A stretch of DNA of 64,000 bases from Trueperaceae bacterium (GTDB taxonomy: Bacteria; Deinococcota; Deinococci; Deinococcales; Trueperaceae): the NCBI GenBank assembly GCA_035703635.1, contig DASSXV010000005.1, positions 10,065 to 74,064 of the forward strand, read 5' to 3'. A program made the translations under genes and the position numbers. The notes beneath the pieces are model-generated. The model ran no database searches and was not told where the DNA came from. It saw only the letters and a program-made list of their open reading frames with translations. Below are positions 1 through 64,000 of this stretch, in pieces. Numbering within the stretch: the first letter of the stretch is position 1; each line of letters opens with the position of its first letter.

Positions 1-54
1 GTTGAGACCGGCCCGCGGTACGACCGCATCCTCGTCGAGGTCGAGAAGCCGTGA
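1..54 (+). CDS. 3' end of a probable head-tail adaptor/closure protein (partial)
   Basis: Frame 1 reads VETGPRYDRILVEVEKP*; the stop overlaps the next start (GTGA); position in the neck module. Confidence 0.45.
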   Translation, partial: VETGPRYDRILVEVEKP

Positions 55-467
55 GCGTCCGCGATTCCGTCGTCATGCTCAACGGCAGGCTCGCGCGTGG
101 CCTCAACGTCCGCGCAGAGGGCCTTCGCAGCGAGATCTACAGCGCGCTCGAGCAGTCCCAGCACGGTCGCGGCCGGCACTACCCCGGCGACCCAAGGCGC
201 AGCAGCGCCCCCGGCGACCCGCCAGCAAGGCAGACGGGTCGGCTACAGGAATCCATAGCGGTCCTGCAGCGCGCCACGCCGCAGCTCCTCGAGGCAGCCG
301 TTGGTCCGCGCCCACAGGCGTTCACCCGCACCGCGCCTTACCCAGTGTTCCTCGAGTTCGGCACGCGCCGCATGGCACCGCGACCGTTCGTCAGGCGCGG
401 CCTCACAGCGTTCCGCGCCAAGGTCAGGAACGTCACCACCGCCAAGTGGGGAGAGGAGACTCCGTGA
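51..467 (+). CDS. HK97 gp10-like neck/tail completion protein
   Basis: Motifs SAPGDPPARQTGRLQESI and YPVFLEFGTRRMAPRPF. Confidence 0.85.
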   Translation: MSVRDSVVMLNGRLARGLNVRAEGLRSEIYSALEQSQHGRGRHYPGDPRRSSAPGDPPARQTGRLQESIAVLQRATPQLLEAAVGPRPQAFTRTAPYPVFLEFGTRRMAPRPFVRRGLTAFRAKVRNVTTAKWGEETP

Positions 468-844
468 GCCTCAAGAGCGTCCTGACCGGGATTCGCACGA
501 GCCTCAAGACCGCCACGAGCGTCCCTGTCGAGTTGCGAGACGAGCTGCCGCTAAAGGATGGCGCCTACCAACCACCGACCAGCGCACGGCACGTGATCAT
601 CGACCTGGTCAGCACCGATCCCCACCGCGGCCTAACAGGCAGCGTCTACGAAGGCATCGACGTGCAAATCGGCGCGTGGAGCACTAAGGGTGTCACGGAC
701 GCCCTCGACCTAGCCGAGACGTGCCGCTCAACCCTCGCAGGCAACTACGTTCGCACCGGCCCCGTCGTCCTCACGAGGGACGAAGAGTGGCGCGGAGTGC
801 TTTTCACCGTCTCGGACGCAGCCGCGTTCGACGACTTCCAGTAA
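464..844 (+). CDS. Putative tail terminator protein
   Basis: GTG start after GAGGAG overlaps the upstream stop; 126 aa; lies between the gp10-like gene and the tail tube gene; VQIGAWS...ALDLAE pattern. Confidence 0.65.
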   Translation: MSLKSVLTGIRTSLKTATSVPVELRDELPLKDGAYQPPTSARHVIIDLVSTDPHRGLTGSVYEGIDVQIGAWSTKGVTDALDLAETCRSTLAGNYVRTGPVVLTRDEEWRGVLFTVSDAAAFDDFQ

Positions 845-855
845 GGAGACAAGTC

Positions 856-1512
856 ATGGCAGTAGGGGAACTCGTTACCCGCAAGGGCTTCGACCTTGCG
901 GGCAAGATCAGAGCGCCGAAGATCACCATCGGCAGCGTCAGCGGCAACTTCGCGTACGGTGAGACCGTGACGGGCGGCACGAGCGGCGCCACCGGCACCG
1001 TCGCGTACGTCGCCGCCACGGAACTGCAACTCATCAACGTCGCTGGGACCTTCCAGAACGCAGAGACGATCACTGGCGGCACCTCCGCGGCGACCGCCAC
1101 CACCAGCGGCACGCCGTCCGTGAGCTGGACCACCGCCTGGTTGGACATCGCACGCGTCCGCGACACATTCACAGTCAACCGTCAACGCCCGGTCACGGAG
1201 ATCGTCGACTTCTCCACCGGCGAGGAGGACTTCACCGACAAGATCGCCGGCAACCAGTCCGGCAACGCCTCGTTCACCATCAACCTCGTGCCCGGCGGCA
1301 AGTCCTTTCAGATGGCCGAGGCCGCGATGGACGCCAACCTCGACATGGCAGTCCGCCGCGTCCAGAAGGACCGCACGGAGACGAACACCCGCACCCGGTA
1401 CTACGTCGGTGTCGTCACGGGCTTCAATGAGACCGACAGCGTCACGGACGCATCGACGGTCGCGGTCACGTACGAGATCAGCGACGTCAGCAAGACCGAC
1501 CCGACCACCTAA
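856..1512 (+). CDS. Major tail (tube) protein with an inserted repeat domain
   Basis: AAGGAG RBS then ATG 856; C-terminal WLDIARV...EIVDF...SGNASFTIN...VVTGF...VTYEIS resembles siphovirus tail tube proteins; position. Confidence 0.75.
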   Translation: MAVGELVTRKGFDLAGKIRAPKITIGSVSGNFAYGETVTGGTSGATGTVAYVAATELQLINVAGTFQNAETITGGTSAATATTSGTPSVSWTTAWLDIARVRDTFTVNRQRPVTEIVDFSTGEEDFTDKIAGNQSGNASFTINLVPGGKSFQMAEAAMDANLDMAVRRVQKDRTETNTRTRYYVGVVTGFNETDSVTDASTVAVTYEISDVSKTDPTT

Positions 1513-1513
1513 C

Positions 1514-1771
1514 GTGTTCGCGGCCGCCTGGCTCCCCGGCCAGAAGAGGGGCGAGGTGCCGGCGGTGCAAGCCGTCGGCGCTCACCTCACGCCCACCGGG
1601 GTGCACTGTTGGCTCCTGCACGCCGCCCGCAACCGCAGCCGCGCCAAGACCCTCGTCCTGCACCTGTACGACGACGACGGGCAAGTGGCGAAGCGCGTGC
1701 GCGTCAAATGGCCCCGCCTCAGCGACGGGGAATGGAGGGACATCAACCTTGAGTACCAAGAGAAAGCCTGA
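1514..1771 (+). CDS. Phage hypothetical protein (85 aa)
   Basis: GTG start just after the tube gene stop; GC-rich third positions; overlaps the next gene. Confidence 0.5.
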   Translation: MFAAAWLPGQKRGEVPAVQAVGAHLTPTGVHCWLLHAARNRSRAKTLVLHLYDDDGQVAKRVRVKWPRLSDGEWRDINLEYQEKA

Positions 1772-2162
1772 AGCGCGGCCGCCGTCCATGGTGACCGTGT
1801 TCGATATCACCATCCCCGCGCACGACTATCTGACCGCCTGGGAGCTCGAACGCATCGAACTCCTCGCCGCGCAGCAACCGGAGTCCGCCACCCGGCACGA
1901 CCTGGAAGTCCTCGCGGTGTTCATCGAAAGCCGCACTGGCGAGCATCCCGACCTCGACAAACTTGAGCGCCTGCCCATCCACGCGGACGAGCTCACCAAG
2001 GCCGTCGAGGTCCTCGTTGCCCCTTTCGTCACTTGGCAGCTCGAGCGCGTGAGGCGGCGGCACGAGCGAGCCATGCGCCTCCTAACGCCCGCGCAGAGGA
2101 TCGCAGCGTTGCAAGCGGAGCTGGCAGAACTGCTGCCATCCGCGAACGGCACGCCCAACTAA
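1749..2162 (+). CDS. Tail assembly chaperone (G-like)
   Basis: Lies between the tube and tape measure genes and is followed by a -1 frame ORF. Confidence 0.6.
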   Translation: MSTKRKPEARPPSMVTVFDITIPAHDYLTAWELERIELLAAQQPESATRHDLEVLAVFIESRTGEHPDLDKLERLPIHADELTKAVEVLVAPFVTWQLERVRRRHERAMRLLTPAQRIAALQAELAELLPSANGTPN

Positions 2163-2491
2163 GGGCCCTCGCCTGGCACCACTGGCCGCACCTGGGCACC
2201 GAATGGCGTCGCATCCCGCTCGAGGATGTCCTTGACTTGATCGAGCACGGCCTGCCGCAGCTCGAGCAGCGGCGGCACGTTCCGCTCGCGCAACTGACGG
2301 ACCTCGTCGCCCGCGCCATCTGGCCGAAAGACCGCGAGCCGCTCCCGTGGCAGGACTGGCTGCCGCCTTACGCGCGCGACGAGCACTCGCACCCCGTTCC
2401 CGCCTGGGTTCGGCGCGACCTGAAGGTCGGACTCCGACTGGGGCTCATCTCGCAGGACCTGTACGACACCGTGAAGCAACTCAGCAGTTGA
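2033..2491 (+). CDS. Tail assembly chaperone extension (T-like), probably made by -1 frameshift
   Basis: In the -1 frame relative to 1749..2162; no convincing start or RBS of its own; ends just before the tape measure gene. Confidence 0.55.
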   Translation: MAARAREAAARASHAPPNARAEDRSVASGAGRTAAIRERHAQLRALAWHHWPHLGTEWRRIPLEDVLDLIEHGLPQLEQRRHVPLAQLTDLVARAIWPKDREPLPWQDWLPPYARDEHSHPVPAWVRRDLKVGLRLGLISQDLYDTVKQLSS

Positions 2492-2506
2492 GAGGGAGGT
2501 GCGCTT

Positions 2507-5461
2507 GTGGCTAGCACGCTCGAGACGCTCGTGATCAAGCTCACGGCCGATGCTCGCCTCCTCGAGGCCGAGCTTGACAAGCAAGTCACCAAGGCCGAAC
2601 GTTCCGGAAAACGCATCGAAAGCGCATTCAGTTCCGGCCTGAAGTTCGCTGGCGCCATCGGCATCGCCGCGACCGGCCTGGCGACCGGCCTGACTGCGGC
2701 CGCGCAACGCGCCGCCACCTACGCCGACGAGATCGACCAGGCTGCCATCAAGACGCGCCTGGCACGCTCCACCGTCCAAGAACTACGGTACGCGACGGAC
2801 CAGGCAGGCGGCAGTTGGGCCGCCGTTGAGAGCAACGTGCGGGCGTTCACCGGCCGCATTGTCGAACTTGAGCGCGGCAGCGATCGCGCCGCAGCCACGT
2901 TCGCAGGCATCGGCGTCAGCGCCTACGACACCGGCGGTAAGCTCCGCGCCACCGAGGACGTGCTGCTAGACACGCTGCATGCCCTCGCAGGCATCAAGAA
3001 CGAGAGCGAGCGCGCAGCACGAACCGTTGAAGTGTTCGGGCAGTCCGGCACGGACCTGCTGCCGCTCCTATCCGTCGGCGCCTCGGGTATTGAAGAGTTG
3101 CGCTCGAAGGCCCACGAGCTTGGCCTGGTACTGGACGACCAGAGCATCGGAGCCCTCGTCACGTACAAGTCGGAGATCAGCCGCGTTCAGCAGCAGGTTG
3201 GTGCGCTCGGTCGTGAGTTCACCGTGGCACTCATGCCGATCCTGACAGGCGGCGTCCTGCCCGCCCTGCAGTCGGGCCTTGACCTGTTCCGCGCCTTACC
3301 GCAGCCCGTCAAGGAGTTCGGCGCCGTCACGGGGACGGCCGCTGTCGGAGTCGGCGCCCTCGCAGCAGCGTTGAGGCTCGTGGGCATCTCCGCCGCGCCG
3401 CTTCTCGGACCAGCCGGGATGTTCCTCGTCGCAGCAGCTGGCCTGGGGTACCTGGTCACCAAGTTCGTCGAGGCGGACGGGCCGCTGAAGGAGCACAAGA
3501 CTCACATCGATGAACTCCGGCAGGCGTACGAGGAGTACCGCGGTGAGATCAACGTCACGACGGACGCCGAGCGCGAGGGTGCCATCGCGCGGCTGCAGAC
3601 CATCCGCAGCGAGATGCTCGAGCGAGTCAGGCTCCTGCGCGAGTTGGCGAACGAGCAGAAGCAGAGCGTGCAGGGTTTCCTGAACAGCCCAATCGGGAAG
3701 TTCCTCATGCCGGGATTCCTCAACGTGGAGGCGTCCGCGGGTTACGGGACGCTCGCTGAGATCGACAAGCTCGAGGGCACCATCGCGAGTCTCGGGAGTG
3801 ACATCAAGGCGCTGCAGAGCGGCGCGACGGGCTTCGGGCCGGGCGTGACGCCGCCACCGCCGGGCGTGACGCCTCCGCCGGCCGGCACGACCGGCAGCGG
3901 TAGTGGTCGAGCAGTTGTGCGCACGTGGCAGATGGTCCTGGACGATCTCGACAGGGCTGGCACGGAAGCGATGCGCCGCGCGGCGTTCGAGGGCACGGAC
4001 GAGGCGTTCCGCGAGGCGGCCCGGAAACGCGTCACTCTCATCGACAACGCGATCACTGAGGCGTTGACGACGTTCTACGGGCAGGTGAGCCCGCAGGAAC
4101 TGGGGGCGTTAGCTGCCCGTCGCGCCCGGGCTGAACACGAGGCGCGCATCCCGGTCGCCGGAGGCACTCCGCCAGACCCCGCTGGTGTCGCGGCCCTGAA
4201 GGCGCAGGCGGACGCCATCATGGCGGACACTCTCCAAGCGAACCGTGACGCGCGTCTCCAAGAACTCAGGGAGACGCTGGCGCAGAACAGCGCCTTGCGC
4301 CAACAGGCGCTGGCCATCATGGCGGACACGAGCCAGGCGCAGGCTGACGCTCGCGCGGCCGAGGAAGCGCAACGCGCCTACATCGACTCCTTGGCTGATA
4401 GCGGCGGCGAACTTGGCCGGTGGTTGGCCACCGCTAACAACCTGACGGCGACCATCAAGTCTGCGAATGACGAGACGGCGCGCATGGGCGTGTTCGCTGA
4501 CGCCCTGGCCAAGTACGGCTCGGGTCGAGCTGGTCTCGCTGGCACTAGCGCCGCCGACCGCGGCAGCCTGCCATCACTCACCAGCCGTGGCGCCGCCGCC
4601 GACCTAGCCCGCGATACCGTCCTTGCCGTCGTCGACGCGTACCACGCTGGCGCCGCGACACTGGACGACGTTCGCGTGGCGGTCGAGGCGTGGACGAGCA
4701 TCACTCCCCAGACCGTCAAGGCGATCAATGACCTCACGGGCGGCATCCTGCAGTTGGCCATCGAGGCTGAACGCGCGAAGCAGCAGGCCGCGGCGCTGGC
4801 CGAGTTCGAGAGCAACCCGGGACTGTACGGCCTGCGAGACGTGCCGGGCGTCAAGGACTACTCTGCCGGCAAGGCAGTCGAGGCGCGGGACGCTTGGCGC
4901 GCCCCGGGCGACATCACGGGCGGTGTGAGGCGCAGCACCATCATCACGCGGGAGGAGGCAGAGGCGGCGCTCAGGGCTCAAGAGGCGTCAGCTGATAGGT
5001 TCGCGAGCACGGTTGTGTCGGCCGGCGCTACGTTCGCATCGGACCTCGTCTCAGCCATCCGCGACGGTGATGTCGGCGCGGCGTTCAAGTCCGCCCTGGG
5101 CTTCGGGCAGTCCGTCGTCGGCGCCGCCGACTTGGGTAGCCTGCCGTTCCTCGGCGGGAGCATCGGCATCGGCGCGTTGCTCAGCGTCGGCCTGGGTCTC
5201 ATCGGCAGCCTGATCGGCGCGATCGCAGGCGGCGGGAACAGCAAGGCGAGCGACGCAACGAACGCCATCAACCGCGGCTCCGTGCCGGCCATCAACCTGA
5301 ACTTCGTCGTGAACCAGTCGAACGTCTACAACGGCGCTCCAAGCGACCCTGCGAACGAGCAGGCGTTCGCGCGGCAGGCAGACGCATTGTTCGAGAGCAT
5401 CTATCGTCGCTACCTAGAGGACCGCTTCCGTCGCCTCGAGGTGCGAGTGGGCATCGCATGA
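2507..5461 (+). CDS. Tail tape measure protein (984 aa)
   Basis: N-terminal LETLVIKLTADA motif, Ala-rich helical sequence, hydrophobic segments, GGAGG RBS, position. Confidence 0.9.
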   Translation: MASTLETLVIKLTADARLLEAELDKQVTKAERSGKRIESAFSSGLKFAGAIGIAATGLATGLTAAAQRAATYADEIDQAAIKTRLARSTVQELRYATDQAGGSWAAVESNVRAFTGRIVELERGSDRAAATFAGIGVSAYDTGGKLRATEDVLLDTLHALAGIKNESERAARTVEVFGQSGTDLLPLLSVGASGIEELRSKAHELGLVLDDQSIGALVTYKSEISRVQQQVGALGREFTVALMPILTGGVLPALQSGLDLFRALPQPVKEFGAVTGTAAVGVGALAAALRLVGISAAPLLGPAGMFLVAAAGLGYLVTKFVEADGPLKEHKTHIDELRQAYEEYRGEINVTTDAEREGAIARLQTIRSEMLERVRLLRELANEQKQSVQGFLNSPIGKFLMPGFLNVEASAGYGTLAEIDKLEGTIASLGSDIKALQSGATGFGPGVTPPPPGVTPPPAGTTGSGSGRAVVRTWQMVLDDLDRAGTEAMRRAAFEGTDEAFREAARKRVTLIDNAITEALTTFYGQVSPQELGALAARRARAEHEARIPVAGGTPPDPAGVAALKAQADAIMADTLQANRDARLQELRETLAQNSALRQQALAIMADTSQAQADARAAEEAQRAYIDSLADSGGELGRWLATANNLTATIKSANDETARMGVFADALAKYGSGRAGLAGTSAADRGSLPSLTSRGAAADLARDTVLAVVDAYHAGAATLDDVRVAVEAWTSITPQTVKAINDLTGGILQLAIEAERAKQQAAALAEFESNPGLYGLRDVPGVKDYSAGKAVEARDAWRAPGDITGGVRRSTIITREEAEAALRAQEASADRFASTVVSAGATFASDLVSAIRDGDVGAAFKSALGFGQSVVGAADLGSLPFLGGSIGIGALLSVGLGLIGSLIGAIAGGGNSKASDATNAINRGSVPAINLNFVVNQSNVYNGAPSDPANEQAFARQADALFESIYRRYLEDRFRRLEVRVGIA

Positions 5462-5901
5462 GCACGACCGTCACGTTCACTAGTCCCATCAGCCCGACGG
5501 CGTTCACGGGCTTCACGCTTCAAAGCGCGGACCGGCAGGCGCTCGAGGTGTTGCGCGACGAAGGCCAAGTGCGGTACGGGTTCTCGTTCATCGGCAATAA
5601 CCTGAAGGCCAGCTACGAGAAGCTCGCGCCCATCGCCGTCGTGAACCTCCTCAATGGTGCCCCCAGCATGACCCTCGATGGTCATCTGGTCGCGGCAGCC
5701 ATCGGCCAGGGCGCCCTGGTGCAGGTCGCCGTTACCGGCGGCCCCACGCGAGTGGGGATCATCACGAATCTCGTCTGGCAGGTGGGCCGCGGCGGGGGGT
5801 TCGGGCAGCGCCTCGACTTCGTGCTCCACCGCTGCCACCGACTACACGTCCGGAGCGGCGGCACCGTCACCACCAGCACAGACCCAGCGGTGAGCGGCTG
5901 A
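5458..5901 (+). CDS. Putative distal tail protein
   Basis: Coupled (ATGA) directly after the tape measure gene; beta-rich. Confidence 0.5.
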   Translation: MSTTVTFTSPISPTAFTGFTLQSADRQALEVLRDEGQVRYGFSFIGNNLKASYEKLAPIAVVNLLNGAPSMTLDGHLVAAAIGQGALVQVAVTGGPTRVGIITNLVWQVGRGGGFGQRLDFVLHRCHRLHVRSGGTVTTSTDPAVSG

Positions 5902-8201
5902 TGGCCGAGTACGTAGGGGGCACCAGCAACAGCTTCGGCAGCGGAACGACCATGACGCTCATCGCCCCAGGCGCTGTGCAGCCGGGCGACAAACTGTACC
6001 TGTTCGCCGCGGGACGCTCTTCGGACGCGCCGCCGGTGTGGAGTGACCCGCTCGGATGGGCGCGCGTAGACGGGAGCCTCCAGGTCCCGACCGTCACCCG
6101 TGGCGCGGCGTGGGAGCGCACCGCGCAGGCGGGCGACGCGCTGGCTGCGGTCACTGTCGGCGCGGACCGGGGCCTCACCGCCGCCGTCGGCGTCCTGGTG
6201 GCGTTCCGCGGATACGACATGACCGTCGGCCAGTGGTTCTTCGGCGAGCAGGCACCGGTCGTCGTGCCAGTGGAGCTGGCGCCGGGCGACCTCTTCGCGG
6301 CGTTCGCGTTCTCCGCGAACAACGCGACCTCCGGCCCTCTCGACACCGACGGAGTGTTCCCGCGGCTGTTCCACCCCACCAGGGGCTTCAACCCCACCCT
6401 GCACGGCGCGTTCCTCTCCGGCCTCGCGCCGACGCCGCTCACCCAGGTGACGATCGGCCACGACATCGGCACGACATGGGCCAGCATCGGCGTGTTCGCC
6501 GTGTCGGGCGTCCCCGCCCAGAGCGCTCCGCGCATCCGCAGCAGCGTCAGTGAGGACGCGGGGAGTTTGTTTCAGGCGACTCAGGCAGCGGCCGTGGAGT
6601 TGGGCTTATCGGAAGCGTTCGAGTACGGCGCAGACATTCCGGCTGGTCGGTTGCGGTCTTTCAGTGAGGCGCTGACCCCGGACGCAACGGCGGTCAGTTA
6701 TTACCCGTTGCCGACGCGCAATCAGGAGATGCTCACCACGGTCGAGGGCGAGACGAACCTCGGTCGGCTGGCCGGCGTCTACCCGAGCGGCATCATGGTT
6801 CCCGCCACGAGCATCCCCGGCGCGGTCGGGGGCGTCGTGACGGCGCAGCAGGCCATCCAGTACGTCACGGCTCAGTGGGCGAGCGCGCACCCCTGGCTGT
6901 CGTTCGCGCCGATTCCCGACTTGCGGTTGATGGTGCCTAGCGCCGTCGCCGCGCCCAGGCAACACTACTTGGATAACCCCGGTGACGGCGTGCTCACCAC
7001 GGCGGCGGTCGTGATTCCGCAGGAGGGCAACGAGCGCCGCTCGATGCGCGAAATCCTCGACGAGTGGCTCGCGATTTTCCCCGGAACCATCGTCAGGCAG
7101 ACGAGCACCGGAGTGATTGAGTTGGTGCCGCGCGTGGGGCCGGACGCACCCAGCGGGGCAGCCGTGACGCTCACGTGGGGCGACCTCACCGGCATCAGCG
7201 ATGGCGAGGACGACCCGAGCGGCGTCACGAACAGGTGCCGCGTCACCAGCCAAGGATGGGAGTTCACGGACAACCAAACACTCAGGCCACCGGCGTTCGT
7301 CGTGTCAATCGGCGGGTTAGGCATCGACCGCAGCGTCCTGGATGGCGAGGCGGTCATCCCGGACGACGCGGAGGAGTTCCAGCCGTGGCGCACGATCCCG
7401 TTCACGGTGTTGGTTGACGGCGGGAACAACGTGACGGTGAACGTCGGCGTCACGGCGTTCGGGTCGTGGAACCGCGCGGCCGCCACCTCGTTCAGCGTGG
7501 AGGGCACCGCGTTCCCGAGCGTGACGTTGGCGGTAGGGCAGTCGGCGGAGGTAAGCATCACGCATACGAGCCGTGCTCTGAGTGTCACGGCCACGTGGCG
7601 ACTCATGCGCGTGACGAGCGTCGCCATTGATGTCGTGCCAGTCACCGTTCCGAGTTACGCGGAGAACCCTCTGGGCCGCACTTACCTGGCGTATCTCCTG
7701 GAGTTCGACATCATTGGCACCGCCTGGGTGCGCTCGAACGAGAGCGTTACGAGCGAGTTCGGGCAGGACGGCGTGGGCATCCCGGCTGATGGCGGCGGTG
7801 ACGCCATTGCTGACAGTCGCGCTCAGTACGGTGAGCGCCTCGCGCAGTTGCAGAGCAACATCTTCCAACTGACGCCCGAACAGGCGCAGGCGGCCGCGCA
7901 GTCCTACGTCTTGTGGAACGTCAATCCGCGCACCATCCGCGACGTGCAGCAGTCGGAATGGAACAAGTTCCCGGTGCGGTTCGACCACATCGGCAGGCTC
8001 GTGGATTTGCCGACGGGCGAGAGGGCGGTCATCGAGAACCGCAGTTATAGCGATTCGTTCAGCAGTACGAGCGGGATGATGCGAAGCACCTTCTCGGCGA
8101 GCGTTACGGAGGTCGTTATCGACACGGACACTCACTGGCTCCTACTAGACGACGGTGACTGGTTCCAACTCGACTCAGGCGAGATGGTGGAGGAAAGCTG
8201 A
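5901..8201 (+). CDS. Tail tip/baseplate hub-like protein (766 aa)
   Basis: Large beta-rich ORF in the tail module; VTNRCRVT and SRAQYGER...SNIF patterns typical of siphovirus hub proteins. Confidence 0.6.
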   Translation: MAEYVGGTSNSFGSGTTMTLIAPGAVQPGDKLYLFAAGRSSDAPPVWSDPLGWARVDGSLQVPTVTRGAAWERTAQAGDALAAVTVGADRGLTAAVGVLVAFRGYDMTVGQWFFGEQAPVVVPVELAPGDLFAAFAFSANNATSGPLDTDGVFPRLFHPTRGFNPTLHGAFLSGLAPTPLTQVTIGHDIGTTWASIGVFAVSGVPAQSAPRIRSSVSEDAGSLFQATQAAAVELGLSEAFEYGADIPAGRLRSFSEALTPDATAVSYYPLPTRNQEMLTTVEGETNLGRLAGVYPSGIMVPATSIPGAVGGVVTAQQAIQYVTAQWASAHPWLSFAPIPDLRLMVPSAVAAPRQHYLDNPGDGVLTTAAVVIPQEGNERRSMREILDEWLAIFPGTIVRQTSTGVIELVPRVGPDAPSGAAVTLTWGDLTGISDGEDDPSGVTNRCRVTSQGWEFTDNQTLRPPAFVVSIGGLGIDRSVLDGEAVIPDDAEEFQPWRTIPFTVLVDGGNNVTVNVGVTAFGSWNRAAATSFSVEGTAFPSVTLAVGQSAEVSITHTSRALSVTATWRLMRVTSVAIDVVPVTVPSYAENPLGRTYLAYLLEFDIIGTAWVRSNESVTSEFGQDGVGIPADGGGDAIADSRAQYGERLAQLQSNIFQLTPEQAQAAAQSYVLWNVNPRTIRDVQQSEWNKFPVRFDHIGRLVDLPTGERAVIENRSYSDSFSSTSGMMRSTFSASVTEVVIDTDTHWLLLDDGDWFQLDSGEMVEES

Positions 8202-8998
8202 TGGCTAAGTGGACAAGCAAACCGATAGCAACCACCTTCGCCGACAACGACGTCGTGCTCCTCGCGGACGTTAGTGAACCCGCCGGCACGCAAGATCGAC
8301 GCGCGACCCTCGCCGCGCTCCGAACGTTCTTGGGCGCGGGCATCACGGTCGGTGTGACTCAAGCAAGCCACGGCCTGTCCGTGGGCGACGTCGTCCGGTT
8401 CGATGGCACCAGTTACGTGCAGGCTACCGCCGACACCGCCGGAAACGCGGAGGCCGTCGGAGTCGTGACCGCCGTGCCCGATAGCGGTACGTTCGCGTAC
8501 CAGACGGCAGGCGTCGCCTCGACGCTCTCAGGCCTGACGCCGGGCGAGCTGTACCACCTCAAAGACGATGGTTCGCTGGGCACCTCGGCTGGCACGGTGG
8601 ACAAGCCCGTCCTCATCGCCACCAGCGCCACGACAGCCGTGCTCATCCTCGCCATCAGCGGCGCAGGCGGCGGCGGCTCCGACCCGACGCGTATCCCGAA
8701 ACTTGCTGTAGTCCGCGCCTACGGTACAAGCGCCAGCCTCGACGAGGACGACGACCTCGCCGCGTACGTACGCGTCACGGCCGCGGCTACCATCACCCTC
8801 CCCGATGGTTTCCCGGCCGGTTGGCAGTGCGTGCTCGTGAACGCCACCGACAGCGACACGGTCGAGCTGGACGCCGCAACGACCCTCACCCTGCCTGCAG
8901 GTTTCGAGCCGGAGATCCAGAACCGCCGCGCAGTCACCGTCATCCACGTCGGCAGCAACGTGTGGGAGGCGCACGGCGCCTTAGTGGAGACCCCCTAG
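8201..8998 (+). CDS. Tail fibre / receptor-binding protein candidate
   Basis: VTQASHGLSVGDVV...GLTPGELY module, GGGGS linker, C-terminal ITLPDGFPAGWQC...WEAHGAL fibre-tip-like module. Confidence 0.6.
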   Translation: MAKWTSKPIATTFADNDVVLLADVSEPAGTQDRRATLAALRTFLGAGITVGVTQASHGLSVGDVVRFDGTSYVQATADTAGNAEAVGVVTAVPDSGTFAYQTAGVASTLSGLTPGELYHLKDDGSLGTSAGTVDKPVLIATSATTAVLILAISGAGGGGSDPTRIPKLAVVRAYGTSASLDEDDDLAAYVRVTAAATITLPDGFPAGWQCVLVNATDSDTVELDAATTLTLPAGFEPEIQNRRAVTVIHVGSNVWEAHGALVETP

Positions 8999-9705
8999 TG
9001 TTCCCGGCGGTTCACGGGATCGCAAGCCAAGGCAACAAGGGCGGCGCGCCCAACCCGGTGGAGTTCGGCGTGCTCGGCGTCAGCAGCGCCGGGCACGATC
9101 CCGTCGGCAGCGACCACACGGTGCCCTTGCCCGAGGGGGAGGGCGGACTCTTGGTGGTGATAGCCAAGGGCGCCGGAGGCACTCAACTGCGGTGGAGCGC
9201 GCCGGGGGGCTGGACGACTGCGGCATCGGAAGGCGACGGCTCCACCAACTGGCCGGTCGTCGTGTTCGCGCGCATGGTTGACGGCACCGAACCGGACATC
9301 CTCACGTTCAGCACGATGAACTCCCTGGGCACCGCACCTACGGTGGCTGGCAGCGCGCTGGTCGCGTACCGGGTGGCGGGCGCGCACGGCGCCGTGGAGG
9401 CCGCCTTCTCGTCCGTCGCGAACCCCCCGGCCCTCACGCCCTCCTGGGGCGCCGCAGAGATCCTGTGGATTGCCGCCTTCACCAGCCGCCTGAGCAACGG
9501 CACCTTCACCGCGCCGCCAGCGAACTACGGTGGCCTCACGCCCGCGAGGAGCCCGACCATAAGCGCGACCAACACGTACGCGCAGATGGCCACGGCGCAC
9601 CGCCTCCACACCGCCGCCACCGAAGACCCCGGCACATTCGCATTCACGGGCACCACCAACGGCCTCTTCACCGCCACCATTGCCGTGCGGGCCGCCGCGC
9701 CGTGA
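8998..9705 (+). CDS. Putative minor tail / fibre-associated protein (235 aa)
   Basis: GTG at 8998 overlaps the upstream TAG; Gly/Thr/Ala-rich beta protein. Confidence 0.55.
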   Translation: MFPAVHGIASQGNKGGAPNPVEFGVLGVSSAGHDPVGSDHTVPLPEGEGGLLVVIAKGAGGTQLRWSAPGGWTTAASEGDGSTNWPVVVFARMVDGTEPDILTFSTMNSLGTAPTVAGSALVAYRVAGAHGAVEAAFSSVANPPALTPSWGAAEILWIAAFTSRLSNGTFTAPPANYGGLTPARSPTISATNTYAQMATAHRLHTAATEDPGTFAFTGTTNGLFTATIAVRAAAP

Positions 9706-9708
9706 ACC

Positions 9709-10344
9709 CTAAGCGGAGCGCACCAATCGGTACTCGGGCGGCGCGCCCCTCGCGACCGGCACGCGCTCCACTAGGCCCGCATCCACCGCCCGTGCCGTCG
9801 CCATCAGCACCGCGCCGCGCGTCACTCGCAAGCGCTCCTCTAGTTCGGCGGCGGTGGCTGGTCCTTGCTGCAGGCCTCGGCAGAGGCGCGCTACGGCTGG
9901 CGGCAGGTTCTCGTATGGGTCGGGCTCATGCTCCGCCAGGTGCGTCTTGGCTGTCGCCGTGAGTCGCCAATCCCTGCCCGTCTGCGTGACCAACTCTGCG
10001 GCCTTGAGGGTCTTGAGGGCGGCGCTCACAGTCTCGGGCGCACGCCCGATTGTCTCGGCCAGTTCACCGCGCGTGGCCGCTCCGCCTCGCAGCGCCGTGA
10101 GCACGAGCCGCTCGGTGGGCGTCAGGCCAGGCACGTCAGGAGCAGCAGCGGTGGCCGCCCGCTCGACCTCACCGGGCGCGGGTGCTGGCGCGTCCTCGCG
10201 CCTCACGACGAGCGCCGAGCCGACAACCTCGACGAGGAGCGTGGCGTCCAGGTCGCCGTCAGGCAGGAGCGCCGCGAGCAGGTCGCGGTCCAACAACAAG
10301 ACTCTGCTGTTGCCCAGCTTCTGCAGTTTCTTACGCACCGTCAT
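9709..10344 (-). CDS. AbrB/MazE-like DNA-binding domain fused to two winged-HTH domains
   Basis: N-terminal KLQKLGNSRVLLLDRDLL...LLVEVVGSALVVR (AbrB signature), then two LTPTERLVL..ATRGELAE / LPPAVARL..ATAAELEE HTH modules; start may be 10362. Confidence 0.75.
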   Translation of the reverse strand: MTVRKKLQKLGNSRVLLLDRDLLAALLPDGDLDATLLVEVVGSALVVRREDAPAPAPGEVERAATAAAPDVPGLTPTERLVLTALRGGAATRGELAETIGRAPETVSAALKTLKAAELVTQTGRDWRLTATAKTHLAEHEPDPYENLPPAVARLCRGLQQGPATAAELEERLRVTRGAVLMATARAVDAGLVERVPVARGAPPEYRLVRSA

Positions 10345-10415
10345 CTGACGGGATTCTGACACGCCATGTGAGGAAAATCAGAGATTCGTAAGAGCCAGGT
10401 GAGTACGCTCCTCCT

Positions 10416-10470
10416 CAGCCGACCGGAATCCCGGCGGTGCACTACCAGGCGACCGGACATCATTCATACT
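10416..10470 (+). promoter_or_regulatory. Candidate pilin promoter/operator: direct repeat CAGSCGACCGGA plus a -10-like CATACT
   Basis: CAGCCGACCGGAATC (10416) and CAGGCGACCGGACATC (10446), 30 bp apart; CATACT at 10465-10470. Confidence 0.35.
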
Positions 10471-10503
10471 TCATCCCGGGAGCCGAATCGGAAGGAGCGC
10501 ATC

Positions 10504-10890
10504 ATGCGCAACCGTAAGACGCAGGGCTTCACCCTGATCGAGCTGCTGATCGTCATCGCGATCATCGGCATCCTCGCCGCCGTACTCATCCCCAACCTCA
10601 TGAGCGCCCGCCGCACCGCCGCCACCCGCGCCGCCGACAGCTACGTTCGTAACGTCTACACGGCTGCGCAGGCCTACCTTGCGGAAAATGTCGCTGCTGA
10701 CCCGGCGACCGACGCTGTTGTAAACGCGAGCTGCGACGGCTCTTACACCGCCGTCAACTATGGCGCCACGGGCGGTTCGGCCAACATCCTCACCGGCTGC
10801 ACTGTTGCTGGGACTTCGGGTGACATTGTCGTGGCCTTCACCTATGGTCCTGGAACAACGCAAAGCGGCACCGCTGCCACGTTCCCTTAA
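10504..10890 (+). CDS. pilA: Type IV major pilin (PilA4-like), prophage-encoded
   Basis: AAGGAG RBS; class III signal MRNRKTQG|FTLIELLIVIAIIGILAAVLIPNL with E5 and P22; 120-aa mature protein with two Cys. Confidence 0.93.
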   Translation: MRNRKTQGFTLIELLIVIAIIGILAAVLIPNLMSARRTAATRAADSYVRNVYTAAQAYLAENVAADPATDAVVNASCDGSYTAVNYGATGGSANILTGCTVAGTSGDIVVAFTYGPGTTQSGTAATFP

Positions 10891-10916
10891 GCCGTAAGTT
10901 CCCTTCGTTTGATGTT

Positions 10917-10944
10917 GGCCGCCTTTCGGGGCGGCCTTCTCTTT
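10917..10944 (+). terminator. Intrinsic terminator 1 after the pilin gene
   Basis: GGCCGCCT-TTCG-GGGCGGCC followed by TTCTCTTT. Confidence 0.8.
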
Positions 10945-10960
10945 GACGCACCAACCTAAC

Positions 10961-10989
10961 GCCCCCGCCTCTCGGCGGGGTTTTTCTTT
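10961..10989 (+). terminator. Intrinsic terminator 2 after the pilin gene
   Basis: CCCCGCC-TCTC-GGCGGGG followed by TTTTTCTTT. Confidence 0.85.
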
Positions 10990-10998
10990 GCCTCACAC

Positions 10999-11026
10999 GC
11001 CCCGCCCAGCGCGGGGCTTTTCGTTT
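10999..11026 (+). terminator. Intrinsic terminator 3 after the pilin gene
   Basis: GCCCCGC-CCAGC-GCGGGGC followed by TTTTCGTTT. Confidence 0.85.
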
Positions 11027-11035
11027 GGAGAGGAG

Positions 11036-11533
11036 TTGGTCAACCTGACGGTGAACGAGGCCATAGTCGAGGCGGCAGTAGCAGCCGCCAACGGGCGCAT
11101 CACCACCCTGCCCACCAAGCCCGGGTACTGCCTGGCGTTCGTGCGGTGCATCATCGAGCGAGCACTCTGGTCAGGGCAGTGGCAACTCTACGACCGGTTC
11201 CTGGTGGCCGGCACGAGTCGCCGCGGCGACGACCCCGCCGTGAACCTGCGGGAAGCCAAGGAGGACCCCTGGGCCGCCGACTTCGAGGCGAGCGTCAAGC
11301 GGCTGGGGTGGGCGATTCCTAGTCTGCTGCGGAAGCCGGGCGATTTGGTGTTCGATCACCGCGCGGCGGCACCCATCGGGCACGTGGGAATCCTGCTCTC
11401 GCGTGGGTTGGTGATCGAGAACATTCACCCGACTTTTCGGCCGAAGAGCATCCACTTGGGGAACAGCATCAGCATCACGCCGTTTGATGCGCGGCCGTGG
11501 ACGCTCGTGGCTCGAGTGCAGCCGGACAGGTGA
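11036..11533 (+). CDS. Endolysin, CHAP/NlpC-P60-type cysteine peptidase
   Basis: GYCLAFVR (catalytic Cys), PGDLVF, GHVGI (His), VIEN; GGAGAGGAG RBS; start 11036 or 11051; upstream of the holin. Confidence 0.75.
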   Translation: MVNLTVNEAIVEAAVAAANGRITTLPTKPGYCLAFVRCIIERALWSGQWQLYDRFLVAGTSRRGDDPAVNLREAKEDPWAADFEASVKRLGWAIPSLLRKPGDLVFDHRAAAPIGHVGILLSRGLVIENIHPTFRPKSIHLGNSISITPFDARPWTLVARVQPDR

Positions 11534-11595
11534 GCGCTCGTTGGACAGCGTACCTGCGGCGTCGCCTCATGCGGCGCATCCCCCGCAAACCCTAG
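11530..11595 (+). CDS. Possible 21-aa cationic micro-peptide MSARWTAYLRRRLMRRIPRKP
   Basis: GTGA overlap with the lysin stop; otherwise unsupported. Confidence 0.25.
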   Translation: MSARWTAYLRRRLMRRIPRKP

Positions 11596-11902
11596 CCCAA
11601 CCTGTCAGGAATCCTTACGGGTTCCCCGCCCGAGAGGAGGTGAGACCGGGCTGAAGCGACAGCCGCACGCCAGAATCCTGGCTCCAGCATGAGCGCTTTT
11701 GAGGACGGCGCTCCCCCAGAGGATGCCCAGCGGGGGAGCGCCAACCACCACTGATTGGAGGACGCCTTGACCGCAGTCAGCACCTTGATCTCGTGAGAGA
11801 GGTGGTCCAGTCTCCCGGCGCTCGGGTCACAAGCGCACCCGCACCAACAGAGCAACCCCGCCCCCGCGCAGACAGCCGGGGGCGTTCCCAATGGAGGTAA
11901 GC

Positions 11903-12265
11903 ATGACCAAGATCATCCCCCTACTGCTCGCCCTGCTCGCTAACGTCATCGGCTTGTCCGAAGACATGCGCGACCCCGCCACGTGGGTGCTCAGCACCGG
12001 CGCGCTCGGCGCAGTCGTGTGGGCCACCGTGCAGTTCCTCAGGGCCAGCATCCTCAAGCAACTCGACGGCGTCGCCGTCATCTTCGCTAGCATCGCTGTC
12101 GGCGCTGGTTTGTCTGTCGCCCTGGGCGCAGGCGGTTACGCGGGTGTCGGCAGCACGCTGGTTGAGTGGTTGGCGTTCGGCGTGTCTGCCGGGTTCGGCG
12201 CGACGCTCCTCGATCAGGGCGCGAAGGCACTCCCAAAGCCTGGGGCGGCGCACTTGGAGAGTTGA
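11903..12265 (+). CDS. Putative holin (3-4 TM)
   Basis: GGAGGT RBS; small multi-TM protein with a charged C-terminus, near the endolysin. Confidence 0.65.
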   Translation: MTKIIPLLLALLANVIGLSEDMRDPATWVLSTGALGAVVWATVQFLRASILKQLDGVAVIFASIAVGAGLSVALGAGGYAGVGSTLVEWLAFGVSAGFGATLLDQGAKALPKPGAAHLES

Positions 12266-12658
12266 GTGCGCCGCCTGCACCCGCTCCTCATCACGATTCT
12301 CGCGACGATGTCGCTCGCGAGCGCGCAAGACGTAGACGCTAGTCCGTCGCCCCCGTTCAGTGTTCTGGCCGGTTCGAGTATCACGTGCTCGAGCACCTGG
12401 CCGAGTGCGGTCGTGGGCTGCTTCTGGGAGCGCCCAGTCCTGGTGCTCGGCGCTCTCGAGCTAGCCGTCGGCGTGGATGCCGAGGTCGTGCTTGGCGGCC
12501 AGCTCGACGGGCACCTAGCGCCCTATGTCGTCGCTGCTTACTACGCCGACACGTGGAGCGCCTGGACGGAGGTGCGCCTACCCGAACTGGGCGGCATCAA
12601 ACCCATTGGCGATAGCAACTGGTTGAGAGCCGGGTTCACCCTGAGATTTCCACCTTAG
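12266..12658 (+). CDS. Secreted protein, small outer-membrane beta-barrel-like
   Basis: Sec signal (..SLASA|QD), alternating amphipathic strands, C-terminal WLRAGFTLRF beta-signal-like motif. Confidence 0.55.
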   Translation: MRRLHPLLITILATMSLASAQDVDASPSPPFSVLAGSSITCSSTWPSAVVGCFWERPVLVLGALELAVGVDAEVVLGGQLDGHLAPYVVAAYYADTWSAWTEVRLPELGGIKPIGDSNWLRAGFTLRFPP

Positions 12659-12670
12659 AGAGGAGGAGTC

Positions 12671-12763
12671 ATGGAGCACTTTTCGTTGGTCTGGTTCATC
12701 CTCGGCGCTGCCGCCGGGGCCGTGTTGACGGCCGCGCTCGGCCGCCTACGCCCACCCCGCTAA
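12671..12763 (+). CDS. 30-aa single-TM micro-protein MEHFSLVWFILGAAAGAVLTAALGRLRPPR
   Basis: Strong AGGAGGAG RBS, ATG, one hydrophobic helix and a basic tail; below the ORF-track size cutoff. Confidence 0.6.
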   Translation: MEHFSLVWFILGAAAGAVLTAALGRLRPPR

Positions 12764-12866
12764 CCGGGGTCCACAACCAGTCGCCGGTCGCAGACAAACC
12801 GGCCGGCGACGCTATCTGACGACTCTGCCCCAACCTATCGGGGCGCACCATCTGAGGAGATGACCC

Positions 12867-13172
12867 GTGAAGAAGAAAACCGTCCTGTTGTTCGTCGCGC
12901 TCGTACTGACCGGCGCTCTCGCTCAAGACATTTCGACCGGGTTGGAGACCCGCCTGAGCATCGTCGAGAACCGACTGGGGAGACTAGAAGCTGACGTGTC
13001 GAGGCTCTCGGACGTGCCGGTGAGCTTGGCCCGCATCGAGCAGAAGCTCACGGCGCTCGCGGAGAAAGCTGACGGGCAGGGGAGTGTGCTGCAGACGGTC
13101 GGGCTCGGCATCATCATGAGCGTAGTTACGGGCGTCGTCAGCTTCGGGCTGGGGCGGAAGAGTCAGAAGTGA
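12867..13172 (+). CDS. Signal peptide + coiled coil + C-terminal TM protein (XhlA/spanin-like)
   Basis: GAGGAG RBS; MKKK-hydrophobic-ALA|QD; heptads LETRLSIVENRLGRLEADV; C-terminal TM then GRKSQK. Confidence 0.6.
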   Translation: MKKKTVLLFVALVLTGALAQDISTGLETRLSIVENRLGRLEADVSRLSDVPVSLARIEQKLTALAEKADGQGSVLQTVGLGIIMSVVTGVVSFGLGRKSQK

Positions 13173-13195
13173 GCCCCCGCCGGTTGGGCGGGGGC
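13173..13195. terminator. Hairpin between the convergent lysis and cargo genes
   Basis: GCCCCCGCC-GGTTG-GGCGGGGGC; no strong U tract. Confidence 0.55.
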
Positions 13196-13279
13196 CCGTA
13201 GCAGGCCACGCAACGCTGGCAGCAGGTCCAGCATCAGTTGCAGCGCATCTCAGCCCTGCCGGAGTGAAGCTGGCCCTGG

Positions 13280-13936
13280 TCAGTAGATCGTCTGGGTGAC
13301 GTCAGCGCCCTTGGCCATCTGCCGCCTGCGATAAATCTCTGAGTCACGGGCTGGGCGGACGATTGAGGCGTTCGGCATCCACTTGACCGCATTACGTGCT
13401 GCCTGATTGCGGGCCACGTCAGCCGGATTGGCGCCACCGATCACCGCGAAGAGGATAATCACAAACGCGTATCGCCCGAGGGTTTGCGTGAGATCGGCAG
13501 CCCCCTTCTTGAGGTTCGGGTAGCTCAGGATGCCTAGAACTACCGCCACCATCGTCAGCAGGAGGGTGAGCCAACCTACTACGTTGACCATGTGCAGGAT
13601 CGATAGGTAGAGGAGCAACCACAATCCGTAGGTGAGGAAGATGCGGCGAAGCCGCCACCCTAGACCCTGTGCCAGGAGCACGGCCTCGGAGCGGTATAGC
13701 AGCATGGTCAGGACCGTTGCGAATATGAACACCGGCGCCATTATTGACGTTGCCGTTTGCTGCGTCACGTCGTGGATGCGAAAGTAATAAAGGCCAGCGA
13801 ACAGCGTCGAAGCGACGAGCACCACAATAGTGACTGCCATCCACTTCGCGAAGTACAGGACGGTCCTCCACGCGCCCCCCATCAGGAGAGGCGCCACAAA
13901 CGAGCTGCCGTACAAGAATCGATGCTTGTCACTCAC
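13280..13936 (-). CDS. Multi-pass membrane protein (about 6 TM), prophage cargo
   Basis: GAGGAGG RBS, GTG coupled to the upstream gene; many hydrophobic segments; more A/T-rich than the flanks. Confidence 0.7.
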   Translation of the reverse strand: MSDKHRFLYGSSFVAPLLMGGAWRTVLYFAKWMAVTIVVLVASTLFAGLYYFRIHDVTQQTATSIMAPVFIFATVLTMLLYRSEAVLLAQGLGWRLRRIFLTYGLWLLLYLSILHMVNVVGWLTLLLTMVAVVLGILSYPNLKKGAADLTQTLGRYAFVIILFAVIGGANPADVARNQAARNAVKWMPNASIVRPARDSEIYRRRQMAKGADVTQTIY

Positions 13937-14345
13937 TGTCGCCACCTCCTCGATTCGGAGTGGGAACGAAGAGCCGCCAGGTAGTTATAGCAGCCAGTCT
14001 AGCAGTTGCCAGGAGCGCCACGGTTAACCAAGCAGCTGATCCCCAAAGACCACCCTCCACGATCAATCCTCGGACAATCCGACCGGCCAGGATGTCCCCG
14101 AGGCCACCAAACACTTGATCGATACCGTCGAAGGCCCAACTGGTCGCCGTTAGGACGGCATAAATGACGACGCCGGCGACCGCAGACTCGAGGATGTTCA
14201 ACACGGCGCGCCATTGAGGTGCGGATGCGGCGACGGCGCCCACGGCCCATATGCGGGGCCCGATCCGAATCACGCGCTTGCCAATTACGACTGCTACGCG
14301 CAATTCACCATCTGGTTTATTCTTCCCGTCGTTCATCGTGCTCAA
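13929..14345 (-). CDS. Small membrane protein (2-3 TM), prophage cargo
   Basis: Hydrophobic segments; translationally coupled to the downstream membrane gene. Confidence 0.55.
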   Translation of the reverse strand: MSTMNDGKNKPDGELRVAVVIGKRVIRIGPRIWAVGAVAASAPQWRAVLNILESAVAGVVIYAVLTATSWAFDGIDQVFGGLGDILAGRIVRGLIVEGGLWGSAAWLTVALLATARLAAITTWRLFVPTPNRGGGDSE

Positions 14346-14545
14346 CTTGCCCCCCGGATTGTGAGTTGGTGCATTGTCGGTCAGTGGTTATCACGAAGCT
14401 CTTACGAGAGGACTGGCGGCTCCGGACCGTCCCATAGCCCCGTGCGCCGGCGGTGGCGGGTTCCGAGTATTTGGGTCCGGACGGGCCAAGAGGACCCCCG
14501 GTGCAAGCTCGTGGAGGTGCTGCTGTAGCATGCGTCTTGGTACGT

Positions 14546-14565
14546 CCTGCTACCAACCTGCTACC
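14546..14565. repeat. Tandem CCTGCTACC repeats, candidate integrase arm sites
   Basis: CCTGCTACC at 14546 and 14557 (11-bp period), about 60 bp from the tRNA 3' end; inverted partial GTAGCA at 14525. Confidence 0.4.
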
Positions 14566-14580
14566 GAGGGCCTGAATGTT

Positions 14581-14608
14581 GAACGGCGCCTCGTTAGAAG
14601 CGCCGTTC
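14581..14608 (-). terminator. Hairpin downstream of tRNA-Arg
   Basis: GAACGGCGC...GCGCCGTTC inverted repeat. Confidence 0.55.
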
Positions 14609-14623
14609 CCGTCGTGCTTTTCT

Positions 14624-14700
<77 letters not shown>

Positions 14701-14723
14701 ATGTTGTCACGACCTTACGGTCG

Positions 14724-14817
<94 letters not shown>

Positions 14818-14837
14818 ACGATTGCCTAACCTTACCT

Positions 14838-14927
14838 TGGCGGAGGGTGAGGGATTCGAACCCCCGGACAGGTTGCCCCGTCTGCGGTTTTCAAGACCGC
14901 CGCCTTCAACCGCTCGGCCAACCCTCC
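14838..14927 (-). tRNA. tRNA-Ser(TGA)
   Basis: GGAGGGTTGGCCGAG..., anticodon loop CTTGAAA, long variable arm, CCA end. Confidence 0.95.
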
Positions 14928-15151
14928 GGTCAACCTGCTACCAGCTTGAAGCTTGCGGCAGCTCCCTGTCAGCCCGTCCGAACCTACCACCACTCTCCCG
15001 TGAGTGTTGCGCAGGACCGTCCGTACGGTCAGCGTTGGCAAGTATACGCAGGGCCTCTCGGCGCTGTCAACGAACGTAGGCGTCATGGCTTAGGGGTTCT
15101 CTGCGGAGGCTCACTGGCTCGGCGCGTGGCCACCTAACTCTCAGCCGTAAT

Positions 15152-15186
15152 AGCGTGGCGCCCAGCTCAGAGCCGGGCGCCACGCT
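15152..15186 (-). terminator. Hairpin downstream of the COG4315-like gene
   Basis: AGCGTGGCGCCC / GGGCGCCACGCT perfect 12-bp stem. Confidence 0.6.
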
Positions 15187-15218
15187 TGATCGTCAGACTA
15201 GCTTGGCCTTAGCGCCGG

Positions 15219-15734
15219 TCACATCGCCGAGCCTGGCGCGCCGCCGCCTGGATCGGTTTCGGCTATGCCTACACCGCTCCCTTGGGGCGTTACGAGGTAC
15301 CAGTTGCCGCCTACGCCCTGGCCGCCTGTCGCGCCGGCTGCCGTGTCTGCTGCGTAGTAGTAGAGGGGCCAACCGTTATAAGTGAGCTGGTAGCTGCCGT
15401 CTTCGCGCTTTGCCACGCCGAGGAGCTTGGCGTCCATGGGCGCCTCCACCTGAGGCAGGCTGTTCTCATCCGCAACTAGGACGGGTGGCCAGTTGATGAT
15501 GCATTGGGCATCGCAGTTGCTCACGTTGGTGGTGTCGTTCAAGAACAGGTAGAGCGATCGACCAGAGGCGTCGGTGACGTGTGCGCCGAGGTCCGCTGCC
15601 GTTGCTACTTTTAGCTCGGTCGTGGCGGGGGCTGCTTGCGCCAGAACGAAGACGCCCACCAACAACCCGAGGAGGGCGATCCCTCCCGCTAATCGACGTG
15701 GCCTGCGACCTTGTTTCGCTTGTTTCGCACTCAT
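15219..15734 (-). CDS. Secreted COG4315 / Y-X4-D repeat protein
   Basis: GRSLYLFLND, CDAQCIINWPP, QLTYNGWPLYYYAAD motifs; signal peptide. Confidence 0.85.
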   Translation of the reverse strand: MSAKQAKQGRRPRRLAGGIALLGLLVGVFVLAQAAPATTELKVATAADLGAHVTDASGRSLYLFLNDTTNVSNCDAQCIINWPPVLVADENSLPQVEAPMDAKLLGVAKREDGSYQLTYNGWPLYYYAADTAAGATGGQGVGGNWYLVTPQGSGVGIAETDPGGGAPGSAM

Positions 15735-16069
15735 CAGGAACTCCCTTTCGCGTGCTTCACCTTGCCGCTAGCCCAACACTGTTCGTCCGCCACGGGAGCC
15801 ATCGGCGTAGTTCGCAGCCGGGCACTGCTCGGACTCAACACGCTCCTTCCGGGTGGCGCGATGAACCACGCGCCTTAGCGCAGGTAGGCTCGGGCGCTCA
15901 CCGCTTCCGCAAGGATGCAGCACCAGCGTGAGCGCGCGGATAGACCTGGATGAACTACCAACAGCCGCGCGTGCCACAGTGTTGAGTGCTGTCAGGGGGT
16001 AACCTGGCCTAGTCAGGCATACTGTAGGCTCTACCTCGCTGCTATGGCCTGGCAGAAGGGCGGTACCTC

Positions 16070-16333
16070 GTGAAGGCACTACTGGTGATAAGCAATGGCA
16101 GAGGCATTATCGCGGAAGGCGACGACATGAATGCGTTGCACGCTGCCTACGACGCCTCGGTGACTAGTCACAAGGACGACCCTCATACTTCTGAGCCAAG
16201 GCACGAGCGGCCGGCATTCGCGGACCTCAAAGGCTGCCATGAGGAAGGCGCAACTGGTCACGCCTGCATCCTGAAGACCCAGGAACTACCGCATGCAGCG
16301 AAGGAGTACTACCGCGCTGGCTTCGTGGATTAG
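16070..16333 (+). CDS. Hypothetical protein (87 aa)
   Basis: Fills the intergenic gap; converges on the glmM stop. Confidence 0.5.
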   Translation: MKALLVISNGRGIIAEGDDMNALHAAYDASVTSHKDDPHTSEPRHERPAFADLKGCHEEGATGHACILKTQELPHAAKEYYRAGFVD

Positions 16334-16334
16334 C

Positions 16335-17726
16335 TCAGATCCCGGCAGCCGCTTCGACTGCCAGCGTGACCGTTTGGGCTAGACGCTCGACCATCTCTGC
16401 GTCGGCGCCTTCAACCATGACGCGCACGAGTGGCTCCGTGCCGCTCGGGCGCAGCAACACGCGCCCCGCGTCCTTGAGCTCGGCCCCCGCTGCGTGCACG
16501 GCTGCCACCACGCTAGGGTGCGCGGCCACCTCATCGCGCGCGCCCGGCGCGACCCGAACGTTCTTGAGCACCTGCGGGTAGACGGGGATGTCATCCATCC
16601 ACGCCTCCAGGCTGCGGCCGGACTTGCGCACGGCGGCCAGCGTTAGCAGGGCCGTGAGCATGCCGTCGCCGGTTGGTGCCTTGTCGAGGAACAGGAGATG
16701 GCCGGACTGCTCCCCGCCGAGCGTGAGGCCCAAGCGCTTGAGCTCCTCAAACACGTAACGGTCACCTACCTTGGCGCGGTGCATCGTCGTGCCGTGAGCC
16801 CTCAAGTAGTTCTCTGCACCCAAGTTGCTCATCAAAGTCGCCACCAACGCGGTCTCGCCGCGCGACAGCGCAGTGATGGCAAGCATGTGATCGCCCGTCA
16901 CCACGCGACCTTTCGCGTCGATGAGTAGCGCGCGGTCAGCGTCGCCATCGAAAGTAACGCCAACTTCGAACCCGCCCTCGATCACGTGCTTGGCCAGCGT
17001 TTCGGGGTGAGTCGAGCCGCAGTCAACGTTGATGTTCAGGCCGGTGGGTTCCGCGTTGAGGACCTCGAGCCGCGCGCCCAGCTTGGCGAACAGTTGAGGC
17101 GCGATGAGATGACTAGCGCCGTTGGCGCAATCGATGACTACGCGCATGCCGTCGAGGTAAGGGGCGTTGTCCAAAAGGTGCTTGACGTAGCCGTTCAGAA
17201 TGCTGGCGCCAGCGCCGTTGCCGCTGGCGTGACTGTCCCATGGCCTGGCCATCGTCACGCTTCCGATGCGCGCGCCCGTGATGTCCTCGAGTTCGTCGCC
17301 GCCGGGCTCACCCATGCGCTCCACTAGCGCCTCGATCTCGGCCTCCACCTCGTCAGACAACTTCTCACCGTTGCGATCGAAGAGCTTGAGGCCGTTATCT
17401 GCGAACGGGTTGTGACTCGCCGAGACGACGAGGCCGGCGTCCGCGCCCATGGCACGCGTTAGGAACGAAACACCTGGCGTTGGGATCACGCCAAGCCACG
17501 TCACGTGCGCCCCGCGCGCGGTGAGGCCGGCCGCGGCTGCGTGCGCGAGCATCACGCCGGAACGCCGCGTGTCCATACCGATCAGCACGTGGGGCTGGCC
17601 TCCGCCAGTGGGGTGAACCGTCTCGGCCACCGCCATGCCAAGCCGTAGCGCGAACGTCGCCGTCATCGGGTGCATGCCCGCCACGCCACGAACGCCATCA
17701 GTGCCGAAGTAACGCCTAATCGCCAT
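16335..17726 (-). CDS. glmM: Phosphoglucosamine mutase
   Basis: FGTDGVRG, SASHNP, FDGDADR, GGEQSGH, RPSGTEP; TATCAT -10 lies 7 nt before ATG 17726. Confidence 0.95.
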   Translation of the reverse strand: MAIRRYFGTDGVRGVAGMHPMTATFALRLGMAVAETVHPTGGGQPHVLIGMDTRRSGVMLAHAAAAGLTARGAHVTWLGVIPTPGVSFLTRAMGADAGLVVSASHNPFADNGLKLFDRNGEKLSDEVEAEIEALVERMGEPGGDELEDITGARIGSVTMARPWDSHASGNGAGASILNGYVKHLLDNAPYLDGMRVVIDCANGASHLIAPQLFAKLGARLEVLNAEPTGLNINVDCGSTHPETLAKHVIEGGFEVGVTFDGDADRALLIDAKGRVVTGDHMLAITALSRGETALVATLMSNLGAENYLRAHGTTMHRAKVGDRYVFEELKRLGLTLGGEQSGHLLFLDKAPTGDGMLTALLTLAAVRKSGRSLEAWMDDIPVYPQVLKNVRVAPGARDEVAAHPSVVAAVHAAGAELKDAGRVLLRPSGTEPLVRVMVEGADAEMVERLAQTVTLAVEAAAGI

Positions 17727-17768
17727 GCGCGCCATGATAACCGGGCGCTCGACAGTCTCAGTCGTTGG

Positions 17769-20384
17769 TCACTTCGCGTCCTGCCAGTTGCGGCCAAGGC
17801 CGACCGCGGCCTCGAGCGGCACCTTCAACTCGACGACCTGCGCCATGATCCGGTGCACGAGCGGCGCCGCTTCGTCAGAGCGCGACTCCGGCACTTCCGC
17901 CACGATCTCGTCATGCACTTGCAGGAGCAGGCGTCCACCAACCCCGGCAAGCGCCGGCGCCAGTTCCAGCATGGCTAGTTTCATGACGTCCGCCGCGCTG
18001 CCCTGGATGGGCATGTTGTAAGCCACGCGCTCGGCGGCCTCGCGCACGCTGCGGTTCGGGCTGAGCAGGTCTGGCACCGCGCGGCGCCGCCCCATGATCG
18101 TTTCGACGTACCCGGACTCCCGAGCAGCCGCGAGCGTGTCGTCGATGTAGGCGCGCACGCGCGGGTAGCGCAGGAAGTAGGTCTTGATGAAAGCGTCGGC
18201 GCGCTCGTAGCTGATCTCCAGCTCGCGGCTCAGGCGTTGGGCCGACATGCCGTACAGCACGCCGAAGTTGATGACCTTCGCGATGCGCCGCATGTCTGAG
18301 GTGACGGCGGAGGGCTCAACGCCATACACGCTGGCGGCTGTGCTGCGGTGGATGTCCTCGCCCGCCTTGAACGCCTTGATGAGGGCGGGTTCGTCCGCGA
18401 TGTGCGCCAGCAACCTCAACTCGATCTGCGAGTAGTCTGCCACCAAGAGCAGCTGCCCCGGGGCGGCGATGAAAGCCCGCCTCACCTCCCGGCCGCGTTC
18501 CGTGCGCACCGGCACGTTCTGTAAGTTCGGGTTCACGCTTGAGAGTCGCCCGGTAGCCACGACCGCCTGCTCGAAAGTCGTGTGAACCCGGCCGCCGGCA
18601 TCCGCCAATGCGGGCAGCGGGTCTAGATAAGTGCCCTTGAGCTTGGCGATCTCGCGGTGCTCGAGCACCAAGTCGACCGCCTCATGCTGGCCGCGCAGCG
18701 GCTCGATGGCGCTGACCGACGTGCTCTGCTTGCCCGTTGCGGTTCGCTGCCCTGCGCGTAGCCCGAGTTTCTCGAAGAGGAGCCAAGCGACTTGATCGCG
18801 CGAGGCGACGTTGAACTCAGGGGTGCCGGCGATGTCCACCAAGCGGCTTTCGAGCGCTGCCATCTCGAGGCCAGCCTCGTCAGAGAGCTGCCGCAACAAG
18901 CCGACATCGAGCTGCACTCCAGCCACCTCCATGTCGGCAAGTACGGCCTGGAGGGGGCGTTCGATGCGTTCGTACACCTCGAGTTGCGAGCCGCTCAACC
19001 TGGAACTCATGAGGCGCAACAGTTCGGCCCCAACGACGGCGTGGTCGCGGGCGGTCTCTCCCCACTCGCCCGCGCCAAGACGCCGGGCCAAAGCTTCCGG
19101 CGAGGCGCCGACGGAATCGAGCAAGTAGGCCATGAGGAGCGGGTCGTCGCCGGGCACGGCGCCGACGGCACCGTTCATGCGGGCGGCGACGACCAGCGCC
19201 TTGGCGTCGGGCGCGTTGACTGTGCCGCCGAGGTACTTGGCAGCGTGGTGGCTGGCGCCGAGCGGGGGTGAGGAGGCAACCACGCCAGGGCTAGCCCCGC
19301 CGTCGCCACCTTGACCAACGGCGAGCGCCAGCTCGACGACGAGGGCCGCGGTCGGCCGCACATCGCTGAGGCGGTACCCGTACGACCACGTGCCACCGGC
19401 GGCGGCCTTGGCCTGCACCTCGTCCCACTCCGCGTCGACGAAGGTCACCCGCTCCACCAGGCCCAGTTCGTGGAGCAAGCTGCCGAACTCGAGTTCGCGC
19501 AGGGCGGCCGTCAGCTCCTCGCGTTGCACTTCGCGCTCGCCCGCCGGCGTTGGCACGAGCTCAACGGGCGCGTCAGTGACGATGCGCGACAGCTCATGTG
19601 AGAGTTCGAGTTCGGCGCGCGACGCGCGGATGGCGGCCGCCTGCGGCTGACTGGGTAGGCCGTCGAGGTCGGCAAGTACGGCGTCGAGGCTGCCATAACG
19701 CTCGAGCAGCCCGCGAGCGGCGACAGGCCCGATGCCCTTTACACCTGGGATGTTGTCTGACGAGTCGCCAGTCAGGGCGCGGTAATCGACCCACTGTGCT
19801 GGCGTCACGCCGTACTTCGCCTTGACGGCGGCCGGGTCCATGCGCTGCTTGCCGTCCGGGCTTACGACCGTCACGCGCTCACTGACTAGCTGCAGTGCGT
19901 CCCGGTCGCTTGTCACGATCTCCACGTCCCAGCCGTCCGCGCTCTCGCGCGTGGCCAGTGAGCCGATCAGGTCATCCGCTTCGAGGCCAGGCTGCTCGAC
20001 GCGCGTCACCCCCAGCAGGTCGACGATGCCCTTGATGGCGTTCAGTTGCAGCGGGAAGTCTTCAGGGGTCGGCGCGCGTTGGGCTTTGTACTCCTCGAAG
20101 CGCTCTTTGCGGAACGTCCTGGCCGGGGCGTCGAACGCGATGACCAGACTGTCGTCCGGCGCCAAGCCGTTGAGGAGTTCGAGAAGCGCCCGCACGAAAC
20201 CGTAGATGGCGTTGGTCGGCATGCCGCTCGTGGTCGACAGTTGCCGGATGGCGAAGTACGCGCGGTATGCCAGGCCGTGACCGTCGACCAGCACGAGCCG
20301 CCGGCCGCGCTTTACCGCAGGCGTCGGCTCGGGCACCGCGCCGAACAGGTCGGCTTGGTGGTTGGTTGGCGGCTGCTTCGCCAC
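17769..20384 (-). CDS. polA: DNA polymerase I
   Basis: 5'-3' exonuclease LVDGHGLAYR; polymerase motifs DYSQIELR, KVINFGVLYG, QVHDE. Confidence 0.97.
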   Translation of the reverse strand: MAKQPPTNHQADLFGAVPEPTPAVKRGRRLVLVDGHGLAYRAYFAIRQLSTTSGMPTNAIYGFVRALLELLNGLAPDDSLVIAFDAPARTFRKERFEEYKAQRAPTPEDFPLQLNAIKGIVDLLGVTRVEQPGLEADDLIGSLATRESADGWDVEIVTSDRDALQLVSERVTVVSPDGKQRMDPAAVKAKYGVTPAQWVDYRALTGDSSDNIPGVKGIGPVAARGLLERYGSLDAVLADLDGLPSQPQAAAIRASRAELELSHELSRIVTDAPVELVPTPAGEREVQREELTAALRELEFGSLLHELGLVERVTFVDAEWDEVQAKAAAGGTWSYGYRLSDVRPTAALVVELALAVGQGGDGGASPGVVASSPPLGASHHAAKYLGGTVNAPDAKALVVAARMNGAVGAVPGDDPLLMAYLLDSVGASPEALARRLGAGEWGETARDHAVVGAELLRLMSSRLSGSQLEVYERIERPLQAVLADMEVAGVQLDVGLLRQLSDEAGLEMAALESRLVDIAGTPEFNVASRDQVAWLLFEKLGLRAGQRTATGKQSTSVSAIEPLRGQHEAVDLVLEHREIAKLKGTYLDPLPALADAGGRVHTTFEQAVVATGRLSSVNPNLQNVPVRTERGREVRRAFIAAPGQLLLVADYSQIELRLLAHIADEPALIKAFKAGEDIHRSTAASVYGVEPSAVTSDMRRIAKVINFGVLYGMSAQRLSRELEISYERADAFIKTYFLRYPRVRAYIDDTLAAARESGYVETIMGRRRAVPDLLSPNRSVREAAERVAYNMPIQGSAADVMKLAMLELAPALAGVGGRLLLQVHDEIVAEVPESRSDEAAPLVHRIMAQVVELKVPLEAAVGLGRNWQDAK

Positions 20385-20385
20385 G

Positions 20386-21135
20386 TCACACGTTCCAACC
20401 GCCGGCGACTTCCAGGGTCGTGCCGGTCACGTAATCGGCGGCTGGGCTAATGAAGTACCTCACGGCGCCGACGATCTCGTCGAGGCGCCCGACGCGGCCC
20501 ATGGGCAACTCCTGCAGCGGGGACGAGATGCTGTTCTCGATGACGCCGGGGCTGACGACGTTGACCGTCACCCCGGAACTGGCCTCGGTGAGTGCGAGCG
20601 CCTTCGAGTAGAGGATGACGCCCGTTTTCGCGATGCCGTACGCCACGATGCCAGGCCGCGCCTTCACTAGTTCGGCCCCGGCGTACCCGATGTTCACGAT
20701 GCGCCCGCCGCGCGGCGCCAGGCGCAGGTAGGGCACGGCGCGCTGGCAGGTATAGAACGTCGAGTTGAGGCTGCTGTCGAGCATGGCGTGCCACACTTCG
20801 CTCGAGAGGTCGGCAAGTGGCCCGTGGTGGTAATCACCAACGTTGTTGACCAGCACGTCGAGGCGCCCGAAAAGGGAGTAGGCGGCGTCGACCAGGCCGC
20901 GCGCCTGCGCCTCGACGGTGACGTCGGCAGCAACGGCAACCGCGTGCGCGCCGAGACCCGTTGCCGTCTCGACAACGGCCTCCGCCTCCGACTGGCTGCG
21001 GCGGTAGTGCACCATCACGTCGTAACCGTCGGCCGCCAACGCGAGGAGTATGGCCTTCCCTATGCCCTTGGCCGAGCCCGTCACCAGCGCGGCTGGCCGC
21101 TGGCCGAACGGCCCGGTGGTAGTCGGTGCGCTCAT
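20386..21135 (-). CDS. SDR oxidoreductase (TmpR/pteridine reductase-like)
   Basis: TGSAKGIG, NNVG, YGIAK; ATG 21135 overlaps the upstream stop. Confidence 0.85.
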   Translation of the reverse strand: MSAPTTTGPFGQRPAALVTGSAKGIGKAILLALAADGYDVMVHYRRSQSEAEAVVETATGLGAHAVAVAADVTVEAQARGLVDAAYSLFGRLDVLVNNVGDYHHGPLADLSSEVWHAMLDSSLNSTFYTCQRAVPYLRLAPRGGRIVNIGYAGAELVKARPGIVAYGIAKTGVILYSKALALTEASSGVTVNVVSPGVIENSISSPLQELPMGRVGRLDEIVGAVRYFISPAADYVTGTTLEVAGGWNV

Positions 21136-21944
21136 GCTGGCACCGCCGTTGACCGGTACCGCAGCACGCGGACGGCCTGAACGAGCAACAGGTAGGGCAG
21201 TTGGGCCCAAGCGATCATGACGTAAGCGTAAGGCATGCCCAGCGCGAGGGCCACGCCCAGTAGCAGGTACTGGCTGCTTAACCCAAGGTTGACCAGTGCG
21301 CCGGTCGAGAACAGGTCGTCCCAGCGCTGGAGCTCGGCGGCACTTGCCGCGCTCGAAGGCTTGCCGGCGGCGGCGCGGAAGAGCCAAGCGTCGAGGGCGG
21401 CGTAGGCACGGTCTTGCGGTGCCAAGATCAGGCGGTAGGCGCCGCGCACGAGGGCGAGCGCCCACGGCCACGCGCCTGGCGGTGCGACCGATGGTGCGAG
21501 TGAACCGCGAGCCAGCTTGTAGCGCCGCTCCGCGTTGAAGTCGGCGGTTAGTACCAGGGTGACGATGACGAAGGCAACCACGGCGCCGCTCACCTGCCCG
21601 TGCCTCGCCAAGGCCGCGAACAGTGCGATGTTCACGAGTAGGTCGCAGACGGTATCGAAGTAGCGGCCGAACTCGCTGATGCGCTGCGTTGCGCGCGCAA
21701 GGCCGCCGTCAGCGTTGTCAAGCACCGTCTTCACTTGCAGCAGTACCGCCGCGACGATCCAAGCGGTCGGCTGCCAGGTGGCCACTAACGCAGCCGCCAC
21801 GAAGCCGATGACGGTGTGCACGGCAACGACGTGCCACGGCTCAACGCGCGTCCTCGCCAGAAGCGCAACCGTGGCGTTCGCGAGGGGCTGCACGACTAGC
21901 ATCACTACCTCACGGCGTGGGCGCGGCTTGGCTGCTGGCGGCAT
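21132..21944 (-). CDS. CDP-alcohol phosphatidyltransferase family protein
   Basis: DNADGGLAR...GRYFDTVCD signature. Confidence 0.9.
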   Translation of the reverse strand: MPPAAKPRPRREVVMLVVQPLANATVALLARTRVEPWHVVAVHTVIGFVAAALVATWQPTAWIVAAVLLQVKTVLDNADGGLARATQRISEFGRYFDTVCDLLVNIALFAALARHGQVSGAVVAFVIVTLVLTADFNAERRYKLARGSLAPSVAPPGAWPWALALVRGAYRLILAPQDRAYAALDAWLFRAAAGKPSSAASAAELQRWDDLFSTGALVNLGLSSQYLLLGVALALGMPYAYVMIAWAQLPYLLLVQAVRVLRYRSTAVPA

Positions 21945-22033
21945 GCAACTAGGCTAGCAGGCGCGGCCAGGCGGTTATCATCTGCCATCTGCAGTCGTGC
22001 GCACCGCAATGCCTGGACGGGAGGCCTCCTAAG

Positions 22034-22225
22034 ATGGACGTCAACTTCAAGCTTGTCACCTCGAACAGCGTCGAGCACTTCGAACGCCGCCTCAACGAGT
22101 TCGTCGCTGGGCTGGACCGCAATGATGTCGTCGTGGACGTCAAGTTCTCCACAGCTACTTATGGCGAGGGCGTCGAGTTCAGCGCCCTAGTGCAGTACCA
22201 GACGACTTCTGAGTGGCACGAGTAA
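22034..22225 (+). CDS. Small hypothetical protein (63 aa)
   Basis: GGAGG RBS, clean ORF with GC-rich third positions. Confidence 0.7.
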   Translation: MDVNFKLVTSNSVEHFERRLNEFVAGLDRNDVVVDVKFSTATYGEGVEFSALVQYQTTSEWHE

Positions 22226-22325
22226 GGGTGAAGGGGGCCGGGCCTGCTGGGCGCAGCGCGGTCCCGATGCGTGAGGGTCGGGAACTTCATAAATCTCGCG
22301 CTTGGCGCGCTGGTAGACTTCGCTC

Positions 22326-23375
22326 GTGACGGCAACACTGGTGCTAGTCGTCGATGACGAAGCAGCCATGCTCAAGGTCAGTGAACTGACGTTGGTTTCG
22401 GCGGGTTACGCGGTCATAGCCTTCGACGACCCGCGCGAGGCACTCGCCGAGTTGCGGGACGGCCTCCGGCCGGACGTCGTCGTGTCCGACATCTCCATGC
22501 CGCCGATGGACGGTTTCGAGTTCTACGGCAACGTGCGGCAGATACCGGAGCTGCGCAGCGTTCCCTTCCTCTTCCTCACGGCCCTCGAGGACCGCGCTTC
22601 CATGCGCAAAGGCATGACCCTGGGCGCGGACGACTACCTAACGAAGCCGGTGCAGAAAGACGAACTCCTGGAGGCAGTCAAGGTGAGGTTGTGGCGCCTG
22701 GCCGAGCTGCGCCGCCCACTGACTGGCGTCGTCGCGGCACACGGCTTCGGGCACCCGATGGTGCTGCGTGAGGGCGAACGCCTCGACTGGGACTCCCTCA
22801 AGGCGCTCGAACTGCTCTTCTACCTCCTCGAGCACCGTTCAGGCGTCACGACCTTCGAGGTCGCCGAGGCGCTGTGGCCGGGCAAGACGGAGTCGAAGGC
22901 GTCCAGCAGCTTTCACACCACGCTTTACCGCCTGCGCAAGGTCATGGGCGGCGAGCTAGTCGAGAGCGCGAACCGCCGTTACTACCTGCACGACAAGTTC
23001 CAGATCGACTACGACGTCGACTCGTACCGCAAGCTGGCGCGCAAGGCGCGCGAGAACGGCGAGCTGCGCGACTACATGGCGGCCATCCGCCTCTATTCCG
23101 GGCACTTCCTCGCCGGGTTCGACTCGACGTGGGTAGACAACATCCGCCTCAACCTGCAGGCCTCGCACCTCTCACTGCTCGAGATGGCCGCCGCGGCCGC
23201 CGTCGCTGACGGCGACCTCCCGCAGGCGACCATGTTCTACCAGTTGATGACAGAGCACGAACCTTACAGCGAGACCGCGTGGGAGGGCCTTGCGGACACG
23301 TGGGAGGCGCGCGGCGAACGCGGTCGTGCAGCCGAGGCGCGGGAACGGTTCGAGAGATTCATGGATGAAGGCTGA
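22326..23375 (+). CDS. Response regulator, receiver + SARP-type wHTH/BTAD
   Basis: VVDD, SDISMP.MDG, DYLTKP receiver; LYRLRK wHTH; LYSGHFL..W BTAD. Confidence 0.88.
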   Translation: MTATLVLVVDDEAAMLKVSELTLVSAGYAVIAFDDPREALAELRDGLRPDVVVSDISMPPMDGFEFYGNVRQIPELRSVPFLFLTALEDRASMRKGMTLGADDYLTKPVQKDELLEAVKVRLWRLAELRRPLTGVVAAHGFGHPMVLREGERLDWDSLKALELLFYLLEHRSGVTTFEVAEALWPGKTESKASSSFHTTLYRLRKVMGGELVESANRRYYLHDKFQIDYDVDSYRKLARKARENGELRDYMAAIRLYSGHFLAGFDSTWVDNIRLNLQASHLSLLEMAAAAAVADGDLPQATMFYQLMTEHEPYSETAWEGLADTWEARGERGRAAEARERFERFMDEG

Positions 23376-23443
23376 GCCAGCACCGGTCTGGTCGCGGTAA
23401 GCTGCCTCGCCGGTCGGCGTAGGCCACTAGCGAAGGAGTGTTC

Positions 23444-24250
23444 ATGTACAGCATCGACCTCACCGGTAAAACCGGCCTCGTCATGGGAGTAGCCAACCAG
23501 CGGTCTTTGGCGTGGGCCATCGCCCAGCCGCTCGCTCAGGCAGGCGCTCGCCTCGCGTTCAGCTACCAAGCTGAGCGGCTGAGGCCAGCTCTCGACAAGC
23601 TCACCGAGGACCTGAAAGACCCGCTGCTCCTCGAGTGCGACGTGGGTGACGACGCCGCACTCGACCGCATGTTCGCTGCGGTCGGCGAGGAGTTCGGCAA
23701 GCTCGACTACCTGGTGCACGCCCTCGCGTTCGCCCCCGCCAACACGTTCTCCAACCCGTTCGTCGAGACCTCGCGCCAGGACTGGCAGACCGCCATGGAC
23801 GTCAGCGCCTACTCGCTCGTCGCCTCGACGAAGCGCGCCGCCGAACTGATGGGCCCCGGCGGCAGCGTCGTGACCTTGAGTTACTTGGCGGCCGAGCGCG
23901 TTGTGCCGCACTACAACATGATGGGCGTGGCGAAGGCGGCGCTAGAGGCTAGCGTCCGTTACCTCGGTTACGACCTAGGGCCGCGCGGCATCCGCGTGAA
24001 CGCCATCAGCGCTGGCGCGGTGCGCACCATCGCGGCGCGCTCCATCGCAGGCTTCGGCGACCTCTACACGCAGGCAGGCGAGATGTCGATGCTCAAGCGC
24101 AACATCACGCACGAGGAAGTCGGCGGCCTCGGCCTGTCGCTCCTCGTCGAGCAGCTAGGCGGCGGCATCACGGGCGAGACGGTTTACGTTGACGCCGGTT
24201 TTCACGCCATCGGGTTGTTCGTGCCACCTAACCTGCAAGACCAGTACTGA
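23444..24250 (+). CDS. fabI: Enoyl-ACP reductase
   Basis: MGVANQRSLAWAIA, YNMMGVAKAALE, SAGAVRT. Confidence 0.95.
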   Translation: MYSIDLTGKTGLVMGVANQRSLAWAIAQPLAQAGARLAFSYQAERLRPALDKLTEDLKDPLLLECDVGDDAALDRMFAAVGEEFGKLDYLVHALAFAPANTFSNPFVETSRQDWQTAMDVSAYSLVASTKRAAELMGPGGSVVTLSYLAAERVVPHYNMMGVAKAALEASVRYLGYDLGPRGIRVNAISAGAVRTIAARSIAGFGDLYTQAGEMSMLKRNITHEEVGGLGLSLLVEQLGGGITGETVYVDAGFHAIGLFVPPNLQDQY

Positions 24251-24318
24251 AGCGCGAACCTTCCAAGACGGCCCCGGGAGTTGTGAACTACCTCCGGGGC
24301 CGGGCTATACTCGCGCCC

Positions 24319-24372
24319 ATGACGTTCCTCCACCGTTGGACAGGGGCCCTTGGCCGATGGCGGCGCTGCTAA
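24319..24372 (+). CDS. Candidate trp leader peptide MTFLHRWTGALGRWRRC
   Basis: TATACT -10 at 24306 lies 7 nt before ATG; two Trp codons; directly upstream of trpE. Confidence 0.55.
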   Translation: MTFLHRWTGALGRWRRC

Positions 24373-24452
24373 CGCGCTCCTACAGCCCGCTGCGCCGCAA
24401 GTGCGCGGCCGCACGTTATTGACCCCCTAAGTCCACGAACGGAGACCCCCGC

Positions 24453-25910
24453 ATGCAGCACGCCACCCGTACTGGCTCCACGCCTAGTTCGCCGCTTCGC
24501 CCTACTCGCCCAGTGTTCCGCGAGGTCCTGGCGGACCTCGAGACGCCGCTAACCGTTTACCTCAAGCTCGCCGGTCACCCTTCCTTCCTCCTCGAGAGCG
24601 TCGAGCAGGGTGAGCGGGTGGCGCGTTACTCGTTCATCGGCACGGGCCAGCGCATGCGCTTGGAAGCGCGGGGCTCCATGGTCACCCTCTCTAGACCGAG
24701 CGGCACGACCACCTTCGAGTCAAACGACCCGCTGCGTGTCCTGTGGGACGAGGTCGTGCGCGAAACGGAACCGGCTTCCGGCCTGCCTGCGTTCTGGTCA
24801 GGTGCGGTCGGGTACGCGGCGTACGACATCGTGCGCCAGTACGAGCGCCTCCCTGACAACAACCCGGACACTATCGGGGCGCCGGACCTGCTGTTCGTCG
24901 AACCCGAACTCGTCGTCGTGTTCGATCACCTCAAACGCCGGCTGTTCATCACCGCAGCTGCGGTAGTCGGCGATGCAGCGGACACGGCCCGCGCGCAGTC
25001 CCTGGTCGACACGGCATACGACCGCCTGCGTGGGCCGCTGCCCGGGGTGCCAGGGGACCGCGCCGGGCGCCTGACCGAGTTCGAGGCCAGCGTCAGCCGC
25101 GAGGAGTACATGGCGGCCGTCGCGCGCGCCGTCGAGTACGTGCATGCGGGCGACGTGTTCCAGGTCGTCCCGAGCCTGCGCCTGTCGGCTGAGCTTGGCG
25201 CCCACCCGTTCGCCATCTACCGCGCACTGCGCACTGTCAACCCAAGCCCGTACCTCGGTTACCTGGACCTGGGAGGCGTGACCCTCGTCGCTAGTAGCCC
25301 TGAGAGCCTCGTCCGGTCCGACGGGTCGCGGGTCGAGACCCTGCCGATCGCCGGCACGAGGCCGCGCGGCGCCGACGCGCAAGAAGACGACAGGCTCGCA
25401 GAGGAACTCCTGACAGACGAGAAGGAGCGCGCCGAGCACGTCATGCTCGTCGACCTCGGCCGCAACGACCTTGGGCGCGTGAGCGCGGCCGGCAGCGTCA
25501 AGGTGACCGACCTCATGCGCGTGGAGCGCTACAGCCACGTCATGCACATCGTCTCGCAGGTGGAGGGCGTCCTGCAGGCTGGGCGCACGCCGCTAGACGC
25601 CCTCTCGGCCACGCTGCCGATGGGCACGGCCTCGGGCGCCCCTAAAGTGCGCGCCATGGAGATCATCGACGAGCTCGAGACCGTTCGCCGTGGCCCCTAC
25701 GCCGGCGCGTTCGGCTACCTAGCAGCTAGCGGCGCCATGGACATGGCCCTCACCCTCAGGACGATCGTCGTCAAGGACGGCCGCCTTCACCTGCAAGCTG
25801 GCGCGGGCGTGGTCGCCGACTCCGACCCAGCGACGGAGTGGCAGGAGTGCATGAACAAGCTCGCCGCATTAAGGCGCGCGGTGGAGATGGCAACGGCGGG
25901 GCTCGCCTGA
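24453..25910 (+). CDS. trpE: Anthranilate synthase component I
   Basis: DLETP, LLES, NPSPY, PIAGT, EHVMLVDLGRND, GAPKVRAMEII. Confidence 0.95.
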   Translation: MQHATRTGSTPSSPLRPTRPVFREVLADLETPLTVYLKLAGHPSFLLESVEQGERVARYSFIGTGQRMRLEARGSMVTLSRPSGTTTFESNDPLRVLWDEVVRETEPASGLPAFWSGAVGYAAYDIVRQYERLPDNNPDTIGAPDLLFVEPELVVVFDHLKRRLFITAAAVVGDAADTARAQSLVDTAYDRLRGPLPGVPGDRAGRLTEFEASVSREEYMAAVARAVEYVHAGDVFQVVPSLRLSAELGAHPFAIYRALRTVNPSPYLGYLDLGGVTLVASSPESLVRSDGSRVETLPIAGTRPRGADAQEDDRLAEELLTDEKERAEHVMLVDLGRNDLGRVSAAGSVKVTDLMRVERYSHVMHIVSQVEGVLQAGRTPLDALSATLPMGTASGAPKVRAMEIIDELETVRRGPYAGAFGYLAASGAMDMALTLRTIVVKDGRLHLQAGAGVVADSDPATEWQECMNKLAALRRAVEMATAGLA

Positions 25911-26530
25911 TGCCGGCGCCACTCAAGCTGCTGGTGGTGGACAACTACGACTCGTTCACCTACAACCTCGTTCAGTACGCGCTCGAACTAGGTGCGGAGG
26001 TCGTGGTGTGGCGCAACGACGCCTTCGACCTGGAGGCCGTCGCGGAACTAGCTCCTGACGCCCTCTTGATCTCTCCAGGACCGTGCACGCCGGCGGAAGC
26101 CGGCATGTCGCTCGAGCTCGTGCGCAACCTAGGCTCCAGCTACCCGATGTTGGGCGTGTGCCTAGGCCACCAAGTGATAGGCGAGGCGTACGGCGGGCGC
26201 GTGGTGCGCGCCAAGCACCTCGTCCACGGCAAGACGGCGGTGATAGCCAACGACGGCACCGGCGTGTTCGCCGGCCTGCCAGATCACGTCACTGCCACGC
26301 GCTACCATTCGCTGGTGGTCGAGGACCTGCCGGACGCGTTGGTCGCCAACGCCTGGACGACCGAGGCCGACACGGGGGAGAAAGTCGTCATGGGCATGCG
26401 CCACCGTGATTACCCCGTGTGGGGCGTGCAGTTCCACCCAGAGAGCATCCTCACGGAGCACGGTCACGACATGCTAGCCAACTTCCTGCGCTTCGTAATT
26501 GAGCGCAAGGCGGAGGCAAGCGGAGAGTGA
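25910..26530 (+). CDS. trpG: Anthranilate synthase component II (glutamine amidotransferase)
   Basis: DNYDSFTYNL, SPGP, GVCLGHQ, QFHPES; ATG overlaps the trpE stop. Confidence 0.93.
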   Translation: MPAPLKLLVVDNYDSFTYNLVQYALELGAEVVVWRNDAFDLEAVAELAPDALLISPGPCTPAEAGMSLELVRNLGSSYPMLGVCLGHQVIGEAYGGRVVRAKHLVHGKTAVIANDGTGVFAGLPDHVTATRYHSLVVEDLPDALVANAWTTEADTGEKVVMGMRHRDYPVWGVQFHPESILTEHGHDMLANFLRFVIERKAEASGE

Positions 26531-27348
26531 CGAGCGCAGTACCAGAGATCTCGGTCATAGTGCCAACGCACAACCGCCGCACCCTCCTAGAACGTAAACT
26601 CCGGGCCCTCGAGGGTGAGGAGGTCGCCTTCGAGGTGGTGGTGGTCGCCGACGCATGCAGCGACGATACCGAACGCTTTCTCGCGCGCTTCCAGCCGAGC
26701 TACCCGTTGTCGTGGGCGACCGCTCCAGGCAAGCACGCCGCTTACGCCCGCAACCAAGGCGCACGCATGGCGCGCGGTGACGTGGTGCTATTCAGCGACG
26801 ACGACATGATCCCGAGGCCCGGATGGCTGGCCAAGAACCTCGCCCTGCACGAGCTACCCGGCCGCGTTGGGGTCAGCCGCCAAGTGTTGCCGCCTCACCT
26901 TGGGCACGGCGCGACTCTCAGCCGCACCGCGGGGTGGTGGCAGGCGCCAGGTGGATCGTTGAGCATGCGCGCTGACCTGTTCGCGGCAGTCGGCCGCTAC
27001 GACGAGTCGTTCTCTGGCTACGGCGGCGAGGACGCCGACCTCGGCTACCGCCTCAAGCAGGCGGGTGCGGACTTCAGGTTCTTGCCTGACGCGGTCGTCG
27101 AGCACTGGGACGAGCACTTCGACGCCGACTTGGAGGCCAAGGCGCGCTCGGCCGGAGCGGCTCACGTGCGGGTGTGGCGCAAGCACGCCACCCCGGAAGT
27201 GGCCTGGGCGCTGGGTGTTCACCCGCTGATGCTTGGGGCGAAGCGGGCGCTGCTTGCGTTGCCACTTGGACTCCTGGTGGGCCGTGAACGATACCGCTAC
27301 GAAGTCGCCTACGCCCAAGGCGCACGCGACGCCATCAACGGAAGGTGA
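26527..27348 (+). CDS. Glycosyltransferase family 2
   Basis: SVIVPTHNR, ARNQG, FSDDD, GGEDADLGYR. Confidence 0.9.
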   Translation: MTSAVPEISVIVPTHNRRTLLERKLRALEGEEVAFEVVVVADACSDDTERFLARFQPSYPLSWATAPGKHAAYARNQGARMARGDVVLFSDDDMIPRPGWLAKNLALHELPGRVGVSRQVLPPHLGHGATLSRTAGWWQAPGGSLSMRADLFAAVGRYDESFSGYGGEDADLGYRLKQAGADFRFLPDAVVEHWDEHFDADLEAKARSAGAAHVRVWRKHATPEVAWALGVHPLMLGAKRALLALPLGLLVGRERYRYEVAYAQGARDAINGR

Positions 27349-27357
27349 CCTAAAGCG

Positions 27358-28395
27358 ATGAGCGAACTAGCGATAGGCAAGCTGCTCAACCAGATCTTCG
27401 AGGGTGAGACCCTAAGCCGCGTCGAGGCGCGCAGCGTGCTCGGCAGGCTCATGGATGGGCAGCTCTCGCAAGTGCAAGCCGCCGCGCTCCTGGCCGCCTT
27501 GCGCATGCGCGGCGAGACGGTCGATGAGATAACGGGCTTCGCGGAGGCCATGCGCCAACGTGCCATCAAGGTGCCCGTGCGTCACGCGGGACCCTTGGTC
27601 GACACGTGCGGCACCGGCGGCACGGGCGTCGACACGATCAACATCAGCACCACCGCCATGTTCGTGGCGGCGGCAGGCGGCGCTCGCCTCGCCAAGCACG
27701 GCAACGTCGGCGTTACGCGCAGGTCGGGCTCGGCCAACGTCCTGGAGGAGCTGGGCGTCGACTTGGAGGCGAGCCCCGAGCGTCTGGCGGAGGGGGTCGA
27801 GGTGACGGGCATGGCGTTCGTGTACGCCCGGCGCTTTCACCCGGCCATGGGCTTCGTAGCCCCGATCAGGGCAGACTTGCAGGCTCGCACCATCTTCAAC
27901 AACCTGGGTCCACTTACGAACCCTGCAGGCGCCGACAGGCAGTTGATGGGCGTCTACGACCCGCGGCTAACTGAGACCCTCGCCGAGGTGCTGCGCGGCC
28001 TTGGCCTCACGCGCGCGCTCGTCGTGCACGGTGACGTCATCGACGACTTCACCGTCACCGGCCCAAGCAAGGTCACGGAGCTGGAGGCCGACGGCTCCCT
28101 GCACACTTACGTCGTTACTCCAGAGCAAGTCGGTTTGGAGCGCCACCACATAGGGGAGATCGCTGGCGGCGACCCCAAGACGAACGCCCGCCTATTGCGG
28201 GCAGTGCTCGCCAACGAGGCGGGTCCAGCCATGCGTGACGTGACCTTGTTCAACGCAGGTGCGGCCCTCTACCTGGCAGACAGGGCAGACAGCCTCGCTG
28301 GCGGGGTTGAACTGGCGCGCTCGGTGCTCGAGAGCGGCGCGGCGGCCCGCAAGCTCGAGGAGTACCTGGCCTTCAATGCGCGCCCAGCGGCCTAG
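27358..28395 (+). CDS. trpD: Anthranilate phosphoribosyltransferase
   Basis: DTCGTGG, NIST, KHGN, GPLTNPA. Confidence 0.95.
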   Translation: MSELAIGKLLNQIFEGETLSRVEARSVLGRLMDGQLSQVQAAALLAALRMRGETVDEITGFAEAMRQRAIKVPVRHAGPLVDTCGTGGTGVDTINISTTAMFVAAAGGARLAKHGNVGVTRRSGSANVLEELGVDLEASPERLAEGVEVTGMAFVYARRFHPAMGFVAPIRADLQARTIFNNLGPLTNPAGADRQLMGVYDPRLTETLAEVLRGLGLTRALVVHGDVIDDFTVTGPSKVTELEADGSLHTYVVTPEQVGLERHHIGEIAGGDPKTNARLLRAVLANEAGPAMRDVTLFNAGAALYLADRADSLAGGVELARSVLESGAAARKLEEYLAFNARPAA

Positions 28396-28491
28396 CCGCG
28401 CATGGGTACTCACTTGGCTTCCGCTTATACTCCGGGCGCTTGCGGCCGCTGCGAAGCCGGTGCCGCTGTCTCAACCCGTGGAGGAACGTAG

Positions 28492-29400
28492 ATGATTGTC
28501 GAGCAGAACAAGGCCAACGTCGCTGACCGTTTCAGGGGCGGCGTGATCATGGACGTCGTGACTGCCGAGCAGGCGCGCATAGCGGAGGACGCGGGCGCCG
28601 TAGCGGTCATGGCCCTTGAGCGTGTGCCTGCCGACATCAGGGTGGAGGGCGGCGTCGCCCGCATGTCCGACCCGGGGCTGATCGAGAGCATCATCAACGC
28701 CGTGGCCGTCCCCGTCATGGCCAAGGTGCGCATAGGGCACTTCGTCGAGGCCCAGGTGCTGCTCGCCTTGGGTGTCGACTTCATCGACGAGTCGGAGGTC
28801 CTCACTCCGGCCGACGACGCGTACCACATCGACAAGCACGCCTTCAGGGTGCCGTTCGTGTGCGGGGCCACCAACATCGGCGAGGCGCTAAGGCGCATCG
28901 GTGAGGGCGCCGCCATGATCCGCACGAAAGGCGAGGCAGGCACGGGCAACGTCGTCGAGGCGGTTCGCCACGCCCGCGCGGTGTTGGGCGAGGTGCGCGC
29001 GCTGCGGAGCATGCCACGCGAAGAACTGATGACCTACGCCAAGAACCACGGCGCCCCGTTCGACTTGGTCGAGTACGTTCACGAGCACGGCAAGCTACCC
29101 GTCCCGAACTTCGCGGCAGGCGGCATCGCCACGCCAGCAGACGCGGCGCTCATGATGCAGCTCGGAGTTGACGGCGTGTTCGTCGGCTCAGGCATCTTCA
29201 AGGCCGCCGCGGGCGAGACGGACAAGTCAAAGCGTCACGCCGCCTGGTTGCGCCGAGCAGAGGCCATCGTTAAGGCCACCACGCACTTCGACGAGCCAGC
29301 CATCATCGCCGAGGTGAGCAAGAACTTGGGCGACGCCATGGTCGGCATCAACATCGACACCCTCGCCCCTTCCGACCTGCTGGCTAGACGCGGCTGGTGA
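28492..29400 (+). CDS. pdxS: PLP synthase lyase subunit
   Basis: [42 protein letters not shown]. Confidence 0.97.
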
Positions 29401-29488
29401 AGTTCATCGCCGCGCGCAAGCAGCGCGCTGAGCGGCTGGCGTGGCGGCGTCGCGGGGCGGCCGCCTCAACTCATGAGGTATTGCTAGC

Positions 29489-31693
29489 ATGGTCGGCGTG
29501 AAGCTCGTTCAAGGCCTGTTCTTGCTGCTACTGACCGGCGTGCTGTCGATCGGTTCTCTGCTGGCATCATCGGGGCTCAAGTGGTCGCAGGAGCTACCTT
29601 CGCTCGAGAAACTAGACGCCCTTGAGTTCTCCGCCACCTCACAGGTGTACGCGCGCGACGGCGAAACCCGCATCGGCCTCATCGTCCCCGTCATGGGTGA
29701 GGGTCGCGAGTCGACTAACCGCATCCCCGTCAGCCTCGACGAGGTGTCACCTGCTGCCTTGCAGGCCATCGTCGCGTACGAGGACGACCAGTTCTACCGC
29801 CACTACGGCATGGACATCACGGCGTTCATGCGCGCCGTTTACGAGGAGTTCCTCGGCGACTCGTCGCGCGGCGGCTCGACCATCACGACACAGGTCATCA
29901 AGAACACCCTCCTCGAGGACATCCGGCTGGAGCGCTCGTTGGAGCGCAAGGTCAAGGAGATCATGCTGGCGCTCGAACTCGAGCGCCGCCTCACGAAACC
30001 CGAGATCTTGCAGCGTTACGTCAACATGGTGTTCTGGGGCGGCAACGTCTACGGTATCCGCTCAGCTGCCCAGACTTATTTCGGCAAGGACCCCATCGAG
30101 CTCAACTTGGCGGAGGGGCTTTACCTCGCCCGTCTGATCCCCGCGCCTAACGCGCGCCACGACGACTTCACCACCACGCGCCGCAGCATGCGCGAGGTGC
30201 TCGACAAGATGGTGCGGCAGGGGACGATCAGTTCCGAGATGGCCGATCGCGCCTGGCGTTACCCGCTCGAGCCGCTCGGTTGGGACGTGGTGTACGACGA
30301 TAAAGGCAACATCGTCACCGCCGAACGGACCGGCGTCGAGGTCGTGGTGCAGTCGAGCATCAGCTCCGACCTCTCGCGCGCGGTTCTGATTGCGGTGCGC
30401 AACTGGTTGACGGAAACGTACGGCGAGAGCGTGGTCTTCGGTAGGGGCGGCTTGCGGGTCGTTACTACCATCGACGTGCAGGCGCAGGTGGCGGCCAACC
30501 AGGCCAGCCTCACCGCCGAGATTCCGCCGGGAGCGCAGATGGCCATCGTCGGCATAGACCCCGGCACGGGCGCGGTACTCGCCATGGTTGGGCAGAAGCT
30601 GAGTCCAGACGCGCCGGCTGGCGAGTTCAACCGCGCAACCCAAGCGTTGCGGCAGCCGGGCAGTTCCTTCAAGCCGATCGTGTTCGCCACCGCCATCGAA
30701 CAGGGCGCCATGAACCAGGCAACCATCTTGGTCGACGAACCGACCGAGTTCTTGGCGCGCGGCCAGGCGCCATACGAGCCGAGGAACCACGACAAGCAGT
30801 TCGACGGCTACCAGACCATCAGGGCGTCTTTGAACCGCAGCCGTAACATCCCCGCCGTCAAGGCCCTCGAGGCGGCTAGTGCGGAGGCCGTGGCGGAGAA
30901 GTCGCGTGAACTCGGCTACGACGTCGCGCCTTACTACTCCCTGGCACTTGGCACGTTCGAGACGACGCCGCTGCAGCACACCGCAGCCATGGCCGCGTTC
31001 GCTAGCGGCGGAATCTACACTGAGCCTTACTTCATCGAGCGCGTAGAAGACGCTGACGGCAACCTGCTTTACCAGGCCGCGCCGCGCACCGCGCGAGTCT
31101 GGAGCGAAGAGACCGCCTACATCATGCTCGACATGATGCACGGCAACGTCGTCGATAGAGAGCCGGCATACGGCCTCTCGAACCGCGCCGTCATCCCAGG
31201 GCGCTGGGTGGCCGGCAAGACCGGCACCACTAACGACGAGGTAGACATCTGGTTCGTTGGCATGACGCCAGGGATGGTGGCCTCCGTGTGGATCGGCAAC
31301 GACAACTCGTCCAGCCTCCCAGGCAGCATGACGTTGTCTAGCGGCGGTAGCGATCAGGTGAACAGTTCGCGCCAGCCCATCTACATCTGGAACGACTTCG
31401 TCGAGGCCGCATTGCGGGGCAGGCCGGCAGCGCCGGAAGGCTTCCCCGTGCCTCCGGGCATAGCCTTCCATACCCTCGACCTCAAGACGGGCGCGGTCGA
31501 TTCAGGTGGCGTACGCGCCGCCTTCCGCGACACCGACCAGCTCTCGAGCACGGGCGTTGGCGGGGCAGTGAAGATTAAGCTGCCGATAGACACGGCCACG
31601 GGCCTCCGCGCCAGCGTCGACACGCCGGTCGACCGCCTGCAGATCATCGAGGTGGATCCGGCCGACGTCGCGAAGTACTTGGGAGGCACTTGA
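29489..31693 (+). CDS. Class A penicillin-binding protein (PBP1A family)
   Basis: EDDQFY, GGSTITTQ transglycosylase; GSSFK, SRN, KTG transpeptidase. Confidence 0.92.
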   Translation: MVGVKLVQGLFLLLLTGVLSIGSLLASSGLKWSQELPSLEKLDALEFSATSQVYARDGETRIGLIVPVMGEGRESTNRIPVSLDEVSPAALQAIVAYEDDQFYRHYGMDITAFMRAVYEEFLGDSSRGGSTITTQVIKNTLLEDIRLERSLERKVKEIMLALELERRLTKPEILQRYVNMVFWGGNVYGIRSAAQTYFGKDPIELNLAEGLYLARLIPAPNARHDDFTTTRRSMREVLDKMVRQGTISSEMADRAWRYPLEPLGWDVVYDDKGNIVTAERTGVEVVVQSSISSDLSRAVLIAVRNWLTETYGESVVFGRGGLRVVTTIDVQAQVAANQASLTAEIPPGAQMAIVGIDPGTGAVLAMVGQKLSPDAPAGEFNRATQALRQPGSSFKPIVFATAIEQGAMNQATILVDEPTEFLARGQAPYEPRNHDKQFDGYQTIRASLNRSRNIPAVKALEAASAEAVAEKSRELGYDVAPYYSLALGTFETTPLQHTAAMAAFASGGIYTEPYFIERVEDADGNLLYQAAPRTARVWSEETAYIMLDMMHGNVVDREPAYGLSNRAVIPGRWVAGKTGTTNDEVDIWFVGMTPGMVASVWIGNDNSSSLPGSMTLSSGGSDQVNSSRQPIYIWNDFVEAALRGRPAAPEGFPVPPGIAFHTLDLKTGAVDSGGVRAAFRDTDQLSSTGVGGAVKIKLPIDTATGLRASVDTPVDRLQIIEVDPADVAKYLGGT

Positions 31694-32622
31694 TGGTCAA
31701 CACCCTGGAGAACGAGACGTTGACGGCGGTGGCTGGCATCGCGGTTGGGCACTTCACCGACCTCGCCGCGCGCACGGGCTGCACGGTCGTGCTCACCCCG
31801 GAAGGGTGCGTCGCTTCAGGTGTTGCTCTCGGGCCGGCGCCGGGTACGCGCGAGTACGTGCTGTTGCAGCCTGACAAGACCGTGCCTGGGGTAGACGCCG
31901 TCGTCCTCACGGGAGGCAGCGCCTTCGGCTTGGCCGCCGCCGACGGTGTCATGGGGTGGCTGGAGGAGCAGGGTCGCGGCTTCGACACCGGCGTGGCCCG
32001 CGTGCCGATCGTGCCTGCGGCCGTGCTGTTCGACCTGGCCGTGGGTTCCGCCACGGTGCGGCCCGATGCCGCCGCTGGCCGCGCCGCCGCCGCTGCCGCA
32101 ACGAGCGCGCCGGTGGCGCAGGGCCGCGTCGGCGCAGGCACTGGCGCGACGGTCGGCAAACTGCGCGGGCCCGAGCTGGCTAGCGCCAGCGGCCTCGGCA
32201 GTCACGCCGTCAAGATCGGCGGGGCGGTCGTCGCCGCCATCGGCATCAGCAACGCGGTCGGCAACGTGGTTGACCCGAACACGGGCCGGGTCGTGGCAGG
32301 GTTGGCAGAAACTGTCGGCTTGGCAGCAGCCGAGGGGTTCGCGGCCATGCCAGGAACCAACACCACGTTGGTGCTGGTCGCAACCGACGCTCCGATCACT
32401 AAAGCGCAAGCTAACGCCTTGGCAACGAGTGCGCACATCGGCATCGCCCGCATCACGCGCCCGTCGCACACCGTTTTCGATGGCGACACCGCCTTCGTCG
32501 TCTCGACGGGCGCGGGCCCGGAAGTGCCGCTTGCGGCGCTATCGATCGCCGTGCAGGAAGTCGTTGCAGCCGCGCTCCTCAAGGGCGTGGCCGCCGGCGG
32601 CGCGGGCGACACAACAGACTAG
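31693..32622 (+). CDS. DmpA/P1 (S58) family aminopeptidase
   Basis: TGCTV, PGTRE, GGSAFGLAA, GAGTGA, NTT, DGD. Confidence 0.88.
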   Translation: MVNTLENETLTAVAGIAVGHFTDLAARTGCTVVLTPEGCVASGVALGPAPGTREYVLLQPDKTVPGVDAVVLTGGSAFGLAAADGVMGWLEEQGRGFDTGVARVPIVPAAVLFDLAVGSATVRPDAAAGRAAAAAATSAPVAQGRVGAGTGATVGKLRGPELASASGLGSHAVKIGGAVVAAIGISNAVGNVVDPNTGRVVAGLAETVGLAAAEGFAAMPGTNTTLVLVATDAPITKAQANALATSAHIGIARITRPSHTVFDGDTAFVVSTGAGPEVPLAALSIAVQEVVAAALLKGVAAGGAGDTTD

Positions 32623-32636
32623 GGAGTCAGAACAAC

Positions 32637-33182
32637 GTGAGCAACCTTTACCACCTGTCCGCCGGCCAGGCCGCCCCTGAGCTGGTCGACGCCATCATCG
32701 AAGTGCCTGGCGGTTCGTCCAACAAGTACGAGTACGACCCCGAAGTCGGGGTCTTCCGCCTCGACCGCGTGCTCTACAGCCCCATGCACTACCCCGGCGA
32801 GTACGGCTTCATACCGAGCACTTACGCCGATGACAACGACCCGCTCGACATCCTCGTGCTCATGAACCGGCCGACGTTCACGGGCGCCGTTCTGCGCGCG
32901 CGGCCGCTCGGCTACCTCGAGATGAGCGACGAGAAGGGCCGCGACCAGAAGATCCTGGCCGTCCCGGTCGACGACCCGCGCTACGACGGCAACCGCCACC
33001 TCGACTCGATCTCACGCCACCGCCTGCGCGAGATCGAGCACTTCTTCCGCATCTACAAGGAACTAGAGGGGAAGAAGACGGTGGTGGAGGACTGGCACGG
33101 CATGGACGACACCTACACGCTCATCCGTAACGCCATGGCCGCGTACCAGCGCAAGTTCGCTCAGCCGCCAGCAGGGGAGTGA
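32637..33182 (+). CDS. ppa: Inorganic pyrophosphatase (family I)
   Basis: NKYEY, LDRVL, YGFIP, DNDPLD, HFF..YKELE. Confidence 0.95.
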   Translation: MSNLYHLSAGQAAPELVDAIIEVPGGSSNKYEYDPEVGVFRLDRVLYSPMHYPGEYGFIPSTYADDNDPLDILVLMNRPTFTGAVLRARPLGYLEMSDEKGRDQKILAVPVDDPRYDGNRHLDSISRHRLREIEHFFRIYKELEGKKTVVEDWHGMDDTYTLIRNAMAAYQRKFAQPPAGE

Positions 33183-33192
33183 AGGCTCCCCT

Positions 33193-34356
33193 TCACTGTC
33201 CGACGCGGTAGATGATCCCCGAGTTGTAGTCGGCGATGTAGAGCTCGGCGTCGGCGTCCTCACCGAAGGTGCTGACGTTGAAGCCCGTCTCGAACAGGGG
33301 CGTGATCTCCCAGCCGCTCTCCTCGCTGGTCGTCCACACCCGCCCCGACGTGAAGTCGGCGAACACGTAGCGCCCGACTAGCGCCTCGACCGCCTTGCCG
33401 CGGTAGACGTACCCGCCCGAGATCGACGTGCCCCACTGCGGTCCGTGTGGGTACTCGACCACGGGCAGGGTGAGGCCGTCCTCGTCGCACGTGGAGGCGT
33501 CGTAGCAGTGGGTGGCCTCCATCACCTTCCAGCCGTAGTTCTCACCGCCTGGGGAGCCTGCTGGTTGGTAGTTGACTTCCTCGTACGCGTTCTGCCCGAC
33601 GTCCGCGATGTAGAGGTCGCCCGTCTCGTCGTCGAACGCGAAGCGCCACGGGTTACGTAGCCCGTATGCCCAGATCTCGGGCTTGGCGCCAGGCGTTGCC
33701 ACGAACGGGTTGCTGTCAGGCACGGCGTAGCCCTCCGCCACGGAGACGTCAAGTCGCAGCAGCTTCGCTAGCAGCGTGCCGAGGTTCTGGCCGTTGCCCT
33801 GGGGGTCGCCGCCGCTGCCGCCGTCACCTAGGCCAAGGTAGAGGTAACCATCGGGCCCGAAGGCGAGCTGGCCGCCGTTATGGTTCGCGTAAGGCTGGTC
33901 TTGCGTGAGGAGGACCTCCTCCGAACCGGCGTCGGCCCGATCCGGGTTGCCCGGTGTCACCGTGAAGCGCGAGAGCACGCTCTGGCCCTTGGCGCCCGTG
34001 TAGTACACGTAGAAGCGGCCACTGGCGCCGTAGTCGGGTGGGAACGCTAGGCCGAGCAGGCCGCGTTCCCCGCCGCTAGTTACGCGGTCGGCGATGTCGA
34101 GGAACGGTTCCTTGAGGAGCGCGCCGTCCTTGACGATGCGCACCGTGCCCCCTTGCTGCACCACGAACAAGCGGGCGTCGCCAGCGTTGGTGATGGCGAC
34201 GGGCTGCTTGAGGCCATCGGCGACCGGCACGAGGCGCTGCGCCACGGCCGACTGCAGGAGGCTGACGAGCATTAGGGTCAAGACGAGCGCCGTTAGGGCG
34301 CGGGCCGCGGGCGTTAAGGCGCGCCGCCTGCCTACTGTGACTTCCGGTTCTCTCAT
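33193..34356 (-). CDS. PQQ-dependent glucose/sorbosone dehydrogenase family, secreted
   Basis: GERGLLG, HNGG, FGPDGYLY, YGLRNPW, NYGW; signal peptide. Confidence 0.88.
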   Translation of the reverse strand: MREPEVTVGRRRALTPAARALTALVLTLMLVSLLQSAVAQRLVPVADGLKQPVAITNAGDARLFVVQQGGTVRIVKDGALLKEPFLDIADRVTSGGERGLLGLAFPPDYGASGRFYVYYTGAKGQSVLSRFTVTPGNPDRADAGSEEVLLTQDQPYANHNGGQLAFGPDGYLYLGLGDGGSGGDPQGNGQNLGTLLAKLLRLDVSVAEGYAVPDSNPFVATPGAKPEIWAYGLRNPWRFAFDDETGDLYIADVGQNAYEEVNYQPAGSPGGENYGWKVMEATHCYDASTCDEDGLTLPVVEYPHGPQWGTSISGGYVYRGKAVEALVGRYVFADFTSGRVWTTSEESGWEITPLFETGFNVSTFGEDADAELYIADYNSGIIYRVGQ

Positions 34357-34414
34357 GTGTCCAGGTTAGCGGCTTCGCACCATTAGGCTCGTGAGCGTTG
34401 GTACTGGACGGCGT

Positions 34415-35026
34415 TCACTCGCGCGGCTCGAGCGCCTCTGCTTCTGTGGCGTAACGCGGCAGCCACCGCTTCGTGATCTCCCGCAACTCCTCATCGCTCA
34501 GCCTCACCCGGTCGTACATGCCTGCCGCAAGGCGTTGGCGTTGCGCCTCGAACAAGATGACGGCGGCCGCCACGCTGACGTTCAAAGACTGCACCATGCC
34601 AAGCATGGGGATGATCACGTGCTCGTCGGCCAGTGCAGCGGCCTCGCTACTCACGCCTGCCTTCTCGTTTCCTAGGAGGAGGGCGCACGGTTGCGTGTAG
34701 TCGACCGCGCGGTAGTCGACGGCCTGTTGTGAGAGGTGCGCGGCGTACACGCGCATGCCGCGCGCCTTCAGCGCGGCTACCGCACTAGCTATGCCGTCGT
34801 GCACGACTAGTTCCACCCACTTGTCGGCGCTGGCGCTGGTGGCGCTGAAGGTGGCCACGCCGCCTGTCGGCCTCACCGCATGCACTGTGCCTATGCCTAC
34901 CGCGTCGCAGCTTCGGATCACGGCCGAGAGGTTGTGCGGTTTGTGCACCTCCTCGGCCAGTACCGTTAGGTCGGGTTGGCGTTTGGAGAGGACGTCGGAA
35001 ATGCGTTGCCTGCGCTGCAGGGTCAT
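34415..35026 (-). CDS. trmH: tRNA Gm18 2'-O-methyltransferase
   Basis: HKPHNLSAVIRSCDAVG, GNE..GVS, SLNVSVA. Confidence 0.93.
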   Translation of the reverse strand: MTLQRRQRISDVLSKRQPDLTVLAEEVHKPHNLSAVIRSCDAVGIGTVHAVRPTGGVATFSATSASADKWVELVVHDGIASAVAALKARGMRVYAAHLSQQAVDYRAVDYTQPCALLLGNEKAGVSSEAAALADEHVIIPMLGMVQSLNVSVAAAVILFEAQRQRLAAGMYDRVRLSDEELREITKRWLPRYATEAEALEPRE

Positions 35027-35075
35027 GGGGGAGAGGATAACCGCCAGCCGCCATGCGCAGGGTTAGCATTGACGG

Positions 35076-35567
35076 GTGTCTACTGCAGCAGTCAGAGAGT
35101 ACTTGAGGCGTTTCGGCAAGGCGGACGCCGTGATGGAGTTCACGGAGTCGAGCGCGACGGTCGCGCTCGCCGCCGAGAAGGTTGGGACTGAACCAGCGCG
35201 CATCGCCAAGACCCTCGCGTTCTACGACCCTGATGAGCCAAGGCGGGCCGTGCTCGTCGTGGCGGCGGGCGACGCTCGCCTGCATAACGGCTCTTTCAAG
35301 CGCGAGATCGGCGGCAAGCCACGGATGTTGGCTGCCGCTGACGTCGAGGCGTTGACGGGCCACCCAGTTGGCGGCGTCTGCCCGTTCGCTAACCCGGCAG
35401 GCACGCGCGTTTACCTGGACGAGTCGTTGCGGCGCTTCGAGACCGTCTACCCGGCGGCGGGGACGGCAGCGTCTGCCGTGCCGATGACCCTCGCAGAGTT
35501 GGAGCTGGCGGCGGCCGCCGTTGGCTGGGTGACGGTCACGAACGGGTGGCAGCCGGAGGAGGACTAG
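35076..35567 (+). CDS. YbaK/EbsC family aminoacyl-tRNA deacylase
   Basis: IAKTL, TGHPVGGVCPF, AAG. Confidence 0.88.
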   Translation: MSTAAVREYLRRFGKADAVMEFTESSATVALAAEKVGTEPARIAKTLAFYDPDEPRRAVLVVAAGDARLHNGSFKREIGGKPRMLAAADVEALTGHPVGGVCPFANPAGTRVYLDESLRRFETVYPAAGTAASAVPMTLAELELAAAAVGWVTVTNGWQPEED

Positions 35568-35579
35568 CGGGCGCCGTGG

Positions 35580-36749
35580 TCACCTGCCGATGCGGTAGAG
35601 GCTGCCGTCCTTGTAGTCCGCCAAGTAGAGCTCGCCGTTGGCGTCCTCACCGAAGGTCGTGACTTGCATGTGCGTGTTGCTGAAGAGCGGCGTGCGCTGC
35701 CACCCGCTCGCTGCCGAAGTGCGCCACACGTTGCCAGAGACGTAGTCGCCGAACACGTAACTGCCAACCAGGTCGGGCACGGCCGTGCCGCGGTAGACGT
35801 AGCCCCCGGTGATCGCCTTGCCGGTCGAGGGGCCGTGCCCGTATGTGAGGACTGGCAGGGTCAAGTCCGCGCCGTCGCAAGCGGGGGTCCGGAAGCAACT
35901 AGCGCCTTCCATGACGTTCCAGCCGTAGTTCTCGCCGCCGCCGGAAGCCGCGGGTTGCACGTCTAACTCCTCGAAGGCGGACTCTCCTACGTCGGCGATG
36001 TAGAGGTCGCCCGTCTCGCGGTCGAATGAGAAGCGCCACGGGTTGCGCAGGCCGTAGGCCCAGATCTCTGGCTCGGCACCTGGCGTGTTCACGAACGGGT
36101 TCGTGTCCGGCACCTCGTAAGGGCTAGCGCCGGAGACGTCTAGCCGCAAGATCTTGCCCCGCAGGTTGGAAAGGTCGGTGGCGGCTGCCCCTCCCTCAGC
36201 GCCGTCGCCACTGGCGATGTAGAGGAAGCCGTCCGGACCGAACGCCAACTCGCCACCGTTATGGAACGACGTTGGGCGCGGGATCTCGAGGATGACTGCT
36301 TCCGACGTGGCGTCCGCCACGTCTGGCGCGCCCGGCGCTACCAGGTACGAAGCGATGATCGTGGTGCCGTCCAGATCCGTGTAATTGACGTAGAAGCGGC
36401 CGTTGTCAGCGTAATTGGGGTCGAAGGCCAGCCCGAGCAAGCCGCGCTCGCCGCCCGTGGATACGCGCTCGGAGAGGTCGAGGAACGGCGTCGTGAGGAG
36501 CTGGCCACCGCGCACGACGCGGATGGTGCCGCCCTTCTCGGCCACGAACAGGCGATCGTCGCCCGCGTTGGCGATGGTGGTTGGCTGCAGCAAGCCGCTG
36601 ACGACCCGGTTCAGCTTGAGTTGCCCGCCAGGCGGCGGAGGCGGGCTGTCTGGCGGGCTGCACGAAGCCAACAGTGCAGCAATTGCAAGCGCGAGCGCGG
36701 CGAAACGTGTAGTTAGTAGAGGTGGCGCCTTGCGCCGGCGGCGTGACAT
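35580..36749 (-). CDS. PQQ-dependent glucose/sorbosone dehydrogenase family lipoprotein
   Basis: LASC lipobox, Pro linker, same GSDH motifs as 33193..34356. Confidence 0.88.
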   Translation of the reverse strand: MSRRRRKAPPLLTTRFAALALAIAALLASCSPPDSPPPPPGGQLKLNRVVSGLLQPTTIANAGDDRLFVAEKGGTIRVVRGGQLLTTPFLDLSERVSTGGERGLLGLAFDPNYADNGRFYVNYTDLDGTTIIASYLVAPGAPDVADATSEAVILEIPRPTSFHNGGELAFGPDGFLYIASGDGAEGGAAATDLSNLRGKILRLDVSGASPYEVPDTNPFVNTPGAEPEIWAYGLRNPWRFSFDRETGDLYIADVGESAFEELDVQPAASGGGENYGWNVMEGASCFRTPACDGADLTLPVLTYGHGPSTGKAITGGYVYRGTAVPDLVGSYVFGDYVSGNVWRTSAASGWQRTPLFSNTHMQVTTFGEDANGELYLADYKDGSLYRIGR

Positions 36750-36825
36750 GCGTTCCAGGATGCCACGCGCCGGCCCCCGGCAGTGAGTGCGCCGCACAAC
36801 TGCCCCAGAGTGTGACGTGCCCTCC

Positions 36826-37284
36826 CTACTCGCTGACGGTGAAGGTCAGGAATCCCTCGACGACGTGCGTGTCCACAGAGACGATGCGCCACATGACCAC
36901 GTATGTGCCAGCGCCAAGCGCAGCCTCCGGGGTGAGTTGCACGGTCTTGGTCCTACCACTACTTGGGTCGAGGGTGCTGACTACGGCGCGTTCGTCCGGC
37001 GCTTGCGACTCCATCACTTCGTCGACGAGGAGTTGAGCTAGGCCCTCGAGCTTGGCCGCGTAATCCGTGTCGCTAGGGTCAAGGTCGTTCGCGAGTCGGT
37101 AAAGCTTGAAGGTGGAGAAGCCAGCCTCCAGCTCCTCGGTGAAGCTGAGGGTGATGGCGGCTGGCGCAGCAGCCAGCACGCTGCCGTCTGCGGGGTCGGA
37201 CGAGTCGAGCGCGGCGTGCGCTAGTGCGTTTCCGAACAAGCCGACGACGAGCAGGACGGCGAGTGCGCTGATGCGGTTGGGCAT
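36826..37284 (-). CDS. copC: CopC family copper-binding protein
   Basis: Signal peptide then N-terminal His (ALA|HAAL..SDPADG); WRIVSVDTH. Confidence 0.85.
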   Translation of the reverse strand: MPNRISALAVLLVVGLFGNALAHAALDSSDPADGSVLAAAPAAITLSFTEELEAGFSTFKLYRLANDLDPSDTDYAAKLEGLAQLLVDEVMESQAPDERAVVSTLDPSSGRTKTVQLTPEAALGAGTYVVMWRIVSVDTHVVEGFLTFTVSE

Positions 37285-37641
37285 GTGAGTCTCCTAGCGT
37301 GACGATGAAATAGTCGTGTTGCGTCCGCCACAACAAGCTTGAGTATAGGACGCCCTTGCGAACGGCACTGTGCTGGCGCTGCTAGCGTCCTGATTCCAAT
37401 TTCTCGTCGTCGAGCTAAGAATGGGGGTTCCACGATACCTAGCCGGAGTTGGAACCGCTAGTGAGAGCATTTGGCCTGGCGGGTGTTTTGAGCGCGCGAG
37501 TGGGTGCGGTGGTGACTTTCCGCCGGACGCGATGTTTGGGGCCGCGGTGCTAGAGGCGGTACCGCAGGTGTGGGAGTCGGAGCGCAACTAACGACGCGTG
37601 AAGGCCAACGTCACTTGGCTTCTGCAATTTTCCCTAGCCGA

Positions 37642-38019
37642 CTATCCTCCAGCGAGGGACTGAGACAGAAGCGGCCCAACGGCGTCGCTGGCAATGCGGT
37701 AGTAGGCCATGCGACCGTCTCGGCGGAAGGTGACGAGGCCGTGGGCGCGCAGGAGCCTGAGCTGGTGGCTCATGGTGCTCTCGTTGACGCCCACGATTGC
37801 GGCCAGGTCGCAGACGCACAGCTCCTCTCGCTCGAGGGCGCATAGGACACGGTAGCGGGTTGGGTCGGCGAGGAGCTTGAGACGCTCGGTGGCGGCCTCC
37901 ACCTGCTTGGGGCTGGGCAGGACGGCCTCGACACGTGCGACGGCGTCGGGGTGCATCAGGCGCACCTCGCACTCGCCGCTGGCGTCGACGGATGGGCTGG
38001 GCAGCGTGCTGGTGGTCAT
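37642..38019 (-). CDS. ArsR/SmtB metal-sensing repressor (CadC/ZiaR-like)
   Basis: LADPTR, ELCVCDL, SHQLRLLR, N-terminal C..H; ATG 38019 overlaps the ATPase stop. Confidence 0.9.
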   Translation of the reverse strand: MTTSTLPSPSVDASGECEVRLMHPDAVARVEAVLPSPKQVEAATERLKLLADPTRYRVLCALEREELCVCDLAAIVGVNESTMSHQLRLLRAHGLVTFRRDGRMAYYRIASDAVGPLLSQSLAGG

Positions 38020-40175
38020 GCCCGCTTCCGGTCGTGGCTCGGCTGGAAGCGTAGTAGCCGCAGAGCGTTGGCGGTGACGATGACGGTGGCGCCGGTGTCT
38101 GAGAGGATGGCGGGCCACAGGCCGGTTAGCCCAAGGAGGGTGGTGGCGAGGAAGACGGCCTTGAGGCCGATGGCGAACGCTACGTTCTGGCGGATGTTGC
38201 GCATAGTGGCCCGTGATAGCTCGACGAGGTCGCTGACGCCGGTGGCGTTCCCCCGCAGCAGCGCCGCGCCGGCGGTCTCGAGCGCCACGTCAGTGCCGCC
38301 GCCCATGGCGATTCCTACGTCCGCGCTCGCTAGCGCGGGAGCGTCGTTGATGCCATCGCCCACCATCGCCACCTTGCCGCGCTGCTTCAGTTCGACTATG
38401 GCAACGAGCTTGTCGGCCGGCATGAGTTCGCTCCTGACCTCGAGGCCGAGGTGGTCGGCGATGGCCTGGCCGGTGCGGGCGTTGTCGCCCGTCAGCATCA
38501 CGCTCTTGACGCCCAGGCGCGCGAGGCGTTTGACGGCCGCGGCGGCGTCGGCGCGGGGCTCGTCACGGATGGCGAGGAGGCCCAGCGGCGTGGTTTCTCG
38601 AAGCACCACCACCACGGTCTTGCCCTCGCGCTCGAGGTGCGCGGCGCGCTCCTCGACCTCCGCTGACAGCGGCGCGTGCGCGGCAGCGAACCTGGGTGAA
38701 CCGACGGCGAACTCCACCCCTTGGATGGTGGCGGTGACGGCCTGGCCGGGCACGGCGCGCGCGTCCTGCGCGGGCGGGACGTCTAGCCCTGCGGCGCGCC
38801 ACGAGATGGCCTTGGCGAGCGGGTGTGCCGAGCCCGCCTCCACCGCCGCGGCAAGGCGCAGCACCTCGTCGGCCGTGGTTTGCAGCGCCACCACGTCGGT
38901 GACGCGTGGCCGGTTCTCGGTGAGGGTGCCGGTCTTGTCGAACGCCACCGTACTCACGTCACCGATGCTCTCCAGCACGGCGCCGCCCTTGATGAGGAGC
39001 CCGCGGCGCGCGCCGGCGTTGATGCCTGAGGTCACCGCGGCTGGCACGGAGAGCACCAGAGCGCATGGACAGGCGATGAGCAAGAGCGCCAGCGCGCGGT
39101 AGATCCACTCCTCCCACGAGGCGCCGAACGCCAGCGGCGGCACTAGCGCCACGAGCGCAGCCATCAGCATGGCGGCGGGGGTGTAGAAGCTGCTGAAGCG
39201 GTCGATGAACCTGGCCACTGGCGCCTTGCTTGCCTCGGCCTCCTCGACTAAGTGGATGATCCTGGCGACGGTGCTGTCGTTGGCGGGTTTGTCGACGCGC
39301 ACGCTCAGCACGGCGTTGGTCACGATGCTGCCCGCGAAGAGGCCGTCGCCGGCACCCTTGGCGACGGGGATGCTCTCGCCCGTCACGGGCGACTCATCGA
39401 CGCCCGCAGAACCGGTGACGATCGTGCCGTCGGCGGGCACGCGCCCACCCGGCTGCACGCGCACCAGGTCGCCGACGCGAAGCGCCGCCACCGGTACCTC
39501 GCGCGCCTCGCCGTCCTCGAGGAGCAGCGCCACATTGGGCGCTAGCGCCGCCAGCGCCCGGATGCCGGCGCGGGCGCGGCCGGCGGCGACGTTCTCGAGC
39601 AGCTCGCCGATGGCGAAGAGAAACACCACGAGGGCCCCCTCGGGCGCCTCGCCGATCGCCACCGCGCCCAGGGCGGCGAGTGAGATGAGGGTGTTGATGG
39701 TGAACGGACGGCCCCGCCGTGCGCTGGCCCACGCTTTGCGTGCCAGGGGCGCGACCCCGATTAGGGCGGCGGCGGTGAAGCCCCAGGCCGTCAGGGGCGG
39801 GAATGCGAGCGCCAGCAGGGCGCTGAGGGCGAGGAGCGTGCCGGTGGCGATGACGAGGCGGCCCTTCGATGTGTGGTGCCAGGCGGGTGGTGAGGCAAGC
39901 GCGCTCGTCCCGGCGGCGATAGTCGCGGGCTCGCTGCCGAGCCTGGGCGGGTAGCCCAGGTCGGTGAGGTGCTTCTCCACGGTCGCGAGCGAGGCGCGCG
40001 CCTCGTCCAGCGTCAGGCGTAGTCTCTGGGTGGTGAAGTTCAGGCGCACGTCGCTGACGCCCGTCACGCGGCCGAGCGCGCCTTCCACCGTGCGCCCGCA
40101 CTCCGCACAGTCCATGTTCTCCACGTAGAACTCGTACGAGGCCGCCGCGTTTGCCTCGGATGCGGTCGAAGTCAT
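38016..40175 (-). CDS. zntA: Heavy-metal P1B-type ATPase (Zn/Cd/Pb)
   Basis: MDCAEC HMA domain, TGES, CPC, DKTGT, HP, GDGINDAP; start 40175 or 40193. Confidence 0.9.
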   Translation of the reverse strand: MTSTASEANAAASYEFYVENMDCAECGRTVEGALGRVTGVSDVRLNFTTQRLRLTLDEARASLATVEKHLTDLGYPPRLGSEPATIAAGTSALASPPAWHHTSKGRLVIATGTLLALSALLALAFPPLTAWGFTAAALIGVAPLARKAWASARRGRPFTINTLISLAALGAVAIGEAPEGALVVFLFAIGELLENVAAGRARAGIRALAALAPNVALLLEDGEAREVPVAALRVGDLVRVQPGGRVPADGTIVTGSAGVDESPVTGESIPVAKGAGDGLFAGSIVTNAVLSVRVDKPANDSTVARIIHLVEEAEASKAPVARFIDRFSSFYTPAAMLMAALVALVPPLAFGASWEEWIYRALALLLIACPCALVLSVPAAVTSGINAGARRGLLIKGGAVLESIGDVSTVAFDKTGTLTENRPRVTDVVALQTTADEVLRLAAAVEAGSAHPLAKAISWRAAGLDVPPAQDARAVPGQAVTATIQGVEFAVGSPRFAAAHAPLSAEVEERAAHLEREGKTVVVVLRETTPLGLLAIRDEPRADAAAAVKRLARLGVKSVMLTGDNARTGQAIADHLGLEVRSELMPADKLVAIVELKQRGKVAMVGDGINDAPALASADVGIAMGGGTDVALETAGAALLRGNATGVSDLVELSRATMRNIRQNVAFAIGLKAVFLATTLLGLTGLWPAILSDTGATVIVTANALRLLRFQPSHDRKRA

Positions 40176-40191
40176 GGCAGCATCGTACGTC

Positions 40192-40215
40192 ACGTCTGTA
40201 CAGTCGTACAGATAT
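40192..40215. promoter_or_regulatory. Probable ArsR/SmtB operator
   Basis: Imperfect inverted repeat ACGTCTGTAC-AGTC-GTACAGATAT over the ATPase promoter; minus-strand TACGAT -10 at 40182-40187. Confidence 0.55.
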
Positions 40216-40348
40216 CACGTGGTGGGTTGCCGCGGCCTGCCATTCGGGCCACAGGTCTTGAGTTCCTTCTGGCGCTTGACGGCCCCGCGCCCGGAGCGAT
40301 ATCATCTTTTTCGCCTCGTGAACGGCTTTCTGCGTTCACTTCGCCCAA

Positions 40349-40435
40349 GCCGAGGTGGCGGAATCGGTAGACGCGCCAGCTTGAGGGGCTGGTGGCCGCA
40401 AGGCTGTAGGGGTTCAAGTCCCCTCCTCGGCACCA
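40349..40435 (+). tRNA. tRNA-Leu(GAG)
   Basis: GCCGAGGTGGCGGAATCGGTAGACGCG, anticodon loop TTGAGGG, variable arm, GGTTCAAGTCC, CCA. Confidence 0.95.
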
Positions 40436-40547
40436 CAGAGTTCGTAAGCGGCCGACCTTCGGGTTGGCCGTTTCGCTTGCGGTTAGGCAGTTGGGCCTTT
40501 GCCTACCCCACGTCAGAGCGAGGCCGCGGGCCGTGATAGCTTGACTC

Positions 40548-42125
40548 ATGCCGCGCCAGAACGTCGACCCTTCCCTGGCGCCCTCAGCTAGCTTCCCGTT
40601 CCCAAGCTATCGGCCTGGCCAGGCGGAGGCCCTAGAGCGAGCGCGTGACGCGTTCGCGGAAGGTAAGCGCTTCGTCGTCATCGAGGCGCCGACTGGGGCG
40701 GGGAAGAGCGCCATCGCCGTGACCCTGGCGCGTGAGTCCAAGTCCGCGTTCGTCATCACTAACCAGAAGATCCTGCAGGACCAGTACGTGCGCGATTTCC
40801 CCGACCTCGCCCTCCTCAAGGGCCGCTCGAACTACGACTGCTTGGTGGCGCCAACGCACGCAGCAGCTGCGCCGTGCATCGTTGGGCAGCGTTTCCCTGC
40901 TTGCGAGGAGTGCCCGTACTTCACGGCCAAAGACGTGGCCATGGCGGCTGACGTCACCACCCTCAACTACGCTTACTTCCTCGCTGAACTCAACTACTCA
41001 GGTGCCTTCGCCAGGCGCGAGCTACTCGTACTCGACGAGGCGCACAATGCAGAGGGCGCGCTCATGAACTTCGTGCAGGTCGTCATCGGCGAGGGGGCGC
41101 TGCTGCGCGCCGGCCTGCAGCGGGCCCTCCCACCCGACCTCGGCGATGAACTGGCCTTCGAGTTCGCCGAACTCCTGCTACCCGAGCTGCGCCAACGTGC
41201 AACCGAACTAGAGCGCGGCCTCAAGGACGTCAGCAACGAAGACGCGGCCTTGCAGCAGCTGCGGGTCAAGCAGTGGCTTGATGGGCAGAGCGAGCGCATC
41301 ATGCTCCTGCTCGATAGTCACAACGCTGGTGAGGTCGACTGGGTGGTAGAGCGGCGGCACGGCCCTGAAGGGGCGAGCCTTACCTTCAAGCCCGTCGCAG
41401 TGGCGGCACTGGCGGAGAGCTACCTCTTCGGTTACGCGGACAGGGTACTCATGCTCTCGGCGACCATCCTCGATGCAGGCACGTTCCTCCGCAGCTTGGG
41501 AGTGGACCAGGCAGAGGCGGAGTTCATCAGCGTGCCATCGTCGTTCCCGCCAGAGAACCGTCCGATCGTCGTGCGGCCGGCAGCGCGCCTCACCCGCCAC
41601 TACCTCGACCGCGACCTGCCGCTCCTAGCGCAGGCCGTCAACGACCTAGCCCTGCGGCATGAGGACGAGAAGGGCGTCGTGCACGCCCACTCTTACAAGA
41701 TCGCGGCGTTCATCGCCAAGCACGCGAGTTCGGAGGTGCGCTGGCGCGTCGTCACGCACCTAGACGCGGCTGGCCGCGACGCCGCCCTCGCCCGCCACCT
41801 CAGCTCACCGGACCCGACCATCCTGCTGACGCCTAGCATGACCGAGGGCATCGACCTCGCCGAGGACCTGGCGCGCTGGCAGGTCATCTGCAAAGTCCCG
41901 TACCCCTACTTGGGCGACAAGCAGGTCGCGGCGCGCATGGAACGCGACCGCGACTGGTACGACTGGCGCACGACCCTAAGCGTCGTGCAGGCTTACGGGC
42001 GCAGCGTGCGCAGCGAGACAGACAATGCCGTCACCTACTTGCTTGACGCCGACTTCCCTAACTTCCTCAAGCGCCAACAGCGGCGTTTGCCTGGCTGGTT
42101 CGTGGAGGCGCTAGAGCGTTACTGA
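40548..42125 (+). CDS. XPD/DinG-family Fe-S DNA helicase
   Basis: EAPTGAGKS, KGRSNYDC..C..C..CPY, DEAH, LSAT, EGID, QAYGRSVR. Confidence 0.88.
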   Translation: MPRQNVDPSLAPSASFPFPSYRPGQAEALERARDAFAEGKRFVVIEAPTGAGKSAIAVTLARESKSAFVITNQKILQDQYVRDFPDLALLKGRSNYDCLVAPTHAAAAPCIVGQRFPACEECPYFTAKDVAMAADVTTLNYAYFLAELNYSGAFARRELLVLDEAHNAEGALMNFVQVVIGEGALLRAGLQRALPPDLGDELAFEFAELLLPELRQRATELERGLKDVSNEDAALQQLRVKQWLDGQSERIMLLLDSHNAGEVDWVVERRHGPEGASLTFKPVAVAALAESYLFGYADRVLMLSATILDAGTFLRSLGVDQAEAEFISVPSSFPPENRPIVVRPAARLTRHYLDRDLPLLAQAVNDLALRHEDEKGVVHAHSYKIAAFIAKHASSEVRWRVVTHLDAAGRDAALARHLSSPDPTILLTPSMTEGIDLAEDLARWQVICKVPYPYLGDKQVAARMERDRDWYDWRTTLSVVQAYGRSVRSETDNAVTYLLDADFPNFLKRQQRRLPGWFVEALERY

Positions 42126-42580
42126 GCCGCGAACGGCAAGGTCGTTGGGCGTTCTAGGTTGGTGCGCAGCACCATGGTCGTCTCCGTGCGCTCAACACCC
42201 TCGGTGGTGAAGAGGCGGTCAAGGAACGCGTCGAGGGCCATGGTGCTCGGCACCCGCACCTTGACGATGAACGAGTAAGTGCCCGCCACCGCGTGCAACT
42301 CCTCGACCTCGCGGAACTCCATCAGGCGCTCGACCAGGCGTTGCGCTGGCTTGCGCGGCTGCGGGGCGATGGCAACGAAAGCGGTGATGGTCAACCCGAC
42401 AGCCACCGGGTCGATCTCGGCGTGATAGCCGCGGATGACGCCTGCCTGCTCGAGCTTCTTAACGCGCTCGCCGACGGCAGGCGCCGATAAGCCGACGGCC
42501 TTGGCTACCGAGGCGTGCGAGGCGCGCCCATCATGAAGCAGTATCTCGAGAATGCGGCGGTCGACGGCATCGAACTCCAT
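42119..42580 (-). CDS. Lrp/AsnC family regulator
   Basis: DAVDRRIL..DGR..VGLS....ERVKKLE..GVIRGY. Confidence 0.92.
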   Translation of the reverse strand: MEFDAVDRRILEILLHDGRASHASVAKAVGLSAPAVGERVKKLEQAGVIRGYHAEIDPVAVGLTITAFVAIAPQPRKPAQRLVERLMEFREVEELHAVAGTYSFIVKVRVPSTMALDAFLDRLFTTEGVERTETTMVLRTNLERPTTLPFAAQ

Positions 42581-42627
42581 GCTGACCGCGAATCTATCAC
42601 GCCGCCGGGGCCGGGGTATCCTGCCGT

Positions 42628-43407
42628 GTGCGCGTTCTATTCGTCGGCGACGTGTTCGCTACCCCAGGCATGAAGGCAGCCCAGGCCTACCTTGGCTTGG
42701 TGAAGGACGATTACGACTTCGTGATAGTCAACGGCGAGAACGCTGCTGGCGGCTTCGGCATCACCCGCAAGCACTTCGAGCAGTTGCGCGCCGCTGGCGC
42801 CGACGTCGTTACGCTCGGCAATCACGCCTTCGATCAACACGAAGTCGTTGAGCTCCTGGAGGAGACCCCGCGCCTCCTGCGCGCCGCCAACTACCCGCCT
42901 GGAACGCCCGGACTTGGCTGGTCGACTTACGAGGTGCCTGGTGGCCAGCGCATCGTGGTGGCGCAGCTCATGGGCCGCGTGTTCATGGACGCCCTCGACG
43001 ACCCGTTCAGCGCCGCTGACGTCATCCTCGAGCAGGTTGCCGAAGACGTGCCGGTCATCGTCGACTTCCACGCGGAGGCAACGAGCGAGAAGAAGGTCAT
43101 GGGCTTCCACTTGGCCGGGCGTGTCAGCGCCGTCCTTGGAACGCACACGCACGTGACGACCGCGGACGAGCAGGTCTTCAAGGGCACCGCTTACATCACG
43201 GACGTTGGCATGACTGGGGTGCAGAGCTCGTCGATCGGCATGGCGTTCGAGGAGGTTCACGAGCGCTTCGTCACCAAGTTGCCCGTGAGGTTCCGACCGG
43301 CTTTGGGCAGCGCGACGGTGAACGCGGTCGCGTTGGAACTCGTCGGCGCACGGGCGGTGAGCGTGCGGCGCGTGCGCTGGGAGCATGGAGAGAGGCACGA
43401 GCCATGA
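42628..43407 (+). CDS. ymdB: YmdB-like metallophosphoesterase
   Basis: GDV, NGENAAGG, GNH, DFHAEATSEK, GTHTHV, TDVGMTG. Confidence 0.92.
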   Translation: MRVLFVGDVFATPGMKAAQAYLGLVKDDYDFVIVNGENAAGGFGITRKHFEQLRAAGADVVTLGNHAFDQHEVVELLEETPRLLRAANYPPGTPGLGWSTYEVPGGQRIVVAQLMGRVFMDALDDPFSAADVILEQVAEDVPVIVDFHAEATSEKKVMGFHLAGRVSAVLGTHTHVTTADEQVFKGTAYITDVGMTGVQSSSIGMAFEEVHERFVTKLPVRFRPALGSATVNAVALELVGARAVSVRRVRWEHGERHEP

Positions 43408-46124
43408 GCGCTAAAGACGACGCGTTCGGGCTCCTATCGAGCGACGTCGACTTCCTCGCGTCTGCCCTAGGCGAGGTGCTGCAGGAGCTGGAGGGCCAGC
43501 GTCTCTTCCGGTTGGTCGAGCGCGTCAGGCACCTCACCAAGAGCCTCCGTTCCGGGGCAGACGACGGTGCGGCGCAGGAACTCGACGAGCTCTTGGGCTC
43601 GCTAGACACCGTTACCGCAGAGAAACTCGTGCGGGCCTTCACCATCTACTTCCAACTCGTGAACCTGGCCGAAGAGATCCACCGCGTGCGCGTCAACCGC
43701 CACCGCGAGGTGGGCGCCAACGTGGCTGAGCCGCGCGGCGAGAGCCTCGCCGCCGCCGTGAAGTCTTTGCAGAGCCGCGGTTGGACGCGCAAGGAGGCGA
43801 GCGAGTTCCTCCGTGGGCTCGACTTGCAACTCACCGTCACGGCACACCCGACAGAGGTCAAACGCTACACGGTGCGGCTCAAGATCGAGCGTATCGGCGA
43901 GGCGCTGAGGCAGCTCCATGAGGTCGAGTTGGCGCCGCGCGAAGGCCGCGAGCTGCGCGCGCAGATCTACGCTGAGATCGCCACGCTGTGGCTGACGCGC
44001 GAGGTGGCGCCCGAACGCCCGACGGTGATCGACGAGGTCAAGAGCGCCCTTTACTACTTCAGGCGTTCCTTGCTGCAGGTCGTGCCGCGCATCATGGCCG
44101 ACTTGGAGGAGGCGCTCGATGACTACTTTCCAGACGACGCCGCGCCGCGCAGCGGGCACTTGAGCCCGACTAGGGAGGCGCCTGCCCCCATCCTGCGGTT
44201 CAGGTCGTGGATAGGCGGTGACCGCGACGGCAACCCGTACGTAACGCCAGGCGTCATGCGCGAGGCTTTCGAGTTGCAGGCGCGCGTGGCGAACGACGCG
44301 TACGTGGCGGACGTCGAAGGCCTCGTGCAGCGCCTCTCGCAGTGGGAGGGCCGCACCATGTTGACGGACGAGTTCCGAGCGGCGCTCGACGCGCGCACTG
44401 CGGCAGAAGGCCAAAGCGGCCGCTTCGAGGGTGAACCTTACCGCCGCTGGCTCGAACACCTCCATGCCGCCCTGCTCCGTGAACGCGGCGCGCCAGGCAG
44501 CTACCCGGGAGGCAGCGCTGGTTACCGCGCCGACCTAGCCGTGCTCGAGGCGGCCCTGCGCTTCGGGCACGGGGGTAGGGCAGCGGATGCCTTCCTGCGC
44601 TCGCCTATGCGCCGGGCGGCGGCTTTCGGCTTCGCGCTCGCGCCGCTGGACGTGCGCGAGCACAGCACCGTCTACGAGGCCGCCATCGCCAGCATGCTGG
44701 CCGCGGCGGGCGTGAACGCCGACTACGCTGCGCTTGACGAGGCGGAGCGGGTGAACGTGCTCGCCCGCGAGCTGGCGTCCACCCGCCCGCTCCTAGCGCA
44801 CGGCGCGGCCATCGGCGAAGAAGCTGAGCGGGCACTTGAGTTCCTCGCCGAGTTCCGCCACATGGAGGACACGCACGGCGCGGCTGCCCACGGCAGCACC
44901 ATCGTGAGCATGACCGCTGGGGTTTCGGACGTGCTCGAGGCGCTCCTCATCGCCAAGGAGGCCGGGGTCACCGAGATCGAGGCGACGCCACTGTTCGAGA
45001 CGCTAGCCGACCTCGAGGCCGCGCCCGGGATAATGCGCAACCTCTTCCAAGTCGAGCCTTACCGCGCTCACGTCAGGCGCCGCGGAGTGCAGGAAGTCAT
45101 GATCGGCTACTCGGACTCAAACAAGGACGTTGGGTTCGTGACGGCCTCGTGGGCGCTGTACCGGGCGCAGGACGAGCTCGCGAAAGTGTGCCGCGAGTTC
45201 GGCGTGCCTCTGCGGATCTTCCACGGGCGCGGCACCAGCATCGGGCGTGGCGGTGGGCCCGCAGGACAGGCGTTCCTCGCCCAACCGCCAGGTAGCGTGG
45301 CAGGGCGCATGCGCCTGACGGAACAGGGCGAGGCGCTAGCCGACCGCTACTCAGACCCCGACCTGGCGCACCGCCACCTCGAACAAGTGCTGCACGCATT
45401 CATCCTCGCGAGCGCGCGCGTGCCCGACGAGCACGGCAGCGTTGACCCGCGCCACCTTGCCGCCATGGACGCAGCCGCGGCCGCGGCGATGGGCCGCTAC
45501 CAGGAACTCATGCGCGCGGACGGCTTCATGCGCTTCTTCCAGCAAGTCACGCCGATCGAGGAGCTAGCGCAACTCAACCTCGGTTCGCGGCCGACGCGCC
45601 GTGCCGGAGCACCGACCGTCGCCAACTTACGCGCGATACCGTGGGTGTTCGCCTTCACGCAATGCCGCGCCAACTTGCCTGGCTGGTACGGGCTCGGCGC
45701 GGCGCTACTTGCCATAGAGCCAGCTGTGGCGCGGGAGATGTACCGCCAGTGGCCGTTCTTCACCACCATGATCGACTTCGCGCAGATGAGCCTAGCGAAG
45801 GCGGACATGAAGATCTTCGACGCGTACCTCACCCTGGTAGAGCCAGAACTGCGGCACTTCGGGGCCATCATCAAGGGACACCACGCGGAGACGGTCCGGC
45901 TCGTAGAAGAGGTGACCGGCGCGGCGCTGTTGGACAACGACCCAGTGCTGGCGCGGGCGTTGCTGCTGCGCAACCCTTACGTCGACCCCATCAGCCACCT
46001 GCAGGTCGAGCTCCTGCGGCGCCTCCGCGGGCACCCAGCGGAGGGGCTCGAGCATGACGAGTTGGCGTACGGCGTGATGCTCTCGCTCCTCGGCGTCAGC
46101 GCAGGCATGCGCAACACGGGTTGA
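43404..46124 (+). CDS. ppc: Phosphoenolpyruvate carboxylase
   Basis: TAHPTE, WIGGDRDGNP, MIGYSDSNKD, FHGRG..IGRGG, RAIPWVF, MRNTG. Confidence 0.96.
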   Translation: MSAKDDAFGLLSSDVDFLASALGEVLQELEGQRLFRLVERVRHLTKSLRSGADDGAAQELDELLGSLDTVTAEKLVRAFTIYFQLVNLAEEIHRVRVNRHREVGANVAEPRGESLAAAVKSLQSRGWTRKEASEFLRGLDLQLTVTAHPTEVKRYTVRLKIERIGEALRQLHEVELAPREGRELRAQIYAEIATLWLTREVAPERPTVIDEVKSALYYFRRSLLQVVPRIMADLEEALDDYFPDDAAPRSGHLSPTREAPAPILRFRSWIGGDRDGNPYVTPGVMREAFELQARVANDAYVADVEGLVQRLSQWEGRTMLTDEFRAALDARTAAEGQSGRFEGEPYRRWLEHLHAALLRERGAPGSYPGGSAGYRADLAVLEAALRFGHGGRAADAFLRSPMRRAAAFGFALAPLDVREHSTVYEAAIASMLAAAGVNADYAALDEAERVNVLARELASTRPLLAHGAAIGEEAERALEFLAEFRHMEDTHGAAAHGSTIVSMTAGVSDVLEALLIAKEAGVTEIEATPLFETLADLEAAPGIMRNLFQVEPYRAHVRRRGVQEVMIGYSDSNKDVGFVTASWALYRAQDELAKVCREFGVPLRIFHGRGTSIGRGGGPAGQAFLAQPPGSVAGRMRLTEQGEALADRYSDPDLAHRHLEQVLHAFILASARVPDEHGSVDPRHLAAMDAAAAAAMGRYQELMRADGFMRFFQQVTPIEELAQLNLGSRPTRRAGAPTVANLRAIPWVFAFTQCRANLPGWYGLGAALLAIEPAVAREMYRQWPFFTTMIDFAQMSLAKADMKIFDAYLTLVEPELRHFGAIIKGHHAETVRLVEEVTGAALLDNDPVLARALLLRNPYVDPISHLQVELLRRLRGHPAEGLEHDELAYGVMLSLLGVSAGMRNTG

Positions 46125-46332
46125 GCGCCGCCTCGTTCCTGAACCGTGACTGGCGGCAACACGGCGAGGTCCCGCCGCCTGCTACCCTCACAGGTAGAGG
46201 CACAGGTGGTCGGACCTCTGACCCTGTTGCTCTCATTGCGTTCATGAGGCGCGTGCATAGCATGACCCGTAGGGCATAAAACAGGCGCACTGTTCAACGG
46301 CCCAAAGCGAAAGACCGCGCAAGGAGCGTGGA

Positions 46333-47049
46333 ATGACTGTAACTGAACTGCTGCTGAGCGGCGGCCCGATTCTGGTCGTCATCATCTTGCTCTCCGTCTA
46401 CGCCGTTTACCTCTTCGTCGAGCGTTTCCTCAAGCTGCGGCGCGAGCGTACGGACACCTCCAACCTGATGGTCCGCGTCAACGCCGCCGTGCGTGAACGC
46501 GACCTCGAGGCTGCGCTCGACGCATGCGAGAAGCACGGTGGACCCGTCGCGCGCGTGCTGCACGCCGCGCTCGAGCGGTTGCCTTACGGGCGGCCGGCAG
46601 TAGAGGCGGCGTTCGAAGAGGCGTCACTTAGCGAGGAGCAGTCGCTTTCCCGCGGCCTTCTGCCGTTGTCCGTCATAGCCAAGATCACGCCGATGCTAGG
46701 CCTGCTCGGCACCGTCACGGGCATGATCATCACGTTCTCGCAGATCTCGCTGCACGGTTCCGGCGACCCGGGTGAGCTCGCGTACGGCATCGGTCAGGCC
46801 CTCGTCACGACGGCGGCCGGCCTCATCGTCGCCATCCCCGTGCTGGTCGGCCACGGCTACCTCTACAGCCTGGTCGACAAGCAACTCGGCGACATCGACA
46901 AGCGCCGCGAGGAACTCATGGGCAACGTCGTGCAGGCAGTAGCTAACCGCCGCGACGAAGCGTCTAGTGGTCGTCAGTCCGACCAGCAGGACACCCGCGA
47001 GGGGCGCATGGACTTGCGCCAAGGCGCTCGCCCCGCCACCCAGGCCTAG
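46333..47049 (+). CDS. exbB: MotA/TolQ/ExbB proton channel
   Basis: PMLGLLGTVTGMI..F, GIGQALVTTAAGLIVAIP. Confidence 0.9.
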   Translation: MTVTELLLSGGPILVVIILLSVYAVYLFVERFLKLRRERTDTSNLMVRVNAAVRERDLEAALDACEKHGGPVARVLHAALERLPYGRPAVEAAFEEASLSEEQSLSRGLLPLSVIAKITPMLGLLGTVTGMIITFSQISLHGSGDPGELAYGIGQALVTTAAGLIVAIPVLVGHGYLYSLVDKQLGDIDKRREELMGNVVQAVANRRDEASSGRQSDQQDTREGRMDLRQGARPATQA

Positions 47050-47052
47050 AAC

Positions 47053-47460
47053 GTGCGAAGGACCCGCAGACGCCGCCGCGAAAGCATCATGCCGGAACTG
47101 GACCTTACGCCGATGGTCGACGTAGTGTTCCTGCTCCTGATCTTCTTCATGGTTTCAACCACGTTCATCACGGTCGAGACCGGGTTGCCTGTCGATCTGC
47201 CTGACGCCCAGACGTCCGTTGCTGAACCAGCGAACCTGCCAACCGTCACCGTCACGAAGGACGGCAGCGTCTACTTCAGCGGCGGCCTCGTGCAAGAGGC
47301 GCAACTCGCGGTGCTCGTCCGTGACGAGATCAACCGCTCCGGCCTCACCACGGTCGTCCTGCGCGCAGACCGCGAGGTGCCGCACGGCACCGCGGTGCGC
47401 ATCATGGACCTGATCAAGCAAGGTGGCGCCCAACGCATCGCCATCTCTACCGGAGGCTGA
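47053..47460 (+). CDS. exbD: ExbD/TolR
   Basis: LTPMVDVVFLLLIFFMV, VDLP, LRAD. Confidence 0.9.
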   Translation: MRRTRRRRRESIMPELDLTPMVDVVFLLLIFFMVSTTFITVETGLPVDLPDAQTSVAEPANLPTVTVTKDGSVYFSGGLVQEAQLAVLVRDEINRSGLTTVVLRADREVPHGTAVRIMDLIKQGGAQRIAISTGG

Positions 47461-47464
47461 GGTA

Positions 47465-49525
47465 ATGGCCGGCGTGAGCCAAGTTGACGAGCACAAGGAA
47501 GCTCAGGCTTCGGTCTTGCGCGACCCAGACAAGCGCCGCGCGCTGGCGGTGTCGCTCACGTTGCACATGCTCGTACTGCTCCTCGCGCTGATGGCCGGCC
47601 TGCGCGTACGGGAGGAACCCGAACCCGCTTACATCGTCATCGACGTCGGCACGCCGGCGTTCGCGGAGGAGACGACGTTGGCGGCGACCGCCGAGAACCC
47701 GGCGCCGCCCGCACCTGCCCCGCAAGTGGCCTCCGAGTCCCTTGGCGCACCGCGCGACCTCTCCGCGCCGCAAGTCGAGTCGACGGCGCCGGAGGCGCGC
47801 CCCGTTACCGCTCAACCGCCGGCTCCTGAGGCTCCGCCAGCGCAAGCCGCAGCTGAGGTGCCCGAGGCGACGGCCGCAGACGTACCGGCGCCGCCACTGC
47901 CAGTGCCGCAAGTCACGGAGACGAGCCCTCCAGCTGAGGCCCTGCCGCTAGCGGAGGTGCCCGTCACCCCGTTGCCGGAGATCGACCCGGTGGCCATGAC
48001 GCCGCGCCCTCTCACCGACCCGGTCCTCCTGCCGGTGCCGCAGGTGAGCGCCAGCGTCACCGAGGCGCGCACCATAGCCGCGCAGCCAGCCGCCAACATC
48101 AGCGAGGCGCGCGACCTGGAAGCCCCGCAACCCAACGCCAGCGTCGTGGCCCCGCGCGAGCTGACTAACCCAGCGATCAACGCTCAGGTCTCGCAAGCGG
48201 TCGGGCTGGCTGCGCCAAACGCCGCCGCTTCCGTCACCGCAGCGCGCCCACTAGAAGCGCCGGTGGTGGCGGCACAGGTGGCTGCCGGCACGGCGCTCGA
48301 TACTAGCGGGGTCAGCGCCAGCGTCAACGGCACTAGACCTCTAGCGCCCCCAAGCGTGACCGCGCAGGTAGGTACGAGCCGCGACGTGCAGGTGGTGCCG
48401 GAGGCGGTGGTAGCGCAAGTCAGGAACGTGCCAGTGCCGGCGTTGCGCGCCGACGTCATCGCCCCGACGACGGCAGCCGGCGCGCCTGGAGCCCAAGGCG
48501 ACCGCGCCGGTGACACCGACGTGCAGGCAACCACCACCAGCCGCGTGCCGCCCGGCGGCAACGCCGCTACGGCTGGGCAGACCGGGCCGCTTGACCCGGA
48601 CGTCACGGCGGACGGGCGCGGGCGGGCCGCGGGGCCGGACGGCGTTGGCGAAGGCACGGGGGCGCCGGCGCAGCAAGCGCGGCTGCCGTACTCCACGCAG
48701 CGCGAGCGGCCCCTCGCAGTCCTGATAGACAACGTCGGCGGCTACCCGCAGACGGGCCTGCGCGAGGCGTCCATGATCGTCGAGATGCCGGTCGAGGGCG
48801 GCCTTACGCGCCTCATGGCCATCTACGACCGCAACTTCCCGCGCCGCGTCGGTCCAGTGCGCAGCGCACGCGACTACTTCGTCGAGCTCGCCCAGTCGAG
48901 CCAAGCGGTGCTCGTGCATGACGGTGGGTCGCCTGGCGCCATGATCGCCATCGCCAACTCGCTGCTGCCAACCCTGAACGCTTATAACAACGGCACGCTC
49001 TTCGCCCGCGAAGGCGAACGCAACGCGCCATACAACCTCTACGGGGCTGGCAACGACCTCCGCACCGCAATGCTGCGGTTGGTTTCGGAGAAGTCCCGCC
49101 TCGTTTCCGGCACCGTCTTCACGCCGACGCCCGTTGCTGGCACGGTCACTGAGGTCAGCGTCAAGTACAGCGGCGCTTACACCTCTGGCTTCAGGTACGA
49201 CGCCGTTCTCGGTTCGTACCGCTGGATAAGGGACGGCACGCCGGCCAACCACCCGGACGGCCAAGTCATGCTCTTCGATGCGGTGCTCGTCGGCAACATC
49301 ACCGCGAGGCCGCTGCCAGACGACAACGCCGGCAGACTCTACATCCCGCTGGAATCAGGCGACGCCACCCTCTACTTGAAGGGACGCGCCCAACGGGGTA
49401 CGTGGTTCGTCAGCCAAGGCGTTGGGGTGAGCTTCAAGACGCTGGAAGGCGAGATCGTCGACTTGGCGCCGTTCAGGACCTGGGCGCTGCTGACGCCAAC
49501 CTACGATACGCGCAGCGAACAGTAG
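47465..49525 (+). CDS. TonB-like anchor + Pro-rich/repeat linker + C-terminal DUF3048-like domain
   Basis: SLTLH TM motif; Pro/Ala-rich region; RPLAVLIDN..PQTGL..VEGGLTR..GPVRSAR..APYNLY. Confidence 0.75.
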   Translation: MAGVSQVDEHKEAQASVLRDPDKRRALAVSLTLHMLVLLLALMAGLRVREEPEPAYIVIDVGTPAFAEETTLAATAENPAPPAPAPQVASESLGAPRDLSAPQVESTAPEARPVTAQPPAPEAPPAQAAAEVPEATAADVPAPPLPVPQVTETSPPAEALPLAEVPVTPLPEIDPVAMTPRPLTDPVLLPVPQVSASVTEARTIAAQPAANISEARDLEAPQPNASVVAPRELTNPAINAQVSQAVGLAAPNAAASVTAARPLEAPVVAAQVAAGTALDTSGVSASVNGTRPLAPPSVTAQVGTSRDVQVVPEAVVAQVRNVPVPALRADVIAPTTAAGAPGAQGDRAGDTDVQATTTSRVPPGGNAATAGQTGPLDPDVTADGRGRAAGPDGVGEGTGAPAQQARLPYSTQRERPLAVLIDNVGGYPQTGLREASMIVEMPVEGGLTRLMAIYDRNFPRRVGPVRSARDYFVELAQSSQAVLVHDGGSPGAMIAIANSLLPTLNAYNNGTLFAREGERNAPYNLYGAGNDLRTAMLRLVSEKSRLVSGTVFTPTPVAGTVTEVSVKYSGAYTSGFRYDAVLGSYRWIRDGTPANHPDGQVMLFDAVLVGNITARPLPDDNAGRLYIPLESGDATLYLKGRAQRGTWFVSQGVGVSFKTLEGEIVDLAPFRTWALLTPTYDTRSEQ

Positions 49526-49648
49526 AACCAGACTCCAACCAGGGCGAGTTCGGCGGCGCCGCTGCCGCCACCGGCCCGGGCGCCAAGAACGGCTACGCGG
49601 CACGGTGGCGCACCACAGCGCGGTGCTAGCATCTGACGAGCTAGTGAG

Positions 49649-52600
49649 GTGGTGAGAGTCAACCACGACGACGCGAACTTGATCGGCTCCCTCAGCCCCT
49701 ACCTCCCCGAAGATCGTCTAGCCGAACTCGGCGGCGCCGGGGCGGTGGGCGGCGGCACTGGCAGCGCGCTCTTCGCGGACGTGGTCGGGTTCTCGCTGCT
49801 GACTACACGCTTAGCCGAGGTGCTTGGCCCGCGGCGCGGCGCTGAGGAAGTCCCGCGCTACTTGAACACGCTCTACGAGGCGCTCATCGGAGCGGCGCGC
49901 GAGCAGAACGGCAGTGTCGTCGGTTTCGCCGGCGACGCCATCATCTGCTGGTTCGCAGGCGATGACGGCAGCCGCGCCGCGGCCAGCGCCTGCGCCATGC
50001 AGGTCGCCATGGCAGCGTTCTCGGACCTCGCCATTCCGCTTACCGCCGCGACCGTGACCCTGAGCCTCAAGGTGTCTGTGGCGAGCGGTGCCGTCAAACG
50101 CTACGCCGTCGGCGATCCCGACCTGCAACTGCTCGACATCGTCGTTGGAGCTACGGTGGCGCGCCTCGAGGCCCTCAACGGTCTTGCCCACCGTGGTCAG
50201 GTGCTCGTAGATCCGGCTACCGCTGCCGCGTTACGCGGCAAGGCGGACCTTGCGCTAGTCGCGAGTACGAACCCTGGTGCGTTCGTGCTCCAGGGGCCGC
50301 TCCGCGCTCCGACAGCGGTTCCTAACGAAGCGCGCACTACCGTGAACGCCGCTGCAGTGGCGAGGTGGCTGCTGCCGACCATCCACCGCCGCCTCGCGGC
50401 TGGCGGCGGCGACTTCATCACCGAACTGCGCCCAGTGGCCGCCCTGTTCATAGCGTTCGCCGGCATCGACTTCGACGAAGACGGTGGCGCTGGCGAGAAG
50501 CTCGACTGGCTCGTGCGCACCGTTCAGCGCGTCGCCAGCGAGTACGGCGGCAACGTCCTGCAACTTACGGGCGGCGACAAGGGCACGTACGTCTACCTCG
50601 CGTTCGGCGCGCCCGTCGCCCATGAGGACGACACAGGTAGAGCGGCTGCCGCGGCACTCGATCTACGCGCCGAACTCCTCGGCGCTAGCTTCCTGACCGA
50701 CCTGAAGATGGGCCTCGGTTACGGCACGGCGCGCACGGGCGCATACGGTTCGTCGGGCCGCAGGACCTACGGCGCGTTAGGGCCGGAGACGAACATGGCC
50801 GCCAGATTGATGGCCGCTGCCCCGCACGGCGCCATCCACGCTAGCGGCGCGTTCGTCAACGCCCTCGGAGAAGGGTTCGTGGTGAAGGCCCTACCTGGGC
50901 TGGTGGCCAAGGGGTGGCCAGTGCCGGTCGAGAGGTACGACGTCGTGAGCCGGAGCGGCAGCGTCGCCGGCGGGCAGCACACCACGCCGCTGGCAGGCCG
51001 CCAGGCCGAGACCGCCGCCATCCGGGCGGCCGTCGAGCAAGCCGCCGGCGGCAGTGGGCGCGCCTTGCACGTCGTAGGCGAGGCGGGCGTCGGCAAGTCC
51101 GAGCTCGTCGCGCAAACCCTGAGAGCGGCGCCGGCCGTGCGCGTCGTAGCTGGCGCCTGTCAGGCGTTCGGCAAGACCGCGCCATACCAGGCGTGGAAGG
51201 GCGTCTTGCAGCAGCTCGTCGGCGTCACTCAGGGCGCGAGCGCGGCCGAGCGGACGGCGCTGCTCGAGTCCGCGCTCGGCCCGGAGCTAGTTGGCCGTGC
51301 TGCGCTGCTTGCTCCGCTCCTCGACTTCGCTGTGCCTGAGAGCGATCAGGTGGCCGCGATGAGCGCGGAGGACCGTAGCGCCGCGCGGCAGGCGCTCTTC
51401 ATCGCCCTCATCCGCCAGGCAGCCAACGCTACGGCCGTCGCGGGCCTCACGCTGGTCGTGCTCATCGAGGACCTCAACTGGCTGGACCCGGCGTCAGAGC
51501 AGTTCCTTCACGCGCTCACGGCGGGCCTCTCCACCATGCCGTTGCTCGTGCTTACGACCGCTAGGCCGAGCGTGGAGCGCACGCCAGATGCTCCGCTTCA
51601 CACGACCGACGTGATCAACCTAGGCCCGTTGGCCGAGCCGGAAGCTCGCGTGGTGGTGGATCACTTGCTCGCCGCGCTCGACGCGAAGTTGAGTCCAGAC
51701 GTCATCAGCGCCATCGTGCGGCGTTCAGGCGGCAACCCGTTCTTCTTGGAGGAGCTGGTCACCGACGTCGTGCAGCGCGCCGCGGCTGGCGCGCGCATCG
51801 GCGACAACGAACTCCCAACTAGCTTGCACCGCCTCATACTCGCGCGCCTCGACCGCCTGACAGACGAGCAACTCGTCAACCTGAAGATCGCCAGCGTGGT
51901 CGGCTTGGAGTTCGAGGTCGCGTTCGTGCACGCCTGCCACGACGGTAGCGCAAGGGACGAGATCGTGGCGGCGTTGGAGGCCACCCGTCAGCTTGGGTTA
52001 ACGCCGCTGCACAAGAGTGAACCACTGTGCTACGCCTTCAACCATGGCATCACGCGCGACGTGACTTACGAGAGCCAGGCGCACGAGACGCGCACGCGGC
52101 TGCATACGCGGCTGGCGCATCATATCGAGGCGCTCACGGGCGGTGCCGATCTCGACGTGCTCGCCTACCATTACGGTCTTGGTGACGATCTTCCAAAGGC
52201 GCGCCACTACCTCGCCGCCGCCGCCGCCGCGGCCAAGGCCGTGTATGCCAACGAGGCCGCCACGACTTACCTAAGCAGGTTGCTCGAGCTACTGCACGGA
52301 GCGGAACGCCTGCCTGCACTCCTCGAGCTAGGTGAGGTCATGAGCTTCGTGGGGGCGCACGCCGGGGCGGAGGAGAGCCTAACGGAGGCGCTCACGTTCG
52401 CTGCCGGCACCAGCGACGAGGCCACCGCCCTGCGGCTGCTTGGGGAGCTGTACGAACGGCGCGGCGAGCACGGCCCCGCACGCATTCGGCTCGAGGCGGC
52501 GGCCAAGCTGGCGCGCGCTTGGCAGGATGACGAGGAGTTGACGCGCGTGCTGCTTGCGCTCGGCGGCAACGTTCTCTGGCACCTGGGCGAGTACGGCGAA

Positions 52601-53377
52601 GCCGCGGACCTGCTGCAGGAGGCGCTGGCGTTGGCGCGCGGCAGGAACGACCCGCGCGCCGGCGCACGGGCGCTCCACGGCCTGGCCAACGTCCACCTCT
52701 ACCTCGGCGAGACGGAGGCGGCAACCGAGGCGCTGACGGCCAGCCTCCAGATGCGCAGCGACGCTCAAGACGAGTACGGGGTGGCGAACGCCCTCAACAA
52801 CCTTGCGATCCTCGCGGCCAACGCCGGGGACAGCGAGCGGGCCGAAGCGCTGTTCACCGAGAGCCTCACCATCAGGCAACGGCTTGGTGACGTGTCGGGG
52901 GTGGCGGTCGCGCTCAACAACCTTGGCTACATGGTGGCCAAGCGCGGCGACTTGACGGAGGCGCTGCGCCTCTACGAAGAGAGCCTTGCGTCGCGCCGCG
53001 AGCTCGGCGATCGCTTGGGTCAGGCCGTTTCGCTCAACAACCTGGCAGGCTTGGAGGCGCAACTCGGTGCAGTCGACGTTGCCCGCGAACATTACTTGGA
53101 GAGCGCTACCTTGTCGGCGACCTGGGGCAACCGCAGGGAGGCGGCCGCAGCCCTCGCTGGCATCGGCAGCATCGCCGATGACGCTGCAACTGCCGCCCGG
53201 TTCTTGCTCGCGGCGGAGCAACTGATAAAGGAGTTGGGCGCGGCTGTCGAACCGGAAGTCGAGGTGGCTCTAAACGAAGCCAGGTCACGCGCGGCAGGCG
53301 TGCAACTGACCGCGCCGCGGTTCGAGACGCCACAAGAGTTGCTAGCCTGGGCAACTGCTAATCATACGCCAAACTGA
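49649..53377 (+). CDS. Soluble adenylate/guanylate cyclase-like STAND protein (two cyclase domains + AAA ATPase + TPR)
   Basis: FADVVGF, FAGDA, GDKG, NMAARLM; GEAGVGKS, IEDLNW.D, GGNPFFLEE; ALNNLG TPR repeats. Confidence 0.88.
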   Translation: MVRVNHDDANLIGSLSPYLPEDRLAELGGAGAVGGGTGSALFADVVGFSLLTTRLAEVLGPRRGAEEVPRYLNTLYEALIGAAREQNGSVVGFAGDAIICWFAGDDGSRAAASACAMQVAMAAFSDLAIPLTAATVTLSLKVSVASGAVKRYAVGDPDLQLLDIVVGATVARLEALNGLAHRGQVLVDPATAAALRGKADLALVASTNPGAFVLQGPLRAPTAVPNEARTTVNAAAVARWLLPTIHRRLAAGGGDFITELRPVAALFIAFAGIDFDEDGGAGEKLDWLVRTVQRVASEYGGNVLQLTGGDKGTYVYLAFGAPVAHEDDTGRAAAAALDLRAELLGASFLTDLKMGLGYGTARTGAYGSSGRRTYGALGPETNMAARLMAAAPHGAIHASGAFVNALGEGFVVKALPGLVAKGWPVPVERYDVVSRSGSVAGGQHTTPLAGRQAETAAIRAAVEQAAGGSGRALHVVGEAGVGKSELVAQTLRAAPAVRVVAGACQAFGKTAPYQAWKGVLQQLVGVTQGASAAERTALLESALGPELVGRAALLAPLLDFAVPESDQVAAMSAEDRSAARQALFIALIRQAANATAVAGLTLVVLIEDLNWLDPASEQFLHALTAGLSTMPLLVLTTARPSVERTPDAPLHTTDVINLGPLAEPEARVVVDHLLAALDAKLSPDVISAIVRRSGGNPFFLEELVTDVVQRAAAGARIGDNELPTSLHRLILARLDRLTDEQLVNLKIASVVGLEFEVAFVHACHDGSARDEIVAALEATRQLGLTPLHKSEPLCYAFNHGITRDVTYESQAHETRTRLHTRLAHHIEALTGGADLDVLAYHYGLGDDLPKARHYLAAAAAAAKAVYANEAATTYLSRLLELLHGAERLPALLELGEVMSFVGAHAGAEESLTEALTFAAGTSDEATALRLLGELYERRGEHGPARIRLEAAAKLARAWQDDEELTRVLLALGGNVLWHLGEYGEAADLLQEALALARGRNDPRAGARALHGLANVHLYLGETEAATEALTASLQMRSDAQDEYGVANALNNLAILAANAGDSERAEALFTESLTIRQRLGDVSGVAVALNNLGYMVAKRGDLTEALRLYEESLASRRELGDRLGQAVSLNNLAGLEAQLGAVDVAREHYLESATLSATWGNRREAAAALAGIGSIADDAATAARFLLAAEQLIKELGAAVEPEVEVALNEARSRAAGVQLTAPRFETPQELLAWATANHTPN

Positions 53378-53513
53378 GAGTGAAGAAACTGGCTGTGCTT
53401 CACGAACGGCTCTGCTCGGCGTTAGAATCGCGAAGTCAAAGAGTAAGCACGAGTCGCGGTGCGCCAGTCACTGATGTTCCGTCAGACGCCGCGCCAGGCT
53501 CGTAGGAGGCAAC

Positions 53514-55436
53514 ATGCGGCGCATTCTCGGGAGGCTCGATCGGTCACGCCTCGTCGCTCGGTCGGTGTGGCGCCAGGCTCTGGTCGGCGCCGCCATCCTG
53601 TTGTTCATGGCTGCGTGTCAGACCACGCCTCAGCCCGAAGCGCTGTCGGACGCGGACGCAGAGTACCAGCAGGCGCTCGAACTGGGGGCTTTCGCCGCGC
53701 CGACGGTCGGGGAACTCCGCGTGCGCTTCCTCCCCCCGATCGGGAAAGCAGCGCCTAGCGGCGAGTTCGAGTCCGGCTTGGCGCTCGAGATCGAGTTCTT
53801 CAACGTCGACCCCGTTACTAGAGTGGCGAGCGGCAGCGCGTTGGGGCCGGAATTGGCTACCCCAAAACAGATAGCGATCAAGCGTGACGTCTACTCCCTC
53901 GTGTGGCGTTCGTTCGCTACCACGGTCAACCGCGAGGCTGGCCAATACTTGCGCCTCGAGGTGCGCCTCCCGACCGCCCCCGACGGACCGGCATGCAACG
54001 AACCTACCGCGAGTTGCCTCGGGTACGTCGACCTCTACACCTTCAGTGGCCGGTGGCAGGGGCCAGGGTCGGTGCCTGAAGGCTTCGTCCCCGTACCTGC
54101 GACGCGCGGCGCCTTGCCTATCAAGTTCAAGGTCCTCGTTGCGCCAGACCAGAAACCTGCGCCTGACACGATCGACGAACTCACCGGCGTGAACGGCGGC
54201 TCGTTCAGCACGGCGCTAGGAAACTGCGTCAGCTCGTTCCAAACCCGCCCGAGCCAGGGTTTGCAGGCCGTTGGAGCCGGCCTGCAGGCGGTCGGCGCGA
54301 TCGGCGGCATGTTCCGTGGCCCGAGCAGCGCGTTCGGCGCCAGCCTGATCAGTGCCGCTGGTGTCGCCGATGAGCTCAGCGCGGCGCTCGTTGGCGGGCC
54401 AACTGACAAGAACGTGGCGCTGTTCATCGTCGACGACTTCTCGGAAGGCCTCGAGCTGCCGCCTGCGCTCTTCGGCCCCGACCCGGACTTGGAGGCGCTA
54501 GCTAGTCAGGTCTCGCACGGCGCGCTCGTACTGCACCACGTCAAGGCCATGGCCGAGGTGCTGGTAGGCAACAGCGCTTGGGGTAGCGGCTACGTCGGTG
54601 ACCAGATGAAGTACTACCTCACCGACGCCAACGGTAACCACCTGTTCATTCAGACGATCGACGTCGGCAACTACGACACGGACGACATCCCCGCCAAAGT
54701 ACGTTACATGCTGGCGAAGTACGGCGCGTCTTACAGCTCGTTGAACACCCATTACATGGTCGTCAACATGAGCTTCGCGGTCGTGCCATGCAGCGTTCAA
54801 CACGACTTCGCCAACACCGTCGGTCTGGCCACGTTCGAGGACTACGTCGCTGCTCTAGCAAGCGTGAACGGCATCGGCGACGACTACCTCTCCGACCTCG
54901 GCGAGCTCGTGTCGTTGCCCGTGAACGTCGCCAACGACCCCCTCCTAACCTACTTAGGGTGCCCCCTGCCAACCGCCAGCTCGTGCGACGGCGCGGACGC
55001 TCATCATGCCGCAGCTCAGGGCATCGTCCACGTGGCCTCCTCCGGCAACTATGGCAACGCGTACGCCCTCTTCCCGGCGGCGTCGCCGCTCGTCATCAGC
55101 GTTGGCTCCTCCGAGCCAAGCAGCGGTGGCTACGTTCCGGCCGCCTACTCGAACGCTGCGGAAGTGGCCGCGCCGGGCGGGCTTTTCGAGCTAGCAAACG
55201 TGAACGACAACGTCGTCGCGTACGCGGGCAGCTCGTTCGCTGCGCCGATCGTCAGCCTCTACCTCGCCCTAGACATGATGCAGGACCACGCCCGCTGCCC
55301 AGTACCTCAAGTGAGCAGCCAGCCCCTCACCCCGCCGAGACTAGCCACCGGTGTCTACGACATGCTGCCCTTCTACACACCGTTCGCGTACGACGGCGAG
55401 GATGCTCTTAGCGAATACTGCGTGGGCCCGTCCTAG
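53514..55436 (+). CDS. Lipoprotein with a C-terminal subtilase (S8)-like domain
   Basis: FMAAC lipobox; IVDDF (Asp), SHGALV (His), SSGN, GSSFAAP (Ser). Confidence 0.75.
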   Translation: MRRILGRLDRSRLVARSVWRQALVGAAILLFMAACQTTPQPEALSDADAEYQQALELGAFAAPTVGELRVRFLPPIGKAAPSGEFESGLALEIEFFNVDPVTRVASGSALGPELATPKQIAIKRDVYSLVWRSFATTVNREAGQYLRLEVRLPTAPDGPACNEPTASCLGYVDLYTFSGRWQGPGSVPEGFVPVPATRGALPIKFKVLVAPDQKPAPDTIDELTGVNGGSFSTALGNCVSSFQTRPSQGLQAVGAGLQAVGAIGGMFRGPSSAFGASLISAAGVADELSAALVGGPTDKNVALFIVDDFSEGLELPPALFGPDPDLEALASQVSHGALVLHHVKAMAEVLVGNSAWGSGYVGDQMKYYLTDANGNHLFIQTIDVGNYDTDDIPAKVRYMLAKYGASYSSLNTHYMVVNMSFAVVPCSVQHDFANTVGLATFEDYVAALASVNGIGDDYLSDLGELVSLPVNVANDPLLTYLGCPLPTASSCDGADAHHAAAQGIVHVASSGNYGNAYALFPAASPLVISVGSSEPSSGGYVPAAYSNAAEVAAPGGLFELANVNDNVVAYAGSSFAAPIVSLYLALDMMQDHARCPVPQVSSQPLTPPRLATGVYDMLPFYTPFAYDGEDALSEYCVGPS

Positions 55437-55468
55437 AAAGTCGTACCGGCCCCGCAACGCGGGGCTTC

Positions 55469-57634
55469 ATGGCGGCGACGCTGCAGAACCTGAGCATCGG
55501 TTTGGTGATCGGGGCGCTCAGCGTGACCATGTCGATCTCGCTCGCGGCGCTCGTCTACGGCGGCGCCGGAACGGCGTACCTGGCTCGCGGTATCGGGCTC
55601 GTGCTGCTCGGCGGTATGGTGTTGTCCGTCGTCGTGTCGCTGGTGACCTCGTTGCCCGGCATGATCGCCAACGCGCAAGACGCGCCCGCCGCCGTGCTCG
55701 GCGCCCTGTCTGCCTCGCTGGGCGCACAGTTGCTGGCGGGCGGCGCCTCGGCGGAGGAGCGCTTCTTCACGACCGTCGTGGTGGTGGCGGCCTCCACTTT
55801 CGCGACGGGGGCGCTGTTCCTGCTCTTCGGCATCTTCCGACTAGGGAACCTCGTGCGTTACCTGCCATACCCGGTGTTGGGCGGGTTCATGGCTGGCACG
55901 GGTTGGCTACTGGTAACTGGCGGGGTTGGCGTCATGGCCGACGTGCGGCCGAGCCTCCACTTCCTGACTGACCTGTTCGCCAGCGGCGTGATCATCCAAT
56001 GGTTGCCTGGGGCGGCGCTGGCCGTTGCCCTGCTCGTGCTGACCCGCCGCTACCAGCACTTCCTCGTCTGGCCTGTGGCCCTCGTGGCCGCCGTTCTCGT
56101 CTTCTACGCCGTCATGTTCGTGGCGGGTGGAACGCTCGCAGGCTGGCGTGAACGCGGCCTCCTCTTGGGATCACTCCCAGCTGGTTCGCTCATCGCGCCA
56201 CCAACGGCGGCCGAGGTAGCTCTCGTGAGGTGGGACCTTGTCCTCGCCCACCTTCCTACCGTGTTGACGGTGGCGTTCATAGCGCTGATGGCGTTGCTCC
56301 TCAACGCCATCGGAGTGGAGAAGAGCACCGGCCGCAAAGTGCACCTCAACCGCGAACTCCGCGCGGCGGGCATGGGCAACCTGCTGGCTGGCTCGCTCGG
56401 CGGCAACCCGGGCTATCAAGGCCTCAGCTTCACGACCTTCAACCTCACGGCGGGCACCGGATCGCGGACATCGGCGCTAGTGGCGGCCGGCGTCATGGTC
56501 GCGACGTTGCTCTTCGGCGCAGACGCGATCGGCCTGCTACCCAAGGCCGTCGTTGGCGGCCTGGTGATGTTCTTCGGGCTCAAGTTCCTGTTCGAGTGGC
56601 TGTACCAAGCGTTCTTCAACCTGCCCGTCGGCGAGTACCTGATCGTCGTCGTTATCCTCGCCGTCATCGTAGTTGCTGGGGTGCTGCCTGGCGTTGGCGT
56701 CGGGCTGCTCCTCACCGTCGCGCTGTTCGTCGTCAGCTCCAGCCGCATAGACGCGGTGCGCTACGCCGTAGGCGGAGGCGAACTGCACAGTCGAGTCTCG
56801 CGCAGCGAGGCAGAACGCAGGCAACTCGACCGCCACGGTCACGAACTCATGGTCGTGCAGCTGCAGGGGTTCCTGTTCTTCGGGACGGCGTCCGCACTGC
56901 TCGAGCGCCTCGAACGTCGCGTCAATGGCGGGCCGCGGCTCCATAGCCTCATCATCGATTTCTCGCGCGTGACTGGGGTCGACTCGACTGGGTTGGCCAC
57001 CATCGGCGACGTCGCCAAGCTCGCTACCGCCGCCGGTTTCGAGCTCGCCCTCTGCGCAGTGCCTGGTACCATCGAGAAGTTGCTTAGCAGGCGGCGCGCG
57101 GCGAACTTGGGCAGGCACTTCACCAGCCTTGACGAGGCGCTCGAGCACGCGGAAGAGCGCCTGCTCGAGCGCCTGGCAGTCCAGCGCACCGGGTTCGGCA
57201 CCGAAGTCGACGCGGTCGCCTACTACTCCGACCCGACCTTCGACTTCGCGGCGCTGATGCCCTACCTGACGAGGCATGAACTTCGCGCAGGCGACGTGCT
57301 CATCCGCAAAGGAGACGAGGCCAACGTCCTCTACTTCCTCATGCAAGGCCAGATGACGGCGCTTGCCGAGGGCGAGGGGGGCGCGGTCACGCGCTTCGAG
57401 ACGCTGCGCGCGGGCGGCTTGCTAGGTGAGCTGGGTTTCTACCTTGGCGGGGAGCGCAGCGCGACGGTGCGCGCGGACCACGACTCCGTGCTCCTCGCAC
57501 TCGACAACGCCGCTCTCGAGCGCGTGCTGGCCGCGGTGCCCACGCTTGCCGCCGAGTTGCACAGGCAGGTGGCGCGGCTCATGGCGCGGCGCGTACTGCA
57601 CCTCATGGAGGCGCTAGAAGCCGTGCAACGCTGA
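55469..57634 (+). CDS. SulP family anion transporter with STAS and cNMP-binding domains
   Basis: LPYPVLGGF, NRELRAAG.GN, LQGFLFFG..IIDF..V..VDSTG STAS, GELGF...RSATVRA. Confidence 0.9.
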   Translation: MAATLQNLSIGLVIGALSVTMSISLAALVYGGAGTAYLARGIGLVLLGGMVLSVVVSLVTSLPGMIANAQDAPAAVLGALSASLGAQLLAGGASAEERFFTTVVVVAASTFATGALFLLFGIFRLGNLVRYLPYPVLGGFMAGTGWLLVTGGVGVMADVRPSLHFLTDLFASGVIIQWLPGAALAVALLVLTRRYQHFLVWPVALVAAVLVFYAVMFVAGGTLAGWRERGLLLGSLPAGSLIAPPTAAEVALVRWDLVLAHLPTVLTVAFIALMALLLNAIGVEKSTGRKVHLNRELRAAGMGNLLAGSLGGNPGYQGLSFTTFNLTAGTGSRTSALVAAGVMVATLLFGADAIGLLPKAVVGGLVMFFGLKFLFEWLYQAFFNLPVGEYLIVVVILAVIVVAGVLPGVGVGLLLTVALFVVSSSRIDAVRYAVGGGELHSRVSRSEAERRQLDRHGHELMVVQLQGFLFFGTASALLERLERRVNGGPRLHSLIIDFSRVTGVDSTGLATIGDVAKLATAAGFELALCAVPGTIEKLLSRRRAANLGRHFTSLDEALEHAEERLLERLAVQRTGFGTEVDAVAYYSDPTFDFAALMPYLTRHELRAGDVLIRKGDEANVLYFLMQGQMTALAEGEGGAVTRFETLRAGGLLGELGFYLGGERSATVRADHDSVLLALDNAALERVLAAVPTLAAELHRQVARLMARRVLHLMEALEAVQR

Positions 57635-57646
57635 GGGCGGCCGGTC

Positions 57647-58435
57647 TTACTCGCCTTCCAACCTCGGCACGGTCTCGTCGAAGAACAGGCCGTGCAGCTT
57701 GAGGCGGTAGTCGCTGTTGCGCACTTGGACTTCCAGCCAGGAATACTCGTCCTTGTGGCCGTTTGAGTCGAGCAGCAGGGCGCGACCCTGCGACGCCACG
57801 TTGACGCCGCCGCGCACGGGGGTGTGGCCGTAAACCCCGAGACGGTACGGGGTACCTTCGAGGAAGTCGCGGTCCTCTTGCAGCCAGCGGCGGCGGTTCT
57901 CGAGGTAGAACGCCTGGTCGTAGGTGTTGTGTTCAGGGAGCGGCCCAACGTGCGCGAAGTGCAGGCCCTCGATGGCGAGGTCGTGTGGCCAACTCAGGAT
58001 CCAGTCGCGCAGCTCTTGGTCGAGATCGGCGCCGTAACCTGGTTTCCACTCGAGGTGCGAGACGTCGTCAGTGCGCAGCGGGCCCTGCTCTGGCGTGGCG
58101 GCGTTGAAGTCGTGATTACCTAGCAAGATGACCATGTTGCCTGCGGGCACACGGTCCTGGAAGCCCTTGACGTCGCGAAGGAAGCGCTCCTGCACGGCCT
58201 CTGCGCGCTCAAGGTGGCGCGGGTTGTACTCGTCGTAGCGCCGCACGTTGATGAGGTCGGCGTAGCGTTGGCGGCTCTTGGCGTGCACGAGGTCGCCAAG
58301 CAGCACGAGCTTGGTGTCGGCGGCACGCAATGCGTCGGTTGGGCGGTTGTGCTCGTCGGCGAGGCCTGCCTCGCGGAGCATGCGCCACAGCTTGTCTGGT
58401 TGAACGTGTATGTCGCCGATGACGACGATGCGCAC
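57647..58435 (-). CDS. Calcineurin-like metallophosphoesterase
   Basis: GDIH, LGDLVH, GNHD, GHTP. Confidence 0.85.
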   Translation of the reverse strand: MRIVVIGDIHVQPDKLWRMLREAGLADEHNRPTDALRAADTKLVLLGDLVHAKSRQRYADLINVRRYDEYNPRHLERAEAVQERFLRDVKGFQDRVPAGNMVILLGNHDFNAATPEQGPLRTDDVSHLEWKPGYGADLDQELRDWILSWPHDLAIEGLHFAHVGPLPEHNTYDQAFYLENRRRWLQEDRDFLEGTPYRLGVYGHTPVRGGVNVASQGRALLLDSNGHKDEYSWLEVQVRNSDYRLKLHGLFFDETVPRLEGE

Positions 58436-58459
58436 TGGGTTCAGCTCACTTCTTGGTCG

Positions 58460-59617
58460 TCAACGCGCGGCGTGCGTTTCGAGGTAGGGCAAGGGGTCAA
58501 CCGAGTTGCCGTCGACCCTTATCTCGAAATGGAGGTGCGAACCGGTGGAGTTGCCGGTGCTGCCGACGCGCGCGAGCAGGTCGCCTGCCGCCACCGTCTG
58601 CCCTTCGCTTACGTTGAGGCTGGAGGCGTGGGCGTAGTAGTACTCAATCGCGCCGTTGGTGACGATGACGAGGTTGCCGTAGCCGCCGTGCCAACCAGCG
58701 AAGGTGACGGTGCCTGCCCGGGCGGCCGTGATGGGGTCGCCCGTGTCACCGTCGATGTCTAGGCCGGAGTGGAAGTTGGAGCCGCTGACGCGCAACTGGC
58801 GGTAGCCGTAACGCGAGGTGATGGCGCCGATGAGCGGCCAGCGCATGACGCTCTCGTCGTCGTTCGCGAGCGGCGCGGGGGTGACGGCGCGAGTCGGGGC
58901 GATGTCGGCCCCGGGTAGGATGCGCAACTGCTGCCCTACGAAGAGGGAGTCGCTCTTGAGCGAGTTGGCGCTACGGAGCGCGGCGACCGAGCTGTCGTAG
59001 CGCTGCGCGAGCGCCCACAGCGTGTCGCCCTTGCCAACGACGATGGTCATGGGCACGGGACCGCCTAGGTCCGTGTCCGACGCGGCGTACTGCCCCGGGA
59101 TGTTGAGCTGGGTGCCGACGCGCAGAGTTGCACTCTCGGAGATGTTGTTGGCTGCGGCGATGGCGGCGACGGTGGTGTCGTAGCGCCGCGCGAGAACCCA
59201 GAGCGAGTCACCTACGTTGATCTTGACGACGAGCGGTTCTGGGACCTTGTCACCGACCACGAGCGCCAGTTCCTGGCCAGGGTGGATGAGGGTGCCGTCG
59301 AGGTCGTTGAAGGCGATGAGGTCCTCTACCGAGACGTTGTTGGCTAACGCGATGTCGTACAGGGTATCGCCCGCCATGACCACTACTGAGGTGGCGGCAG
59401 CCGCCTCGTCACCCGGTACCGTGAGGACTTGGCCGGGTTTGAGGGCGTCGGTAGTGAGGCTGTTGAGGGTCCTTATCGTGGCTACATCGGTGTCATAGCG
59501 CCGCGCTATGGCCCAAAGGCTATCGCCCGGTTGCACCGTTATCGTCTTGGCGGAAGCAGCTGCGGTCCCAAGGGCGACCACTGCGAGAAGGGTACGAACG
59601 AAGCCTTGTGGTCGCAT
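58460..59617 (-). CDS. LysM x4 + M23 peptidase
   Basis: Four GDS/TLW-type LysM repeats; HSGLD, YAH, HLHFE. Confidence 0.92.
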   Translation of the reverse strand: MRPQGFVRTLLAVVALGTAAASAKTITVQPGDSLWAIARRYDTDVATIRTLNSLTTDALKPGQVLTVPGDEAAAATSVVVMAGDTLYDIALANNVSVEDLIAFNDLDGTLIHPGQELALVVGDKVPEPLVVKINVGDSLWVLARRYDTTVAAIAAANNISESATLRVGTQLNIPGQYAASDTDLGGPVPMTIVVGKGDTLWALAQRYDSSVAALRSANSLKSDSLFVGQQLRILPGADIAPTRAVTPAPLANDDESVMRWPLIGAITSRYGYRQLRVSGSNFHSGLDIDGDTGDPITAARAGTVTFAGWHGGYGNLVIVTNGAIEYYYAHASSLNVSEGQTVAAGDLLARVGSTGNSTGSHLHFEIRVDGNSVDPLPYLETHAAR

Positions 59618-59790
59618 CGCCGCTAAATCTACCAGAAGTTGCGCGAGCGCGGACAGGAAATAATCTGCAATCGCACACGGCTTTCACCGTGGCGCTCCCG
59701 AAGTCGATTGTCCGGGGCTATGCGTGCCGCCAAACTGAAGGGCCGGCACCCGCCGGGCCGTTGCGGGGGAGGGGGCGGGTGCCTAGCTGA

Positions 59791-59967
59791 TCAGTCGCGC
59801 GGGTCTAGCACTAGGTCGTTCGCCATGCGACCGCCGAGTTCTAGCTGGATGAGGCAGTACCGCTCCGTTTCGATCGCTGTGCTGGTGTTATGGATGACCC
59901 TGATTTCGAGGAGGCGAGCTTCGCGCTTCAGATTGGACGTTGAGAGGGAGGTGATGTCTTCGTTCAT
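59791..59967 (-). CDS. Small hypothetical protein (58 aa, MNEDITSLSTSNLKREARLLEIR...)
   Basis: AGGAG RBS, ATG, downstream hairpin GGCACCCGCC/GGCGGGTGCC; below the ORF-track cutoff. Confidence 0.55.
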   Translation of the reverse strand: MNEDITSLSTSNLKREARLLEIRVIHNTSTAIETERYCLIQLELGGRMANDLVLDPRD

Positions 59968-60099
59968 CCCGGACTCCTAGGGGCGGTGAGGCTACGCTGC
60001 GGTGATGCTAGGCCTGCTCGCGCGGCCTGTGACGTCAAGGTACGCGGGCAACTCTTACGGAACTCTCAAAGCGCGCGACCTCGTGCGGGGGCCTACACC

Positions 60100-60858
60100 C
60101 TAGTTCGCGCTCAGCCGGGTACCGCCGCCCGCGAGGGCTAGTTTCACGCCGTGCGCGTCGCGGCCGTCGGCTATCACCGCGAACGGGGCGCCCATCGTTA
60201 GCGCCGTCAGCGCCGCTTCGACCTTGGGGATCATGCCGCCAGAGATGCGCCCGTCACGTATGCGTTCCTCGACTTGAACGCGTGTGAGGTCAGGCAGGAG
60301 CGTAGCCGGGTCGTTGGGGTCGTCCAGCACACCAGGGACGTTCGTGAGGAAGACGACGCCCTCTCCTAGTGCGCCCGCCACGGCGCCGGCCGCCTCGTCG
60401 CCGTTGACGTTGAGCATGGTGCCATGACTGCCAGCCGCGATGCAGGCGAGCACGGGCACGAGGCCGCCAGCTCGCAGGGCGTTTATGGCGCGTAGGTCGA
60501 CGCCGGTCACGCGGCCGACGAGGCCAAGGTCGGGGTCGCGCACCTCGGCGCTCAGGCTGTTGGCGTCGCGTGCCGTGATGCCGACCGCGCCGCCGATCTC
60601 TTGCGCCAACTCCTTGCCGAGCATGGTCAGCACGCGCTCGACGACGAGCATGGCCGCGTGACTGGTAACGCGGAGCCCGCGCACGAAGCTGTGCTCGAGC
60701 CCGGCCTCGTCTAGGGCGGCCTGGATGAACGGGCCGCCGCCGTGTACGACTACGGGCGGCACGCCGCTCGCCCCCAGGTCGTGGAGGCCAGCGGCCACGG
60801 CGCGGCGCGTTGCTTGGTCGGTCATGGCGTTGCCGCCGTACTTGATGACGATGCTCAC
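60100..60858 (-). CDS. argB: Acetylglutamate kinase
   Basis: IKYGGNAM, VHGGGP, GLRVT, GGMIPKV. Confidence 0.93.
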   Translation of the reverse strand: MSIVIKYGGNAMTDQATRRAVAAGLHDLGASGVPPVVVHGGGPFIQAALDEAGLEHSFVRGLRVTSHAAMLVVERVLTMLGKELAQEIGGAVGITARDANSLSAEVRDPDLGLVGRVTGVDLRAINALRAGGLVPVLACIAAGSHGTMLNVNGDEAAGAVAGALGEGVVFLTNVPGVLDDPNDPATLLPDLTRVQVEERIRDGRISGGMIPKVEAALTALTMGAPFAVIADGRDAHGVKLALAGGGTRLSAN

Positions 60859-60968
60859 GTGGCAAGTCTAATGGCAGCGGTTGGCTGGCGACCAGTGGGT
60901 GTTACATTGCGTCAGGCACGCGAGCGGTGCCCTGCGCGGTGGCGCAGGCCGGGGTGGAGGGCTAAGCA

Positions 60969-62393
60969 GTGGCAGAGTCGCGATTAGACGAGTTGACGTT
61001 CGGCACTGACGGGTGGCGTGCCGTCATCGCCGACGACTTCACGACCAGCAACCTCGGGCGCGTGGCGCAGGCTTACGCTGAGCACCTCGCTAGCCACGGC
61101 CTCGACAACGTGCTCATCGGGTACGACACGCGCTTCATGGGCAGGCGCTTCGCGCTGCTGGTCGCTGAAGTGCTCGCGGGCAACGGCATTGGCGCCAGCG
61201 TAAGCGCCGACTACCTACCCACGCCGGCGCTCTCGTTCGCCGTAAAGCACTACGGTGCAGACGGCGGGGTGATGATCACCGCCTCGCACAACCCAGCCGA
61301 GTATTCCGGCTTCAAGCTCAAGGGGAGTTACGGCGGCGGCGCCTCGGACGCCACCTACCGAGACGTCGCGCGGCGCGCTGCTAACGTGCGGCCCGAGACG
61401 GCCTTGCGTGGCCAACCCGGCGCCGCGCAGACCTTCGACGTGCGGGCCGACTACTACGCGGCCCTCGACGCGCTAGTGGACGTCGAGCTGCTGAGGCGCT
61501 CGGGCGTGCGGCTCGCGCATGACGCCATGGGCGGTGCGGGCGCCGGCTGGCTAGCTGCGTACTTCGAAGGGCGCGGCATGGCCGACCGCCTGACAGAGCT
61601 ACGGGGCCGCCCCGACCCCCTCTTCTACGGCGTCAACCCAGAGCCGATCGCGGCCAACTTGGCTCCCACCCTCGCCTGCATGCGCGGGGCCAACGCCGAC
61701 GGCGTCAGCTTCGCCGTGGCTACGGACGGCGACGCCGATCGCCTCGGCGTGGTCTTGCCTGGCGGGGAGTACTTCAACTCGCACCAGATCTTCGCCGTGC
61801 TCCTCGACGACCTAGCGCGCCGCGGTGGCCGCGGCAGTGTCGTGAAGACGTTCACCGTCAGCCGGCTCGTGGAGCGCCTGGCTCGGGTCCGCGGCATGCG
61901 GGTGATCGAGACGAAGGTCGGCTTCAAGTACGTGGTCGACGCCATGCTGCAAGGTGGCGTGCTCATCGGGGGCGAGGAGTCCGGCGGCATAGGGGTGAGC
62001 GAGCACCTCTTCGAGCGCGACGGGCTCGCCAACGCCCTCCTCCTGGCAGAGGGAGTCGCGGCAACGGGCGTGCCGTTAGCTGAGCGTTTCGCGGCCCTAG
62101 AAGACGAGGCGCAGTGGCGCCACGCGTACGACCGTCTCGACCTGCGCCTTGGCGGCGCCGAGGCCCTCGCCCACGCCGCCGCCGTGCTCGACGACCCACC
62201 GGCGCGACTGGCAGGGCGCCAGGTTACGAGCGTCGAGCGTCTCGACGGCACCAAGTTGAACTTGGCGGACGACGCCTGGGTGCTGGTGCGCGCCAGCGGC
62301 ACCGAGCCGCTGCTGCGCGTCTACTGTGAGGGGCCTGACGCCGCCACCGTAGCTAGCACCTTGGCTGCCGTGCGCGACCTCGTCACACGCTAG
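60969..62393 (+). CDS. Phosphoglucomutase/phosphomannomutase
   Basis: FGTDGWR, TASHNP, DGDADR, GGEESGG, RASGTEP. Confidence 0.92.
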   Translation: MAESRLDELTFGTDGWRAVIADDFTTSNLGRVAQAYAEHLASHGLDNVLIGYDTRFMGRRFALLVAEVLAGNGIGASVSADYLPTPALSFAVKHYGADGGVMITASHNPAEYSGFKLKGSYGGGASDATYRDVARRAANVRPETALRGQPGAAQTFDVRADYYAALDALVDVELLRRSGVRLAHDAMGGAGAGWLAAYFEGRGMADRLTELRGRPDPLFYGVNPEPIAANLAPTLACMRGANADGVSFAVATDGDADRLGVVLPGGEYFNSHQIFAVLLDDLARRGGRGSVVKTFTVSRLVERLARVRGMRVIETKVGFKYVVDAMLQGGVLIGGEESGGIGVSEHLFERDGLANALLLAEGVAATGVPLAERFAALEDEAQWRHAYDRLDLRLGGAEALAHAAAVLDDPPARLAGRQVTSVERLDGTKLNLADDAWVLVRASGTEPLLRVYCEGPDAATVASTLAAVRDLVTR

Positions 62394-63460
62394 AGGGCCA
62401 AGAACTCCTTCGGGCTCTTCGACAGGACTTCGTGCCCGTCCGCCGTGACTAGCGCCAGGTCCTCGATGCGCAGGCCCGTGAAGCCGGGCAGGTAAACGCC
62501 TGGCTCGATCGTCACGATCATGCCTGGCCGCAGCAGCGTGTCGCTCTTCTGGCTCAGGCGGGGTTCCTCGTGGATCACGAGGCCGGTGCCGTGCCCTAGC
62601 GAGTGGGTGAAGTTCTTCTCCAACCCGTGTTTGGCAAGCACCTCGCGTGCGACCTGGTCGACTTCGCGGCCGGTTATGCCCGGCCCGACGGCCGCGAGTG
62701 AGGCGACTTGCGCCTCGAGGACGGCCTCGTACAGTCGGCGCTCCTCCGCACCTACCTGGCCGATCGCCACGGTGCGCGTCATGTCGGCGTGGTAGCCATC
62801 GACGACGGCGCCGAAGTCGAGGGTGACGAGCTCCCCGCTAGCTAGCGGCTTCTGTGAGGCAACGCCGTGCGGCATCGCTCCACGCGGCCCGCTGGCGACG
62901 ATGGTGGTGAACGATGCGCCCTCGGCGCCGTTGCGGCGCATGGCGCTCTCGAGGCAGAGCGCCACTTCCATCTCGGTAACGCCGGGCGCCATCATCTTCA
63001 GGGCCTCCGCGAACGCCAGGTCGGTGACGTGCGCGGCGCGGCGCAGCGCGTCGATCTCGGAAGCCGACTTCACCACGCGCAGGTCAGAGAACGCGCCGTC
63101 GAGGACCACGGGGTCGTAGCCGAGGCGCTTGGCGAGCCCGCGGTATCGCGCCACCGTCATGTTCTCGCCCTCCACCGCCAGGTGGGCGCCGTCAAGGCGC
63201 GCAAGCACGGCGTCGTCGATGCCAGCCACGATGTCCACGTCGATGACGGCCTCTTCGGCCGCTTGCGCCTTGTAACGCGCGTCCGTCAGGAGGGTGGCGC
63301 CGGTCGCGGTCACGAGTACCGCCCCGTCGTCCGGCGAGGAGAAGCGTGAGAGGTAGCGGACGTTGGCTGGGGTGGTGACGAGTAGTGCGCTCGCGTCGAG
63401 GCGGTTTACGCTCTGGCGCAACTTCTCTAGGCGCGTCTGAACCTCTGCTGCTGTGTTCAT
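62390..63460 (-). CDS. Xaa-Pro aminopeptidase (M24B)
   Basis: TDARY, PHG, DFGA..Y.ADMTRT, HSLGHG.G..IHE, EPG, RIED; ATG 63460. Confidence 0.92.
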   Translation of the reverse strand: MNTAAEVQTRLEKLRQSVNRLDASALLVTTPANVRYLSRFSSPDDGAVLVTATGATLLTDARYKAQAAEEAVIDVDIVAGIDDAVLARLDGAHLAVEGENMTVARYRGLAKRLGYDPVVLDGAFSDLRVVKSASEIDALRRAAHVTDLAFAEALKMMAPGVTEMEVALCLESAMRRNGAEGASFTTIVASGPRGAMPHGVASQKPLASGELVTLDFGAVVDGYHADMTRTVAIGQVGAEERRLYEAVLEAQVASLAAVGPGITGREVDQVAREVLAKHGLEKNFTHSLGHGTGLVIHEEPRLSQKSDTLLRPGMIVTIEPGVYLPGFTGLRIEDLALVTADGHEVLSKSPKEFLAL

Positions 63461-64000
63461 GCTGCCGCCTCCGCGATGGCGAGGTAATCGTCTAGTTCGA
63501 GGCTGGCGCCGCCGATCAGGCCGCCGTTTACGTCGGTTTGCGCGAGGAGTTCGCGGGCGTTGCCTGGCTTCATGCTGCCGCCGTACAGGAGGCGCATGTC
63601 CGCGGCCACCTGCGGGTAGAGGCGCTGTAGTTCGCGGCGCATGGCGCTGCCCATGGCGGCGGCGTCCGCGGCCGTGGCGGTCCTGCCAGTGCCGATGGCC
63701 CACACCGGCTCGTACGCCACCACCAGCGACGCGGCGTTTGGCAGGTCGAGGCCGAGCAGCGCACGCGAGAGTTGCGCAAGCACGACGTCCTCAGCCGCGC
63801 CAGAGTCGCGCTCGGCTTGCTTCTCGCCAACGCACACGATCGGCACGAGTCCGTGCTCCAGCGCGCGGCCGGCTTTGGCGTTCACGAGCGCGTCGTCCTC
63901 GGCGTGGTACGCGCGGCGCTCGGAGTGGCCGACGACCACGTAGCGCACTCCCAGGTCGGCGAGCATGGCGGCCGATACCTCGCCCGTGTATGCGCCCTCG
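63457..64000 (-). CDS. tpiA: Triosephosphate isomerase (5' end outside the window)
   Basis: GAYTGEVS, GHSERR, AYEPVWAIGTG, YGGS, GGASL. Confidence 0.96.
   Translation of the reverse strand, partial: EGAYTGEVSAAMLADLGVRYVVVGHSERRAYHAEDDALVNAKAGRALEHGLVPIVCVGEKQAERDSGAAEDVVLAQLSRALLGLDLPNAASLVVAYEPVWAIGTGRTATAADAAAMGSAMRRELQRLYPQVAADMRLLYGGSMKPGNARELLAQTDVNGGLIGGASLELDDYLAIAEAAA

Follow-up and report, generated by a model that had tools for sequence, protein, structure and literature searches.

A temperate phage integrated in this genome carries, beside its tail genes, a complete gene for a putative type IV major pilin which, judged by its sequence, represents an allele of host pilA, derived from the host gene pool. 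We propose – giving the explanation as a whole about an even chance of being correct – that this allele forms part of a cassette with which the phage replaces the pilus subunit of the lysogen, alters the cell surface and excludes pilus-binding phages. The window (the whole stretch of DNA that was analyzed, 64,000 nucleotides) stems from a metagenome-assembled genome; its relevant features are collected in Table 1.

Table 1. Features of the prophage region around the pilin cassette (positions in the window).
Feature	Position	Strand	Basis
Tail tape measure protein	2507..5461	+	PHROG tape-measure families, best 1e-23
Distal tail/tail-fibre region (ORFs 5458-5901, 5901-8201, 8201-8998, 8821-9705)	5458..9705	+	Position, homology to L017
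Phage-specific regulator, AbrB/MazE-like N-terminal domain and two winged-helix domains	9709..10362	-	MarR_2 and other wHTH families
Host-type pilA control region	10383..10503	+	97% leader identity; alignment and covariation of leaders
Promoter-like block: GTAAG repeats and TA..CT box	within 10383..10503	+	By eye from leader alignment
5' leader hairpin	10418-10438	+	Single-sequence fold
Small hairpin across pilin start codon	10497-10509	+	Single-sequence fold
Type IV prepilin, complete, PilA4 type, putatively major	10504..10890	+	Family and PDB matches, AlphaFold2 model
Three tandem terminator-like hairpins	10917-10936, 10963-10980, 10999-11017	+	Terminator scan
First gene after cassette, possible NlpC/P60-like cell-wall peptidase (putative endolysin)	11036..11533	+	Protein-atlas lead
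Conserved downstream phage genes (11891-12265, 12266-12658, 12867-13172)	11891..13172	+	Homologues in other loci
Right attachment-site repeat	14623..14668	.	Inside tRNA-Arg(ACG) 14624-14700 (-)

The pilin is encoded by a reading frame (10399..10890, forward strand) whose start codon, ATG at 10504, is preceded at a distance of 8-15 bases by the Shine-Dalgarno sequence GGAAGGAG (10489-10496), and which specifies a product of 128 aa. The leader peptide is short and basic (8 residues) and ends in Gly; the mature protein of 120 aa has Phe at its first position, Glu5, Pro22 and two Cys, so that Gly -1, Phe +1 and Glu +5 make up a class III signal peptide. The protein matches N_methyl of Pfam (5e-10), IV_pilin_GFxxxE of NCBIfam (33.6 bits, cut-off 16.3), where it reaches none of the equivalog cut-offs, and, as its closest PHROG, 3433 'pilin' of the moron category (3.2e-10). 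Its nearest relative by sequence among solved structures is the chromosomally encoded PilA4 of Thermus thermophilus (6xxd; E 3.7e-13, residues 9-126): with a major pilin as nearest PDB relative, the window pilin is putatively of the major (shaft) subunit type. PilA4 forms the 'wide' pilus of T. thermophilus and serves natural transformation. An AlphaFold2 model (pLDDT 89.6) predicts a helix at residues 11-61 followed by a beta sheet of five strands, that is, the long N-terminal helix and alpha-beta globular domain of the pilin fold. VIA-align matched the model to TTHA1221 (Z 8.7) and TTHA1222 (Z 8.4) of T. thermophilus and to gonococcal pilin (Z 5.8); Foldseek against the PDB gave weak E-values (best 0.01), with pilins in seven of the ten top rows. 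The sequence-only reading, which had described an intact PilA4-type pilin inside a prophage, is thus upheld by reading frame, signal-peptide residues and matches in Pfam, NCBIfam, PHROG and the PDB. Start codon, Shine-Dalgarno sequence, signal peptide and leader are all present, and the gene is not a silent cassette of the pilS type; standing alone among late genes, with its own terminators and a host-type promoter-proximal block, it has the attributes of a moron. A tblastn search of 50,697 GenBank phage records found nothing at E 1e-3, and the pilin therefore has no cultured-phage relative.

A comparison with chromosomal pilA, which the sequence-only reading had suggested, reveals a near-identical leader, N-terminus and terminator around a C-terminal half of a different type. 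Host pilA lies on contig C81, which is joined to the prophage contig by binning and not by assembly (contamination estimate 0.73%), and is the sole match that the genome has beyond the contig of the window. The two genes agree at 58 of 60 bases (97%) from -60 to -1 and at 100 of 105 bases (95%) in codons 1-35; in codons 36-63 they share 60 of 84 bases, and in codons 64-128, the exposed C-terminal half, 86 of 195 (44%), with outer flanks that are 35-49% identical; that same half is 85-86% alike in a related strain's chromosomal pilA. This comparison of phage and resident alleles covers one genome, that of this host, because in the second genome with a cassette (G072) chromosomal pilA meets the contig end after 16 residues. 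At the protein level the phage pilin is 59% identical to the host gene product at the head of the chromosomal pilin cluster. Residues 1-33 of the prepilin are the same in host PilA, which demonstrates an identical assembly segment, while in the exposed C-terminal part identity is 32% with the resident allele and 70% with the allele on the chromosome of a related strain (L033), where the window's pilin type occupies the chromosomal pilA locus (85-86% identical). Given a buried helix that is the host's and an exposed domain of another type, the pilus would be functional yet have a different surface, and on these identities 'serotype conversion' becomes a concrete proposal.

Conversion depends on the fit of the viral subunit. 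Upstream of pilA the related strain and this host share an LMW phosphatase gene that is 97% identical, whereas the minor pilins downstream are only about 30% identical; the viral pilin might therefore assemble badly, its effect then being to poison the pilus and not to convert it. A subunit that enters through the identical N-terminal helix and fits badly would reduce piliation and block both phages and DNA uptake, as has been proposed for truncated PilA-like proteins of Pseudomonas phages (PMC12952977). Here, however, the gene is full length, the globular domain is confidently folded in the model, and phage copies retain whole, diverse C-terminal domains like those of functional chromosomal alleles, for which an inhibitor would have no need. 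We regard poisoning as quite improbable. For conversion, the means of assembly are to hand: a minor-pilin cluster lies downstream of host pilA, and matches in the genome demonstrate that the host encodes PilD (Peptidase_A24), a long PilB/PilF-like ATPase, three PilT-like ATPases and a secretin, the machinery that the sequence-only reading had presupposed. All of the genome's N-methyl, PilD, T2SSE and secretin matches other than the pilin lie on further contigs (C81, C29, C74, C65, C86, C83 and C64) and none within the 64 kb, in agreement with the earlier statement that the window holds no second pilus gene.

The signals that surround the pilin gene are demonstrably host-like. When the window's leader was aligned with 34 other leaders, covariation scored 0.374; the figure for shuffles was 0.136, with 0 of 500 reaching the observed score, and slid controls gave at most 0.114: a structured leader, its structure backed by covariation, is common to host and phage pilin copies. 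Rfam, searched over 10300-11100 at a lax threshold, gave no match to the leader and weak rows on the terminators, all below gathering scores. A promoter scan found no sigma-70 consensus 5' of the pilin; likeness to the host suggests promoter activity of the host-type block. Between 9600 and 11200 a terminator scan located five sites against 1.0 expected, three of them downstream of the pilin – which, with the Shine-Dalgarno sequence, bears out the claim of a gene with its own ribosome-binding site and terminators – and the first of these hairpins is that of host pilA (20 of 20 bases). The same scan located none between the tail genes and the regulator; late phage transcription could thus enter the cassette, and expression might be lytic, not lysogenic. 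Traces in RNA libraries consist of a single 197-base sludge contig over 10689-10885 (one mismatch, depth 2.2), which may reflect DNA carry-over or a chromosomal allele, and of very high depth at 10488-10611, which is uninformative about the pilin gene because this N-terminal segment is conserved across many organisms. A search of sequencing runs found no RNA run of this organism; the run that covers the sequence best is a soil metagenome, which is probably its source, and stretches that lack cover carry no weight as evidence.

The carrier of the cassette is a real prophage, as had been claimed, siphovirus-like and integrated at tRNA-Arg. Directly left of the window, on the same contig (C70:1-10065), are genes for terminase, scaffold, major head and neck proteins, the tape measure gene follows within the window, and the 46-base attachment repeat is 100% identical to C79:23506-23551, some 200 bases from an integrase match (C79:23750-24316). 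The ORFs of the distal tail region match no family in Pfam, PHROG or NCBIfam. The C-terminal 100 aa of ORF 8201-8998 are 81% identical to a protein of phage L017, and ORF 8821-9705 is named the last tail gene on account of its position and a partial homologue in L017 that has virion and baseplate PHROG matches. The gene after the cassette likewise lacks a family in Pfam, PHROG and NCBIfam, and 'endolysin' is a plausible name for it, the sole lead being NlpC/P60 peptidases in a protein atlas. The placement of the pilin 'between the last tail gene and the endolysin' therefore stands in so far as the cassette follows the tail region, but neither flanking gene has the family match that its name would imply. 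In L017 and in 10 of the 17 metagenome loci with phage context, a homologue of the putative endolysin gene comes after the pilin, and homologues of the three genes beyond it stand in unchanged order behind the pilin in L012, L017, L056, L076, L078, L079 and L088.

The second gene of the cassette, on the opposite strand, had been read as the pilin's own divergent regulator, and in position and type of protein this description holds. The predicted protein of 217 aa matches MarR_2 (1.6e-13) and further wHTH families, as do all 12 of the homologues aligned to it, and positions 8-53 of its profile match MazE/PemI/AbrB chains (E 4e-4 to 4e-3). Transcription of the gene converges with that of the last tail gene and diverges from that of the pilin. 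It is found beside a pilin, divergent from it and 141-319 bases upstream of it, at each of 13 distinct places, and searches based on the regulator returned solely pilin-linked copies (two strong matches in 128 family genomes and one IMG/VR locus; the regulator alignment run against IMG/VR added no locus to the one already known). The regulator is a true partner of the pilin. A predicted DNA-binding protein, it probably balances viral against chromosomal pilin; its MazE-like N-terminal domain would also be compatible with other roles.

A survey for the pilin, of the kind that the sequence-only reading had suggested, demonstrates recurrence. The pilin was found at 68 metagenome loci, where the flanks give phage context to 17 and host context to 23, are mixed at 2 and uninformative at 26, and at two further loci, one in a MAG (L012) and one in an IMG/VR virus (L017; 38.4 kb, CheckV 100%). 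Regulator and pilin occur as a pair at 13 distinct places and, wherever the flanks extend far enough, are always bordered by tail-fibre genes on one side and by one and the same set of downstream genes on the other; in L012, L076, L078 and L079 tail-fibre or minor-tail PHROG matches stand directly upstream of the regulator. The window's tape measure protein has no match in L017, so that the two phages have the cassette and some neighbours in common, not the whole tail. Gene integrity is demonstrated by the complete phage-context pilins, 14 of 14 of which are open and full length, and expression signals are intact in all phage copies. The cassette is thus common in environmental Deinococcaceae phages. 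That the locus is an artefact of assembly or binning, or a decaying, functionless passenger gene, is extremely unlikely: assemblies are indeed broken or wrongly joined at the N-terminal repeat (L016 breaks off inside the start of the pilin, and L036 has a hybrid make-up), but the pilin-specific C-terminal half is contiguous with phage genes on its 3' side, regulator, pilin and downstream genes keep their order in independent assemblies from several sources, and every complete phage-context copy is open. A chimera with the host pil locus is rejected, by contiguity and the independent assemblies, both at the 3' junction and for the entire cassette.

Phages commonly use type IV pili as receptors, and members of the Thermus-Deinococcus group take up DNA through these pili. 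Expression, incorporation into the pilus, exclusion and the target of the regulator are what we infer from the sequence, and the course of events would be as follows. A temperate siphovirus-like phage at tRNA-Arg, with a two-gene accessory cassette between tail-fibre and lysis-region genes, would have acquired a pilA allele together with the host's core promoter region, structured leader, signal peptide, assembly helix and terminator. In the lysogen the viral pilin would be transcribed and translated as host pilA is, its precursor would be cleaved by the host prepilin peptidase, and the host pilus machinery would polymerise it alongside or instead of resident PilA, the ratio of viral to chromosomal pilin probably being tuned by the regulator. 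Phages that use the resident shaft type – including relatives and the phage's own progeny – would adsorb poorly to the altered pilus, and the conserved flanks would permit phage and chromosome to swap alleles through homologous recombination. If exclusion does operate, then prophage content would set pilus type, phage sensitivity and perhaps transformability in these bacteria.

The beneficiary might instead be the host or a partner virus: the assembled pilin could alter adhesion, biofilm, twitching or DNA uptake, or provide the receptor of another virus. All evidence for assembly is equally applicable to such a role, and the chromosomal pilA locus, for its part, varies extremely between contigs with a 98.8-100% identical RelA/SpoT neighbour. 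In Natrinema, provirus pilins form the dominant filaments, aid biofilm formation and motility and are a second virus's receptor, as reported in PMC12426801. The sequence, however, indicates no particular gain to the host, and both the fixed site beside hypervariable tail-fibre genes and the precedent of P-FimU favour competition of phage against phage; we consider a benefit to host or partner fairly unlikely.

P-FimU, from F10-like prophages of Pseudomonas aeruginosa, takes the place of a pilus component and prevents adsorption (Sztanko et al. 2026, PMC12952977). Like the window pilin it is described as a prophage-encoded structural component of the pilus located in or beside tail genes, and, in a further likeness to the cassette, as diverse between phages with conserved promoter regions (PMC12952977). 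P-FimU, a minor pilin of the tip that shares 28% identity with its host counterpart, has a demonstrated function (PMC12952977), whereas the window pilin is putatively of the major shaft type and known from sequence alone; the window cassette, unlike P-FimU as described there, has a near-host N-terminus and leader RNA, a host-type terminator and a linked regulator. The window pilin, encoded by a prophage and a homologue of a structural protein of the host pilus, is a candidate member of the P-FimU/P-PilA replacement defences. P-PilA, about 50% identical to host PilA, occurs in Xylella fastidiosa prophages of several morphotypes, and four PilA-like groups are listed for virulent phages (PMC12952977). 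It is, like the window pilin, a homologue of the major pilin noted from sequence only, from a different phylum, and the account of it in section 17 of that paper makes no mention of shared regulatory flanks, a linked regulator or chromosomal exchange (PMC12952977).

In archaea, PilA1 and PilA2 of provirus SNJ2 are dominant pilins assembled by host machinery (Xiang et al. 2025, PMC12426801). As set out there, phylogeny points to acquisition from host chromosomes on several independent occasions, provirus pilins act as the receptor of a second virus in the SNJ1/SNJ2 mutualism, and the authors raise the speculation that viral pilins are favoured by viral regulators. SNJ2 and the window cassette both encode provirus pilins, major ones in SNJ2 and a putatively major one here, with use of host machinery shown for SNJ2 (PMC12426801) and proposed for the window. 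SNJ2 involves an archaeal pilus and a pleolipovirus with demonstrated receptor, biofilm and motility roles, whereas the window involves a bacterial pilus, a tailed phage and a candidate linked regulator.

The sequence-only reading had known of no such major-pilin cassette in a Deinococcota prophage. The literature searched contained nothing on Deinococcota; the claim to novelty is narrowed by prophage PilA-like genes of Xylella, phage FimU and archaeal provirus pilins published in 2025-2026 (PMC12952977, PMC12426801). What is new here is that leader and terminator are of host type, that the regulator is tightly linked and that all this occurs in Deinococcota. In these two sources experimental replacement of a pilus component is confined to the Pseudomonas minor tip pilin and archaeal provirus pilins, and bacterial major pilins receive a brief sequence-based note (PMC12952977). 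The present locus is a well-defined case of a putative bacterial major pilin: the shared leader, assembly helix and terminator offer a possible way in which a pilin stays both host-compatible and exchangeable, and the cassette regulator is a candidate for the kind of regulator that the archaeal study could only speculate on (PMC12426801).

Exchange itself is apparent from the phylogeny. On a tree of 36 pilins, with 11 phage-labelled rows, the phage label changes nine times for those 11 rows (shuffled mean 9.5), the starred branches force at least four switches between phage and host, and the window pilin pairs with the host-context pilin of L033 (98% support). Phage and host pilins thus interleave, which by sequence demonstrates repeated allele exchange. 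Since leader and terminator are the same as those of the chromosomal gene, alleles could pass in either direction between phage and chromosome by homologous recombination. Two sets of contigs have the appearance of such events: in L036 a phage regulator (76% identical) is followed by a pilin 100% identical to C81 pilA and by 100% identical host minor pilins, and in sludge DNA contigs the match to the window breaks off at 10598-10634 and starts anew at 10916-10963, with different sequence in between. The phage might accordingly be chiefly a vehicle and donor of pilA alleles, its pilin having a secondary function inside the prophage, a reading with which interleaved pilins, these hybrid contigs and the sharp identity boundaries at leader and terminator agree. 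We think it improbable: the joints in L036 and the sludge contigs may be assembly chimeras at a common repeat of about 170 bases, and strict linkage to the regulator and intact signals argue for use in place. Allele donation is in any case compatible with the exclusion model and does not replace it.

A broader and more tentative proposal, possible but on balance doubtful, is that temperate phages of Deinococcaceae constitute a mobile library of expressed pilA alleles, exchanged by recombination, with the regulator making the viral allele dominant. If so, phages would both drive and exploit host pilin polymorphism, and the pilin type of a cell would be set in part by its prophages. Pilin groups in Pseudomonas aeruginosa correspond to polymorphic chromosomal pilA loci, and Neisseria varies its pilin through pilE and pilS. 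The window resembles both in its conserved N-terminus and flanks, hypervariable exposed domain and recombination between copies; in contrast to the silent, partial cassettes of pilE/pilS, the additional copy here is phage-borne, complete and promoter-bearing.

A genome-wide motif scan for class III signal peptides in the host assembly returned the prophage pilin (contig C70), a cluster on contig C81 and two sites on contig C29. The C81 cluster runs from a 128-aa pilA through a GspH-like pilin and further minor pilins to a 595-aa PilX-like protein, with RelA/SpoT and low-molecular-weight phosphotyrosine phosphatase genes upstream. When window positions 9000-12500 were compared with the rest of the genome a single match was found, between 10411-10692 and this chromosomal pilA. 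The comparison, proposed as a check in the sequence-only reading, gave a sharply mosaic pattern: identity is 36-49% on the regulator side and in the distal intergenic region, 66% at -93..-61, 97% at -60..-1 (the leader), 95% over codons 1-35, 71% over codons 36-63, 44% over codons 64-128, 35% from the stop codon to the hairpin, 100% in the first terminator hairpin and 37-40% beyond it. Together with the identity of residues 1-33 of the two prepilins, this mosaic indicates that the cassette joins host expression signals and the assembly segment to another exposed domain. These alignments identify the viral pilin as an allele of the resident pilA, which is also its closest relative within the genus (59%, 18 genomes; other species 45-50%).

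Features of the cassette and its prophage (window positions)
Feature	Position	Strand	Remarks
Tape measure gene	2507-5461		among the tail genes at the window start
Regulator ORF	9709..10362	-	217 aa; divergent from pilin; two winged-helix domains
Leader hairpins	10418-10438 and 10497-10509		whole-fold z-score only -1.96
Prepilin gene	ATG 10504, within frame 10399..10890	+	128 residues encoded
First gene after cassette	about 11036-11533		atlas lead to NlpC/P60 peptidases only
att repeat	14623-14668		46 bases; covers tRNA-Arg(ACG) 3' end; exact copy at C79:23506-23551

The same reading had described an intact pilin (120-aa mature protein, two Cys) whose gene has its own divergent regulator and terminators, and both descriptions hold. 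GGAAGGAG stands ahead of the prepilin ATG at 10504. Translation gives a basic leader of eight residues ending in Gly and a mature pilin that begins with Phe and carries Glu5 and Pro22. The prepilin matches Pfam N_methyl (5e-10) and PHROG 3433 ('pilin', moron category) and scores above the cut-off of the NCBIfam prepilin domain; no NCBIfam equivalog model reached its cut-off. The top sequence match among solved structures is Thermus thermophilus PilA (6xxd, E 3.7e-13), over the entire mature protein. An AlphaFold2 model (pLDDT 89.6, input alignment of 48 sequences) combines one helix (11-61) with a sheet of five strands: pilins lead the Foldseek results, with weak E-values, in seven of the first ten rows, and VIA-align places the model close to the T. 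thermophilus pilins TTHA1221 (Z 8.7) and TTHA1222 (Z 8.4). Three terminator-like hairpins lie 3' of the gene, a scan of 9600-11200 giving five sites against 1.0 expected.

The cassette sits in a genuine, integrated prophage. The window covers C70:10065-74064, and 10 kb on its left side encode small and large terminase, scaffold, major head, head-completion and tail-completion proteins; to the right of ~14.6 kb three tRNA genes are followed by ordinary cellular genes (for example a phosphoglucomutase-family enzyme). Because the exact copy of the 46-base tRNA-Arg repeat on contig C79 lies ~200 bases from an integrase match, the prophage probably comprises C79 from 23506 to the end of that contig, together with C70:1-24732 – at least ~37.4 kb if C79 abuts C70 – with a contig break inside. 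That the cassette is an artefact is very improbable. The 'endolysin' previously placed after it is plausible and nothing beyond, since the atlas lead is the sole one and Pfam, PHROG and NCBIfam gave no curated family for that gene. Elsewhere in the prophage, a VRR-NUC nuclease-like gene (479-850 of L002, on C70) and a DUF5131 gene (1704-2399; PHROG 2045, E 3.5e-95) stand between the two terminase genes. Two minus-strand ORFs (221 and 138 aa) at 13280-14345, in the stretch from the lysis-region genes to the att site, had no family matches and no homologues in related phage loci; they may be further accessory genes.

A survey for further phage pilins, also suggested from sequence alone, showed that the cassette recurs in many phages, with a pilin beside the regulator at 13 of 13 distinct places and tail genes upstream where seen. 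The pilin query yielded one IMG/VR virus (L017: 38.4 kb, linear, CheckV 100%), 14 loci in species genomes and 68 metagenome loci. With flanks classified by tblastn using this prophage's proteins and host pil-locus neighbours, the metagenome loci comprise 17 in phage context, 23 host, 2 mixed and 26 with uninformative flanks, and the genome loci one phage (L012), five host and eight uninformative; phage-context loci are partly duplicates (L038 equals L017; pilins are identical in L079/L080 and in L055/L056). ORFs just upstream of the regulator match tail-fibre/minor-tail PHROGs in L012, L076, L078 and L079, while in L017 the matches are to virion or baseplate families, and 3' of the pilin the related phage loci carry homologues of three or four downstream genes. 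Tail-fibre genes differ among the cassette-bearing phages, and the prophage tape measure has no match in L017. In G072, the second genome with the cassette, the chromosomal pilA (C84:8318-8359) is cut after 16 residues at a contig end (L016). The leader and N-terminal repeat common to the copies seems to break short-read assemblies, and pilin copies in such genomes are therefore probably under-counted.

Positions 8-53 of a regulator profile (12 homologues) matched MazE/PemI/AbrB chains (E 4e-4 to 4e-3). Regulator homologues, 31-79% identical, occur at 13 distinct places, always divergent from a pilin gene and 141-319 bases upstream of it; phage-context loci lacking a match have fewer than 450 bases present upstream of the pilin. 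As the loci had been collected through the pilin, a reciprocal search from the regulator was also made: eight of 128 family genomes gave some match at E <= 0.001, the only two strong ones (the host genome and G072, holder of L012) both adjoining a pilin, and in IMG/VR L017 alone was recovered. The start of the regulator and the pilin gene's promoter-like block are ~40-60 bases apart, a spacing that would be typical of back-to-back promoters. In the study of SNJ2, an archaeal provirus with pilins, the authors speculate about a viral regulator of just such kind (PMC12426801). At 9705-9709 the regulator converges with the final tail gene: three bases separate their stop codons and the terminator scan predicted no terminator between them, so late transcription may run antisense through the regulator and on into the pilin.

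The shared leader is structured. In 35 aligned leaders (L001-L085; phage, host and mixed contexts), RNAalifold predicts two hairpins, one at the 5' end and a small one enclosing the start codon; on this structure 88.5% of cells pair, versus 73.3% for shuffles. Its covariation score of 0.374 compares with 0.136 in the shuffled controls, none of 500 being as high; since sequence relatedness can inflate the shuffle test, slid controls (maximum 0.114) are the safer comparison. All six pairs of the first helix show changes on both sides. Rfam returned no family match for the leader. A conserved block upstream of the hairpin contains two GTAAG repeats and a TA..CT box; it looks promoter-like by eye and was not flagged by a consensus promoter scan. 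The family's pilA leader is a conserved RNA of ~95 bases common to host and phage copies (10383-10509 here). Its 5'-end UCCUCC stretch pairs with the Shine-Dalgarno in the single-sequence fold, which suggests that the leader may control pilA translation.

Several phage pilins have a host-context pilin, not another phage pilin, as nearest relative: best host-context and phage matches are 85% and 54% for the window pilin, 73% and 52% for L076, and 57% and 49% for L012. A tree was inferred by maximum likelihood from 36 rows (23 host, 11 phage, 2 mixed; 27 rows with uninformative flanks dropped, identical same-label rows collapsed). On it the phage label requires 9 changes (mean under shuffling, 9.5) and so does not cluster; starred branches by themselves force at least four changes. 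The window pilin pairs (98% support) with L033, the chromosomal pilA of a related strain whose upstream phosphatase gene is 97% identical to this host's and whose downstream minor pilins are only ~30% identical. Phage and chromosomal alleles, on this evidence, exchange. Chromosomal pilA separates RelA/SpoT and the phosphatase from the minor pilins; seven host-context alleles are identical in their first 32 residues and 17-32% identical in their C-terminal parts. Five of the seven contigs (L065, L071, L073, L075, L086) carry a RelA/SpoT neighbour that matches this host's at 98.8-100% identity; the others are L001, this host's own, and L033, whose contig lacks RelA/SpoT. The locus is extremely polymorphic, with at least one strain (L033) carrying a different minor-pilin set. 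Contigs from sludge DNA match the window up to 10598-10634 and resume at 10916-10963, with other alleles between the same flanks. L036:1502-4982 carries a phage-type regulator (76%), followed by a pilin and then minor pilins that are 100% identical to those on this host's chromosome, switching (by eye) within the near-identical leader; either recombination produced it or the assembly is chimeric at that shared repeat. A mainly allele-shuttling role for the cassette, compatible with conversion of the pilus surface, is rather improbable. In L077:8001-8967 a chromosomal-context pilin (RelA/SpoT and phosphatase upstream) is followed by a 34%-identical homologue of the phage putative lysin, and further on the minor-pilin operon is inverted.

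The claim of novelty stands in part. Full-text literature searches turned up no pilin described from a phage or prophage of Deinococcota, and the GenBank phage collection contained no relative of the viral pilin; PMC12952977 had already noted PilA-like genes, in prophages of Xylella and in virulent phages of four groups, and may list more in its supplements. What is new is that the viral copy keeps the leader, assembly segment and terminator of the host gene, that a regulator is strictly linked to the viral pilin, that phage pilins demonstrably interleave with chromosomal alleles, and how frequently environmental phages of this bacterial family carry the cassette.

The host genome encodes pilus machinery: contig C74 carries the gene for a prepilin peptidase, and there are genes for a secretin, a long PilB/PilF-like ATPase and three ATPases of the PilT-like kind. 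Given established pilus biology, the identical N-terminal 33 residues imply that peptidase recognition and filament-core packing should equal those of the resident pilin. It is likely that the viral pilin is assembled by the host machinery, as SNJ2 pilins are, forming dominant filaments (PMC12426801); poisoning of the pilus is rather improbable. P-FimU, a Pseudomonas prophage minor pilin, offers a second parallel (PMC12952977): there the prophage supplies a functional version of a pilus component, one to which phages cannot bind. For the proposed conversion of the pilus surface, with exclusion of pilus-binding phages as its main benefit, the chances are about even; a role in host benefit or for a partner virus is unlikely. 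The sole possible trace of expression is a single contig of low depth from an RNA library.
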